A DNA stretch of 64,000 bases from Trichosphaerium sp. ATCC 40318 (GCA_038496445.1 JALMLS010000484.1:133490-197489), one strand, 5' to 3'; positions 1 to 64,000 are shown, numbered from the stretch's first letter. Translations and numbers: made by a program. The notes: a model not told the origin generated them from the letters alone.

Positions 1-726
1 TCTAGTACTCGAGATATTGTACAGGATTACCTTAACGAAGACGAGTGTTGTGATATGGTGAAACAGTTGCAGCGCTTGTTTCACGACTTGTATATAAAGA
101 ACACTTACAAAGAACCAAGCACTATAATGATATTAAAGGTACCTTAACCCTTTTTTACCAACTATTTATTTTAACGGTATACTTACACATGGTTTAAACT
201 AGCTTATCACTCAGGAGAAAGTTTTCCCAGCGTTTCAGTGTGTTAAAGCTACTATTTGTCCTAAACTTGCAATTGGTGTTAAGGATGTTCAGGGTAGCTG
301 GAATGTTAGTTTCCGAGTTACACCTGAGTGTATAACGTACGTGACTTGTTTGAGCTCTTTTTAAATTAAAAAGAGTAAAAAGACGAAAGCAAGGCAGCAA
401 ACAAAGTCAAGTTAATCACTCTCTTTTTTTTTTTTCGGAGAAAACTCCTTATTTTTTTTCGTTCTTTTTGTTTCATTTTATTGACGATGTTTAGACTTGT
501 TCATGCCAAGAGGCAAGCTACTAATGACTTGGCTGATCCTTCACGCCAAGATTTTGTATTTGATTGGGCTTTTACAGTAGATATATCATCTACAGACTAT
601 CACCCAACTTATGTTAAAATTGGTATTGTTGATTTTAAAATCAATAATGATATCTCTCCAGATAAACAGAAAAAAATCACATCAATATTTAAAAAGCATA
701 AGTCTATTAGCAATTGTAAGTTGTAA
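1..726 (+). CDS. 3' part of a spliced gene encoding a protein resembling the amoebozoan GlfB-like C-terminal domain
   Basis: Exons join through GT-AG introns to ...IMILK|LITQEKVFPAFQCVKATICPKLAIGVKDVQGSWNVSF...|LVHAKRQ...FVFDWAFTVDI...*. The KDVxGSW, HxK and FxFxW pattern is recalled from this family. Confidence 0.55.
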
Positions 727-1353
727 AAAAAGCTTGCTAAATTTTTGAAAATAACCATGTTTGTATGCGTAAAAACATAAAAAACAAATAAAATGTATCA
801 TAATGTAACAAAAAAAATGGCACGTGATTTGTTTGCGTGTGGTATGCTTGAGTGTGAGCGAAAAAAAAAGCACTAGAGCATCTGCGTACAACAACAGCGT
901 CTTTCTAGTATACTGGCTAGTACACCTCGTTGTGGCCGAGGAGATCCTGGTTCGATTCCAGGGAAAGACAAATAACTCTTTTTCTCTTTTTGCCATTCGA
1001 TTGTTTTTTTGCTAAAGTATTCAATCTTATCTGTTTGTTTTGGTAATTAGAATTGAAAAATGTGTTTTCGTAGCGCTACTAAAGTGCACCTTCATGTTCA
1101 TGAGAAGTCATCAAAACATGACTAAATACAACTTTTTTGCGAGTTTTCTGCCACTTAAAGTACGTTATTAAGCAACTGTTGAATAGTGACCTATTTATTA
1201 TGTTTAGTACATACACGACGACCATTTTTCTTGAGCACAGAAATTGTACAATAATGATTAGCGAATTGTGGAAGTTTTTTACGAAAAACGCACCAGAAAT
1301 TATTTTTACCCGAAATTCTATTTCTTCTCGATTTTTAAACCAAACACCGCGTG

Positions 1354-2217
1354 ATGCACCTTATCACAGAATTATGCGTTGTGTTTGTATTCCTATTAGC
1401 GTTATCAAGCGCTCAGCCTAGAAATAAGGGTCCTATACCCGACTTTGGCTACAAACAGATCAATTACATATCTGCGTCGTGTGAGGGTTGTCATAAAGAT
1501 GTATACTCCGGTAGGTTTGTCTTTTGCAATGGACACTTCAAGGGAGCAACGAAAACCGGTTGTAACTGGGTGGGAGGTCCAGGAGAGTGTACAGGGCCTA
1601 GAGGAAGACCGCATATAACGCGAGAGGAATGCAGGAGCCTTTGCGACGCCGATTCGCGTTGTAGGTTCTTCAATTTCTTGACAGGGCAACCTGATTTCTG
1701 TCTATTGATATACATGGAGACTTGCCACCCTGTGCACTTTCAGAGGTACATGGTAGAGATCTACCAGAGGCCTAAATACATATCTTTCGAAAAACGAGGC
1801 TCCGGCTTCGCCTTGGATGGTCATCCTGGTGGAAGGAGTGGACAAAATGTGCACTTGGTTAGAAGGAACAAAGCTAACAGAAACCAACATTTCTTCGAAA
1901 TACCGATAAATACAAATCACGGGTTGTTCTATTCTTTTCAGAAGAGGTTTACAAATCTTTGTATTGATGGTTCTAGTGGTGCTGCTAATGGTAAAAATGT
2001 ACACATGATTACTTGCAACAATGCGAACAAAAATCAGCATTGGCGTAAAAAAAAGTATAGCATTTGGTTACCATGGTTAAGTAAGTATTATTATCTCCAA
2101 AAAAGAGATACAGATTATAGAATTGATGGAAGCAGCAGAAGTGCTAGTGGTCAGAATGTTTTCATGTGGAGAAAATCTAGAAGTAGCCAAGTTTTCAAGC
2201 AAATAACAGTAGAGTAA
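1354..2217 (+). CDS. Secreted protein with a Cys-rich PAN/apple-like domain and a ricin-B (beta-trefoil) lectin domain; intronless
   Basis: Signal peptide (VVFVFLLALSSA); CRSLCDADSRCRFFNF PAN pattern; three repeats of KRxxxxxIDGxxGxxxGxNV...NQHW/F. Confidence 0.8.
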   Translation: MHLITELCVVFVFLLALSSAQPRNKGPIPDFGYKQINYISASCEGCHKDVYSGRFVFCNGHFKGATKTGCNWVGGPGECTGPRGRPHITREECRSLCDADSRCRFFNFLTGQPDFCLLIYMETCHPVHFQRYMVEIYQRPKYISFEKRGSGFALDGHPGGRSGQNVHLVRRNKANRNQHFFEIPINTNHGLFYSFQKRFTNLCIDGSSGAANGKNVHMITCNNANKNQHWRKKKYSIWLPWLSKYYYLQKRDTDYRIDGSSRSASGQNVFMWRKSRSSQVFKQITVE

Positions 2218-2812
2218 ACGACATAGACTAATAAACACGTGGGTTTTTTTTCACTTTTTTTTTTGACAACGCAATGATAACATCATCAAATAACACCTTG
2301 GTGGCTATTGGGGACATGAACATATTCTCTAATTAAATCAATATCAAGTGGATGCGTTCAATACACTCATGCTCTCCAAGTTAGACAGGTACGGTCAAAT
2401 TAAGGAGTTGCTAGTTTATGATAGAAATAAATATTGTCAAAAGGATTTCCCCGCTAAACACTTATTTCCCCGGCTAACTAAATAAATGTTAAGCACTAGG
2501 GCTTTTTCTACTCGTGACTAGTCAATAAATTACATTACAAGCAGCTTGTTATGAGTATTTCTTTGGGAAAAATAAGCTCCATTTTTCACAGAACCCTTGA
2601 ATTTACCTTACGCAATTTCTTGTCATACACGGGCTATGTGTTTCTCCCCATATTTTATTTTAAGTGTACTCTCAAACCTTATGGCTATTTGAAGCAGGTT
2701 CTTGCTTTACACACAGTTTGCCTTATTTGGTTTTTTTGACAAAACTTAATCGCCGGTGTGTCTGTTTCTCCCTTTTTACCTAAAACTCAGTATACTTCTT
2801 ACCCCTTCACCT

Positions 2813-4746
2813 ATGATTGTTGTCTGGACGTTCCTAGCATTGATCTTTACTTACGCTATTGTCCTTTTCTACAGGCTGTACGGGAGTAAGGTCATTGGAT
2901 ACGTCAAACAATTTTTGTGGTTCCAAGGCGTACCTATTCATCCTTCGTTTAAAAATGTTCAATGGAGGTTGTTGCGACACCCAAAGCATTTTGCTAATAG
3001 AATCACATTATGGCCAAAGACACGTGATAACAAGAATGCTAAGATTGTTAAAATGAACCTTCAGGGTCAAGTTGTTTTGGGTATTTCCGATCCTGCTTAT
3101 GCAAAGCAACTTCTTATTCATGAAAACATACCAAAATCAATGCTAATGTACAAAAACGTGCGTAGAATATCTTGACTTTCGAAAAAAAATATTGAAGATT
3201 GTCACTTCGGTTTTGTTCTTATTCTTTTTCTGCGATTTATGATTGTTTGATTAAATGATTGTATAGTTTGTTACACTTCTTGGTGTTGGTTTAGTTTCGT
3301 TGCAGACAAATGATACATGGAAAACGAGACGAAGACTTTTGACACCTGTTTTTCATTTTAAGTCGTTAACAGCAATGTTGCCTACAATCACTGACATTAC
3401 ACAACAGTGCATTGAGGATCTTTGTGCTAAAGTAGATAAATCCAACGGAATGCTTGATATACAACCTAAAGAAGAGACTGCTTTCATGACAATGAGGATG
3501 ATTGTTGCTTTAGTATTTGGTGAAGACTTCGATGCCAAGTTCATGACTGTTACTTTTAAAAAACTCATTGACGAGTTTGGTATGTTTATGCTTCTCCAGA
3601 CTGTCTTTTGTGGACTATGGGATCACACGTGCGTAAATTCAGTCACTGGTGTTATTTGACATTAACGCCTATAAGGCCGTTCCGACAAGTACGTGCTGAG
3701 TTGCATTTAAAAGTGGGAGAAGCAATCAAAAGAAGAAAGAAAAATCTAAGCAGCACGAAACATCAAGACTTAATAACGTTAATGTTGAAAGCACAAAAGG
3801 AATATCCAGATATTCTCACTGATGACGTTGTACTTGATGAATCATTATTGTTCTTCTTTGCTGGACATGATACAGTACGTCAACAAAAACCCAAACAAAA
3901 AGAGAACAACTTAACAAGAGTTGTTAAGTTTGCTTCTATCCTAGACAGCAATAACGCTTGCATGGTCTCTGTATATTATGTCAAGATACCCCAGCGTTCA
4001 AGAAAAGCTATTAGCAGAAGTTAATAGACTTATACGTACGTACAAGCAATTGATTGAACATGAGAGCCATCTAACATAAAGAACAGCAGGTGACTCTACA
4101 ATAGCTACGAAACAACAACTAAATGATTTTGTGTACACGAAAGCATTCATTAAGTACGTCAAACAACTAGACTATTAGTTTCTCAGAACAATATATCCTT
4201 CATTTATGACTTTATAGAGAAACACTGAGGCTGTTCTCTCCAGCAAATGTTTTACCACGTGTTATCGGAAAAGATGTTAAAGTAGGAGATATTCTATTAC
4301 CCGCTGGCCAGAATGTGTTGATTGCACACTCTTTAATAATGAGGAATTCGCGTGTATGGCAAGTCGCATTGTTGTATATCGGCGTATTAAATGTGTTGTT
4401 ATTAGGGAGCGCCCTGAGAAGTTTGATCCAGCTCGGTTTTTAGATTCTAAAGCAGGAGATAAGTTTGGGTGGATGCCTTTCTCAGCGGGATCGTAATTGT
4501 ATTGGTAAACAATTGGCCCTTATGGAGCTTGTGGTTACTATTTCGGCTTTGGTAAAGAGATTTGAAGTCTCAAAACCGCCTGGTACGTGACTACCTAATT
4601 GTGTGTTTCATTTGCTTTTAATAGTATCTAACGGCGTGCCTTTAGATCAAAACGAAGATCCAATGAACGTCAATGATACCTATAGTGGAATGTTCCTTGT
4701 AGAGCCTAACCCTGATCTATCTGTTGTACTGAAAAACAGACAATAA
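2813..4746 (+). CDS. Cytochrome P450, multi-exon, with a frameshift and stop inside the heme-binding motif (pseudogene or assembly error)
   Basis: N-terminal membrane anchor; WKTRRRLLTPVFHF; FFFAGHDT; ETLR; PEKFDPARF. PFSAG is followed, out of frame at about 4491, by RNCIGKQLALMEL. Confidence 0.9.
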
Positions 4747-4889
4747 ACTGTTGTTTTTTCAAAACAACACGGACTACGAAAACGGTCCATGACTTTAAAG
4801 TTGGATATCTCTTGTTTTAATTCTGTTTTCCGGAACACGTGTTCAAAATAAATGCTGTTTATTTATAAAGTTCTGCAACGTATCAATTA

Positions 4890-5444
4890 CTAATTATCAC
4901 ATGTTGCAGGAGTTCGGACAATACAAGGATATGCCTAAAGTAAAGTGTATTAGCGAACAAGTAGGTTTGAAAAATGTAGCGTACCACTTCGTGTTGTATT
5001 AGACAATTCTCATAAAATGCGTCACAATTTGGACTTATAGGAGGAGAAACACAATGAGTATCCCACCAAGCACCACCTATTGCTTGGTTAAAAAACCCGA
5101 GATGCAGAACACGTGATGATTGGTTTTTTTTTAGCAGTTTGTTATTTTGCGGGCCACTGCACTTGTCATAGTTAAATTAAACGTACATGACTCCAATCCA
5201 CATGTTGTAAAGACTCTCTGGCAAAAAGCGCACTTTGTTAGTACGCAAGGCCTAGCAGTACCTTTGCCTTGTAGTTAGACTCCAAACTGTATCAATAACA
5301 AAATTAAATACCTTTACAACATGGTGTGTGAGGATCTCTGGTGCTACAGAAAGCATGGGAGCAAGTATCTACTGTAGGATTTGCCAATACACTGTAACAG
5401 AGCACAAGAGCGAATAAAGCGAAAACAAGAGGTGATGCAGTCAT
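4890..5444 (-). CDS. Small secreted cysteine-rich protein, copy A (4 exons, 14 Cys in the mature part)
   Basis: Spliced translation MTASPLVFALFALVLCYSVLANPTVDTCSHAFCSTRDPHTPCCK|GKGTARPCVLTKCAFCQRVFTTCGLES|CGAWWDTHCVSPPISPNCDAFYENCLIQHEV|AYPCIVRTPATCDN*; intron positions shared with copy B. Confidence 0.8.
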
Positions 5445-6335
5445 TGGGATGCGCAAGAGACTTTGTGAATGGTTTCAATTTTCTGTCCACCTTTTTTTCG
5501 TTGTTTTCTAAAGCATACTTCGAAGTTTACAATACTCTCAGCACTACCAAGGCGCAGATAGTTGATGCGTTGCTCACCTCATTAAATGATGTTCCATGAA
5601 AACTGCAAATGCTACAACGTCCTGCAGTAAGCGAACAACTTTGGTTTTGTGTATTGTTGTAAGCGAACAGCTTTGGTTTATAGCAGTCGAGGATATCGTG
5701 TTGTTCTGGTCGCTCGCCTTACGCAAAAAAAAAATCAAACAAACGTTGAGAAATACCGCTGTGATCCTTTATATTCTTCCTGGCGTTGTCTGGTACTGTT
5801 AGAAGCGTTCTTGCTATCAATGTCGGCACCAGTGCACTAAAAATACACGTTCAAATAAAGCGTTTTAATACCGAACACAAATAAATTGGCATTCAACATT
5901 GCGGAGATATAGCTTGTAAGGTTCGATCTGTGTGTAGCCGCACATCATTCTTGTCAGTTTCGTGGTTTTTAACCAAACACGTGATAAAGGCTAAAAAACG
6001 TGCTTATCACGTTTACGTTAGGCTAAAGACCGTATTCCGAGTTTTATTATGGTCGTTGTACGCGAGGAGAAGCTATGTTGAGCTACCGTTAATCCCTGAA
6101 TGCTGAGCTTCAGCAATACGACAATACACAAAACCAAAGTTGTTCGCTTACTGCAGGACGTTGTAGCATTTGCAGTTTTCATGGAACATCATTTAATGAG
6201 GTGAGCAACGCATCAACTATCTGCGCCTTGGTAGTGCTGAGAGTATTGTAAACTTCGAAGTATGCTTTAGAAAACAACGAAAAAAACAGGTGGACAGAAA
6301 ATTAAAACCATTCACAAAGTCTCTTGCGCATCCCA

Positions 6336-6868
6336 ATGACTGCATCACCTCTTGTTTTCGCTTTATTCGCTCTCATACTCTGTTACAGCGTATTAGGAGT
6401 GTCTGTATGCAGTCATAACTTCTGTAAGCATAACAAACCTCACACACCATGTTACAAACGTATGCATTAAATACACTCATACAATACACTAACTAACCCC
6501 TTCCATAGCCGGAACTAGCCAAATTACAAAGTGTGCTTTCTGCAAGAGAGTCTTTACAACATGTGGCTTAGAGAATTGTACGTATAAACATTATATCTAT
6601 TCTTTAGCAAAGAGGAAAATCACGTGTTTGGATTTTGTCAAACTTTTTTTTTCTTTGTACCTGTGTTTGTTTAACATGGTTGTAGGTGGTTCGTTCAGGA
6701 CCTACTGTAGACAAGAAATTACACATCTAGATTGCGATGCTTATTACGAAATTTGTCTAGATCATGATGAAGTGGTATGCTAATACAATCTTATTTTAGT
6801 CTTTTTGTTAACGATGGTGTTAGGCCTTTACTTGTGTTGTCAGAAACCCACCAACTTGCAATAAGTGA
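6336..6868 (+). CDS. Small secreted cysteine-rich protein, copy B (4 exons, 12 Cys in the mature part)
   Basis: MTASPLVFALFALILCYSVLGVSVCSHNFCKHNKPHTPCYK|PGTSQITKCAFCKRVFTTCGLEN|CGSFRTYCRQEITHLDCDAYYEICLDHDEV|AFTCVVRNPPTCNK*. Confidence 0.8.
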
Positions 6869-7171
6869 TGTTTCTATAGTTTGTGATTAAATTGTTTGAT
6901 TAAGAATATCGATATTAACATAACATTACACGCAATCAATAAAACTGATTCTTAACCAGTTTTGCATTTTACTTTCAAAAACATAAAAAAGTATCGTTCA
7001 CGTGTTGTCAGCTTGATGCCAAGTTTTCACTATTAGTACTAACAACATCGCTTTGCGTTCAACTATCGTTTAACCTCGTCTAGAAAACCCAGTGCTGCAG
7101 GACTGAATACACTTGCTAGTTGCTATTTATAAAAATCGATTTTAACGTTTGAAGGTAGTTGTTTATTCCAT

Positions 7172-10100
7172 TTATATATTTACATTAAACAACCTCACTG
7201 ATCCATCAGTACTACAAGAAGCTAGCTGTATGCCATCTTTTTCATTATTCCTCCAAATCAGCTTCTGAACAGTTGCAACATGACATAATCTTAAAAATCA
7301 GTCAAAAAAAAAAGAAAGAGAAGACGTCAAAAAAAACACAAAAAAAAAAAATTACATAGGTTTTGTTTCAAAGTTTAACTTGGCCGTGCAGTATGAAAGT
7401 TTGTCTTTTTTAGCGCAACGTATTATACATTAATATACAAATACTAAAATACGAGCGTTGACGGACGATACCCAAACGAAGAAAGAAAGGGGAAAAAAAA
7501 CCTTCAGATTTTTGATTACGTACGGTTTTGGAACTTCAACCAACATCTCAGCTGCTACTGGAGCCTTTTCGTCATCTTTCAAAGAAATGGTATAAACTAT
7601 TATACTACCATTCTCCAATCCAACTGCAATCAGATATTTCTCATTGACTTTGTTGTAATACCAAGAAACACTTGTGCAAGCGCTCTAAAAAAAATCACGT
7701 GTTAAAGATTATTTTTTAAATGACAAGAATCATGTTCACAAGAGCCACCAACAATTTTTTGGTGAAAATTTAGGATTATAACATGTTAAATAGGAGTATT
7801 ACTTTTAGATTATTATGTACCTTAAATTTTATAGCCAATACAGGTACGAAAGTAAGTGCTTTTCCGTCATTGATAGATTTTTTCCAAATCTTTACTGTTT
7901 TATCTCTTGAAGCTGTTGCGATATATGTGTTACAAGGAGACCATGATCCACTCCAAATAATACGAGCATGAGCTTTTACTTTTTTGAATACAAGAGAATA
8001 CATTGAGTCATCTCCCTACATGACAATAAGAAACACGAAGAACACAGAGGAAACCAAGTTTAAAAAAAATCAAACACAAACCTTTTTCCAAACGCAAAAA
8101 GCGCGATCTCTTGACACTGATAGCAAATACTCATCATCTGAAGAGAACTCAAGTCCAACTACAGTTAGTGTATGACCACTCCCTTCTGTTTCTCCAATAG
8201 CACTTCTATTAGACATGTTCCAAAGTCGGATCTTTGCAACTTTTTCTGTTTTGGCAACACAAGCTGAAGCCAAAACCTTTCCAGAAGTTGATGTTGCCAA
8301 CGCATACACTTGATCACCATGACCGTATAACTTTTCAATTTCAGCCCATAATGTACGTTGTTTTAGTTGATCTTCAACAGGAGGTTTTTCAAGAACGAGA
8401 GGGGCGTGACCTTTAAGAAAAGTAAGCAATTATGTCTTCTTATATGTCCAAGAAAGTACCTTCAAACTCTTCCAAATCGAAAGTTTGCTTCTTCATAGCT
8501 TGTGCTTCAGCTTTTTGAGTTCCAGCACTTTGAAATACTGGTTTATTAGATAAACCAAGTGAAGGAGTATTAGCAGAATAAGCACGTGCAGCAGTACTCT
8601 ACGAAAAGAATAAGAAAAACATGTTTCCAAAAAATCAAGTGGCTTGCCTCTTCCGCTTCCTTTGTCTTTATCCCAGCAAGGTTATCAATACTTTTAACAA
8701 ATGTAATAGGTGCTTCGAACACCCTTATAACCTTTTCTTCTGCTGCGCTAACAAAAGTATGTTGTACTTTATTCACAAAAGCAATAGCACGCAAATCATG
8801 TCCATGAACCTTCATTTTGTCATTAACAAAACTTCCTGCCAACTAGTTTCGCAGAAAACTTTTCACGTACTTCTGGTCTACCTGCTTCTAAGAATTTTCC
8901 AGTCTCAGAGCTCTTAGCAAATAACCTTGCTGTTTGATCTTTACTAACAGAAACAAGATAAGACTTTGTTGGATCCCAAGCGACATCAGTTACACTTTCA
9001 AAATGACCTGTAGGAGCTGCAGTTGGTTCCCAAGTACTTTCGGTCTTAAGCCATAAATGAAAGGACCCATTATCTCCCTAAATTGATAATTAAGAGGTTT
9101 GAAGTGAACAGAAGCATCATATATGTAAGTTATATATGGGTACAACCACAAAAAAAGAAAATAAAGTTAACATACTTGAGCAATAATTTTATCGCAGCAC
9201 GGAGAACATTGTGCGCCATGAAATCCTAGTCTATTCCCGCCTACTTCTCCAACGCGTACAGTTTCTATCCATATGCCAGAATCACTATCCTGTGTCCACA
9301 TAATAACAGATTTATCCATACTTGAAGACAAAAGGACCAAGGTGTCTAAAAGCAAAAAAAAATAAACAAAGCAGTAGATGTCAAAAATTTACCTTCATCT
9401 TTCTTCGGCCTTCCCCAGTGAACAGATGACACCCATTGTGCGTGCCCAACTAGTACAGATTCTAATGTAATAGCTACTGTATGATTTCCAACTTTAAACT
9501 TATCTTGGTTGCCTATCATACCAACACCACTTGTTTACAAATATTAGTGGAGTTGTGGATATTTCTCTGTTGACCGTACGTCTCTAAACCAGCTTTAAGA
9601 GAATCAAGCTGCTCTGCAAATGTTGAAAATGAAGCTTTCTCTTCAGCCAAATCTTCTTTAACATGACTAACACGCCCTACACATATCACGTGTCAGTAAA
9701 CTTTCGATTTAAATCAAAGGTTAATTGAAAAAAAAAAAGAACTCATACAAAGTCTGATGCGTCTATCTTGTCCACACGAAGCCAAAAGTCCTACAGTCCC
9801 TTTGGATATCATAATATAATCTAAATCCTTTATCCAATCTTCATGACCTTTAAGAGTTGTGACAGTAGTATACGACTAAAACAAAAACAAATAAGCAATT
9901 CGAAATCAAAAGTTCAAAAAAACAAAATGAATAGTGCGTCATTTGAGGTACCTTTAGATCATCTGAAGGGCATAGAATTTCCATATGAGATAGTAAATTA
10001 CCAATAGCAACGAATGGTTTATTAATTGGTGAAGGTAGCATCGCGATTTTGACCGAATTTGGCATTGCTTTCATAGAAAACAGCTTTTCGAAAACTTTTA

Positions 10101-10667
10101 CGAATTTATCTCCTTCCCAGTTGAAAACTGTCAATTTACCGCTAGTATCAATTGCAGCGATATGTATTGTATCGTTTGAATCGTTTCTAACAGCAGAAAG
10201 ACCTGTTACAACACCGTCCAGCTTCAGTTTTTGCTGGATTGTCCACTAAGAGCGCTGTATGTTAGTTTTGAGCCTTACCAAGCGTGTGTACCTTTGTAGA
10301 ATCAACGCACAGCTCTTTTGCTGTTGAACTCCATATTAACACCGTCTTATCGGTACTGGCGGATACTATAAGCGATTGCGAGTTGTCTTGTATAAAAATA
10401 AGGTGATTGGTCGCCGTCTGTTTAATTTACCTTTTTTATGTATCCATTCTACTTGATTTACGCGATTAGTGTGCCCTGGAAGCGTTGCAACATTATTCGT
10501 CTTTAATTTCATTAAAATCATAATAATACGCGTCTATGCACCTTAGTATTCCATAAACCAACGAAATTATGAGCAGCGAATGCTACTAAATCTCCTTTGC
10601 CCCAACGAATGCAATGTGCCAAACGATTTACACCAACACTAACAAATTCAAGCGAGCAATTCGCCAT
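7172..10667 (-). CDS. ELP2: Elongator complex protein 2 (WD40), multi-exon
   Basis: [48 protein letters not shown]...[27 protein letters not shown]. Confidence 0.95.
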
Positions 10668-11382
10668 TGTAATTGTTTTAACCAACAATAAACGGGACAA
10701 CACAATTTCGGGATTAGTCTACAAAATTCCTTTGAATAGAATTCTGTAGAGCAAGACCAGTACCATGCGCACGTACCCTTCCCTACAAACTCTACGGACT
10801 CTTTTCTTCTTTGAACACAAAGTAAACGACAGCTTCTTATTCTAAGTAAAATACAAGAAAGACTGAAAAGACAAATCAGCTTTTGTTTGTGTTTGACCGG
10901 AACTAATGCCATTTTGTAGTGTCAAAAGCAAGTGTTTCACGATGATTTGTGAGCACAAATAACACTAGGCTACGCAAACTAGCTTGTTGATGTATCCTTG
11001 TACTTTGTACTAATATGAGTTAGTCACGTGCTTGCTATTAATTTCTGAAAAGTAGACTGTGTCCTTTCAAGCCAACTCTGCGTGTTGAGGTTAAGGTAAT
11101 CAGAAATAAACGCAACCCTAAATATACTTCTCGCTCGAGAATTGTTAACAAACTGGCGAATGCAACTTTGCGAGCTTTCTGCCTGATGCGATGAAGAATA
11201 GTTAAAACTGGTAAAATAAGAATCAGTTTTATTGATTGTAGTGTTCAACGAATCATTGTTGCAATTGTTTTACTTCTTCACGCAGTTTCTTGTTCAGTTT
11301 CTCATACACGAGGTTAGATTGCTTCCATACAATTGATCATCAGGTACACTAACTCTTGTGCATTAGTTCTCATTGACCGTAG

Positions 11383-12681
11383 CTAATGTATTTCCTTACG
11401 TCCCCTCTTGTACTCCCCTTCCTGTTTACCCAAAACAAATTTGCCCTGCAGACACAATTTCCCATTCTTATCCCAGTTTTTGTGTATTCCATCTCGTTTA
11501 TCGTTGATGTAATTGCACTGTTCACACAACTTGCCATTGCTATGCCATATCTTGTACTCTCCTTCTTTTTTACCATTGATACTATTGAACTGCTCCTCAA
11601 CTTGGCCGTTTTTGTACCATGTGTTGTACATCCCGTGTTGTATGCCATTGACATACTGAACACACTTCTTCAATTGGCCATTGTAATACCACTCATTGAA
11701 CTCTCCTTCTTTTTTATTTTTGACATATTTGCACTGTTCACATAATTGACCATTGCTGTACCACCTCTTGAACTCTCCTTCGTTTTGGCCATTGATATAA
11801 TTAAACTCATTCCTCACTTGGCCATTATTATGCCAGGTTTTGTGCTCTCCATGTAGTGTACCGTTTGTGTAAGTGCACTTTAAAAGCAATTGGCCAGATT
11901 CAAGCCACTCCATAAACTCTCCATCTTTGACACCACTATTGTAACAATATTGGTATTGTAATTGACCATTGCTGTACCAACGTTTGCACTCACCATGTTG
12001 TTTCCCATTTATGTAATATTCTTTCTTTACTTGACCATCGCTGTACCAATACTTGCACTCACCATGTTGTTTCCCATTAACGTAATTATCATGTTGCCTT
12101 AATTCGCCATTGCTGTACCAATGCTTGCACTCACCATGTCGTTTCCCATTAACATAATTATCACGTTGCTTCAATTGGCCATTTTTAAACCACATGATGT
12201 ACTTTCCATCTCGCTTACCATCAACATAATGGCACTGCTCATTTAATTGGCCATTGTCATGCCAAGCTCTATATTCCCCAATTTGTATACCATTTACATA
12301 ATTGCGGTGATCATATAACTGACCATTGTAATACCAACGCTTGCACTCTCCATGTTTTTTCCCATTGAGAAAACTAAAATGCCGTTTCATTTGGCCATTC
12401 TTATCCCATTTCTTGTACTCATGTTGAACACCATGGTTCCAATACACCTCACAAAAAAGCCTGTTATTTATTCTTCTTTGCCATTTTCCATGCTTTTTCA
12501 TCTCCCCATCAAACCTGAGCGTCATTGCCGTCTGTTTAGATAGTAATGGCCAAATACAATTTATTTCCCGGGATAGGTCCAAATCGATAATATCAAGCTG
12601 AATCTCAACTGGGAGGCTCAATAGATGGCAGTCATCCGATTTTACACTGCGCTGCTCTTTATTCCTTTGTATACGCTCCAT
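11383..12681 (-). CDS. MORN-variant (YwqK-like) repeat protein with an N-terminal F-box-like segment; intronless
   Basis: About 15 repeats of GxxHGExKxWYxNGQLxxxxxY; N-terminal LLSLPVEIQLDII. Confidence 0.85.
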   Translation of the reverse strand: MERIQRNKEQRSVKSDDCHLLSLPVEIQLDIIDLDLSREINCIWPLLSKQTAMTLRFDGEMKKHGKWQRRINNRLFCEVYWNHGVQHEYKKWDKNGQMKRHFSFLNGKKHGECKRWYYNGQLYDHRNYVNGIQIGEYRAWHDNGQLNEQCHYVDGKRDGKYIMWFKNGQLKQRDNYVNGKRHGECKHWYSNGELRQHDNYVNGKQHGECKYWYSDGQVKKEYYINGKQHGECKRWYSNGQLQYQYCYNSGVKDGEFMEWLESGQLLLKCTYTNGTLHGEHKTWHNNGQVRNEFNYINGQNEGEFKRWYSNGQLCEQCKYVKNKKEGEFNEWYYNGQLKKCVQYVNGIQHGMYNTWYKNGQVEEQFNSINGKKEGEYKIWHSNGKLCEQCNYINDKRDGIHKNWDKNGKLCLQGKFVLGKQEGEYKRGRKEIH

Positions 12682-13348
12682 CTAACAACCAACAGTTACT
12701 ATCGTGTATCAATGATTACTGTGATGTTCTAATACGACACTTTTGGCTTAAACCGCTTCAATACGTAGCAATCTTTGTTGCCTACCAGCAGGCTCAGCTT
12801 AGTTAGCAAGCGTTTACTTTGGTTGACAGTCAATCCTTCATACTTTCTCCAAAAGTAAAGGGTTTTTTCCACGGGACAAGACAAAAAAACACGTGAACAA
12901 TTAATGAGAGTGGTCTACAAAACTTGCTCCAGGCGTAGTGTAGAGTAATATCGTAAGCAGGGAGTTAAGTTAACATACCTTCGTTGTAGGTCAAGTTGAC
13001 TGTCGAATTATTGCCCATTACTTTTGCTGACCCAAATAGCACTGATCTGTTGTTATTGCTGTCAACTCTTCACTAAAAACGCAGCATAACACTGACTTGG
13101 TACGTTTCGTTTAAATGATGCGTGTTGGAACAACGAGAGTGTCAACCAAACAAACCTTTATCCAAAATCGCAAAAAGACTTTGATTTAAACACCTATACG
13201 CTAAGAAAAAGCGTTCAACGTCTACACAGCAAAAGTTATCGCCAATGAAGTGCTAACTTCCTTAAAAGGGTTATAACGCTCAAAGAAGAATTACCAAACG
13301 TTGAGGAGAGCATTCAAACGACTAAACAACCGAAAACCGAAAACCAAA

Positions 13349-13913
13349 ATGTCAAAAGTGTCATCTGTCGAACTAAGGCATTCAAATCCTTCACTTGGAC
13401 CCCATAATAAACCCGTAAGCATCACGCTATCTAACACGAAGGAACATCAAAAGGAGTTCTCAAGTTTGATGAGCAAAACAACACTTAACGGCGTTTGTAG
13501 GTAAGTCCGTATTTTTTATTTTTTCATTGAAAAAAGGTGAACTTACTGTCTTTACTGACACTTTTTTCCTCGGTTATAGTTTGGAGAAATATGCCGCTGA
13601 GAAGATGTCCGGTAATGAAAAGATAGTTGAAAAGGTGAATAAAGCCGTCTCAAAGGGCAGTTTGAACTGTGGACAGACAATCTCAACTTTTACTATTTTC
13701 TTCGAGGATGAAACGTCAATTAAAGTCCATGACTTGCGTGTCATGAAACTTGAAGGATATTATTCAGAGTTTGTTAAATATTTGGTGAAGAATGGAAAGC
13801 GTCGTGAGGAATCTTTTGGACTGGGAGGTCCGCCTACACTAAAGAAGAAACCAGTAAAGAAAAAAAAAAGTACCAGAAAAAAAACAACAAAAGAAAAAAG
13901 AACCAAAAAGTAA
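13349..13913 (+). CDS. Hypothetical protein (2 exons) with a Lys-rich C-terminal tail
   Basis: MSKVSSVELRHSNP...NGVC|SLEKYAAEKM...KKKSTRKKTTKEKRTKK*; GTAAGT...TATAG intron; AATAAA downstream. Confidence 0.65.
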
Positions 13914-14316
13914 ACTATTGTACTGCTCTCTTACGATACTTATGTATTTGAATATCAATAAAATATCCATATATATAAAACATTAGTAACAACTGTTATT
14001 TAAACAAAACCTGGAAAGGCAACATTGTGTCATTGTCCTTCGAGTAATTTTTATATTCAAACATTTCTTACTAATACAGTCCTATTCGTTCAAATCCTAC
14101 TTCTTTTTTCCCTCGGACAGAATGAGCTTATAAAATGAACATTTTCAACTAGTAGGAAAAAAATATAGACTTTGAACGACTAGAACTGTACTTCCTTCAC
14201 TAACACTTCCCACACGAAGTCAACTAAATCAAAGTGTATGTCGGGTTTCATTTAAAACAGGGATATTTTTTGGACAAGAGCATACATATATGTGTTGCTG
14301 TTTCAATCAACAAATG

Positions 14317-17300
14317 TTAATTGGTAATACATAGTTTTACAATTGTTTTAAATGTCTTTCTATTTACTCTAGCCAAAGCATCACGAATAGTTTGTAACTC
14401 AGGATTCTTGAATAAACACAATAGTATTGGCTTTACTTTTGGCTCCTAAAAATATATATTAACACGTGTATGCTACTAAAATAACTTGCTACAAAAAGGA
14501 CAGTACCAGTTTTTTTTTCTTGATAAGAGAAAAATATGTTCTCATGTCTTTTGCATCCTTAACCTTTTCCCATTCGTTCTCTAGGTACTGTATAATATTC
14601 TCATACTTCTCTTCTGCGGATTTAATATCTGTTTCAAGGTGTGGGAGATGATACAAGCACTCTTCAACATGATTAAGTCGTATGATATTAAGTAACGAAT
14701 CCAAGCTGAATTTTTTAGCAGAAACGTTGAATGGTGTATCACAAACAAAACCAATAGAATATTTTATAGCAATATATCCTTTGTTATATCTCTTGAAAAC
14801 AGTTTTATGTTGTGTAATAGCATAGCCAGCCTATAAGACAACAGGAGTTAAAGTTTGAACCAAAATGAGAAAAAAACAAGAAATTAACATCTTCTCATCT
14901 ACGAGTCTAATGCACTCACAATTGGTCCAAAAGGATTCAATTCATCTATGGCTTGTTCTAAAGTTTCATCATTGTAAATATGGCAAGCTTCTTTAGGAGG
15001 CTCTCCACAGCAAAACTAACCAATAGTTAACACATTCGAATATGAAGTGAAAGAAACTACAAACCTCCTCTTCAACACTTTGTAATGTGTCAACATTAAA
15101 AGTTTTCATGTGAATTATAGTATCTCGGTTACACCTACCAACCTTTCTAAACGATTGTGACATCAACACTAGGCTATAGCACCTAAAGAAGAAACATGAG
15201 TTATGATGTAAGAAAAAGTTAAGAAAAAGCGTACAAGTTTGTTTCAGTTGGAAGAGTGAACTCGTTCTCCTTCCAAATACGCCAAAATAATTCAGCAAAT
15301 GTAGTCTTGACTACCTTACCATCAAAAGGCCGTGTACAGACACCCTCTGAAGCATCAGGAAGTCCTATACACACACCACTTAAGCAACTTTACTTAATAG
15401 CCTTTTTCACTTACTTTCTGAAGCAACACGCCATTCACCTTTATAGTGATACAAGGAACAAACATGCCCATCATATATCGGTGTAACAACACTTGGTACA
15501 TTCCAATCGATATCACCTGTACCTTTAACATAGCTACCAGAATAACATTTGACATTTTGCTCGAAAGCATCAACATCCAAAACAAGAGGACCTTGAGATG
15601 GAGCAAGTGCAGCACTATGAGGTTATAAGTACTAGCCAAATATTTATAGCAATACGATTCATAATATTGGTTACCTGTTAGGCGTATAAGCATTCGCAGA
15701 AAGCTGTATCAAAGGTTCAAAATCGTTATGACTTGCTACAGTAAGTTTATACTTTTTTTGTATAGACAAACTGTTATTTTTAAGACACTGAAGAATTATG
15801 TCTTCGTGATTGCTACCATCAATGTCCTTGGACGTCAAATTACCTAACCTAACGCGAGCTATTGACCAAGCATTGAAGTCAAGTTCATCATGGATATAGA
15901 AAGTATTGAAACTTCCAGACTTCTTAAACTTTGTCAACGATTCTTGCCATAGAGGTTTGTAAAACTTTTGAAATTCTGGCCATGTTTGTGCGTCAATCTC
16001 TTGAATTTCTATAAAAGATACTGGCGTCAGTATATTGAAACCATAGTATAGAATAAGTACGTACTGTCCCAATAAGGTTTGAGGTTAACGTTGTAAATAG
16101 TGCCCTAAGAAAAATATGAGAATCCTAAACACAACCCGAATGTTTAAGTTTTTGGAGGTACAGGATACGAACCTTTTCCACTAATTGTCTAGCAAACTCC
16201 AAATATCTTATTGCGATAAGTACAAGCTACAATTATCATGACATAAGATAATGAAAGAATGGAAGGAAGGAAGGTACTTTTTGAGCTTTGAAAATCTTTC
16301 CTTCTCTAATCCGTTCTCGTGCCAAATTAAATCGTTGATTTGCTGACCAAATTGTAGTGCTAGTTAATTTTAGGTCTATGGTAACAATAGAAACATCATA
16401 CCTTTTTAGAACGTCTATATCTAAGTAATTCTCGCAAGGCAAATCACGTTTTTTGTACACAATCTAAACATGAAATTAGTGCGCGAAAAACCCAAAAACT
16501 GTTTTCAACTGCTACAGTCTGATAGTTGCTTCTTACGTATTTTTTTGGATAATGCATCATCTCTAGTAATGCCATGCGATGCTCTAATAACTATCTTTTA
16601 TAAATAATTGATCAACAAGCGACAGAAAGCAATCAAAACAAAAAAAACACAAAAAAGACAAGTTTTTGTTGAATTGTCAATGTAACGTACATACGACTCT
16701 AACTCTTCCTCTGTATAAAATATAACGTCTATATCTTGCTCAGAGCCTTTATACTCAAGCATATTATCTGCCGCTTCATCGTAAGCGTTTTTTATTTGAT
16801 GAGTAGTTATTGCTATGTAGTCCCAGTCAGAATCATCTCTATGCGTTCCGTGTACTCTACGGATATTATTAGCCAGTTTTATAGATTTTATGGTTCCACA
16901 TGCCTACTTCCTTGTAAAAAGACTGCCAGTAGGTATTTAGTTATCTTCGGATGAAATTTACGCGTTAACAGAGAGAGTAGATCGTCTTTGTCATGGACGC
17001 CATCAGCGTTTAAACGAAGAGCCATTAATGGCGTTGTAGAGAAGTAGACAGTTCTAGATACAACTTAACACGCAATAAGCCAAAAATAAACTGCAGCACA
17101 ATTAAAATTATGTCAAAAACACAAGTTTTTAAATTCGATGAATTGTTAACAATTTTCGCTGCATTGTACTTGAAGTAACATTCAAAGCTTTAGTAGCTTC
17201 ATTACGAGTAAGTTAAGTTTGCTTTATTAATAAGTACAAGTCTATTATTGTGACAATTAGCTTCATGAGCTAATAATAAAATTATGACAACCTAAATGAA

Positions 17301-17705
17301 GATATGCGCTCACCAGCAACATATTGGAACTGACTCAGATTAGCGATAGTTTTTGCTATTGATAATTTTTTTTCCACATAACGCTGAAGGCATTGGGTTT
17401 GCACTACTTTTCGCGAAATTGATTAGAGCCACGATTGACTAAAAAATGTGCTGTTTTCTGCAAAAATGTTGTACAAAAAGGCCGCCAAAAGAACAGATTT
17501 CGAAGAATACAACATGCTGCCAAATTTCGCGAAATATAGTGCAAACCCATTTTTCCGGCCGTTTTGCCGTGTCTGCTTGTATATTTTTTTCGGCTATTTG
17601 CCGGCAGTAAATAAAGAACGTATCGTGTTGCTGGAAGTCACTATCTGAACTGTGATCACTGCCAACGTACTGATCTATGTCCTCAAGTTCTGTTTTGTCT
17701 ATCAT
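14317..17705 (-). CDS. Pol-beta-family nucleotidyltransferase plus helical domain, fused to a degenerate T4 Rnl1-like RNA ligase domain; multi-exon
   Basis: FLQGSR|VHGTHRDDSDWDYIAI (GS...DxD) and DIDVIFY. The ligase-like part reads PLVLD...DIDWNVPSVVTPIYDGHVCSLYHYKGEWRVASE|LPDASE...TFAELFWRIWKE...CYSLVLMS. Start codon tentative. Confidence 0.7.
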
Positions 17706-18036
17706 TGGGATTGAGAGTACCACCTCGAGAAGCATGGGAAGTCAGGGCTCTGTGATTCATAATTTGGGTAGTAAGTTGATGTTGTTGGTGCTGTTGGGTC
17801 TGCTCTATCCCAGTGCTCTGTTGGTTTCTTTAGTCTCAAGGGCGACCCGTTATATATATTTACAATGAATGAATCCCTTCTGTTGCCTTCATTGTATTTT
17901 GCTGGGTGCCGTCCTGTTCTTTTCTTCGTAGTTTTTTTTCTTCTTCAATCTATTGTCTTTACCGTACCAGCAAGTTTATTGTACACTTTTCAAGGTGCTA
18001 TTAACAGCATCAAGTGCATACATGCGTTGTTGCAGT

Positions 18037-18762
18037 TCTAGTTCAGATTGTGGCAGTCCTTTTGGGTTTGCAAGTGGCCTCTTATAAAAGTTAAGTCGGC
18101 CTGATACGCAGCAAACATAGCAATCCTTTGTCGATTAGCTACAAAATTCTTAGACAAAAAAAAAACTACTTACGCGTTTTTACAGGGTTACGCTGAATCT
18201 TCTCAATCTATACATATGGATAAAAGATATTGTATTATGATTACCTGAACTCAACATAAATAAAGTATGTCAGTGATACGCCTTGCCATTATGTCAAGTT
18301 CTGTATCTTAAAAAAAATCATCAATAAATTTTTAACTTTTTTGTTAAGCCCACAAACTTGTTATCACACGGAATGTCCCATTTGTTAATAAGCGACTCAA
18401 GTACCTTTCCCTCAATCTCCACCTCATCGTATAATTTACTATAAAAGTTAACACCCGCGACAAGCATTTTACGAATATCAGAACAATCACCATTACCAGT
18501 TTGTAGTTCCTTACTGTTTAATCCCGCTTTCTTGCTTTAAGCATTTTTGTAAGAAAAGCACTTGGACCTTCCTCAAACATAGCTTTTGTTGATGCCGCTA
18601 GATTATTAAGATGTTTTTGCTAGGTGCGTAAACAACACCCATCCTAAGAGAAACACCTGATGCTTGAACATCAACAATTAATAAACGACCTTTTTGTTCA
18701 TTCACAAATTTCTGAGCTCCACGGAGTGTAGCAATAGCGACCCCAGTACCTCTACCAGCATC
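18037..18762 (-). CDS. Possible spliced gene or remnant with a class I SAM-methyltransferase-like motif; 5' end unresolved and near the MITE
   Basis: Exon DAGRGTGVAIATLRGAQKF...LLIVDVQ bounded by splice signals, followed by further exons; apparent frameshift near 18530. Confidence 0.3.
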
Positions 18763-18853
18763 TGTGTGTAAAATACATTTACTGTTAATATGAGCAAGGA
18801 TGAATTGGTTTCAGTAGCAAAAGTAATTCGAAAGAAATTTGAAAAACCTCTAC

Positions 18854-19372
18854 TAGAGATGGCAGAAATACCGGTCCGAACCGGTTCCGGACCGAAACGC
18901 AAAGACCGGTCTCTAAACGGTCCAAACGGTCCGCTGTCAAAGGGAGTACCCTTGGAAAATCGGAAAAATAGCCGAAAAAAGGGACTTTTGTCAAAGGGTA
19001 CTCCCTTGGATTTTTATCGGTCCAAACGGTCCCTGTCACAAAATCTTAGAGGCTTCCATCTATCAACCTATTCTTTGTGTGCATGCACGTACGGTGGCTG
19101 TACACTTTTGTGGCATGTTTGAATATCCCACCTTCGATAAAATATTTTACAAACTATATGGCTTTCAACCACGCTATGTGCAGAACTTTTGATTTTAAGG
19201 AGTTTTAGACTACTTTTAATCAAAAGAAAGTAGCTGGTGGTTCAAAAAGAAGCCAACAATTTTTATGTTCACTGAATGAATACTGGTCTTGTTCTAAATC
19301 TCGGACCGGTTACGGACCGAAAACCGATATATTGAAACCGGACCGGTATCGGACCGGTATTTGCCACCTCTA
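18854..19372. mobile_element. Non-autonomous hAT-like element (MITE 1), 519 bp
   Basis: Imperfect TIRs TAGAGATGGCAGAAATACCGGTCCGA / TCGGACCGGTATTTGCCACCTCTA; perfect 8-bp TSD ACCTCTAC at 18846-18853 and 19373-19380; subterminal GGACCG/CGGTCC repeats. Confidence 0.92.
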
Positions 19373-19667
19373 ACCTCTACTATTTACTACTTGATCTACA
19401 GAAAACCACGTAGTTTCGCGGAGCGTTTCACTCCTTGTGCTTACTCTGTGAGTCGTAAACAAGACACGAAAGGTCGCTTGAAGTAACAAAGACTGTAATA
19501 AGACCATCTAACTCGTCTAATATTCAGTATGGCTCGGAGACTCAACGTGGTCAAGGAGGTTTTACGTGAGTGTCGCGGTTTCAATTTTCACAGAAATCGG
19601 GGATTCATCGGACAAACTCTTGAAAAACTCACAACATTTTCATTCAAAAAACTATTGTTGCCTTACA

Positions 19668-20062
19668 ATGAGCAACTTTTCTTTAATACCGACGCTATCC
19701 TTGGCTATTCTGTTTGTAGTCTTTATGTTCGCATGTCCTGTATCAGGAAATGATGAAGAGGTAGAAGCGTGCGTAGGCAAATGGTGCTCGAGGCTGTATG
19801 AAAGCACTGACGGAGAGTCTGGAACTTTTTGCGCCGACCGTTGGGGATCTTGCCCTAGCGAGAAATATGATTACGTACGCACTTCTGCATTGTCTACGCT
19901 GCTCAAATTTCGACTCACTTCAAAGTATAGTTTGAACACATATCAGGCAAGAAAAACTGTGGTAGACGATGCAATAAGCGAACACCTAGCGCTGGAAGAT
20001 GTAATCATTTCGATGGTTTGATGAAAGGGAACGGTGGTGTATTCCGCTATGAATGTAAGTAA
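19668..20062 (+). CDS. Small secreted cysteine-rich protein (2 exons, 8 Cys in the mature part)
   Basis: MSNFSLIPTLSLAILFVVFMFACPVSG-NDEEVEACVGKWCSRLYE...FCADRWGSCPSEKYDY|FEHISGKKNCGRRCNKRTPSAGRCNHFDGLMKGNGGVFRYECK*. Confidence 0.7.
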
Positions 20063-20189
20063 GCAAGTGTATCTATATAGTAACCACATCCACGTTGTTA
20101 CTTGGTTCTCAGTGCTAGTGTTCAGCACACTATAAATAAATTGATTGCTTTGTTGGCATTTTCTTTTTTTAATTTAGAGCCTTTCAACC

Positions 20190-20514
20190 TAACGCCCTTT
20201 CGTTATGAATGAATAATTTGAATATTCAAATACAGCCTACATTCACAAATATTCATTACTAAAAAAATTCATTCATTATTCATGCCCTTTTTGCTGCCAC
20301 TTACGCAGTAGAAAATTGATCGCGCAGCATTGGTTTACGTTTGGCAGTTACAATTCTATTACCATAAGAACTGCAATAACGCATCGCAGATAAAAGTACT
20401 GCACACATGAATACGTTGTGAGTGACGGTTTTTCTTTTGTCTATGATATTAATGAATTTGCCGTTTGGTGCTATAAATATGAATATTGCTTATATTCATA
20501 ACGGAAGAGCGTTA
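20190..20514. mobile_element. Non-autonomous hAT-like element (MITE 2), 325 bp
   Basis: 21-bp TIRs TAACGCCCTTTCGTTATGAAT / ATTCATAACGGAAGAGCGTTA (2 mismatches); perfect 8-bp TSD TTTCAACC at 20182-20189 and 20515-20522; subterminal GAATA/TATTC repeats. Confidence 0.9.
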
Positions 20515-20900
20515 TTTCAACCCATTGAGACAGAAGTTATGAAACACAACACAAACACCATAGTTCTGTCAAAAGGTTAATTACAAGAAACCCACGTGAT
20601 TGGGATTATGGCTATACAAGATCATAGGTTTCACTCTCATGCAGCATGAGTTGCGCTGTGACCAACTTAGAATCTGAAAATAATAAATAATGTTACCTTT
20701 CTCCACGTGCTACCTTGTTATCTTTAACGTTGACGTTCGATCTTTAAGTTTCTTATTGTACCTTGTTGTGTCACCCACTAAAGAGTGGGTTTCTTTTTCT
20801 CCAGTGAGACCAAGAATAGGCGTCTCGCAATCATCTTTAAGCGCTACTAAATTCCAGGCCATTGTTTAAGTGAACTAGGTGTAGTCTAGAAGCTTCTACT

Positions 20901-20954
20901 ATGGCGGACATTTTTGACGTTCGTGTGGATGTTCGTTCTGGGTTTTTCATATGA
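20901..20954 (+). promoter_or_regulatory. Candidate upstream ORF (MADIFDVRVDVRSGFFI*) in the SAMDC leader
   Basis: ATG in strong context (actATGg) about 245 nt before the SAMDC start; its stop overlaps a second ATG (ATGA). Confidence 0.55.
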
Positions 20955-21145
20955 ATTTGATCAAGTTGACTTAAAACCAAAGATTTCATTCTGAAAAAGA
21001 AAGCCTCTCTTCTAAACCCTCTCGCGTCAAGGTTTTATTATAAATTAAAACGCGTAATTAAACCCATAAAAACAACTGTGTGCATGCTTCTAGCTCTAAC
21101 CGTATTAATTGAGTGCTTATTCCACTGTAACGTATCAACACTAAG

Positions 21146-22539
21146 ATGATGAATATTGAGGTGTACGTATACCATTATTAGGGGCTAATTCACGATGACA
21201 TTCAGTGTTTCGTTTTGCTTATTTTCCCAAAGGCCTACAGATTTTTTTGAAGGAGCGGAAAAGCGCCTAGACGTAGAGTTTTCATGTTCTACAGATAATA
21301 CAATGGGGATGAGAGTAATTAAGAAAAACGACTGGTTGACTCTACTACGCCATATTCGATGCGATATTCTATCACAAACATCTAACGATCATTGTGACGC
21401 GTATGTACTATCAGAATCGAGCTTATTTGTATTTTCCAACAAAGTTGTACTCAAAACATGCGGCGAGACGAGACTACTACGATGCCTTGATACTCTCATG
21501 GAATTTTCGCAACGCGCAAAGACTTCTGTGTCATTTGTGGCTTACTCACGTAAAAGCTACATGGAACCTTCAAAACAGCACTTTCCGCACCGTAACTTTG
21601 ACGAAGAGGTACGAAACAGCTTGTTTTATTAAAACCGATCTCTCTAAGTTCACCAACAACGCAAAAACCGTCCAAACGCTCCTAAACGTACTAAAACCGC
21701 TGTAGGTAGAATACTTGAACAAACACTTTGCAGGAACGGGTTATACGTTCGGAAATCCATCATCGACTGATAACTGGTACTTGTACCTCGCTAGACCATC
21801 TGAAAATCATATACCTGCGCTTGGGAAGTATCAACATTTTGAGATAATGATGACTCAGATCGACGAAAAAGTCTCTCAAAGTTTTTACGCCAAGGAAGGT
21901 AGAACAGCAAAAGGAATAACAAAAAGTACTGGAATGTCTACTATAATATCAAATGAACCTGCTACAACAAGCGAATTCCTTTTTGAACCTTGTGGTTACT
22001 CAGTAAATGGACTGTCACAAAAGGTACCTTTTTTTTTCTCATTTTTTTCTTTTTTTTTTAATTGTTTTTTGACTTGTATGCAATTTCTTGGCATTTTATT
22101 TTCTGTTGTGGTAATGTAGAAGGATTATTGTATTTTATTTGGTTGTTTTGGATCACATGCTTTTTTTTTTCTTGGTGTAAACTGACGTTGTTTTTTTTGC
22201 TTTAGAATTTCTTCACCACTCATGTTACTCCACAAAAAGAATTCTCGTTTGTTAGTTTTGAGACGAACGCAGCACAAGAACAATATGATGTACTTGTTGA
22301 ACGTATACTGGATATGTATAAACCATCATCTTTTATCGCAACACTTCTTATTAACACAAAAGAAAAGAGAGGTACGAATATTTTTTCAGTTTTTTTTATA
22401 CTGACAGTCTATGTTAGATTCTCCCATTGAAACGCTTCTTGGATTACCACCTCGTACATACAAAGTAACACACAGAAGTGCACGTGTATTAAATGATACA
22501 TGTCAACTCGCAATGTACACATGCCAAAAAGTTGTATAA
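21146..22539 (+). CDS. AMD1: S-adenosylmethionine decarboxylase proenzyme, multi-exon
   Basis: FFEGAEKRL, CDAYVLSESSLFV (pyruvoyl cleavage site), LKTCG, FEPCGYSVNG, THVTPQKEFSFVSFETN. Confidence 0.97.
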
Positions 22540-23288
22540 CAGAAATAAAAAAACAATAATTGTATTAAACCAAGTCAACTTTTTACCGTGCCGGTCCATA
22601 GAAACCATGGAGTATTGTGGTTTAAATATGGAAAGGTATACCAGTAGTGGTAGATACGATAGAAGTTAGCACGTTGACACTAAATGAGAAGCTTATCAAC
22701 GGCCTGAATTTTCCAACTCGCTTGCTTGATACAAAGCAGCCTACTTTGTCTGTAAATGGGGTTGTAAGATTTGCCGCTACACGTGATTCCGTTACTCTTA
22801 TAGAACTTGTCTCTTGACTCTTGTATTAACGTCAGCAGTGAGTTTTGTGTTGATTATTCAGTCACTTCACTTCGCTGTGATGTTGCCACGTTTTGTGACT
22901 GTACTTTTCCAAATAGTATTCCTATCCATCTTCTAGCGCAAAATGAGAAAATAGTTACTTACATTAAACTAACCCACGAGATGTACATTCCACCCATTGA
23001 GCCTTTTTGTTCATCATAAAAAAGTAGAAGCTACCTCGATGTATTTGAAGTTATTTGGCTGCTTTGGTTGTAGCTCATGTAGCATCTGGTTTTTGGTACT
23101 TTAGCAGGTCGGTACAACTTTGTTTCGATTTTTTTGTACCTGTTCTTCCCTTGTACCCTCATGCTACCTGCGATTGATATTTGGCTATTGTATCGTTACA
23201 GTACGTGTTCTTGGATCACATGTGGTCGGAACATCAAACATACGATTGGAGAAAGCGAAAGATTAGTTTTAGTATCATAAAAAGCAAC

Positions 23289-24175
23289 ATGCTGCAATAC
23301 GTCCTTGTAATACTTGCTGTCACTGCCACCATTTCGAATGCTGCAAACCTACGCGTTATCAATAGCGTAAGGAATTCTCCCGGTATCGATATCCGCACCG
23401 ATCCTCCACAAGGGTTCATCAGGGCACGTGCGAAATGACCAGTAGATATTTCGCACGGGAAGTTTCGACTTACTTTGGTTAGTTTCGAGACAATATTCAG
23501 TACCTTGCGCCGGTTGATACTATCTATAGACCAGTGTTTGAGGCACCTATAATTCGTTTAAAGGCATTTTCCACCGGAGAAAAGTTCCCTGCTCTCGTTG
23601 ATACACTGTACTCTTTTGACAAAAACGCTCTTTTTTTCTGACCTTATAACAAATCAACACTAAATCAACCAAGGCTTCCTGTAGAAGGTGATAATTTGTA
23701 TACACTTGCTATCATTGGTGGTGCTTTTACGACCATTGGACCTCTTCTTATTAAAGATGTGTTTGCACCTCAAAAGGTACCTATGCACGTGATAGCCTAC
23801 TAGAAACTGATAGCGAAAAGAATATGTCAATAGTGCGGCTAGTCCACTTGGTTGAAGATGCACCTGCCGTTGATGTTGTTGTGGATGATGGTAACATAGA
23901 GTTATTCAAAGATATTTCGTACACGCAAGACAGCGAATATGTTGCTGTAGAGCCAGGATCATACTTTCTAACCGTGAGAAGTACGCCTCATTTTTCTTGA
24001 AGTTGTCTTTTTTTTTTTCAATGTCTTATGTCGTTTAGCTTTCTCTGACCGCAAGCCTCTTCTTAAAATTCAAGACTTACTATTACGTGCCGGTTTAGTG
24101 TACACTATATTTGCGCAAGGTTCAGTTGTTAACAAGGTTTATCCATTGAGCGTTGTAGTATCTGTAGACAATTAA
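23289..24175 (+). CDS. Secreted DUF4397-like beta-sandwich protein, multi-exon
   Basis: Signal peptide; LRVINSVRNSPGIDI and VHLVEDAPAVDVVVD...LFKDISYTQDSEYVAVEPGSY...LRAGLVYTIFAQG. Confidence 0.8.
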
Positions 24176-24508
24176 AATACAATATGTGTTCCCCAATATT
24201 AGTATTTCTATTCTGATTTTTTAACCATAAATAGAATACCAGCTTTGTTTTTTAATAGTATCAAACGCCAGCTAGTACAAAAGAATCACAAATACCTTGA
24301 TAAAAAGTGACGTATAACGGTGACAACTGTCAATAAAACACGTGTTTCGTTCTGGTTTTTTTATCCCACCATATATGTTTTACTAGCTTTTTTTAAAGAT
24401 TCCATTGCGATACCATCCTAAAAAAGACCTTTTCAAGTCACGTGTCATTAAGTTTTCGCTTTTTTGATTCCACGTGCTTGTAATAATAATAATTTCGGCG
24501 TAACAACA

Positions 24509-27449
24509 ATGAGTACGCGTAAGAGAAAGCGTACATCAAAAGAAGCACCAAGTAAACGCGCTTGTAAGCTATGCAGGGCAAGACACAAGAAGTGTAACGG
24601 ACAGCGTCCCTGTGAGCGTTGTATTGAACTAAAAGTGAAATGCAGCTATGCTAGACCAAGAAAACGAGGACCAGTGCAAGGTAATGTTGTAACATCTGCG
24701 AAAATGGCACTTGTATTTATCTAGCGTGGTTTTATATAAAGGCGCTAACAGGAAGTAACAAACGGTTTTTTTTTTTTGTTTAATTTATTTTCTTTTTTCA
24801 CTTGAGTGACTTTGTTCCGGATAGGACATAGAGTTACAATGTTGGAAGAGTTGGAAACTGTAAGATTACAATTGGAAGAACAAAAAAGAGAAGTAGTAAG
24901 ATTAAAGACACTATATGATAAAGCTACAGCTTCTCCTGTGCGTAAAAAAGTTAATTGCTCAATGTAGAAAGCGAATCCTTTTTATTTTTTGTTTTTTCTC
25001 ACAGAATTTTTGATGCGCTAGTTGTAGGTAAAAGATTGGGTTTTACAAGCACGTATAGGACTTGTATCTAATATTAATGGGTACATGAACTTATACAGAA
25101 ATATCATGGACCCATGGCATGTGCGTGAATCAAACGTTTACGATTTTTTTTTCGGATTTTTTATTAAAGTATACCAAAAACGAAATATCACGTGCTTTGG
25201 TACATATAAAACGTTACTTTGTGAATACATTTCGCTTGACGAATTACTTTTTTAGTAGATAATTCATAAACAGGATGAAAATACTGACCTTGTTTTAAGG
25301 CTTCACCTGTACCTGTGTTTGATACAAGGACAATTCTCGATGCTTTGCATGAAGATAACAGTAAGCACCTTTTTAATGTGCATCAAAAAATGCGCTAGAA
25401 CTTTTTACGATTCTCAGTAATTAAACCAACAATCACCCTACGCTACCAAGTCTCCTTTGTGCCGAGAAATACCTTGGGAGTTGTACACACTTTAAACTTG
25501 TTGTTGACAAAAAAAAACAAAAAAATAACGTAAGTAACCGAAATTTCAGAGTGGCTTCATGATCCTTCAATGCTTGAGAATTTGGCTTGTATGGCTTGGG
25601 GAGCAAGGCTTACAGGTTATATAAATCATGCAGATAAATTTATTGATATGGGCAAACAGATTCTGCGTAACCTTGTTGATACCAAAGACCCTATCGTTGC
25701 GCGTGCGTTATTTTTTTTCCGAACATGACGAATTCATAACCCTTTTATTAATATTATCTAGTTGGTGCCTACACTCTTGGTATATACGTTAACACCATTG
25801 AAAATGGAGCAGATGGTCAGTTCTATCTTCAAATAGCTCACGGTATAGTCACATGTCACTCGTGATTTTCGCAGTTCGGAATATAAAAAATCCCGGTAGT
25901 TGTTTTCTTATTTTCTTTCATTAGGTGTTACAAACCATCTAAAGCATGCTCTTACTAGCGTTGATGATAAAGAATCCACTGATCTTATTGAACGTTTAGA
26001 TACAAACTTTCTTTTACACCACAAAGACATCCTAAACAGCTCACGGTAAACTACCTTGTAGTTGCTAGCCAACTCATTTTTCCTTCTGCAGTGAAGATAT
26101 CGTTGATATACACGAAAGAGTACTACAGAGAGTATCTAAACTTAGCTATGGACCTAATGCTAGGCCTCTAAAACAAGTTGAGATTATACAGAGGTTATGG
26201 GCTTCTCTTGCTGGTGTACGTTAAAAACAATCTTACGACCGGTGGCTCTATGTTACTAAATCACGTGTTTCTAATTCTTTTTTAGATTTGGTTTGGCGTT
26301 TCCAAGCTTCCTTGGTATAGCTCATCATGGGGTGTAGAAAAGGCTGACCTACTGCAATTGGTTAGGCATTTGTTATAGTCTCTTGGTTGTTTGTTGACAT
26401 GCATTGTTAGTCGGCAATTGAACACACAGCTTTCATGTGTCAGTTGAAAGAGGCAGAAGAATTTCTCATCCAAGAGATGAGTTCTTCGAGCCCTTTGAAT
26501 GTAACGTTCTTTTCTATCCTAATTATGACTCTTACCTCTGTTGTTAATCTCGCAGGATCTTATCACACCATGGCTCTTGAGGTATGACACATTATTTTCG
26601 TGTCTTTAAATAATTTTTTTTAAGGGAGCTAGAAAAGCTTGGTCCTCATACACTCAATGTCCAAATATTTCATGTTTCCCTGGATGCTACTTTACAGCTT
26701 ACAACTGTTGCTTTATCGCAATAAGAACAAATGACCAGTTATTGTTTTTAGAGGTATGCAACGCAAACATTTCGCAAACACGAGCTTTTTTCTGACTGTT
26801 TCTAAAAAGACGTTTCGAACAATGATTGACTTGGCAAACACTTGGAGAACATCTAATATGCTCACAAAGTAAGCATATTATTATGTTATACTATTGTAGT
26901 AAATATTCAATGTAGAGCTCTCTATGATGAAGCTATCGCGTATGGATATGATATGTCACATTTTAAAGATACAATTGAAGAAATACAAAGAACCAAACCA
27001 ACAAATATTGTTGAAGTGTACGTTAACCCTGCACGTGATTTTTCCCTTCGTTTGATATTCTCGCGCCAAAAAACCGTATATTCTCGATCACGTGCGGTCA
27101 AACTTCTAAACATCAATAAGAGAAGCAATAACAAATTCTAGCTCTTTTTTTTTCTTTTTTTGGAGTTTCTCGTTTTTTCTAATGTTGGTGTAGTGTCACT
27201 AGTCCTCGGAATGCGTCTGATGTACAAGTAAAAGTACCAGACATTAATTTAATTTGTAGCAACGAACCAAAGATAGACTTGACAGTAGAGAGATGTCAAC
27301 CAGAATTTAGCTCTTTTTTTGATGAAAAACAAGAAGAAATCATAGATTCATTCTTAGTACCAGAGTATAAAGATAATATCCTTTTCGGAGATGAAATAGA
27401 AATACAAAACACAGACATAAGTCATGACTCTCCATTACAGTATTTTTAA
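24509..27449 (+). CDS. Zn(II)2Cys6 (GAL4-type) transcription factor, multi-exon
   Basis: ACKLCRARHKKCNGQRPCERCIELKVKC followed by RKRGP, a coiled coil, and an acidic C-terminus. Confidence 0.88.
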
Positions 27450-27822
27450 AATTTTACAACTAGAGACACGTCAGTGCTACTCTTTCAAAAAAAAACTGTA
27501 AGAAAAAATCCAGAAAAATAAAATAAAATAGTAATGATTGTCAGTTTATCTACTAGCTGAGACTATTATTCAAGAAGCTAATGAAAGTGTATACTTAAAG
27601 GGTAGAATACTTGCTCCAGAACTAGCTATACGCGATTATTGGGAGGAAAGATGTGTTAGTGGCTATTAGCACATCATTGAATTGTACAGTTTGGCTACTT
27701 ATTGACGCAATGTTTCGTGATTGCCAAAATGTAGACAATTTGTAGAAAACCTGAAAATTACTGTATATTTACAAGACAAACATATGTTTATTAACATCAT
27801 AAGGTCAGTGCACTAGCCAAAG

Positions 27823-30800
27823 TCAGAGTACTTGACTATTTTTAGTATCTGTCATACTGCTCTTTGCACCCTTTGATACATCTGTTTGATGTGTAGAGTC
27901 AGAGTATGAACCATTAAGCGTTTTGACAAAGCGATGTATCTTATACAGAAAAAGAACATTTACAGTGATAGCTAGAAAAAAACAAAGACAAAAAGTCAGG
28001 ACTCAAAACCAAGCATAAAAAAAGCTTACCAGCGCCTAACATGACAAACGAAGATACTAGTATAAACTTTGTATACCTTTCAATATCATTGGGAATAGAT
28101 AGAGCAACGCATATGATTGAGAAGAAGAGCACGTTGTAAACTGAGTAGAATATGATTTTTGACTCGTTGTAAATCCTCATCGGTATCTCGCGAACTCTGT
28201 ATGCTAAGAACGCTCCAAATCCGAGTAAAACAGCCTAGAATTATTCAATAATAGAAGTCTCCTTTGAATGGCGTACGTTTAATGCAACAAGAAATCCAGC
28301 CATTATTGTGAATGTTTGATTGGCTGTACACTGATAGTAATTGTAACTTATACGGATTTCATCCACTACTACCTCCTCTCGTCGTATGTCACCGAATGCA
28401 GTCTAAGTATGTAATCTTTAGCATCTGTATCAATAACACTAAGGTACCATAGCAGCAAGAATAATGACATGGACAAGTACAATGCCTAGTACCCATGATA
28501 GCACAACTAAATTGGAAATTTTGAACACTTCAGTTGTTTTGACACTCCAGAGTCTCTCAATACGGAATGTCTATTCAAAGTAAGTAAAACAATGTACCAT
28601 TTACTTAACTTACTTTAGCAAAGAAAGGTCTAAAAAGAGGTCAGCGATGCAACGTTTAACATAAAAAGTACATACCCAAACAGTAAAATGAAACCTAAAT
28701 CAGCTAGCCACGGTAGAGCAGAGCACGTGAAATTCGTAACAACATTAGGTAGAAAAGCGAATACACTACAATACAGTATGATACTTCCCAGTATTAAAAC
28801 GCACATAAAAACAGGAGAAGAAGCCTAGAAAAGCAGTAAATCAGGCTGCCCGAAAAAAAAAAACCCTGAAAACAAACCTTAATAGATCGATTTAAGTCAG
28901 GTGAACATCCGAACAAGTACACTAGCAGAGTGAATGCTAGCCAGCATAGACTATTTATGATTAATATAATAGACACTGTAACCATTAATATCTCTGTCCA
29001 ATGACCTATTGACAAGTGTCAGGCAAGAAACAAAAAAAACTACATGAGAAATTACCAAATTGTGGATCGAAAACTCGTTCTTTCCAAGTCGGCATAGGAA
29101 ATACAAGCTGAGTGTCTTGGATGGACACAGGAGAAACAAGCTTAGGTTTACCATCCCTAACTTGAACCATGGTACTTTCTAGCTGCTGTTGATTAAGAGT
29201 ATCCCATCCAAAGGTACCCACAACGGTATCAATCTTCATTCTTACAAGGGTATCAGTTAGTTCGTTTTGCATAAACAAAAATCCACTGTCTTCAGTCTAA
29301 AATACACGTGTTAGGACTCATATCATGTGAACAGTAAAATCAGCTTTATACTTACAACGTTATTTGTCCCGGTACAAGTTCCCTCAAAGTTACTGACACG
29401 CAATCGCCCATTTGAATCAAGCTGAGTTAAAAAAGTTAGTTGTTGTTTACTTCACTCTAGGCTTTGTGACCTCAAATTTAAAGCCGTTTTTGTCCATTGC
29501 TTCAAGACCAATCTTAAGTATTAATCCAGGAAGTAGACCATCAAACATAAGAGCTTCCAGTGTAGTATTCATTACTCCTTTGAAGTCTTTAGAAAGATAA
29601 GTCATGTTATGGTAGTAGTCTGTGTTTGGAAAATTGGTATCTCGATCAAACTAAAGCAAACGTTAATGTTGTGTTTCCATATCGGAAATGTCAGTGTCCG
29701 TACACTCCTGATTGCTGTTTCATAGTCCCAAGGGTCTCCGATAGTTCTGGGATACACAGTAACAAAAGCACGTGGTGTATAGTCTACCTCGCGCATAACT
29801 TCGACAATATAAGGTCCATATGATAGGTTACAATACATCCAAATATCTGGGTCATGTTCTTTAATAATACGAAGGGTCTCGTTCTTAACGTGTGCCCTTA
29901 TTTCGTTGTAGAGAGTCCGATTACCAAAATCGAAGCCTGGGTTATGTATACCTAGAAGACACGTGTAAACAAAAAAGAAAACAAAAGCACAACAGTACCA
30001 AAATTTTTGAGGTTCATTGATCCGGACAGTGAGAGACCTTGCTTATTCATCTCCTTTATGAAATCCGGATGTAAGCATCCTTCTTCTGTATGATTACTCC
30101 GCTGAATAACCAACACCGTTTTGGCACCAACAACACGGAAATTTGCTAGTACAATCCTAAAAAAAAAAAAGCTGTAGTTAGTACAAAGCATGTTTTGTGT
30201 AACCGTGTACTCGAATTCTTTGCTAGTGGATATACGCAACGGTAACACACGTCTTCCTTGGAGAGGAATATCGGTGTCTTTGTTTATCCAACTCACTATA
30301 AATGCGATTAGAACACGTGGAGTACTGTTTTTGGTTTTTTATCGCACATAGCATCCATCCTGCGTCTTCTGATACTGCAGCTGCAGCACGTGCCATACGG
30401 CCGTTATAAGGACCAAATAGAAACGAAATAGTTTTACTATCAATGTAGTCTCTATAAATCTTTGCCACAGTGCTATTAATAAATTCATCATCTGTTACAT
30501 CATACTCAACAGTAAGTTGTAAATTACTATTGGTTAGCTAAAATAAAATTACACGTGGCATGGATAAAAAGAGAGAAAAAATGAAAATAAAAGAATCCCA
30601 TTTTGTTATTCTTTACCGAGCCGAAAGGTTAGTTTCAGAATTACTCGTTTGGGTGTTTTTTTGTTGATAACTAGCTTTGAAATACACAATTTTGATTTTA
30701 TACGAAGTTCGCTCAAGCCATATTCTACGTACGTTTATTGGATTTTTTTGAAGCCAACGCCTGTTATATTCGAACCCAAGCCTTGTTGTTTCGTTAGATA

Positions 30801-31052
30801 CACCTTTGTAAACCTAAATTACGCACAGAAAGTGATCATTAGGTACACTGAACAGCCTTCCTGTATTATTCAAAGGCAGGGTAAACCCTTGAAAGAACAA
30901 ATAAATTGAAAAGGCTAAACCCAACTAACGACTCTATACGTACCAACCCTAATTACTCCTGGTTCCGCACGTGACGGGACCGTACTAAATAATAACACGA
31001 AAACTACTCCAAAAAAAATAAGGGAATGTCGGATGCCGAGCAAGGAGTTCAT
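27823..31052 (-). CDS. Family-3 (GABA-B/Grl-like) GPCR with an N-terminal periplasmic-binding/Venus-flytrap domain, multi-exon
   Basis: Signal peptide; FLFGPYNG; IDTVVGTFGWD; 7TM motifs ALPWLADLGF..., FAK.FRIERL, FGAFLAYRVREIPMRIYNESKII. Confidence 0.88.
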
Positions 31053-31678
31053 AGCGATATACAGGAGAAGTACAATAGAATTTGTGGTTTCAATCAGCTC
31101 GATCGTTAGTTGTTGTTTGTTGGTTTGTATCTGAGGATTGTCTTGAGTAGTTGTTGACGTTAATTTTAGTTTGTCTTTTAGCCTTGTAGTTTTGGTGCAG
31201 CAACTTAACGAACACAAATAACCTGACACTCTGTGTCTAAATTTACAATGGTCGGGTTGATGCACAGTATTAATAACAAGACATCCATTCTTAGTTATAT
31301 CATTCTTAGGTATATCAAGCTGCGTACATAGTTTCCAACCATGTGTAAACCATAAATTAGTCAGTCCGTGTACATAACAATTCGGTTGGGATTTTTTACA
31401 TTGATAACTTGTCTTTACAATATATCAGTTTACACAGGTTCTCGCTTGGTGTTTGTGTTAACACTAAACGTTTTATCCGCTAGTATATCTAAAGGGATGT
31501 ATGCGCACTCAACAAAACCGTTACAGAAATGATGCACAAACCCAAGTATCACGTGATTTTTTTTTACTCTTTTTTTAGAGGAGAGAAGGCGGCACGAACG
31601 ATCAACCAATTTTGTATAGCAACTATAAAATGACATGAGTTGAACTTGAGAGCCACAAAGTACCCTCCTAAGCGCCGC

Positions 31679-34610
31679 TCACAAGCGAAGTGAGTTTGAA
31701 CTCAATTCGTATGCCGTAACAGGATTGTATTTTATGTAAAGAAGTGGTTTCGAACCCTTTTTGGCTGAACAGCAAGCTGGACTTGCGTACAATTCAATCA
31801 CATGATTTTTTTACTGAGACTGTCTTTGTTACATTTTTTTTATTTACGAGATAGCGATGGGAACTCACTACTGTAGGTTTGTTTTTTACGTTGTGGTACA
31901 TTATTTTTCTTGTTATTTACATTGTACCTTTTTCTTCTATATACATCGTTTTGGTCTTTTGCGAATTTAGCCATATGCAGGTATGATTTTCTTCTAGCAC
32001 GCCAGTTTCTTGATATATTAACATCAAAATTAAACTCAGTGATTTTCTTTGTAGTATTTAATGTGAAGAGTTTATCAGGTGTCATGTGCATTGCTAGTAC
32101 TAAAAAAAAATTGAGAAATAACAAAACATTAGGTTGTGAGGGTTATGATTAAGTACCTGGTCCTTTGGTATCTACAACATACTTCACAGTAGCGTTGTTG
32201 ATATCCCAATATGTCAAAGTTTGATCACGTGCGGCTAAAGAGGCACGTGGTAAGATAAACGTAAAGCATGAAAAAAGAAAAAAGATAGCTAGGATTTGCT
32301 TGACTGCAATGTACCTGTTATGAGGCGGTGATCTGGCGCGTATGCCATGGATGTAATAACTCTCTTATCTCCCCACAGCGTTGAAACCTCATCTTTAGGC
32401 CACCTTAAATCGTACAGTCTTACATTTCCGTCAATTCCTTCAAAGAAAAATTAGTATTGTTCTTCAAACGTTGTTTCTTACCTCCTGTAACAAGCATTTT
32501 GTCTTTGTAGTAAAAATCAGCAATAGCTGGTCCGTGGTGTTTAACAAGATGAAGTTTTAAATCATTCCCTCTGCTGTCATAAAACAAGACATCAGAGCTT
32601 TGTATGGACGACATGACTGCTGTATCTCCTTTTTCAGTACAGAACTGAATCTTAGATATAGTCTTGTTGTTATCAAATACAGCGTTGTAACGTATAACTT
32701 CTTCAGTTTCTACATCAATGATACCGTATTTGGATGACTCGTTGTACAATATTTTATTCGAGGTGTTTGAGTAATCTATAGATGAAATTCCTCGAAAATC
32801 TAGGTGCAAAGTTCTTTGTCAGTTATTGCGCAAGGTACTGAAAATGTACCTTCGAAATATGAGAGTAACTTCATAGAGTGCTTTGAGTACACGCGCATTG
32901 TAAAGGTGGTTGAACTAGAGCAATAGTTAGGAAAGAAGGAAAATTGCTGTTGTTTTTTTTTGTAGGTTGTTCTCTGCTAACCCTACAATGATACTCTCTC
33001 CTATAGCCAAGTCTATGAATTGCGTGTTATCTTGTTTCTTAGTTGTACAAAACCGACCGTCTAAGTAAAATAACAATTGGTAAGATATCTGTGAGTAAGA
33101 GGCAAAGGATGGACGTACAAGTGTCATCACATGGCAAAACATAGATGTGTTCAAAGGCACCAAGATACAAGTTATCTTGATCATACTTCATACAACAAGG
33201 TTGTTCGGTAATAGCCTTAACTTGAAATCGCTTTCTCTTGTATTTACCAAGCTCCCAGTTCCATCGGGTATAGTAACGTCGTCTTAGAGAGCTCTTTGAT
33301 TCTGTTCTCTTTTCAGGAAATGTTCTTAACTCAGGAATAATTTTTTCTTTGTACAATACTGCCATATCCTCTTCATCACTCCAACCATCGTCTTCATCAC
33401 TAACAACATTAACATACTTTAAATGTGATATATAGTCCCGTACGCTTGTTGTGCCTCTGATGTTGAAGCAAGAATGTCAAACTGATTTTCGAGAATCAAC
33501 TTCCAAAAAAAGTCTTGCCTATTTTTGTTTAGTTTTCTGATATCAAAAGTTGTCCTGCTCTGTACTCTAGTATATCTTGGAAGTATCTACACACTTTATG
33601 TAATTCCATAATAGCGCCAGAATGAACGAAACTCAACATAGTCATGAGTACTTCTGGTGGCATGCTGATATGAACAGTGCTATTTTTTTTGTTCCAATTT
33701 TCATTTTCAATTGCAACTTTATTATCAAGAGCTTTTTGCTCTTTGGGTGCCAAAGCAATAGGCAAATAACCCCTAGGCATCTTGTGAAAAAATCCTATTT
33801 CTTCTCTAGCACCAAAATTTACTCTAAAACCCACGTGTGAGCACTAAGTACAAGAACAGCGAAGAATATTAATATGCAATTACCTCATTTTAGTGTTTTT
33901 GTGACTCAGTGTAAATGCTGGATACAGTATAGAACCCATTCTTAGATTCTTACATGCCATACCCATACTGAAGCAAAACGTTAGAAAAAATTATAAATGC
34001 ACTTTCTACAGGACATCGATTTTCTGCGAGAAAGAAAAAAACAAGGCCACCTCAAACACGTGCCTTTTTCCGTTGAGCCAAAATTCTAAGCTTCTTCTTG
34101 TGCTATCAACTAAAACAGATATGACATCACCTGCCTTTAATTTTCTAGTTCCATAACTTTTCCATCTGTTGTTATGTCCTGATATCGAGAATCAAAGTTA
34201 GTGAAAAGAAACCAATCATTTTTTTTTTCGAAAAGTTTTTTGATGTTGTGCTTTAGCGTACCAAATGCCATTCGATACGAATCAATGGCCCAAGTCCCTG
34301 GTTTACTTCCAATACCCATTGGGATAGGTTTAGTCACTTCATACGCGTTACTATTTACAAAACCTTTAAAACGCGTTAATAAGCAGTGATATAATATACT
34401 AAGCGTTTACGTACCGATATGAACGCCGCCGCGGTTTTTTAACAATAAAACCTCGAAATATCGCTTATTACTGCCGTTTATATGAACAGGAGGTATACCG
34501 AATACATTCCCCACTTTATGAGTCGTTTCTACGCAATCCGGTTTAAAAACGACTACAACTTCCTCTTCGTCTAGATTTAGAAGCTGTGAGCACCTTTGAG
34601 GGTCTAGCAT
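31679..34610 (-). CDS. SPRY - F-box - WD40-like repeat protein, multi-exon (ends approximate)
   Basis: YFEV...VHIG, GDVISVLVD...LEFWLNG, LYPAFTL...MR|VNFGAREEIGFFHKMPRGYLPI runs in frame into F-box MPPEVLMTMLSFV; RRRYYTRWNW then WD-like repeats (AARDQTLTYWD). Confidence 0.75.
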
Positions 34611-34959
34611 ATACGTTATACGGTGTATTACAGACAATAAGCCTTAAACTATGATCCCAACAGAACTTGTGAAATTCACAAACCGACAACCATTCGGTTA
34701 ATTATTTCACTGATATTTCCCAGTTTTCATCAACTTTTCTCAGAGTTCAAGATCGTTAACTATTCCCAAGTGTTGTACACAATTATCTGTACAGAAGAAA
34801 GATAGTGTTTGCCAGATCTATATCACTAAACTGCTTGATGATTTGGCGCACGTGTGACGCAACAAGACTTAACAGGTGAAACTCATGAGTTGATAATCGA
34901 TTCAAGTCACAATTTAATACTACCAATAGCCAGTGCTGAACAGATGAGTCGTGTTTATT

Positions 34960-37180
34960 TTATACGCAGTTGGATTCAGTTGCAATGTTTCCTTTGCATT
35001 CTTGGTATTTTTGAAGAGTTTGGTGGAGATCAGCAAGTACGCTTGGACTCGTGGTATTTATCAAGTTTTTCATCTAAAACGTTGAATTATGATCTTATGT
35101 TGTCATATTATAATTAAAAAATAAGAAATACCTGGTATGGATCGCTATCAATATCATATAATTCTCTGAACTCAATGGATGTGTTAGACCATGTCCACGT
35201 GTGATCAAATTCTATGTAAACAAGATTGCTATTTTCGTTCAAGACACGCAAAGCACGCCAAGTGTTTGAAGACGGATCATCAATGTGCCTGTGTGGTAGT
35301 AAGAGTACAATTATATGTATGGAAACTAACCGTCACCAACGCCTTTACCAAGTACACACTTTTTATCACCTACCGGCGATCTAGGTCCTTTACCGTTGTG
35401 ACCATGGTAAGTGTTATCAGGTACCTATATTCTTGTCAAATACAGTTAAGCAGAAGCCATTGTAGTTTTGGAGTAAATGCTTTGTACCCATATATCTGCG
35501 TGGTCATTGTACAAAGCTGCAATAGATTTAAACTCTATTAAAAAGTGTTTTCTCCACGCATTCGTATACTTTTGTTTTTCTTCAGGGTCAAAAGGCTTAA
35601 AGTACGGGTTTTCTTCGGAAATAAAGAACGGTGCAAGACTCTTTCCTAAACAAACGTAAGTTATTAAAAGCTGCTTGTGTTGTTTATAAGGCACCATCCA
35701 TAAATTTTGGCTTTGCAACTCCAGCTAGATCGAGCATTGTTGGAGTAAAATCAACGTTGCCACTGACTTGCGGAATCTTGGAACCTGGCTTAATACCAGG
35801 ACCGCGAACAATGTAAGGGATACGGATATCAGTTTCATAAGGCTGTAGTTTGGATGTAGCCACGCGCCATTGACCTAGTTTATACCCCTAAGACTAAGAT
35901 AAGAACTAAGTCGTAAAGACTCAAAAAGAAAAACAATTGGCGCGCACGTGATCACTTGAGTAAAATATGTATGTATCGTCAAGTACGTCTAGTTTTTCTA
36001 GTAGTTGAACCACTGAGGATACTATTTCGTCTACAGATATAAGTGAGCTCCACCTATCCTTCATTTGCTGTTCTATCCATTGAGCTGCAAGGTCATTAAA
36101 AGGAGGGTTTTGTCTTATCATATGATGTTTGTCCGGAGAAGATGCATTCCAGTTCGGTGTTACTGGGTATGTCAAGTTTTCGAAAGGAGTGTTTTGAATC
36201 CAAGGTGCTGGGGTAGCAGGGAAGTGAGGTGCATGAGGACCAATATACGCGAAGAAAGGTTGACCTGTCGCGCTGTTAGAATGACAAAAACAAAGTGTTA
36301 AAAAGATAGTTGTGCCTGTTTTAACAATTTCGTTGATCCAAGAGAGAGACCTGTTTCCAAGTTGACTCGTTTGGTATGTCTCTGGCTTCATTTCTAAATG
36401 TTCTATATGTTTAGATCCGTTTGGGTACTTAACAAAGTATTTTTTTGAATAAAAGACATTGAAGTCACACGGAGAGTTTATCATTGTCATTCCAGCGTCT
36501 CTTTCCTTTCCACAAAAGTACTCTGGCTGGTCGTTTGTAACTTTACCAAATACTCCTTTGAAGAAAATAATGTAAGGTTTAAACGGAAAAAGAGAAGGAA
36601 GAGTCGAATCGAAAAAGCGATGGAAAATTATAACTTGGAAATTTACATCGCTTTCTCTTTTTCTCACCTGTGGCGTAGCCTGCGCTTTCGAGAATACCGA
36701 ACATACTTGCAGTTACATTGAATACATTGTCTTCAGCATTAATATGCATACAAGTACCATTGGGAGCGCCAATATTGTGGTAATAGCGCCCTTGTTGTTA
36801 CAAGTTAAAAAAAAAAAACGGTTCTAACCGCGTGATCTTATCACGTGCCTGTAATAAATTCTGTTCGGGAAGGACAGCAAACTGGTGTCGCAACGAAAAA
36901 GTTCTCGAAGTACGCTCCTTCATCAATCAACAGCTTTCTAGTTTCTGGCATCGCCTAAAGCTCATGTAAGCTAATCGTACTGTATTGTTGTAAAAAGGGA
37001 CTTCAGTTGGTACAATAATTATTAAGATCATACCGCAAGCGATCCTATATCCGTGTATTCACGTGGGTTTTCTCCAAGTTGAATATCTTGATCGTCGGTT
37101 AATATAAACACGAAATTAGGTTGTTTCGCCGCTATAACCATAAAAACGGTAAACAAACATATCGTGTATACAAGTGTCAT
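34960..37180 (-). CDS. GNS: N-acetylglucosamine-6-sulfatase-like secreted sulfatase, multi-exon
   Basis: [23 protein letters not shown]|[26 protein letters not shown]|[24 protein letters not shown]. Confidence 0.92.
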
Positions 37181-37450
37181 TGTTTTGAACTTCTATCGAA
37201 CAAAAAACGTGAGTGCACACTCCAACTTAAGTTTGAGAACTATAAGTCACTATCTTCCGTCACGTGACGTGGCTATGTTTAAGGAATTTTGACTTGTCAA
37301 ATGCCACAGTCAAAAAAAAAGTAGATTTGGTTTCAACAAACTAAGTTCATCGTTGACTTTGATTCTCACCGTACTTCGTTTTATTCTCGTGAAATCATCT
37401 AAAGCATACTCGTTCGGCCGTTGCTTGCTCTGTTTTACTAACAACGTCTA

Positions 37451-37482
37451 TTGACTATCACAGTGCTTGCTGTGATAGTCAA
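37451..37482. repeat. Perfect 13-bp intergenic inverted repeat (hairpin)
   Basis: TTGACTATCACAG-tgcttg-CTGTGATAGTCAA. Confidence 0.85.
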
Positions 37483-37661
37483 CCAAAATGCGACTATCCG
37501 CTGAACGGTTCAAGAAACCTCACAATAGGATGCAAACATAAATAATAACTGCAAGTACATAGGGAATATTAAGTTCACAAGCTTATACAAGTTTCAAATG
37601 ATAGCATACGCGCGTTGGATGAGTTCCTTATTTATTGATACAAAAGAAATGCAAGGCATTC

Positions 37662-40600
37662 TTAAATCTCCAATACATCCTGGGCTTTATTCGTAATGGA
37701 AACTTTCTTGTATTTTTTCTTTAGGTATCTTGCCTTTGATACGTCTCCTACAAATGTCCATTTAGCAGAGATACATGGTATACAACGAGCAAATAACTCT
37801 TACCACAAAAAACAAGAATAGGCGTTTTGGCACATGTCTTGATTTTTCTTATACTTTTAATCAGCTTTTCTGCTGCACACTCATCTCCATCACCTTTTCG
37901 ATATCTATTTGTGATAACACATAACCTGTTGTTACAGAATCCTTTGAACTTATCAATCCATGCTAAAACCTCAGATGATGACTTCATTACCAATACCTTT
38001 AGTATTTTCTTTAGGGCAATTAATACAGCATTTTGTCGTACCTCTGTTTTCTTTGGCCTTTTTTGTAGCATTTCCATTATCTTCTTGTTTTCAACCGACA
38101 GATTATCATCCACCCACAAAATCAGACATTTAGCGTCCCTATACTTGCGTTCATACGAATTGATATTAGTACTGTCTATCGCCTTGTAATACACTAGGTA
38201 TCTTGGCAGAATCTAAGCAATTAAATGAGTACAAAAAGTGGTAGTTCAGGGTAAAACGCGAGAGGTGGTGGCTATGTACTTGGTTTTTTGAAAATACAAT
38301 AATCTCATTTGCATCTATTTTATCGTCATTACCACATGGATAGCCGGTTGATTTAGTGAGGACATAGTGAGAATCATAGCCTTTCTAAAAAAAGACCATC
38401 AAAAGTAAGTACATGAAAAAGGAGTTGTACCTTGCATTCTTTTCCAAGAAGGGTATTAGGAGTACCAGGTATAGGCTGCTCTGTTGCTGGATATGGATTT
38501 CCCATCATTATCCAGGATATCAACATGCATGGATTCTCTTTTTTATCGCCCCACTCAGCATACTTCCTTCCTACCTCCAGTATTAGTACAAGAATACATT
38601 ATTGTAACGTCATATCTGTTGTAACCACGTACCACAATCAGGATATTGAGTGAAGTAAATACCGTCTCCTTGATTCAACGTTAGTTAAATTAAGTTGTTT
38701 TGTTGCTTTACCATAGTATCCCGGATCTTTCTTGTTTGTATTTTCGTGTGGTTCTCTAAAGTTACCCCAAGCAATCTTAAAACTAGTATCCTACATATAA
38801 TGTTAGGTTTATTTTGTGAGCTAAAGAAAAGGATACCTCTGATGTGCCATGTAGTCCAGGTATGAGGTTTATTTGCTCATTGCCTGAAACACGCATCACA
38901 TAGCTCTTCAAATGATTCAAAGTTCTCTCTTGTGATTTACGTGTATTCTCATCACCATCACTATCACTCGCATCTAAGTCAATTAGATGTTGCTGTACAC
39001 TTGATAATAGACTTACTTGGTTTTTTAGATTGAAGTACTTTCTTCACAAATGTTTTGTATTGTTTTTCGAACTTGTCTTCAAGTTTTGGATTGTCTAGGA
39101 AGGCTATCTTCTCCAACTCATAAAAAGAATTACTATCAGTGCCCATGAATTTATAAAACATGTTGCTAGCTCTCAGATACTCATCATAACGTTCCTATAC
39201 TGCTGTAAGCACCTTGTCAAATACTTCAAAATCATGTGTACCTTGCTCTTTTCATTTTTTGTAAGATAGGTAATTCGTAACCCAGGATACTTTTGAGGTG
39301 TCTCCCAATTACCCACTTTAAGGAACTTTTCGCCATGTACGCTACTCCAGAAGTTATGGGTATTGTGCTTCCCATGTTTGAGTACAGGAAATCCTTCTTT
39401 TAAATGACACGCAGTGACTATATGTTCTAATAATAGTCAGTTGTGTTTTGTATGCCAACTAGTTACACTCACTTGTTTTCTTGCACTTGTATGAATTACT
39501 TGTAACCTTAGTAAACTCTCCTAGTTGTATACTAACAGGACAGAGTGGAGTTGGCGCGATATCCAAGACTTTTAAGTAAGTACCAGCACATTCCTAAAAG
39601 TAGATCAACTTACACTTCTACCATTTAGGTGTACCGTCCATGTCCATGGCGCTATGCCTCTTACAACCACTTTAATTGTAGAATCAACATAATATAAAAC
39701 AATGAGATTACCATAGAAATCAGAGAGTACAATCAAGTTTGAAAACAAACGGAAATCTTTGTTTTGGAACTCTATTTCTAACATTAGTATTCTCTTGTTT
39801 AAACAGTTTATTAACGTACTCCTCAACCTTCTTTGTAGGTCATTAAACACCTCCACTGATAGATCTGTTGATAGGTATTCATATGCCAAAAACTTTGGAA
39901 CACGTGGTACAAGCTCATATCGAGTAGGTAGCGACTATCACATTGTTAGTGTTGCTTGTATGGTATCAACGTACAATTGGTTTGTCTTTGTTTGGTTTAA
40001 CTGTTTCTACAACTTCACGTTCAACTTTAGAATCTGTCGTAGGTTTGAATGATAATATCTTCCAATCTGATGATTTTTTTAACAAACAAAACACTTGGGG
40101 TAGCAACCCTGGGTTCTTGTTCTTTGTTGCCTTAACTAGTACAATACTTTGCTCCTTTTGAGTCAAAGGTGGAATGTACAGCATATCTGCTTTGGGTAGT
40201 AGTGATATAATAATGTATCCGTCAGCCCCATACACGACCTGACACAAATGGCTTAACAATGCTTAGTATTTTCAAAGCGAGTTACCTTTTCTTCGTCTGT
40301 CAAGCGAACACAGAATGACATCTGTACCAAGAAGTTCATTACCTGTGTCACTTCACGTTTGCTACTTTTAGGAAATAGGCTTGAGATTCGAGATTTAACT
40401 TCTGAGTCAGTAAATACAGCGCCATGTCTATGAGTGCTGTTTTTAATTAATCTGTCCAGATGTTCTTTGGGCGCTAGAAAAGCACTCATGACACGAGATA
40501 GAATAGGAGGATGCAAACACAGCATGTATGAAGACTAGGTGAACAACCAGTCAGTGTTTTACAGATGCTGTAATGCACTTACCTCATCAAACATAATACT

Positions 40601-42865
40601 ACCAACCGAATGAAGGTAGTTCAATGCAGCAACCAACTCTATTGGAGACATTTCCATATTGGGCTTATCTTTTATCAAGTCTAGGACCGTACGTCTATTA
40701 CCAGTATATCAGCAATAGCACGGTTTTAAATCAAGCTTACATTGATATGATGTTTCCCTTTAGGGTATCCTTGTTTGTGCTTGTATTCTCAAGTGCCTTC
40801 TTTACAGTTGTATATATTGTGGGTACTTTTGGGTATTGGGATCTCAAGTACTTGGCTTGACGCTCTAAAATCTTGGCAAGAGCGCTAGTTCCTAGTCAAT
40901 CAAATCAGGAGAAATAACAAAGTATATAAAGGTACCCTCTAAGCATAAGTACTGTACTAATGACGATCCTATAGGAATCAAGGCTTGTCTATTGGACTTG
41001 ATTTCTCCTAGAAAGATATCCAGTTTGGATCCAAATACAATCACCGAGTATAGCTTTGGATCTTGGTCATGTAGTATCTTACTTAAAACACTACACCAAT
41101 ATTGAAGGTGTTCCTGCTGCTCTTTGATTGATGTTGACAAGTCAATCTAAAAAGTTGATGAATGAAAAAGCAAACAAACATGACGTAGATGTCAATAGGA
41201 ACTTACAACAATGATATAAATAACAAGTTGCTTTGCTGCAAAGTACTGATGTAACCCTTTGTATTCTATCTGTCCAGCAAAGTCTAACACTGTGAATGAT
41301 ACACCATTGAACCTAAAGCACATTAAATGTAAGGTAGACATAGTTTAAACGTACAACACATGCGAGGTATCAAAGCCGATTGTTGAGTCACATGTTTTAT
41401 TTGTTTCCTTTGCCAATGTCCTCACTAGTGTTGTCTTACCTAATACATATATTTAGCAAACACAATTGACTTATAAATACCTGATCCTTCGTGGCCCACA
41501 ACCATTATTTTGGCTTCCAATTGCTTTTTTATATTGTACTTTGAACGATTTACTCCATGAATAACTTGATGTGATACAGCATTTTCTTTGGCCTTGAGGC
41601 CATAGCAATAGATATTTTTGAACTGTTGTATTTTTTTATCTGATAATGTATCCATATGTAAGGTTATCACACGTGCCCCTTTAAATTCACGTGCCATAGT
41701 TGTGACTATAAAGTGTTACAACAAAAGTAGAAAATCTTAAATGTTAGTTTAAGAGCAACGTACCATCGTGAAGTGATACCTCAGGATCTTTTTTACAAAG
41801 GTCATAGATAAATACAATATCACAAGAACAGCCAGAAGAACATTTATCTTGATGCTCCTTAATATACTGTTTCATATCAGCATAAGCGCTTTTAGAATAA
41901 AATTCAAAAAACTGTGAGTCAAGACAATAAAAAGGTACAAACATAGTATCTAGTATCTCGGGGCAACAAATCAATTTTCTAAGGTTGCTATGATTAGATT
42001 GCTCTTCAGAACACACTTTCCCTAATATATATTCTTCGGTAGTGTCATCGATAGAGCAAGAGAATATTTTATCCACATTGTTAGAAAAGGCAACTTGATC
42101 TGGCTTTCCAGCAATACTTTTCTGGGTTTTACTACCTCCATCTAACTTCCCATCTTCTAAAACCCCACCAATGTATTTACGACCATCTGGCCAGTACTTT
42201 GCGCCAATACCATTGGGAACACGGTTATGGAACTCTCCAATGTACTTGGTACCATCTTGATAATAGTAAACTCCAATGGACTTGTAAGGGCGCTCCTTAA
42301 ATTGGCCTTTGTACTCGAGAGTTCCATCTTCCCTATATGTCTCTCCAACACCATCAAATTCCCTGCGTTTAAATTGACCTTTATACCTCAATGTACCATT
42401 CTTCCTATACAACTTGCCAGTACACAACTTATCATCCTCAAAAGTACCAATATATTTGGTCCCATCTTCGTAATACAACTCACCTTCACCATGAAACTTA
42501 AACTCTCGAAATTGGCCTTTGTATTGCAGCTTACCGTTCGGGTAAAACAACTCAGAAGTAAACTTACCACTATCAAATTGACCTTTGTAGCACAGACCAT
42601 TCGACCAATGTATGCCTCCATGAGTCTTTTTAGTGCTTGGCCATTGTTTACGGCCACCAGGACAATCGTCATGAAATGTGCGAATATGTAGTGTAAGTGT
42701 GCCTGTGCCATGGAACAGATCATTCTCAAACTGACCTTCGTATGTCATGGAAATACCTCTTTTAAGAGTTCCAGTGCCATGATACTTGCCGCCCTCAACT
42801 TGACCTGTATACACAGTATCACCTCTACGAATCTCCTCCATACCATTCAACACTTGTAAGTACAT
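37662..42865 (-). CDS. Roco-family protein: MORN repeats - Roc GTPase - COR - PARP-like ADP-ribosyltransferase - receiver-like domain; multi-exon
   Basis: MORN (YxGQFxxxxFHGxGxLY); P-loop GHEGSG|KTTL, STIG, LDFAGQIEY, GSKLD; COR LNYLHSVG; ART GLHGT, DPGYYG|DGIYFT, GNPYP, GYDSHY, NEIIVF..QILPRY; REC-like LILWVDDN...TPILVF. Confidence 0.85.
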
Positions 42866-43593
42866 TTAGAATTGAGATTTTCGAAAGAAAAACTGTTGGG
42901 TTTTTTCAAAGTCAAAACCTGTCAACGCAAAGATAGAACGTTTATGATCGTCATTCAGACTTACCACTAGCAGTGCTGTCAGTTTTAGCCATATTTCAAT
43001 CCGTGGCGAAGCGTTACCAGCGATAAACCGGTTTAGCGTTTCAAAAAATGCCGTTAGGCCTAGTGGTAGCGTAGTAAAGGTTCTGGTTCGTATGATCGCG
43101 TTTTCGAGGGCTAAAACAAACAAAAAGTTAGTACGAAATGTAGCAAACCAGAAACCCAAAAAAAACCACTATTACGCGGAGAGAAGTAACAATACAATAC
43201 AATACTCACTAAAAGCTTGTCTGTTTGTATAATTAATGCAAAAAGACGTCGTACTCGCTTTAGTTCAATGTAAGTAGTTGGTAGAAGACGTGAAAAGCGA
43301 ATGTGTTTATTTAGGTTGACCACAAGCTTGTTTTTCGATATCGCTAACTTTTTTCTATTTTTAGCGAAAGTTCGGGTTCGCTCATTTGAAGTTTGAAGTC
43401 ATTCAAAGAAGAATAGTCGTTCTCCTAATTACCTCCTTGGTCATATCTCACCGCTCACGTAAAGGTTTACCTTAACCATCTGAGCGAAGATCATTTCAAA
43501 TATCATGGAAAGTAGAACATGTCAAACTCTAAAATTTATTGAAATCACAACTTTAGTACTTCTCTACAACCAGGTTCAATTTGAAGAAATTTT

Positions 43594-45571
43594 TTATGAG
43601 CTATCTTGACCGACAAGCTTTGTGAAACCAGAAGGTTGATTGGTATGATAACTATAAATAGTGACAGCAAATGAATCAACTTCACTTGCTTTAACTTCAC
43701 GCTTTCCAGGATCTTTTACATTGATAGCATGCTCTTTAGCACCTTTTTCCATTAATGGCACATAGTGATTTTTCATCAAGTCTAGTAGCTTGACAAACTG
43801 CGTACCAAAAGTCTTATGCATAAAATACGATCCGTTCTTAAACACTATGTTAGATTTATTGATTTTGTTAGTAATGTTTTTTGCGTACTTGTAAGAAGAT
43901 TTCGAGAATACTGGCTGTCATGTTCTGTGGATCCATGTTAAGTAGTCTGGCAACCCAAGTCCACATGTTTTTCGTGGAATGAGGGTGATAGTTACCAAAA
44001 GACAATACAGAAAAAGCTGTAAATACAGCTATAGTCCCCTTCATTCTTAGCTTGTACTTAGCCAAAGATTCACCTTTTTTATATTTTAGGTCCTTTGTCT
44101 TATATTCGTCAATTGGTTTGTTACCAACACTACAAGAAGTTAAACAATTGTAATATCCAATACACTAAAAAATAGTAGCCGCCAGTCATAAACAGATACA
44201 CTAGTAACTAAAGACTCTACTAGGTGCTACTTTTAACAGTGAAATACAATGTCTTAAATACAAATAACTAAACGTACTTGGGTGGATACATCGGTACTGT
44301 GTACGGACACGATTCATAAAAAGCGCCCATCATCACCTTTGAAAAGAATGGTACTTTTTCTTTGACTTGCTGACATACGAGTAATGCTGCTGCCCCATAA
44401 GCAAATGCATATTCTGGTTTTGTTGAACAGAGAAAAGCTCCCTTTGAAATACAAGCAGTGCATATTCTATAAACTGTCGAACGAAGAAGCTCTTCGTCTA
44501 CACTTGCTTCTTGCAGTATCTTTACAAAAGCACTAGCAGCTTGCTTAACACGATCAAGTGTTAAATGGATCATTGAAAAGATAGTCAAGGTAGCACATAG
44601 TAGTTTTCTTCTTCTTATGTCCTTTCTTGCTTTCAAAGTGGCGTCACTTTGTTCGCACTTTAAAAAATACTCCCGACAAACTTTCCATTGGCGTATAGCA
44701 CCAACTGGGATAATATTCTAGCGGTAGAAGGGTTAGCTAGGCGTAGGTTATGTTTCTCAATCCACGTGATGGAAGGCTTAAAAAGTAGACATACCTTTAA
44801 GGTTTTTAGTTGAGATTTGCTATCATACAGGTTAGTACGTAAAGCAGGAAATAAACAGGCATTGGTACATTTTAATGAGTTGATCTCGGTTTGTTTTGTA
44901 AGCTTCCACTTTTTTGGCTTCCACATGAGCTTTATACTGAGCTTCTTTGAGCTCATGCTGCTGGCGAAGCTGCTCATTATGCTTTTGCTGAGCTTGTAAA
45001 TGAGCTTTGTATTGTACTTCTTTAAGCTCACGCTCCTCACTAGCTCGCCTTTGAGCATTCTCCTATACAGCAATTACCAAAAGTACCGTGTGGTAAAATC
45101 GTACTAAATACTCTCTCTGGAATTCTTCGCACACGTTGTCTATAAAAGCACGAATCTTCTCTCTTCGTCGTGCAACCTTTTCAGCAATCAATTGCTCTTC
45201 TTAACGAATACCACTTTAATAAACCGTCACCATAGACAAGAAGTGACTTACCACGTGCAATTGCTGCGCGATCAAAACGAAAAGGAAGGAGGTGGGTATT
45301 AGGAGCTACAACCAAGTCCTTCAATAGTGTTAAAACGTGTACTAGAAACAGAAAAACAAATTCTCTTTTCATACATTCGATCTTAACTTTTCAATCGCTT
45401 CATTCATCTCTTTAGATAGTTCCATACTTCTCATTTTCAAAGGTTCCGCCTACACTCAATGGTGATTAAGAGTCTTTTCAGTCGGTTTTCAAACAATAAA
45501 TTGCGTACACTTTCACGTCTCGCCTTCTCTTCTTTGGTAACCGTCACGGGGTAGTAAGACAAAGGATCCAT
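43594..45571 (-). CDS. GLE1: mRNA export factor GLE1-like, multi-exon
   Basis: N-terminal coiled coil; FYESCPYTVPMYP; RMKGTIAVFTA; WTWVARLLNM...TASILEIFLQ; FGTQFVKLL. Confidence 0.85.
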
Positions 45572-45908
45572 TGTAATAAACAAAAGCGTATGAAAGAGTG
45601 TTTTCAATCAAGTATGAAAGACTTGCCTTGACTGTTTTTTTGAGTTTGTCTAGTCAATCTACAGCGTAATTGATAAACAAGACCAGCGAAGTGCAAGCAA
45701 CCCTTAAGTTAGCTAGACACAACCTTGCTGGTATTTAAGTGGTTACAAGATTGAAATAGCGCTGAGAAAATGAGTGATTGAAAAATGATTGCAAAAATAG
45801 TGAAAAATGATTGAAATACAGCGTGATTGAAATAATTGTGAGTGATATGATATATCATTAACTAGCTGTCCTTTTTTTATTGTTTTTCTTTTCAGCGATA
45901 ATTCAATA

Positions 45909-47221
45909 CTACTCTTCTTCTGGTTTTTCTGGGCTTGGAAATACTCTGGAAATACAATGAGGAGATGTTACATACAGTAAAGAATTTGCCATAATCATTG
46001 ATCCAAAATTATCTTCACTCCTATTCCAGCTACCATCACCACTATCATCACTTGGTAAAAAGAATCCAATTGAAACTATCCTTGTCTTTGCTTCTGTCAG
46101 AATCTCTGCAATATAAGGACTTGAAGGAACACCAGCGATCAATGTTGCATTAGTAGCTAATGGACCAGAAGAACAGTAAGAAATACGATAAGCTTTTTTA
46201 GTATTTATTCCAGTTGCAATAAAATGATCATCCAAGACCCACGTCTGGTCTGGTATGCTACTTTGACCTAGTATTTAGTTAGTAAGTTTATAACAATTGT
46301 TTTATAAAAAGAATAGACTGACCTGATGGTGAAATTGGATGTAATCCACCATTTAAAAATTTACCCTCTAAAACATGTCAACATAAAACAAATTACAACT
46401 TTGGCACTCGTTGAAAACGTTCAATACTGTAACACCAAATTTTCACGCACGTGGACATTCTCCGACCGAACCATTACAAAAACAGCCAATAATCACCCCT
46501 AAAGAGAACCAAGTTTAGTCAAACTTGTTTGTGTAAATAATTTGTGATACCTTTCTTTTCAAGCAAAGCGTAATCATGCAGAGCATCACCAAGTTGCTCC
46601 ATATCACCATAATATCCATTAGAAAACACAATAACTGCATCATATGGCTTCATTTTTTCAAAAATATCTTCTGTAGTAGTAGCAGGGTTTGGTAATGTGT
46701 ACATATCAACCTATTTCCGTTTTTGAGGTAAGAGCAAAAACAATAAAAAAAAAAAAACAATCACGATGCGTATTTGACTTCAAAGACAGCAGTTACGTAA
46801 AAATAGCGTGTGTTGGGGCGTGTGATTGTAAATTGTGGTTTGACGCACGTTTTTAAGGCCTGTTGACGAAATACACCTTTCAACGTCTTCAATATAGCGT
46901 TTAGATCCGTTATTGCACACAACAAGATACCTGAAGTACGTTTAAGCCCAAATAAGCAAGTACGTTATAAAAAGCTTACTTGCGCTCTGTAACATGCTTG
47001 TAAAATACCCTCCAATCCTTTACAGTCTTGGGTAGTTCTTTCAGCTTCTCTAATGGCGTGTATTCGCTACAACTCTTTATCTTCCAAGATACATTACTAG
47101 AACGCCTGAGATCGCGCCACGTTGAACAAACCGTTGAAATAACACCAAGCGTTGAAATATTATCAATTTGGTTGAATACTACCTCTACAATTTCTGGTGG
47201 AAGGTCCCCAAACGTACTCAT
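45909..47221 (-). CDS. F-box protein with an uncharacterised C-terminal alpha/beta domain, multi-exon
   Basis: FGDLPPEIVEVVFNQI...STVCSTWR; YDAVIVFSNGYY...LGDALHDY. Confidence 0.8.
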
Positions 47222-47620
47222 GGAGATATTACTTGTTTTTGTGTTATTTTAAAACACGATCAAAGCTTTGCCCGACCGGTTTTTAAGTGGCAAAACTTGC
47301 TATTTCAATCAAGCTAGTAGCGTGCCTTGACTGTTTTTTTCTTGTTGAACCTGGCAATTATTTGGCGCAACAATCACGTGGTTCTTCCGGAAACTTGTCA
47401 AGGTGTTGTTAAATACATTATGTGAAGCAGCACCAGTGTGGATGTAAGCCGCATCTAATAGCCTGCTATGTCCTCGTATTAATCAAGGCCATGTGATAAT
47501 CAGTAGCCAGTTTTGTTTGACACACTATGAAATGTGCTTGTAGACGAAATGCCACATCATCACTCCTCCTTAACACTATGACTTAGCGTTTCATCTTACT
47601 CACAATACTGCAGTTAACAA

Positions 47621-48267
47621 ATGACATTCCACTGGTTACTCGTATCAATCTTGCTCGTTGTAGAAACGATTATAGTATATTTGCTTATTTTGCCAGTAAG
47701 CTTTATAAATAACCTTGGTACGGTAGTACAACCCATTGTGTAGTAGTTTAACATTGTTTAAAAGTTCAAAAACTTGTAAGACCTGTCCTACGCAACAAAA
47801 ATGTAAGATTAGGGCTCAAAATCACTGCTGGACTATTGTTATACCTTACTGTTGGTACGCAAACTTTTTTTTTACTCCAATCCTAACCGTTACCCTAGCA
47901 AGCGGTTACGAGATGAACAGACTCGCATCAAGGATACAAACCGAAACCCTCGTTGGAAACGACCGTCTTCAATTGTACACACGTAAATTCAGAAACGAAC
48001 GTAATTTCTACCTTGCTATGAGTACATTAACTATTTTGGGGTACGCTAACACAAACAATTCATTATTTACACCGAAGAAAATCAAATACACTCCAACACC
48101 AACTCTACCGCAATGGAAACCGCGCCCAGGGCTTTTAACCAAGTTTAAAACAAAAAATTACATCTCACGTCACCTGTCTTACACTCAGTCACTAAAAACC
48201 TTCTAGAATCCTCATCTTCGTAGAACGTATTATCTTCAACCGTCGTCAAGCAGCAAAAGAACAGTAA
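47621..48267 (+). CDS. Short BAP29/BAP31-like ER membrane protein (TM domain only), 4 exons
   Basis: MTFHWLLVSILLVVETIIVYLLILP; KFRNERNFYL resembles the FRAQRNxY motif; no C-terminal coiled coil. Confidence 0.75.
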
Positions 48268-48469
48268 ACGCATAAGTAACAGATACAGAGCGGGTTTTAT
48301 TTTTTTTTTCAGTTCCAAAAAAATAAAAAGAAATAAATACCCCGCTTTCTTTAAAAACAACTACATCTAATTCTTAAAAAACAGTACAATAATAATTGTA
48401 TTATTTCCTTTTTATTTCAATAACATGAAGAGGTATTTAAGTCAAATTCAATCAACGCAGGCATTTTTT

Positions 48470-51400
48470 TTAATATGAAACTATTTTGTCGATTTCTTCG
48501 ACATTAGGAGACGGCATGAGGCTCTGTCCTTGTTCTCCCTTATCCTTTTCGCGGCTTGAACGAATAGACTCTCTAGCACTATCAATTTGCTCTTTGACTA
48601 CGTCAGCAACACTTGTCAAGAATTTTGGTTTTGGAGGAATCACTGGTGGAGCATCACTAGAGTCTCCATTAAAGTCATCAAGGTCAGCATCATTTCTTCT
48701 CTTTCTCAAGATAACAATAGCCACAACGAACACAACAAAGCAACAACATACACCAGCACCAGCTGGTACACCGATCATGACGGCAGTATTACTTAAATTG
48801 ATAGTCTGAGTTCTAGATGCAGATTCATCTATTGCCGATGCTGCGCTCATGTTGAAGAACCCTGCGAACTTCTGGCTTGTTGATGCATCAAACTCTTGCG
48901 GAACTTCAGCTTGGATCGTTCTTACAACAGATCTCTTTCCTTCAAGGAAATTGTTTAGCGCACGTGAAGATTTAAGTATTTTTTACTTCCAAAAAAAAAA
49001 CGTACTAGTACTAAAATTCTGCGTTGATGTACACTCACAACCAAACTTGTATTCAACTTGAACAACCACAAGAATACAATAACGTGTTACATTAACGGTT
49101 TCTAGTGTTTTCAAAACGTTAGTCATAGCCATGAAAGAAAACCACAAGCTACAACGAACCTGGCGTAATGCTCCTGTCTGTTTTAAAGGTAAACCCATTC
49201 TTGTCTGTAATAAGTTCCTCATCCATTGCAAAGTCTATACCAGGCATTTCTTGACCCTTGTCATACACAATGACAACATTGTCATTATCCTACACCCGCA
49301 TTAGCAACTGTTTTCGGAATAGAACGAGATACTTACACCGACTTCATGTACGTAAATTTGCAAAATCTCGTTTGCAAGAATAGTAGCTTCACCGTTTGTA
49401 GTGAGCTCTGCTAAGAAGTATACAGGTGTATCGTATTCGAATATATCTTGTACAATCCTGTACTCAGAATCTTCATGAGGTGTCAGTTTGCCTTCGAGAT
49501 TAATTTCAATTTCTGCTTGTCCACAGAACTCTTCGGATGTTATATCCAAAAGAACATCACGTTGACCAATTATACAGTCACCACAGGCCATACCAAATCC
49601 AATGATATAGAGACCAGAAATTTCACACTCTGGGCCTACGGCAACAGAGATAATATGCTCTTGTGAGCAATACGCAGTTTCTTCTGCACAAATCTAAAAA
49701 AAAGAAAAAAATGAGAAAAAAGCTACAGCAAGCCACAAAGAAAAACAAGTGAAAGCGTACCTCTCCTTCTCCAGGACCAATAATTACAGATTCAAAAGAT
49801 GGGCTTATGCCATCACGTGTAACATTAAGTACTATTCGTTCTGTAACACCTAAAGGAGCAGGACAAATAGACTTTACAATAATAATTCCTTTTTGAAATG
49901 GCTGACCAGCTGTTTGACCTTCAAGGTCAATATAACTACGTATTATAGCAAACCTAACAAAAAGGTTAAAGATACCGCACATATAATATTGAAACGTACA
50001 TGCAGTCATCCATTGTTGGTTCAATCCAATCAGGAGGAGCAGTAACTTGCTGTTCAATACTTCTTTTTACACTTATTGGCTCTGGATTAGTTGGTGTAGT
50101 TGGTGGTGAAGTTTGTGGTAACTCAGAAGTAGGTGGTTCTACTGCGGCCATTGACATATTACCTGGCAAAACAAGTCAGAACATGTGTTCGAAGAAAGAA
50201 ACTGTACATGTAGAGAATGAAACAATATGAAGTTCTTGATTGTCATATTGTTCAATTGTAACTTCAAACTTGTTTCCATAGAAACTTGCATTCAATTGAG
50301 ATGGGAAGGTATTTTCTAAGAGCGTCATACCTAGAAAAAAATGAGAAAAAGGTGCTTCTTACAACTTGAACTGTCTTTCGAACAAGAAAGATAAAAAACG
50401 TACCGCCAACAAGGTACTGATCAAAAGTACACGAAATCACTTGACGAGGTAAACGACCAGGAGCACGAGCTAGGTTACGAATACTAATAACACCATTTGT
50501 ATCAATATCAACACTAATCATCACTAAAAACAAACAGTCAAATTTTCTCAATCTCTTTTTCTCAATCTCTTTTTTTCGAATTTGCATACCATATTTTCCG
50601 TTATAATATCCTTCAGCAGATGTGTAACCGTCATCTCTGTCTTCTACCTCAAACATTGGAGCATTTGGTCTAGGACCAAATTGAAACAAGTTATCGTTCT
50701 CATCTTCTAAATCAAGAACAAGAGAACATTCTCCAGAAGACTCAAATGCTAAACAAAAAAATCTTCGCTTAGTAATTACTTCCAAGACGCTTTTTGATAC
50801 GTACGTATACCCTCACACATTGGACTTGGAGGCTCTACTTCTTCAGAAGAAATTGGTGCATATGTTGCAATTGTACTTTGCTCAAGTTCTGATGGAGATT
50901 CGTCATCGCAAACATCTGGAAATAGCTCATTCGGACATTTCGGTATTGCAGGAGACAAAGTAGGCGTTACTGTGGGAGCATCTGTTGGAGCCAGTGTCGG
51001 AGTAAGAGTTGTAGGAGTAAGAGTCATAGGAGGAAACGTGCTCGGCGGAGGCGGATTCGTAGGCACAGACGGAGCTGTTGGTAGACAAATACATCTCGGT
51101 ATTGGTGTTGGTGCCATTGTAGTAGGCGGTAGAGTTGGTGGCAATGTAGTAGGCGGCAAAGTGGTTGGCGGCAAAGTTGTCGGTGGTAATGTTGTAGGCG
51201 GCAAGGTCGTTGGCGGCAAAGTAGTAGGCGGCAGAGTAGTTGGCGGCAAAGTTGTCGGCGGCAATGTAGTAGGCGGTGACGTCGTAGGTGGCAACGTCGT
51301 AGGTGGTAGAGTTGTAGGCGCTTTAGTGTTGTTATCAAAGACAGCAATGGCAGTCTTTACCACGACAGTCTTTGGGAATCTGATAACGACAGGAATAACA

Positions 51401-54400
51401 GAATCCGTCTGTCTAGTCCAATGCTCGTCATAGAAATACCCTAAATCATCCGTATGCTCAACAACAACATTCGTAAAGTACCGATAGTAATCTTCAGTGT
51501 CATTTCTGACCATTGAAGAGCACTCAAACATATTATGGAAAGGTACAGCAGCTGTCCAAGTATCATCACATTCATCTTCACGAACAGTTTTATCCCAAAA
51601 GTATCCAGGATAACCACACTTTGCAGAGTAGTGTTTATCAAATGAAATGACAGTCTTGGTTCTATTACCAACCAATGGCGAGTGAATCTCAAGCTTCAAA
51701 GTATCACACTCATATGACGGAGTCAACCCAACTATAGGAATACTTCCAGTACCTAGCAAGAAGCATAAGAGCCAAGAGGGCATAAAGGAAAGAGCCTAGC
51801 TTTAAAAAGAACGTACTCAATCTTTCAACAACTGCAAATTCACAAGTTTGATCTTGGATTTTCTTGTCACATTTCTCATCCCAGAAACCGGAACGGCAAG
51901 AACAAAATTCGTTCCCAAATCCCATATCTTCATCATAATCCTGAACAACACACTCTCCATTTTGACATGTCGAACTATTAGCCTTACAGACACCAATAGG
52001 TTCCATACCTACAAAGTAGTTATGTAAAATCAACATCAAAAGTATAACTCCACCAGTTGACTCAAACGTCAACCAGCTTTTCCTTGATAACTTACCGACA
52101 TCCAGTTCGGGAATATACTCAGTATTCGATGAAAAAAACGTAGTTAGCGTGCTAGGGAAATGACGTCTAACATTACGACTTAAGTTATCACAACTCCCCA
52201 AAATTAAATGAAAATGAGGCTCTGTAATAAGCTTCAACTCATCCAAAGCTAAAGGCAATATTATAACTCCATCACCCTCCTGAATATTTACATGCAACTC
52301 AGTAATGAGTGCGTCATCATTTTGGTGACTAGGATGGAATATAGGTTCCAGATCACTCTAAAGACAACAGTGAGAAAAAAAGAAAAAAAAGTAAACAAAG
52401 AGTACCCAATAACTTAGATTCTCATTCCATTCGAGCTCTGGAGCATTCTTTCTTCTATAAATAGAAACGCAAGCATCCCCTGTACGTAAAGCAGTTGAAG
52501 TCATCTTAATCCTAAACTCAGCGCATGTAGCATAACGGAATGAGTCTGTCCAGCATTGAAGATCAAACTCAATTACCGAAAAAGCGCATCTATTATCAGG
52601 ATAAATTGTCAAAATATCATCAGATGCTTGACCAGTATTATCCCTGAACAACGAGTTAGGTCCTTCTAATACAATAAAAGCTCCTTACCAACAAGCTGGG
52701 TTCAAAACACCGATATCTTGTGTAGCACAAAAATGAGAAGCAACAGGGTATTTGGCTGTATTAGCAACACATGCAACTGGTTTAGTTTGGCTGATTTTCA
52801 TGGTAGAAAATAAAGGCTCAGTGACAAAAGTAGGTCCTCCTCGTATCGTTGCATAGTTCCAGATATGTACAGCTACGAACAATGAAGTTAGCATATAGCA
52901 AAAGATCACAAGAGAGACGTACTTGATTCAGAAGTTGCATTTTTAGTATCAGGTGGAATTGTTCCAACTTCGAGGTCATAAATGATTGTATAAACAGTCC
53001 CCTGTTCAATTGTGCTTATTTTAAGACCACTTCCCCATAGATCGCCTTCTATATCAGGATAGCTTCTAACACCGTTCTTGTAGCGAGTGAATTCTACGTT
53101 ACTTTTAACAAAACCCTACATTTGTGTTAGCACTTTTTCTTAGAAACAGTTTTTCGCACTTCTGGGAGTTCATCCCTTATAACAAGGTCGTAACCATCAG
53201 CTAATCCAGCATTTAGTATAGATATACCAACAGTGAGGATATCTCCCCCAACAAGATTGCGGATATCAGCGTCAAATGGTTCAGAAAGCAGTTTGTCCTG
53301 TGTAAGCATTTCTGAGATTCTAGGAGAATCGCTTCCAGCTTCAGATACAGTGTACGCCAAGTTTTCAGAAAATACAGCAGAAGAAGGTCCCAGTGCACCC
53401 TTTTGAATATGTACATCGGGTGCTTGTATATACAAGACTGAGATATCCTCCATAAACTCTGTATAGTCTTCAGTAGCATGAGAAATAATACATATTTCTT
53501 CTTGACTGTCAGCTTTGGCATACGTTGTTCGCGCAGCGCATATCTAGGCAAATCATTTAGTTAACACTATTAATAAGTATGGTGGCGGTGTACGTACAAC
53601 TTCAACTGTGGAAGGAGTATTTGTTGGGTCAACAGTATCCTCAATATGAACATAGATAGCATGTTCAGCATAAGATATTCTGAATTTACCATGTAACCCA
53701 AAACGCTCATACCAAGAGCTTGTAGGAACTACAACACAACTATTCTCACTAGCCATAGACCCAACTTGCATATCCTGCTCGCTTTGTTCCGGCATGTCGA
53801 ACGTAGGTTGAGGCAAAGCAAGTTTAAACTACCAAGAAATTAAACATACTGTAAATAAAACACATGCGTACAGTAAGCCCTTGAGTGTTACTTAGCGGCA
53901 TCTCATACTTTAACTCAAATTGAAGCAAGTTATTTGGAGCTGCAGTAACAGCTTTAGTGAACGCAGGATCAGAAAGATCCTTGGAGATCCCAGAAGAAAC
54001 AGAACCGTAGTCCAACCACAATGAACTGTCACGTGTGATAACACCAGATTCAATAAACGCCTGAGAAGCACAATCAACAAGTTCAAACTCAAGCCTTTAA
54101 AACAAGTAAGCACTAACTAATTGGGAATCATAAAATCTATAAAACACTTACCTAGCTGCACTATTAAGAGTAGAGTTATGAGGAGAAGGAACTCCATTAA
54201 ATCGTGTTTGCGATACAGTTGATGTAAACCTCATTTTTATTAATCCCTAGCAAACTGGTGTTAGGTTCGGCTCGTATGTATAAGATCACGTACTAGGTAT
54301 CTTCTAGGGCTTCTAGTGATCCCTGGAGCAATATTCCAATGTTGAGTTGTTGTAGGGTTTTCAGTAGTGGGTCCAGTGTATTGCAAGATGTAATATTGAT

Positions 54401-56271
54401 CTGGTACAGTGTACCAACGCTCATCATCCGTAATACCAAACTGAAACGAAGTTCCAGTACGAGTCAAACCATCAGGCAGCACATCAATCATTTGGACATT
54501 CTTCATACATACACCAGGCATCGTTCTAAGCTGAAGCACATGTGACTGGAGTTCTAAATGCTACATTAGTATAAACTTCATAAAAATTTCTCAGATAACA
54601 TACCGCCATTAGGAAGCTGACGTTCGACATTTGTTTGCCACCTTACAAATGAAAACTTTGCTACTTGAACATTCATCCATTTCGATCCATGATGGTACTA
54701 CAATGCGTTCAATAAGGAAAAAAGAAAACTACAACAACTTACATCTGAACAGTATCCACAAGCATAGTTACGAACTTTAAAGTTGTTTGTAAACTTATAC
54801 TCAAGCGTTGAAGGTGTCTCTGCTGAGCCACTATGACCACACTTTCCACTAGGATCATCATACTTTACTTTAAGATGATACTACAATAGTGTTAACCAAA
54901 AGACTTTCTCCAACAAACATACCTCAAGGACATCATGAATGTCATTTGCCATCGATTCAGATAATGTGATTTTAAGAATATTATTATCCTCCGAATGCGG
55001 ATCCTAACAAACGTGTTTGTTAGCAAACATAAAGCCTAAATGTCCTACCTCAGGTAATGACTCAATATCAAATCTTAAATCTTGTGTAACGTGAGAAACA
55101 CCCTCAAACAGAACGCCACAAGGAAGCTCTACAAACACTTTGTCAGCACCATTTTTGGAACAAAAAACAAAAACTTACTCAGGTCCAAGGTACTAGGTTG
55201 TGCGAGAAACGAATTGGTAACCTTTGTATGTGATATTTTAAGCTCATAATTCAAACCAGGCAGCATAGTATTCTCGCCCACATCAATCAGCATCGTGTCT
55301 CTAACTGTCAAACTAGCAATAGATACAGATCTCACGTTTTGTACATAGGCTCTAAGAGTAAAACATAAGTGTGATACCCTGTGAACAAGAAAAACCACAA
55401 TACCCATGAGAAGGACGATCAACAACTTCGTGAAGGAAACCACCGCCAAGGATAGCATCAACGCCTTAAAAAACGGAAATAAGTAAAAAAAAAATACATC
55501 AAATCGAAATTGTACCGTTAGGAGCGTAGAACTTCGTTGTCGCGTCAAATACGAATAGAACCTCAAGACCAGGCATACCAGGATCGTATCTAGCGTAAGG
55601 AAGACCATAATCATACAAAACGTCGTTCCTATTGCCACAAACAGTCTGAGGATAGCCTTTGAAACGTCAGTAAGGACAGTGAGACTGGAGTTGAGCCAGA
55701 AAACGTTTCGTACCTTCAGTAGTTTTCGCCATAGGGTGATCCAAACACTGTCCATCTGCGGTAAAAACTAGCTTGTTAGGTACTAGATCATGACCAAGAT
55801 GCTTAGCGCTATGAACAGATAATCCCTAAATTATGAACTTTAGCAAAGACATACACTCGTATAGGTCTATAAAGAGACCATAGACGCTAATGGCGACCCA
55901 ATTGTAGGTCAAATACGCCGCAGGAGAAAAAGAGCTCGTTTTTCTATAAAAACTCCGATAGAGTCGAACGAATCAAGCGAATATTACCTTGGGTAGAATG
56001 ATATCAATATAAGGGTTAAAACCTGACTCTTGGACGCGAAGCGTCGCTGATAAATGCACCGTTTCGCCCGATAATACGTTAATACCGCTTTGGCTCAAAT
56101 CAATACTTAGAACTAAGTGGTGTAAGGGCAATAAAGAGGTATTAACAATTGTTTTATGTCTTTTTGGTAAACAACGCTTTAAACGTTAGAAAACGCACCA
56201 GGAGTACCACTGCGCACAATAGTTAGCACTGTCAGGCTTATATACAAGACAGTATAAATATACAACCGCAT
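48470..56271 (-). CDS. Very large type-I cell-surface protein: DUF11/fimbrial-like Ig-fold repeats, EGF, ZP-like modules, mucin-like PTTLP repeats, TM; multi-exon
   Basis: Signal peptide MRLYIYTVLYISLTVLTIVRS; MKNVQMIDVLPDGL, NAGLADGYDLVIRDELPE; EGF CQNGEC...CSCRSGFWDEKC; TM GAGVCCCFVVFVVAIVILRKRR. Confidence 0.8.
51115..51318 (-). repeat. Coding 15-bp minisatellite (PTTLP, about 13 units)
   Basis: Repeated PTTLP units with synonymous codon variation. Confidence 0.9.
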
Positions 56272-57330
56272 TGTGAGGCAGGAGATACAAATTTAGTTTT
56301 TTTTTTCTTTTTCGTCTTTTTGGTATTTTGGTTAGCGGCTTAATTTAGAATATGGGATAAAAATCGAAGATAGGAGTATATTGAGATAGTATACATCATG
56401 TGGTTATGTTTTAGAACTGTATTGGTGATAAAGAAATTGTTTTAAAGGAAATCGTTTCACTACGCAGTTTTTGTTGTTGCTAGCGGGGTTACTAGGCGAA
56501 TTAAAGAAAATCTGATCGTTAAAACCTCGATTAGGCAGTATAACTCTATTTATGGTGTAAAAGCCCTAAATCGCATCATTTGTTACTTTGAACCCAAGTG
56601 AAACAACGTTTCAGCACATTTATACGTTAATTAGAGAGTGATAAAGTCATTTAATCAACTTTTCTGTCGTAAAACTTAATGAAGTGATTTTTAGAAGAAA
56701 CTGAACATTTCTTTGCGTCAACGTTGGGTAGTTGTTTACAAGTTTTGTTTACGAAAAAAGCACTTCAACTTTTGATTGTGCAGCTAAGACAATCGCTAAC
56801 AATTGTTGCACCTTGACAGGAGAAGAATTATGTTGTTGATCTTGTTGTGAACGCTGTTGTAAGCAAATTGAATAAATTGCACCTTAACAAGAGGGCGGTA
56901 GCTTTCTGCCAGGTCACGTTCGAGGAGTCACTCAACCTATTGTAAGCTACCATAACTATTCAATAAGATTTCTTGTTGATCCTTGAAATTACTTTTTGGG
57001 ACTTGGAGCTGGTTAACCATCAGAACAAAGAACGTGGTAACCTGGTTTGTAGTGATATTCATAAGATTACGTTGGTCCTTTTGACAAAGTTTGCGGTTGT
57101 GTTTCGCGTAAGCTTTACCTTGTGAACCAACTGAGTCTTTTTGTTACCTTCATCTGGTACTAATGTCAAATCTTGGTACGTACACCAGACAACAGCTTAA
57201 ATACCCTTTTCTGTTCTCTGTCCAGGAAATGATCATAGAGCAATATGTTCCACTTTGAGATTAACAGCAAGAAGGTCTATTTTATAACCACAATACGTGT
57301 ATTCAAGGTGTTTGACAAGTCATGTTTTAA

Positions 57331-59856
57331 TTATACTTTACTTTTTGATTCTATAAATTTTACATGCTGAAACCTACCACTCGAAAGTTCAGCTAGAAAG
57401 TCACCAACGCCCCTATATAAAAAAAAATAGTTAACAAATGGCGTACATTTTTAGCCTGTGTTTATTACCTTGGACCCATTGCTTCCCCAATTAGACTCTC
57501 TATATTTCTTCGTACAGCCATTCTCTGTACAGAAGAAAGAGGAAATTTTACTTCTTCTGGCTACAAGTAGCAGTAAGGTATTTTAAAGTCGGGTTTTTGA
57601 GAAAACTACGAAATTCAATGATAACTTTTGTTGGTTTTTTTCTTTTCGCGTTTGTTACCTTGCTTTGGTTCATAATAAACCAAAAGTTTACTGATATTGA
57701 ATCATCTATTGACCTTACATGATGAAACCAATACGGTGGTAGAAATAATACATCATTAGGTCCTACTACGCCTGTCATTCCTTAAACATAACGATTAGTT
57801 ACATCACTCGATTCTTAAGTCACATGAGATACGAACCTGAAGCATGCTGAAAGTTGGGAAACTTTTCTAAGTCTGGATCATCGATGTCAACCTAAACCAT
57901 AGTTCGTTAATTCGAAAATTTTTTAAATAATACTGTGTACAGTTCAGCGTATCTTTTTTTTATTTTACGTACTTGAGTTTGTCTATCATTGGCGTGGTGT
58001 AAGGGAAACGGATAAAGGTTCTTGAACTCATCAGGAGAAAAGACTATGAATCGTTTTCGTCCTTTAACTGAAAGGATAATTAATTAAAAACTATTGCAAC
58101 ACATGACAAGGTAGGTAGAAAAACGGTGTACAAAAAGAAATAAGAATTATACAACCTTCTCAAGAACCTATAAGAAAATAATTTTAGCGCCGTGGCGCGT
58201 CATTTTTAGCAACAAAAAAAACCACAAAAGTTCCCCGTTAGTTACCTTGTGCAAAAAAATTGAAAGCTTCATCGTAATGACACATTGTAATTATATCTTT
58301 TTTAGATATCCATAGAGTATTAAATTTAAGAGGTCCCATACCAGTCGCCTACAATAAAAAGAAAAAAAATTAACCAAAAAAAAACACCATAAAGTGTCAC
58401 AATGTGTCAGAAAAAAATAGGAATAAAAGTGTCAAAAAAAAACGAACATTTGCTATGCTCATGACCCACTCCCATCCGAATGTTTTAAAATCCTCAACTA
58501 TTTGATCGCCAACACCTTGATTAAGTACTTGCTGTAAATAAATATACTTTTGGGAACCATCTTCACGTGTTTCTTGTTCATACTAACAAAGTTAAAAAGT
58601 CGATCTTTCGAAACCAAAAGCAAAAAAAAAAACCACAAAAAATTTATCAACCACGACTAACCATTTGTTATGTACCTGCGTTTTAAAGTCTGCAAATGCC
58701 ATATCCTCCTTTTCCATAACAAATTCAACGTCATACTTACCAACATTCTTAGTATTGTCAAAATAGCGAAATTTGTTAATTTTTGAAGAGAAAACTTCAA
58801 ACATAGAAGAGCTACCCATGTGCTTTGATAAATATTCCAAATTCCATTTCTCAACAGCTGTTTTAACTAAATACGCGTTTTTTATAATAAACGGTCTCTA
58901 AAAAGATGAAAAGGTTAGCGAGGTGTAGCACTTTGGAAAAAAAAAAAAACAACATCATTAACAGTACATCTTGCTTTATAAACGCTATTATGCGAGGATC
59001 ATCCAAAGACAGTTCAGGTATCTTCTCTTTTATATAAGGACGCGACATTATTCTTTCTTCTTCTACAACCAAAGATAAATACGTGGACTGTGGACACAAG
59101 CGAACAAAGCAAAAAACGAAAAGAAAAGGTTACCTTCGGGATCAATAATTGACTCAAACGCATCACCCTCCTTCGATTTATTCGAATCATTCACTGCTTT
59201 AACCCGTTCAAGCTCTTTTTTAATACCTTCGTCATTTGGACGCATCGTAGAAGCTGAAAAGGAAGAAATAAGCAATTTTTGAGTAATTCGGTTTTAAAAC
59301 CGTCAAAATTGGATCTTTAAGAAAACCCAGTGCGTGCCAGTTGTTAGATCAATGATAGATAACGTCACCTTACCAACATGAGCGTAAGCAACGCCTACAA
59401 GCCTTTTTAGATGATTTAAAGTGTCAATTATTACTAAACGGTAAAAAAAGGCGTACCACGCCTGTATAATGCTTTTAGGTGATGTTTATCGAGCAATAAA
59501 ACCGTTGTGGATAATTTTATGACTTCCTGCCAATTTTTTAACTTTGAGTGTACTGCACATAAGTTAGAGAGTGTTTGAACTACCAAAGAAGCCATTTTGA
59601 TCTTGTCAAAATTGAGAGGTGGCGTGTCGAGAAGCGTTAAAACCTAGAAAGTGTCAGAATGAGATAAGAAGTATAGGTAATAGATTCTTACGCGTAATGG
59701 ATAATATTACGCGTACCTCGTGTAAAAACGGTGTACCTGTCGATAACATGCCTCTGCTTTATCATAATCGCATTGTTTGAATAGTTTATTCCCATCTTCT
59801 TTCAATTTGTCTGCTTGACGGAAAAACTCTTCAACAGATAACGTAGCCTCTGCCAT
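57331..59856 (-). CDS. TPR-fused JmjC 2-oxoglutarate oxygenase similar to factor inhibiting HIF (FIH), multi-exon
   Basis: TPR LKEDGNKLFKQCDYDKAEACY...KALYR|RG; JmjC CHYDEAFNFFAQ|VKGRKRF...LYPFPLHHANDRQTQ|VD...LFLPPYWFHHV; FIH-like C-terminal QRMAVRRNIESLIGEAMG. Confidence 0.88.
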
Positions 59857-59979
59857 AACCTAATGATCCACAAGACACGAACTCCACAGTGTGATTAGTA
59901 ATGAAATAAGCCTCAGTATTCTAATGTAAACTTAACGTTGTTGACTTTCTTAATTGTAAGCGCTTGCTATGTTTGCGAG

Positions 59980-61823
59980 ATGTCAGTCATTGCATTTGAG
60001 ACCAAAGGTAGCAGCTTGAAGGTTTTTAAGCGTAATTGTTGTTAAGGGACCTGCTAAACGCTTGGAAAGGCATAGAGTTATAGTACCAAAGCGAAATTTG
60101 GAGGTTATAAACGTAGCAAACGAAAAACTGCTCAAAAAAAATGCAGCTCTTTCATTCGCTGCTCTAAAGAAGCAAAACCTCATTAACTCGTTATCACATG
60201 TAAAAGTTGAGCTAAAAAGCGAAGAGTATCCGTACGCGCTAAATACTTACACTTACGTATTAAGGTCGCCTTGGGGCGCTTTTTTGAAGCCTAACCGGGC
60301 GTTTAATACGATTTGGAACTAATTAAGCTCAGGGATTTAGCTGGGTCGCTTTTACACATACACTTAGATCCTGACACGGCAAGCTTGATTCCTGAGGTAT
60401 TCCCACACATTTATTCACAAAGAACTCAAACATTTCGTAGGCTGGGACAAGATTAGCACAAGATGACTTAGTATTCACTCAAATACGAACTATTCTATTT
60501 GCAAGAGCAATTGGCGCGTATAACTCGTATGTAACCTTTAAAACCAAAACAATTTCTGAAAAAAACCAAAAAATAACTTTTGTCGAAAGAACGTTCTTGT
60601 GACATCTTGACATGTGACTGATATTTTTTATTATATAGATGGCATCTATTACGTACTCTTCTATTAAAAGCAAAAAAGATTGGATACCTTGCACATATGA
60701 TAACTGAGAATGATAGAAAATACACTCAGTCTTATATTTTTACTGATGTAAAATTGTTCCAAAGATGGTCTTCGATGCCAAGTATTGACCATATGTTAAA
60801 AAAATATAAGTATGATATGCCCGATACTGCAGATATAAAGTTACAATCTATGAAGACCGGTCAAATAATGAGACACTTCGACCAACCTCTACCTGGAAGT
60901 GTTGCACAGGTACAAAAAACGAAAATTATGTGTACACGTATTACGAGATTTCTCTCCTTCGAGACTGATGAAATCTACATGTTTTGTGGATTCCAACCTG
61001 CAAGTATATGTTTAATGTACTAAGTTATTATCTAGAAACCATGCATTAATGGTATACCAACCATACCAATTGTACGTGCTCGAAGTTTGTATTAAGCGTT
61101 GTTTGTTTATACTTTTGTTCAAGTATCCTGGTGTTGCGATGCAAGTACGTTATACACTGATTATAGAAGAAGTACTACAAAGACTTGCACTTGGAATAAA
61201 ATCAGTACAGAAAGATAAATTATTAATACAAGCAGTACGTCATCTTAGCAAAACAAAAACGAATTTTGTCTTGTTCTAAATTGGGTGCTTTGCTTTAGTT
61301 CCAATGGGCCATGCAAGAAGGAAAGTTATACACGTTTACGAATAAAGGAGGCAAAAAGATAACAAAGGATAATTTGGATACAATCAATATCTTCAAGTCC
61401 GTTACAGGTCATAAAGTTGTTCCGTTTTTTAGTCATCCAGAGTTTGCTAAAGCTTATGCTTTGGCATCTCCAGTACAATTCATGACTTGTCCTGGTAGTC
61501 CAAGAGCTATTGCTAGCATAGATTGTACGTTTTCCTTTATTAAATTTATTTTTTTATCACGTGATATACAAAATGACTTGAGTAATACACGCAAAAAGGA
61601 GATTTTTCTCATTTTTTACTTATTTTTTCGCCAAGGCAAAATATTATTGCCTGCATTGGTAGCATGGGCAAGACAAAAGATTGGCATGTCGTTTAATTTT
61701 CTAGATGAATATACAGTATCTAAATTCCGTATGGACGAAATGGAAGGAGATTTGAAGTATTATATTCTTGAACCTAACGATATGATTGATTTGTTTTCAA
61801 TCAGTAGAATGCCTTATAAATAA
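59980..61823 (+). CDS. Hypothetical protein, multi-exon
   Basis: Series of same-strand ORF segments (60062-60322, 60697-61023, 61311-61823) bounded by GT/AG signals, AATAAA at the end; no recognisable motif. Confidence 0.5.
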
Positions 61824-62171
61824 AACCATTGTAAATAAACTTCATTGTTGTTTTTTTTTTTGATAATCAAATACTGCTACGCAAGAAATGATTGCAAAAA
61901 TAGGCAACACATGTCCATTCGTAGTTTACAAAACCAAAAAATAATGCCATTAGCGTCATTATTGAGATCTTGAATCCAAAGCAGGCAAGAAACATCGATA
62001 GTCTGGTTCAATTCCTTCACTTATTTCGTTTGTTGCATACTTGATGTGAAGATGAATACAATCGGAGCACTACTCAAGGATACTCTTTGATGCAATAACT
62101 TTTATTCTTTGGATAACTAGACTTTCACAAGCGCTTTCGTGTAGTAGATATTACATTCTATTCATCCCTTC

Positions 62172-62728
62172 TCACCTTATTACAAATTTTACAATGCAGT
62201 TATCACTCCCTCCTTGAATGACCAAAACATCGGATGGTGAAGCTTCACTGTGATTGGCTCCAGCGTATGGATTTGAAGTTGTTAAGACATACTCTTTACC
62301 TGTCTTCACGTCCTTGTACCATACTTTAGCAAGAGTAACGCCGGTCATGAATCCATTACTCTCACACCCATAGCCTTCTTCAGTTTTCGCTTTGATATCA
62401 GTAGGTGGAAGAAGCGAGCTACTCCATACACCTAGAATAGTAAGTTAACAGGAATCCTTCATTTGCTTTTTTTGTTTTTGTACCTGAGCCATCTGGGTTC
62501 TCTTTTGGTTGGGGCGCTTTTACAAGTGTTAGGTCATTTGCTGTTTTATTAACCACAATAACATCAACACTTCGTGTGGCTCTACCATCTCCAAATAGAT
62601 TTTTCTTTAATCTACCCATGAGTGTATTACCAATGTCGACAGCTATTCACAGCTGTCAGTTTTAGGGTATACTAGTTTAGTGTACCTTGCTCAGTTGCGA
62701 ATTGTATTGCTGCTGCTTTAAATGCCAT
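62172..62728 (-). CDS. Aegerolysin/Cry34-like pore-forming toxin component, copy 1 (3 exons, intact)
   Basis: RSVDVIVVNKTANDLTLV...GVWSSSLLPPTDI...GCESNGFMTG...SNPYAGAN. Confidence 0.8.
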
Positions 62729-64000
62729 TATATTAGATGAGTTGCTTTGTTGCTTGTTGTTGTTGTGTTATTATGATACTTTTGAACAGTGCACAAAGAG
62801 GACCTGAAAAAAGCCGGAATGGTTTTTATCTGAATGTTTAAACTTGTTTTGCGGAATGTTCGAAGCTAAGAACTGGAAAGTATTGAGTAGCTAAATGTAA
62901 ATTGTTAATGACACTTTTTAACGAAGTGTTTCGAGCCGCAAGGTACACTGAAAATTGACGTCTAAAAATAATAATCGTTACAATAATACAAGGTGAATCC
63001 AAGCGAAAAAGTACAAGTCATGTTGTATTTATGCTAAACACCAAAGATGTTAAGCAAATTTTATTCAAAATATGTACCTTCCGTAACACATTCCATGTTC
63101 CCGTAAAGATTGAAGACAATGAAAGATACAGGTTGTATCGCATATTTAAAGGTAGAAAATTTATGTTTTTTTAGTTGCAACCTGCAACTAAAATCACTGG
63201 TATTGTGTACTAACCCTTCGATATTGAAAAACTTTTTTTGTAGTTAAAGGTTTTGTGTAAACCTTGAAAGTATCTAGCGGTTTTATAAAAATCACATCTT
63301 GAACGTTTTACGTTGTTTTTCAATAATGCGAGAACATGCTCAAGGTTGTACTTTTATTGGTACGTTTCAATCAAATGTTTATTAAACAATTAATGCGTGA
63401 TATAGTTACAGTGTAGAAAACTTCTCGCAAAAAAACTGGATTCACTTTAAAAATTTCCAATTAATTTCTTAGCTTCTACTTTCCAGTTCTTAGCTTCGAA
63501 CAAACCGCAAAACAAGTTTAAACATTCAGATAAAAAACATTCCGGCTTTTTTCAGGTCCTCTTTGTGCACTGTTCAAAAGTATCATAATAACACAACAAG
63601 CAACAAAGCAACTCATCTAATATAATGGCATTTAAAGCAGCGGCAATACAATTCGCAACTGAGCAAGGTACACTAAACTAGTATACCTAAAAACTGACAG
63701 CTGTGAATAGCTGTCGACATTGGTATACACTCATGGGTAGATTAAAGAAAATCTATTTGGAAAGATAGAGCACACGAAGTGTTGATGTTATTGTGGTTAA
63801 TAAAACAGCAACGACCTGACACTTGTAAAAGCGCCCCAACCAGGAACAGGTACAAATTCTACAAAAAACGAAAAAAGCAAATTGAGGGATTCTTGTTAAC
63901 TCTATTTAGGTGTATGGAGTAGCTCGCTTCTCCCACCTACTGATATCAAAGCGAAAACTGAAGAAGGATATGGGTGTGAGAGTAACGGATTATGACCGGC
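62339..64000. repeat. Inverted (head-to-head) duplication; arms about 62339-62882 and 63477-64000+, spacer about 590 bp
   Basis: Near-identical reverse-complement sequence covering about 150 bp of promoter, exons and introns. Confidence 0.95.
63625..64000 (+). pseudogene. Aegerolysin-like copy 2, truncated by the window, with several 1-nt deletions (pseudogene or read errors)
   Basis: Reverse-complement copy of 62339-62728 with losses such as GGTAATAC>GGTATAC, AAAAA>AAAA, GCCAC>GCAC, TTCATG>TTATG. Confidence 0.7.

What the first reader, a model, noticed from the sequence alone, without database searches (positions are those of the whole stretch)
37662..42865. MORN-Roc-COR protein with a PARP-type ADP-ribosyltransferase and receiver-like output instead of a kinase
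Seen: one spliced frame links MORN repeats, a complete Roc GTPase (G1, G2, DFAGQ, G4), a COR-like region and an ART domain. The ART domain keeps HGT (38843-38851), GIYFT (about 38650-38663) and a candidate catalytic Glu (NEIIVF, 38304-38306), and is followed by a WVDD receiver-like fold. Known: classic Roco proteins (LRRK2, Dictyostelium Rocos) are LRR-Roc-COR-kinase. Inference: a repeat-sensor / GTPase-switch / NAD+-consuming effector design, similar in logic to NLR-type immune or cell-death receptors. I do not know of this architecture being described.
Basis: partly seen in the sequence, partly recalled or inferred. Interest (0 to 1): 0.8.

Follow-up and report, generated by a model that had tools for sequence, protein, structure and literature searches.

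The report
Roco GTPase with PARP-type output
This marine-amoeba gene encodes an LRRK2-family (Roco) GTP switch that carries MORN repeats in front and, where known relatives carry a kinase, a PARP-like ADP-ribosylating enzyme plus a dead receiver-like domain; the domain combination is real and occurs in several other microbes, I found no paper on it, and its function is untested.

Summary
On the minus strand, 42865-37662, 21 exons joined by 20 GT-AG introns of 40-67 nt give one stop-free 1,411-codon frame. Shuffled sequence needs 43-51 introns to cross the same span; the real strand needs 19.

- **MORN repeats:** pass Pfam's own threshold.
- **Exon-by-exon limits:** Pfam and PDB searches were too weak to name COR, ART or the tail.
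- **Relatives:** a Trichosphaerium sp. transcript (P0049) is 49-90% identical to exons 14-21, abuts them at every junction, and passes Pfam PARP. Four environmental contigs carry a Roc open reading frame upstream of the same ART-tail unit. One contig reads from Roc G4 through COR to the ART His in a single frame, with LRRs in front.
- **COR:** only weak hits, COR-A E 0.068 and COR-B E 0.013, but in the right places and order.
- **Tail:** receiver-like (hhalign P 0.003) with Asn at the phospho-acceptor position.

I found no paper on Roco plus PARP. The NLR-like immune role is untested. The scan has already noted this family at eight or more other loci of this genome.

The parts
37662..42865 (-). 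Whole coding region: 21 exons, 1,411 codons plus stop. Exons, high to low: 42865-41764, 41705-41481, 41439-41355, 41312-41207, 41146-40936, 40891-40741, 40694-40583, 40534-40286, 40238-39975, 39934-39635, 39593-39473, 39426-39242, 39194-39017, 38973-38837, 38790-38712, 38668-38633, 38570-38431, 38384-38280, 38212-38042, 37996-37804, 37747-37662.
   Evidence: All introns are GT-AG and 40-67 nt; 19 of 20 donors begin GTA. There is no internal stop. The gene is bounded by a GLE1-like gene upstream and a sulfatase gene downstream.
42131..42817 (-). About nine MORN repeats (residues ~17-245), all in exon 1.
   Evidence: Pfam MORN 2.1e-10, 40.3 bits, above the 22.5-bit cutoff. Relatives of 200-650 aa are generic MORN proteins only.
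41511..42130 (-). Unassigned region between MORN and Roc (end of exon 1 and most of exon 2).
   Evidence: No credible Pfam family.
40860..41510 (-). Roc-type GTPase, from the end of exon 2 to the start of exon 6. G1 is split by intron 2; switch-I Thr; DFAGQ 41284-41270; SKLD 41029-41018; TSA at the exon 5/6 junction.
   Evidence: Motifs read. For exon 4, Pfam's best family is Roc (E 0.003) and the PDB hit is the Arl6 switch II region (E 0.08). Exon 4 is 65% identical over 17 residues to L007:3863-4078, which hits Pfam Roc at 1.5e-11, 45 bits.
39473..40859 (-). COR-like region, exons 6-11. The COR-A-type motifs are in exons 7-9 and the COR-B-type beta block is in exon 10.
   Evidence: Exon 8 matches L002 ORF residues 332-419 (E 4.6e-9) and L001:8511-9731 residues 7-97 (E 2e-5). 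The L002 stretch runs into the weak Pfam COR-A hit at 385-420 (E 0.068). L007:5079-5837 gives COR-B at E 0.013. The window's own exons give no Pfam or PDB hit.
39242..39426 (-). Exon 12, a short linker between COR and ART.
   Evidence: Only a weak colinear match to L002 ORF residues 724-751 (E 0.1).
38183..39194 (-). PARP-type ADP-ribosyltransferase domain, from exon 13 to the start of exon 19. His 38851-38849 (residue 1138), Tyr 38657-38655 (1173), Glu 38306-38304 (1254).
   Evidence: Exons 14-19 are 49-90% identical to, and abut in order on, the Trichosphaerium transcript P0049. P0049 hits Pfam PARP at 1.6e-9, 38 bits, above the 26.7-bit cutoff; P0052 scores 40.3 bits. The Glu is invariant in 15 relatives. 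The window's single exons give no Pfam or PDB hit.
37665..38131 (-). C-terminal receiver-like domain (exons 19-21). WVDD is at 38116-38105 and Asn 38909-38907... see note: Asn 37909-37907 stands at the phospho-acceptor position. The conserved loop ITNRYRKGDGDE is at 37915-37880.
   Evidence: hhalign of 16 family members against 7 E. coli receiver domains gave P 0.0033 over 84 columns (beta1-beta4). Controls gave P >= 0.14, the reversed alignment 0.8, and 0 of 60 column shuffles reached it. Atlas leads were Response_reg and OKR_DC_1_N at 0.84-0.89. There was no Pfam hit. The AF2 model was unusable, pLDDT 46.

Best explanation
The locus is one intact, intron-rich gene of a Trichosphaerium-like marine amoeba. 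It encodes a 1,411-residue Roco-family protein with this layout: about nine MORN repeats, an unassigned region, a Roc GTPase with all five G motifs, a divergent COR region, a PARP-type ADP-ribosyltransferase with the His-Tyr-Glu triad, and a CheY-like pseudo-receiver that lacks the phospho-acceptor Asp.

Shown here: the gene model, the MORN domain, the Roc motifs, homology of the ART and tail to a PARP-positive transcript, and the same Roc-to-ART-to-tail order in several other organisms.

Inferred from what is known of LRRK2 and bacterial Roco proteins: GTP binding and hydrolysis in Roc, coupled through COR (the dimerisation device of Roco proteins), changes the conformation of the whole protein. 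That change gates the C-terminal enzyme, which here would transfer ADP-ribose from NAD+ to a target instead of phosphorylating one. The MORN array would dock the protein to a membrane or a partner, or sense one. The pseudo-receiver, with its near-invariant Asn-Arg-x-Arg-x-Gly-Asp-Gly-Asp-Glu loop, would act as a regulatory or interaction module rather than a phospho-switch. The biological role, whether immune-like or ordinary signalling, is open.
For: - **Single frame:** 20 canonical short introns restore one 1,411-codon frame. The real strand needs 19 introns against 43-51 in shuffles.
- **MORN:** passes Pfam.
- **Roc:** G1-G5 were read directly. Exon 4's best Pfam family is Roc. Its nearest relative piece, L007, hits Roc at 45 bits, and L001 at 27.7 bits, both above the 27-bit cutoff.
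- **Colinearity:** window exons 5, 6, 8, 9, 12, 13, 14 and 15 match, in order, one uninterrupted 1,142-aa ORF of L002. Exons 18-20 match the next ORF. That ORF runs from Roc G4 to the ART His and is preceded by an LRR ORF whose end carries a P-loop.
- **COR:** COR-A (E 0.068) and COR-B (E 0.013) hits fall between Roc and ART in two different relatives. For two families named in advance, the per-family P is about 1e-6.
- **ART:** P0049 and P0052 pass Pfam PARP. Exons 14-21 abut in order on P0049, which confirms seven junctions, including removal of the in-frame intron 19. The catalytic Glu is invariant in 15 relatives.
- **Tail:** hhalign against receivers gave P 0.0033 with clean controls, and Asn aligns to CheY Asp57.
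- **Recurrence:** four independent contigs carry Roc upstream of the ART-tail unit.
Against: - No RNA run was listed for this stretch, so this copy's transcript and junctions 1-13 are model only.
- No Pfam or PDB hit names COR, PARP or Response_reg on the window's own exons.
- phmmer of the COR-B exon against 1.84 billion representatives found only coiled-coil noise.
- A five-sequence COR profile found nothing in the PDB.
- The COR hits in relatives are below Pfam's cutoffs.
- hhalign P 0.003 is no better than receiver against UspC, a generic alpha/beta match (P 0.0039).
- Both AF2 models were unusable.
- No enzymatic activity, GTP dependence or target is known.
Confidence: 0.72

Rival explanations
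1. Same architecture, but the role is an NLR-like innate-immune or cell-death sensor. The variable repeat array recognises a pathogen-derived ligand (giant viruses or bacteria), Roc-COR oligomerises or switches on, and the ART consumes NAD+ or modifies host or invader molecules.
For: - The N-terminal sensor differs between relatives while the Roc-COR-ART-tail core is kept: MORN here, LRR in L002, a Ras-like piece in L007.
- ROCO genes are proposed immune receptors in brown algae, and a TPR-ROCO-TIR exists in Chondrus (PMC11378527).
- PARPs evolve in host-virus conflicts (title of PMC4038475).
- Other agents' unchecked notes report about 40 copies in this genome.
- The nearest MORN relatives are bacterial MORN-caspase-like proteins.
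Against: Nothing here tests it. I saw one copy only, with no measure of diversifying selection, induction or copy number. Dictyostelium Rocos with similar complexity act in chemotaxis, cytokinesis and development (PMC6337361).
Confidence: 0.25
2. The ART domain is a catalytically silent pseudo-PARP kept as a binding or scaffolding module, and the protein signals only through its GTPase and protein contacts.
For: - The PARP match in relatives is modest (38-40 bits).
- The C-terminal half alone (P0046) hits neither Pfam nor the PDB.
- Pseudo-PARPs exist, for example TASOR (listed).
- The neighbouring tail is itself a dead version of an active domain.
Against: His, Tyr and Glu are all present in the window. 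The Glu and its flanking motif are invariant in 15 relatives from organisms of 38-58% GC, which is what purifying selection on an active site gives.
Confidence: 0.15
3. This particular copy is a silent or decaying paralogue of an expressed family.
For: - No RNA run was listed.
- The closest transcripts are only 62-70% identical, so they come from other copies or another species.
- The residue before the catalytic Glu is Asn, where all 15 relatives have Asp.
Against: 1,411 codons and 40 splice sites are intact. A decaying copy would soon collect stops, frameshifts or broken GT-AG pairs.
Confidence: 0.1
4. Two adjacent genes, MORN-Roc-COR and ART-tail, have been wrongly fused by my model.
For: No transcript evidence for this copy covers junctions 11-13. 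P0049 and P0046 start inside the ART and are labelled as complete ORFs by their source.
Against: - Gaps between all exons are 40-67 nt, against about 480-730 nt to the real neighbours.
- In L002 one uninterrupted ORF runs from Roc G4 through COR to the ART His.
- Exon 13 (ART start) and exon 8 (COR-A) both match the single ORF L001:8511-9731.
Confidence: 0.03

Closest known systems
Roco kinases: human LRRK2/LRRK1, Dictyostelium Roco4 and GbpC (repeat - Roc - COR - kinase)
   Same: An N-terminal repeat array, a Roc GTPase with Roc-style G4 ([ST]-K-x-D rather than N-K-x-D; my knowledge of the family), a COR-type region directly behind it, and an enzymatic output domain C-terminal of COR.
   Different: The output is a PARP-type ADP-ribosyltransferase plus a pseudo-receiver, not a protein kinase. 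The repeats are MORN, not LRR/ANK (one relative, L002, does have LRR). COR is so divergent that Pfam sees it only weakly, and only in relatives.
TPR-ROCO-TIR of the red alga Chondrus crispus, and LRR-ROCO candidate immune receptors of brown algae (PMC11378527)
   Same: A repeat sensor with a Roc-COR switch and, in Chondrus, an output domain of a family known to use NAD+. This is the nearest published parallel to the design 'ROCO with an NAD+-consuming effector'.
   Different: TIR and PARP are unrelated folds with different chemistry (NAD+ cleavage versus ADP-ribose transfer). Those proteins have no receiver-like tail.
PARP / ARTD catalytic family (Pfam PF00644), e.g. tankyrase and PARP1 (His-Tyr-Glu) and the PARP10/14/15 group
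   Same: The His-Gly-Thr, Gly-x-Gly-Ile-Tyr-Phe and Glu-Ile-Ile-Val-Phe ... Pro-x-Tyr-Leu motifs occur in the canonical order. Close relatives pass Pfam's PARP threshold.
   Different: None of the accessory domains listed in the two PARP surveys I checked is present. Neither survey mentions a GTPase, Roc, Ras or receiver partner (PMC2964712, PMC4245714). Sequence divergence is high (38-40 bits only).
Response-regulator receiver domains and their pseudo-receiver offshoots (CheY; N-terminal domain of Orn/Lys/Arg decarboxylases)
   Same: An alternating beta/alpha pattern, an acidic residue at the end of strand 1 (W-V-D-D), and a D-G-x-E motif after strand 3, as in CheY. hhalign aligns strands 1-4.
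   Different: Asn replaces the phospho-acceptor Asp and Cys stands at the Thr87 position. The Lys109 position was not aligned. Pfam Response_reg does not hit. The family has its own invariant Arg-rich loop.
NLR / STAND immune receptors with enzymatic effectors
   Same: The sensor repeat - NTP switch - effector logic.
   Different: The switch is a Ras-like GTPase with COR, not a STAND (NB-ARC/NACHT) ATPase. No immune function has been shown.

Membership tests
Roco proteins (Roc-COR tandem) | Ras-like Roc GTPase domain with G1-G5 | tested here: met
   All five motifs were read in exons 2-6. For exon 4 the best Pfam family is Roc, E 0.003. Homologous pieces of relatives pass the Roc cutoff of 27 bits: L007 at 45 bits and L001 at 27.7 bits.
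Roco proteins (Roc-COR tandem) | COR domain immediately C-terminal of Roc | tested here: inconclusive
   No Pfam or PDB hit on the window's exons and none for a family profile against the PDB. Relatives give sub-threshold COR-A (E 0.068, L002) and COR-B (E 0.013, L007) hits at the right place and order. Window exon 8 is homologous to the L002 stretch that runs into its COR-A hit. The COR-A and COR-B hallmark motifs were recognised by eye, from my knowledge of LRRK2.
Roco proteins (Roc-COR tandem) | N-terminal LRR (typical of the family, not universal) | tested here: not met
   The window has MORN repeats. The relative L002 has LRR_6 at 6e-25 in front of the same core.
LRRK-type Roco kinases | Protein kinase domain C-terminal of COR | tested here: not met
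   No kinase hit on any exon. The position is occupied by the ART domain.
PARP catalytic domain (PF00644) | Profile match above Pfam's gathering score | tested here: inconclusive
   Single exons of the window give no hit, and the joined protein was not searched, by instruction. The transcript P0049, 49-90% identical exon by exon, scores 38 bits, and P0052 scores 40.3 bits, against a 26.7-bit cutoff.
PARP catalytic domain (PF00644) | His-Tyr-Glu catalytic triad | tested here: met
   His 38851-38849, Tyr 38657-38655 and Glu 38306-38304 were read directly. The Glu is invariant in 15 relatives.
PARP catalytic domain (PF00644) | NAD+-dependent ADP-ribosyl transfer | not testable with these tools
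   Needs a biochemical assay.
Response-regulator receiver (PF00072) | Profile match or CheY-like fold | tested here: inconclusive
   No Pfam hit. hhalign gave P 0.0033 over 84 columns with clean shuffles, but this is similar to receiver against UspC. Atlas leads scored below 0.9. The AF2 model was unusable.
Response-regulator receiver (PF00072) | Phospho-acceptor Asp at the end of strand 3, with Thr/Ser after strand 4 and Lys after strand 5 | tested here: not met
   Asn (37909-37907) aligns with CheY Asp57 and Cys with Thr87. The [TS]-N is conserved across the family. The Lys109 position was not aligned.
MORN repeat (PF02493) | Repeat profile above the gathering score | tested here: met
   2.1e-10, 40.3 bits against 22.5.
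NLR / STAND receptors | STAND-type NTPase (NB-ARC or NACHT) | tested here: not met
   The only NTPase is a Ras-like Roc domain, so it is not a member. The resemblance is in logic only.

The most novel reading that the evidence does not exclude
Roc-COR-ART-pseudoreceiver proteins are a widespread, undescribed class of protist innate-immune or conflict sensors. Interchangeable repeat arrays (MORN, LRR, Ras-like) detect invaders such as giant viruses. The Roco GTP switch then unleashes a PARP-type ADP-ribosyltransferase, and the invariant Arg-rich loop of the pseudo-receiver acts as a new regulatory or ligand-binding site. This would be a GTPase-based counterpart of NLR-TIR and NLR-ART systems.
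Probability: 0.2. Interest if true: 0.85.

Novelty: new variant of a known kind. Interest (0 to 1): 0.6.

Why it matters
Roco proteins are studied mainly because LRRK2 mutations cause Parkinson's disease. How Roc-COR controls the attached enzyme is still debated (PMC6337361). A natural family in which the same switch drives a completely different enzyme gives an independent system for asking what Roc-COR transmits to its output.

For the PARP field, it adds a GTPase-coupled PARP-type enzyme that neither of the two family surveys I checked lists. For protist biology, a repeat-switch-NAD+-enzyme protein with swappable sensors, in an amoeba whose genome is reported to be full of giant-virus-derived genes (PMC10521059), is a concrete candidate for testing whether amoebae have receptor-type immunity.

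Tried and rejected
1. **Exon-by-exon Pfam**: only MORN and a weak Roc hit; nothing for COR, PARP or Response_reg.
2. **Exon-by-exon PDB phmmer**: chance-level hits only, apart from the Arl6 switch II region for exon 4.
3. **The one exhaustive phmmer job**, spent on the COR-B exon: three coiled-coil artefacts. In hindsight this was a poor choice of exon.
4. **Word search with the MORN exon**: generic MORN proteins only.
5. **Exact look-up of the exon-1 ORF**: not on record.
6. **Metagenome and viral-contig scans** with two exons: nothing.
7. **Both AF2 jobs**, spent on single-exon pieces without an alignment: pLDDT 46-47, unusable, so no fold search was possible. They should have been kept until homologues were in hand.
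8. **PDB searches** with P0046 and with a COR-region profile: nothing.
9. **NCBIfam** on relatives: nothing.
10. **RNA evidence**: no run was listed.
11. **A 20-nt intron** (39613-39594) in my first model: rejected in favour of a 41-nt intron from the GTACAC donor at 39634.
12. **Retention of the in-frame 45-nt intron 19:** rejected, because both homologous transcripts lack those 15 residues.
Only a local check of length and stops was made.


Full report
**What is in the sequence.**
The window has about 37% GC and is eukaryotic. On the minus strand between 42865 and 37662, I built a 21-exon model from the reading frames and the raw sequence. After one correction it has 20 GT-AG introns of 40-67 nt; 19 donors begin GTA and one GTG. 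The coding sequence is 4,236 nt with no internal stop. It starts at the first ATG after an in-frame stop and ends at TAA 37664-37662.

The correction concerns my first model, which needed a 20-nt intron at 39613-39594. A minimum-intron search showed that the donor GTACAC at 39634, the same hexamer as intron 12, gives a normal 41-nt intron to the same acceptor.

The same search measures chance. The real strand can be crossed with 19 introns and the opposite strand needs 37. Mononucleotide shuffles need 43-51, and most cannot be crossed at all.

The gene sits between a GLE1-like gene and a sulfatase gene, about 730 and 480 nt away. No gap inside it exceeds 67 nt.

- G1 is split by intron 2 (41496-41481 plus 41439-41432).
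- DFAGQ is at 41284-41270 and SKLD at 41029-41018.
- HGT is at 38851-38843, GIYFT at 38663-38649 and the Glu of NEIIVF at 38306-38304.
- WVDD is at 38116-38105.

I also read a switch-I Thr in exon 3 and a TSA G5 motif across the exon 5/6 junction.

**What exon-by-exon searches could and could not show.**
The joined protein was not handed to any search or fold tool, so there is no direct whole-domain score for this copy.
- MORN passes Pfam (2.1e-10, 40.3 bits against 22.5).
- For exon 4 the best family is Roc (E 0.003), and the PDB's best match is the switch II region of Arl6 (E 0.08).
- Nothing named COR, PARP or a receiver on single exons.
- phmmer of the COR-B exon against 1.84 billion representatives gave only coiled-coil artefacts.
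- The MORN exon found only generic MORN proteins.
- No RNA run was listed.
- Two single-sequence AF2 models were unusable.

**Relatives settle most of it.**
The only long stop-free reference in the 3' part is exon 19, the in-frame intron 19 and exon 20 (window:37805-38212:-). It found an MMETSP transcript, P0046 (62% identity, E 1e-43).

A second search from P0046 gave 21 further proteins. One is P0049 from Trichosphaerium sp. ATCC 40318.

P0049 hits Pfam PARP at 1.6e-9, 38 bits. The metagenomic P0052 hits at 3.3e-10, 40.3 bits. Both are above the 26.7-bit cutoff.

Window exons 14, 15, 16, 17, 18, 19, 20 and 21 map to P0049 residues 1-28, 29-54, 56-65, 70-112, 114-152, 153-209, 210-274 and 278-302, at 49-90% identity. 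The exons therefore abut in a spliced mRNA of a close relative. That confirms seven of my junctions and shows that intron 19 is removed.

The catalytic Glu and the motifs around it are invariant in 15 relatives.

The window's composition, intron size and these identities fit the published Trichosphaerium genome: GC 37.69% and short introns. That paper mentions MORN among 'giant-virus-derived' models but not Roc or PARP (PMC10521059).

**The same order of domains elsewhere.**
Contigs carrying relatives of the ART-tail unit were fetched. In four independent contigs, a Roc-type open reading frame lies upstream on the same strand:
- L001: Roc 27.7 bits.
- L007: Roc 45 bits.
- The P0065 contig: an 842-aa product with Ras and Roc hits.
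- L002-L005: see below.

L002 (58% GC, seen in 17 metagenome contigs) is the most telling.
- An LRR ORF (LRR_6 6e-25) ends in a P-loop.
- It is followed by one uninterrupted 1,142-aa ORF, and then by the ART-tail ORF.
- Window exons 5, 6, 8, 9, 12, 13, 14 and 15 match that long ORF in order. The matched residues are 4-24, 140-172, 332-419, 425-448, 724-751, 787-841, 941-980 and 986-1011.
- Exons 18-20 match the next ORF.
- The long ORF contains the His-Gly-Thr of the ART.

So in a relative, Roc G4, the COR region and the start of the ART are read without any splicing assumption. This disposes of the two-gene rival.

**COR.**
This is the weakest named domain.
- L002's long ORF gives COR-A at E 0.068 (residues 385-420). 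That overlaps the end of the stretch homologous to window exon 8.
- L007:5079-5837 gives COR-B at E 0.013.
- Both are below Pfam's cutoffs.
- They are the two halves of the one domain expected at that place, in the right order, in two organisms. With the families named in advance, the per-family P is about 1e-6 each.
- The hallmark motifs of COR-A (the Leu-His-x-x-Gly helix-turn, then Pro-x-x-Leu-x-x-x-Met) are visible in exons 7-9 and in all relatives. I recognised these from my knowledge of LRRK2.
- A PDB search with a family profile found nothing.

I file the protein as a Roco, with this feature marked inconclusive.

**The tail.**
- Sixteen family members share a strand-helix pattern: W-V-D at the end of strand 1, and a near-invariant [TS]-Asn-Arg-x-Arg-x-Gly-Asp-Gly-[Asp/Glu]-Glu-x-Ala-Gly after strand 3.
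- Against seven E. coli receiver domains fetched from the K-12 record, hhalign gives P 0.0033 over 84 columns. Asn falls on CheY Asp57 and Cys on Thr87.
- Unrelated controls give P of 0.14 or more, the reversed alignment 0.8, and 0 of 60 column shuffles reach it. Receiver against UspC also gives 0.0039, so this score alone cannot separate true homology from a generic alpha/beta match.
- Two Atlas queries put Response_reg and OKR_DC_1_N, both CheY-like, among the nearest clusters at 0.84-0.89. These are leads only.

My reading is a CheY-like pseudo-receiver, at about 70%, that cannot be phosphorylated at the canonical site.

**How it probably works.**
By analogy with Roco proteins (PMC6337361), the nucleotide state of Roc, read out through COR, gates the C-terminal enzyme. 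Here that enzyme would be an NAD+-dependent ADP-ribosyltransferase with an intact His-Tyr-Glu triad. MORN would localise or sense, and the pseudo-receiver would regulate or recruit. All of this is inference.

The NLR-like immune reading has circumstantial support. The sensors are swappable (MORN, LRR, Ras-like). Published ROCO immune-receptor candidates include a TPR-ROCO-TIR (PMC11378527). Other agents' unchecked notes report about 40 copies. There is no test behind it.

**Novelty.**
- Full-text searches for Roco or Roc-COR with PARP or ART, and for MORN with Roc, COR and PARP, found no description.
- The Roco review lists LRR-only, kinase and DAPK groups.
- The two PARP family surveys I checked never mention GTPase, Roc, Ras or receiver.
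- Two conflict-system surveys by Kaur and colleagues cite Roco only in their references.
- Relatives exist unnamed in MMETSP, JGI, ENA and Logan data.
- I could not query InterPro architectures.
- The scan has already reported this family at eight or more other loci of the same genome, so this locus is a further member rather than a first sighting.

I rate it a new variant of a known kind.

Noticed in passing
window 37915-37880; also P0047, P0049-P0061: A near-invariant loop, [IV]-[TS]-N-R-x-R-x-G-D-G-[DE]-E-x-A-G, follows strand 3 of the C-terminal domain. It is kept even in a 28%-identical relative. It sits where CheY has its phospho-acceptor loop and looks like a family-specific functional site of unknown role.
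   Followed up: partly
L002:4549-10669 (ENA metagenome contigs, GC 58%): A relative with few introns: an LRR ORF ending in a P-loop, then a 1,142-aa ORF running from Roc G4 through COR to the ART His, then an ART-tail ORF. This is the same core with the classical Roco LRR sensor instead of MORN. The stretch after the ART His looks like read-through of an intron (Glu/Arg repeats).
   Followed up: partly
L007:3538-3825: A Ras-family C-terminal fragment (Pfam Ras positions 107-159, E 0.009) lies directly upstream of the Roc ORF of another relative. This echoes the 'pseudo-Ras/Rac + Roc' variants that other agents noted in this genome.
   Followed up: no
P0004, P0005, P0011-P0013, P0017, P0019: The nearest 200-650 aa relatives of the MORN exon are mostly MORN repeats fused to peptidase C13/C14 (caspase-like) domains. 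The one that carries a source name is bacterial.
   Followed up: no
window 35921-37180 (-) and 43594-44065 (-): The neighbours are a sulfatase gene (Pfam Sulfatase 1.1e-12) downstream and a GLE1-like gene (Pfam GLE1 7.3e-10) upstream. Both are on the same strand, with intergenic gaps of roughly 480 and 730 nt.
   Followed up: partly
window 38041-37997: Intron 19 is 45 nt, in frame and free of stops, so its retention would insert 15 residues into the pseudo-receiver without breaking the frame. The homologous transcripts lack it.
   Followed up: yes
whole window: GC content, intron size and 62-70% identity to MMETSP0405 transcripts point to Trichosphaerium. The published annotation of that genome (PMC10521059 supplement) lists short 'MORN repeat protein' models with giant-virus best hits. 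Some of these could be first exons of genes like this one that were mistaken for viral transfers.
   Followed up: no
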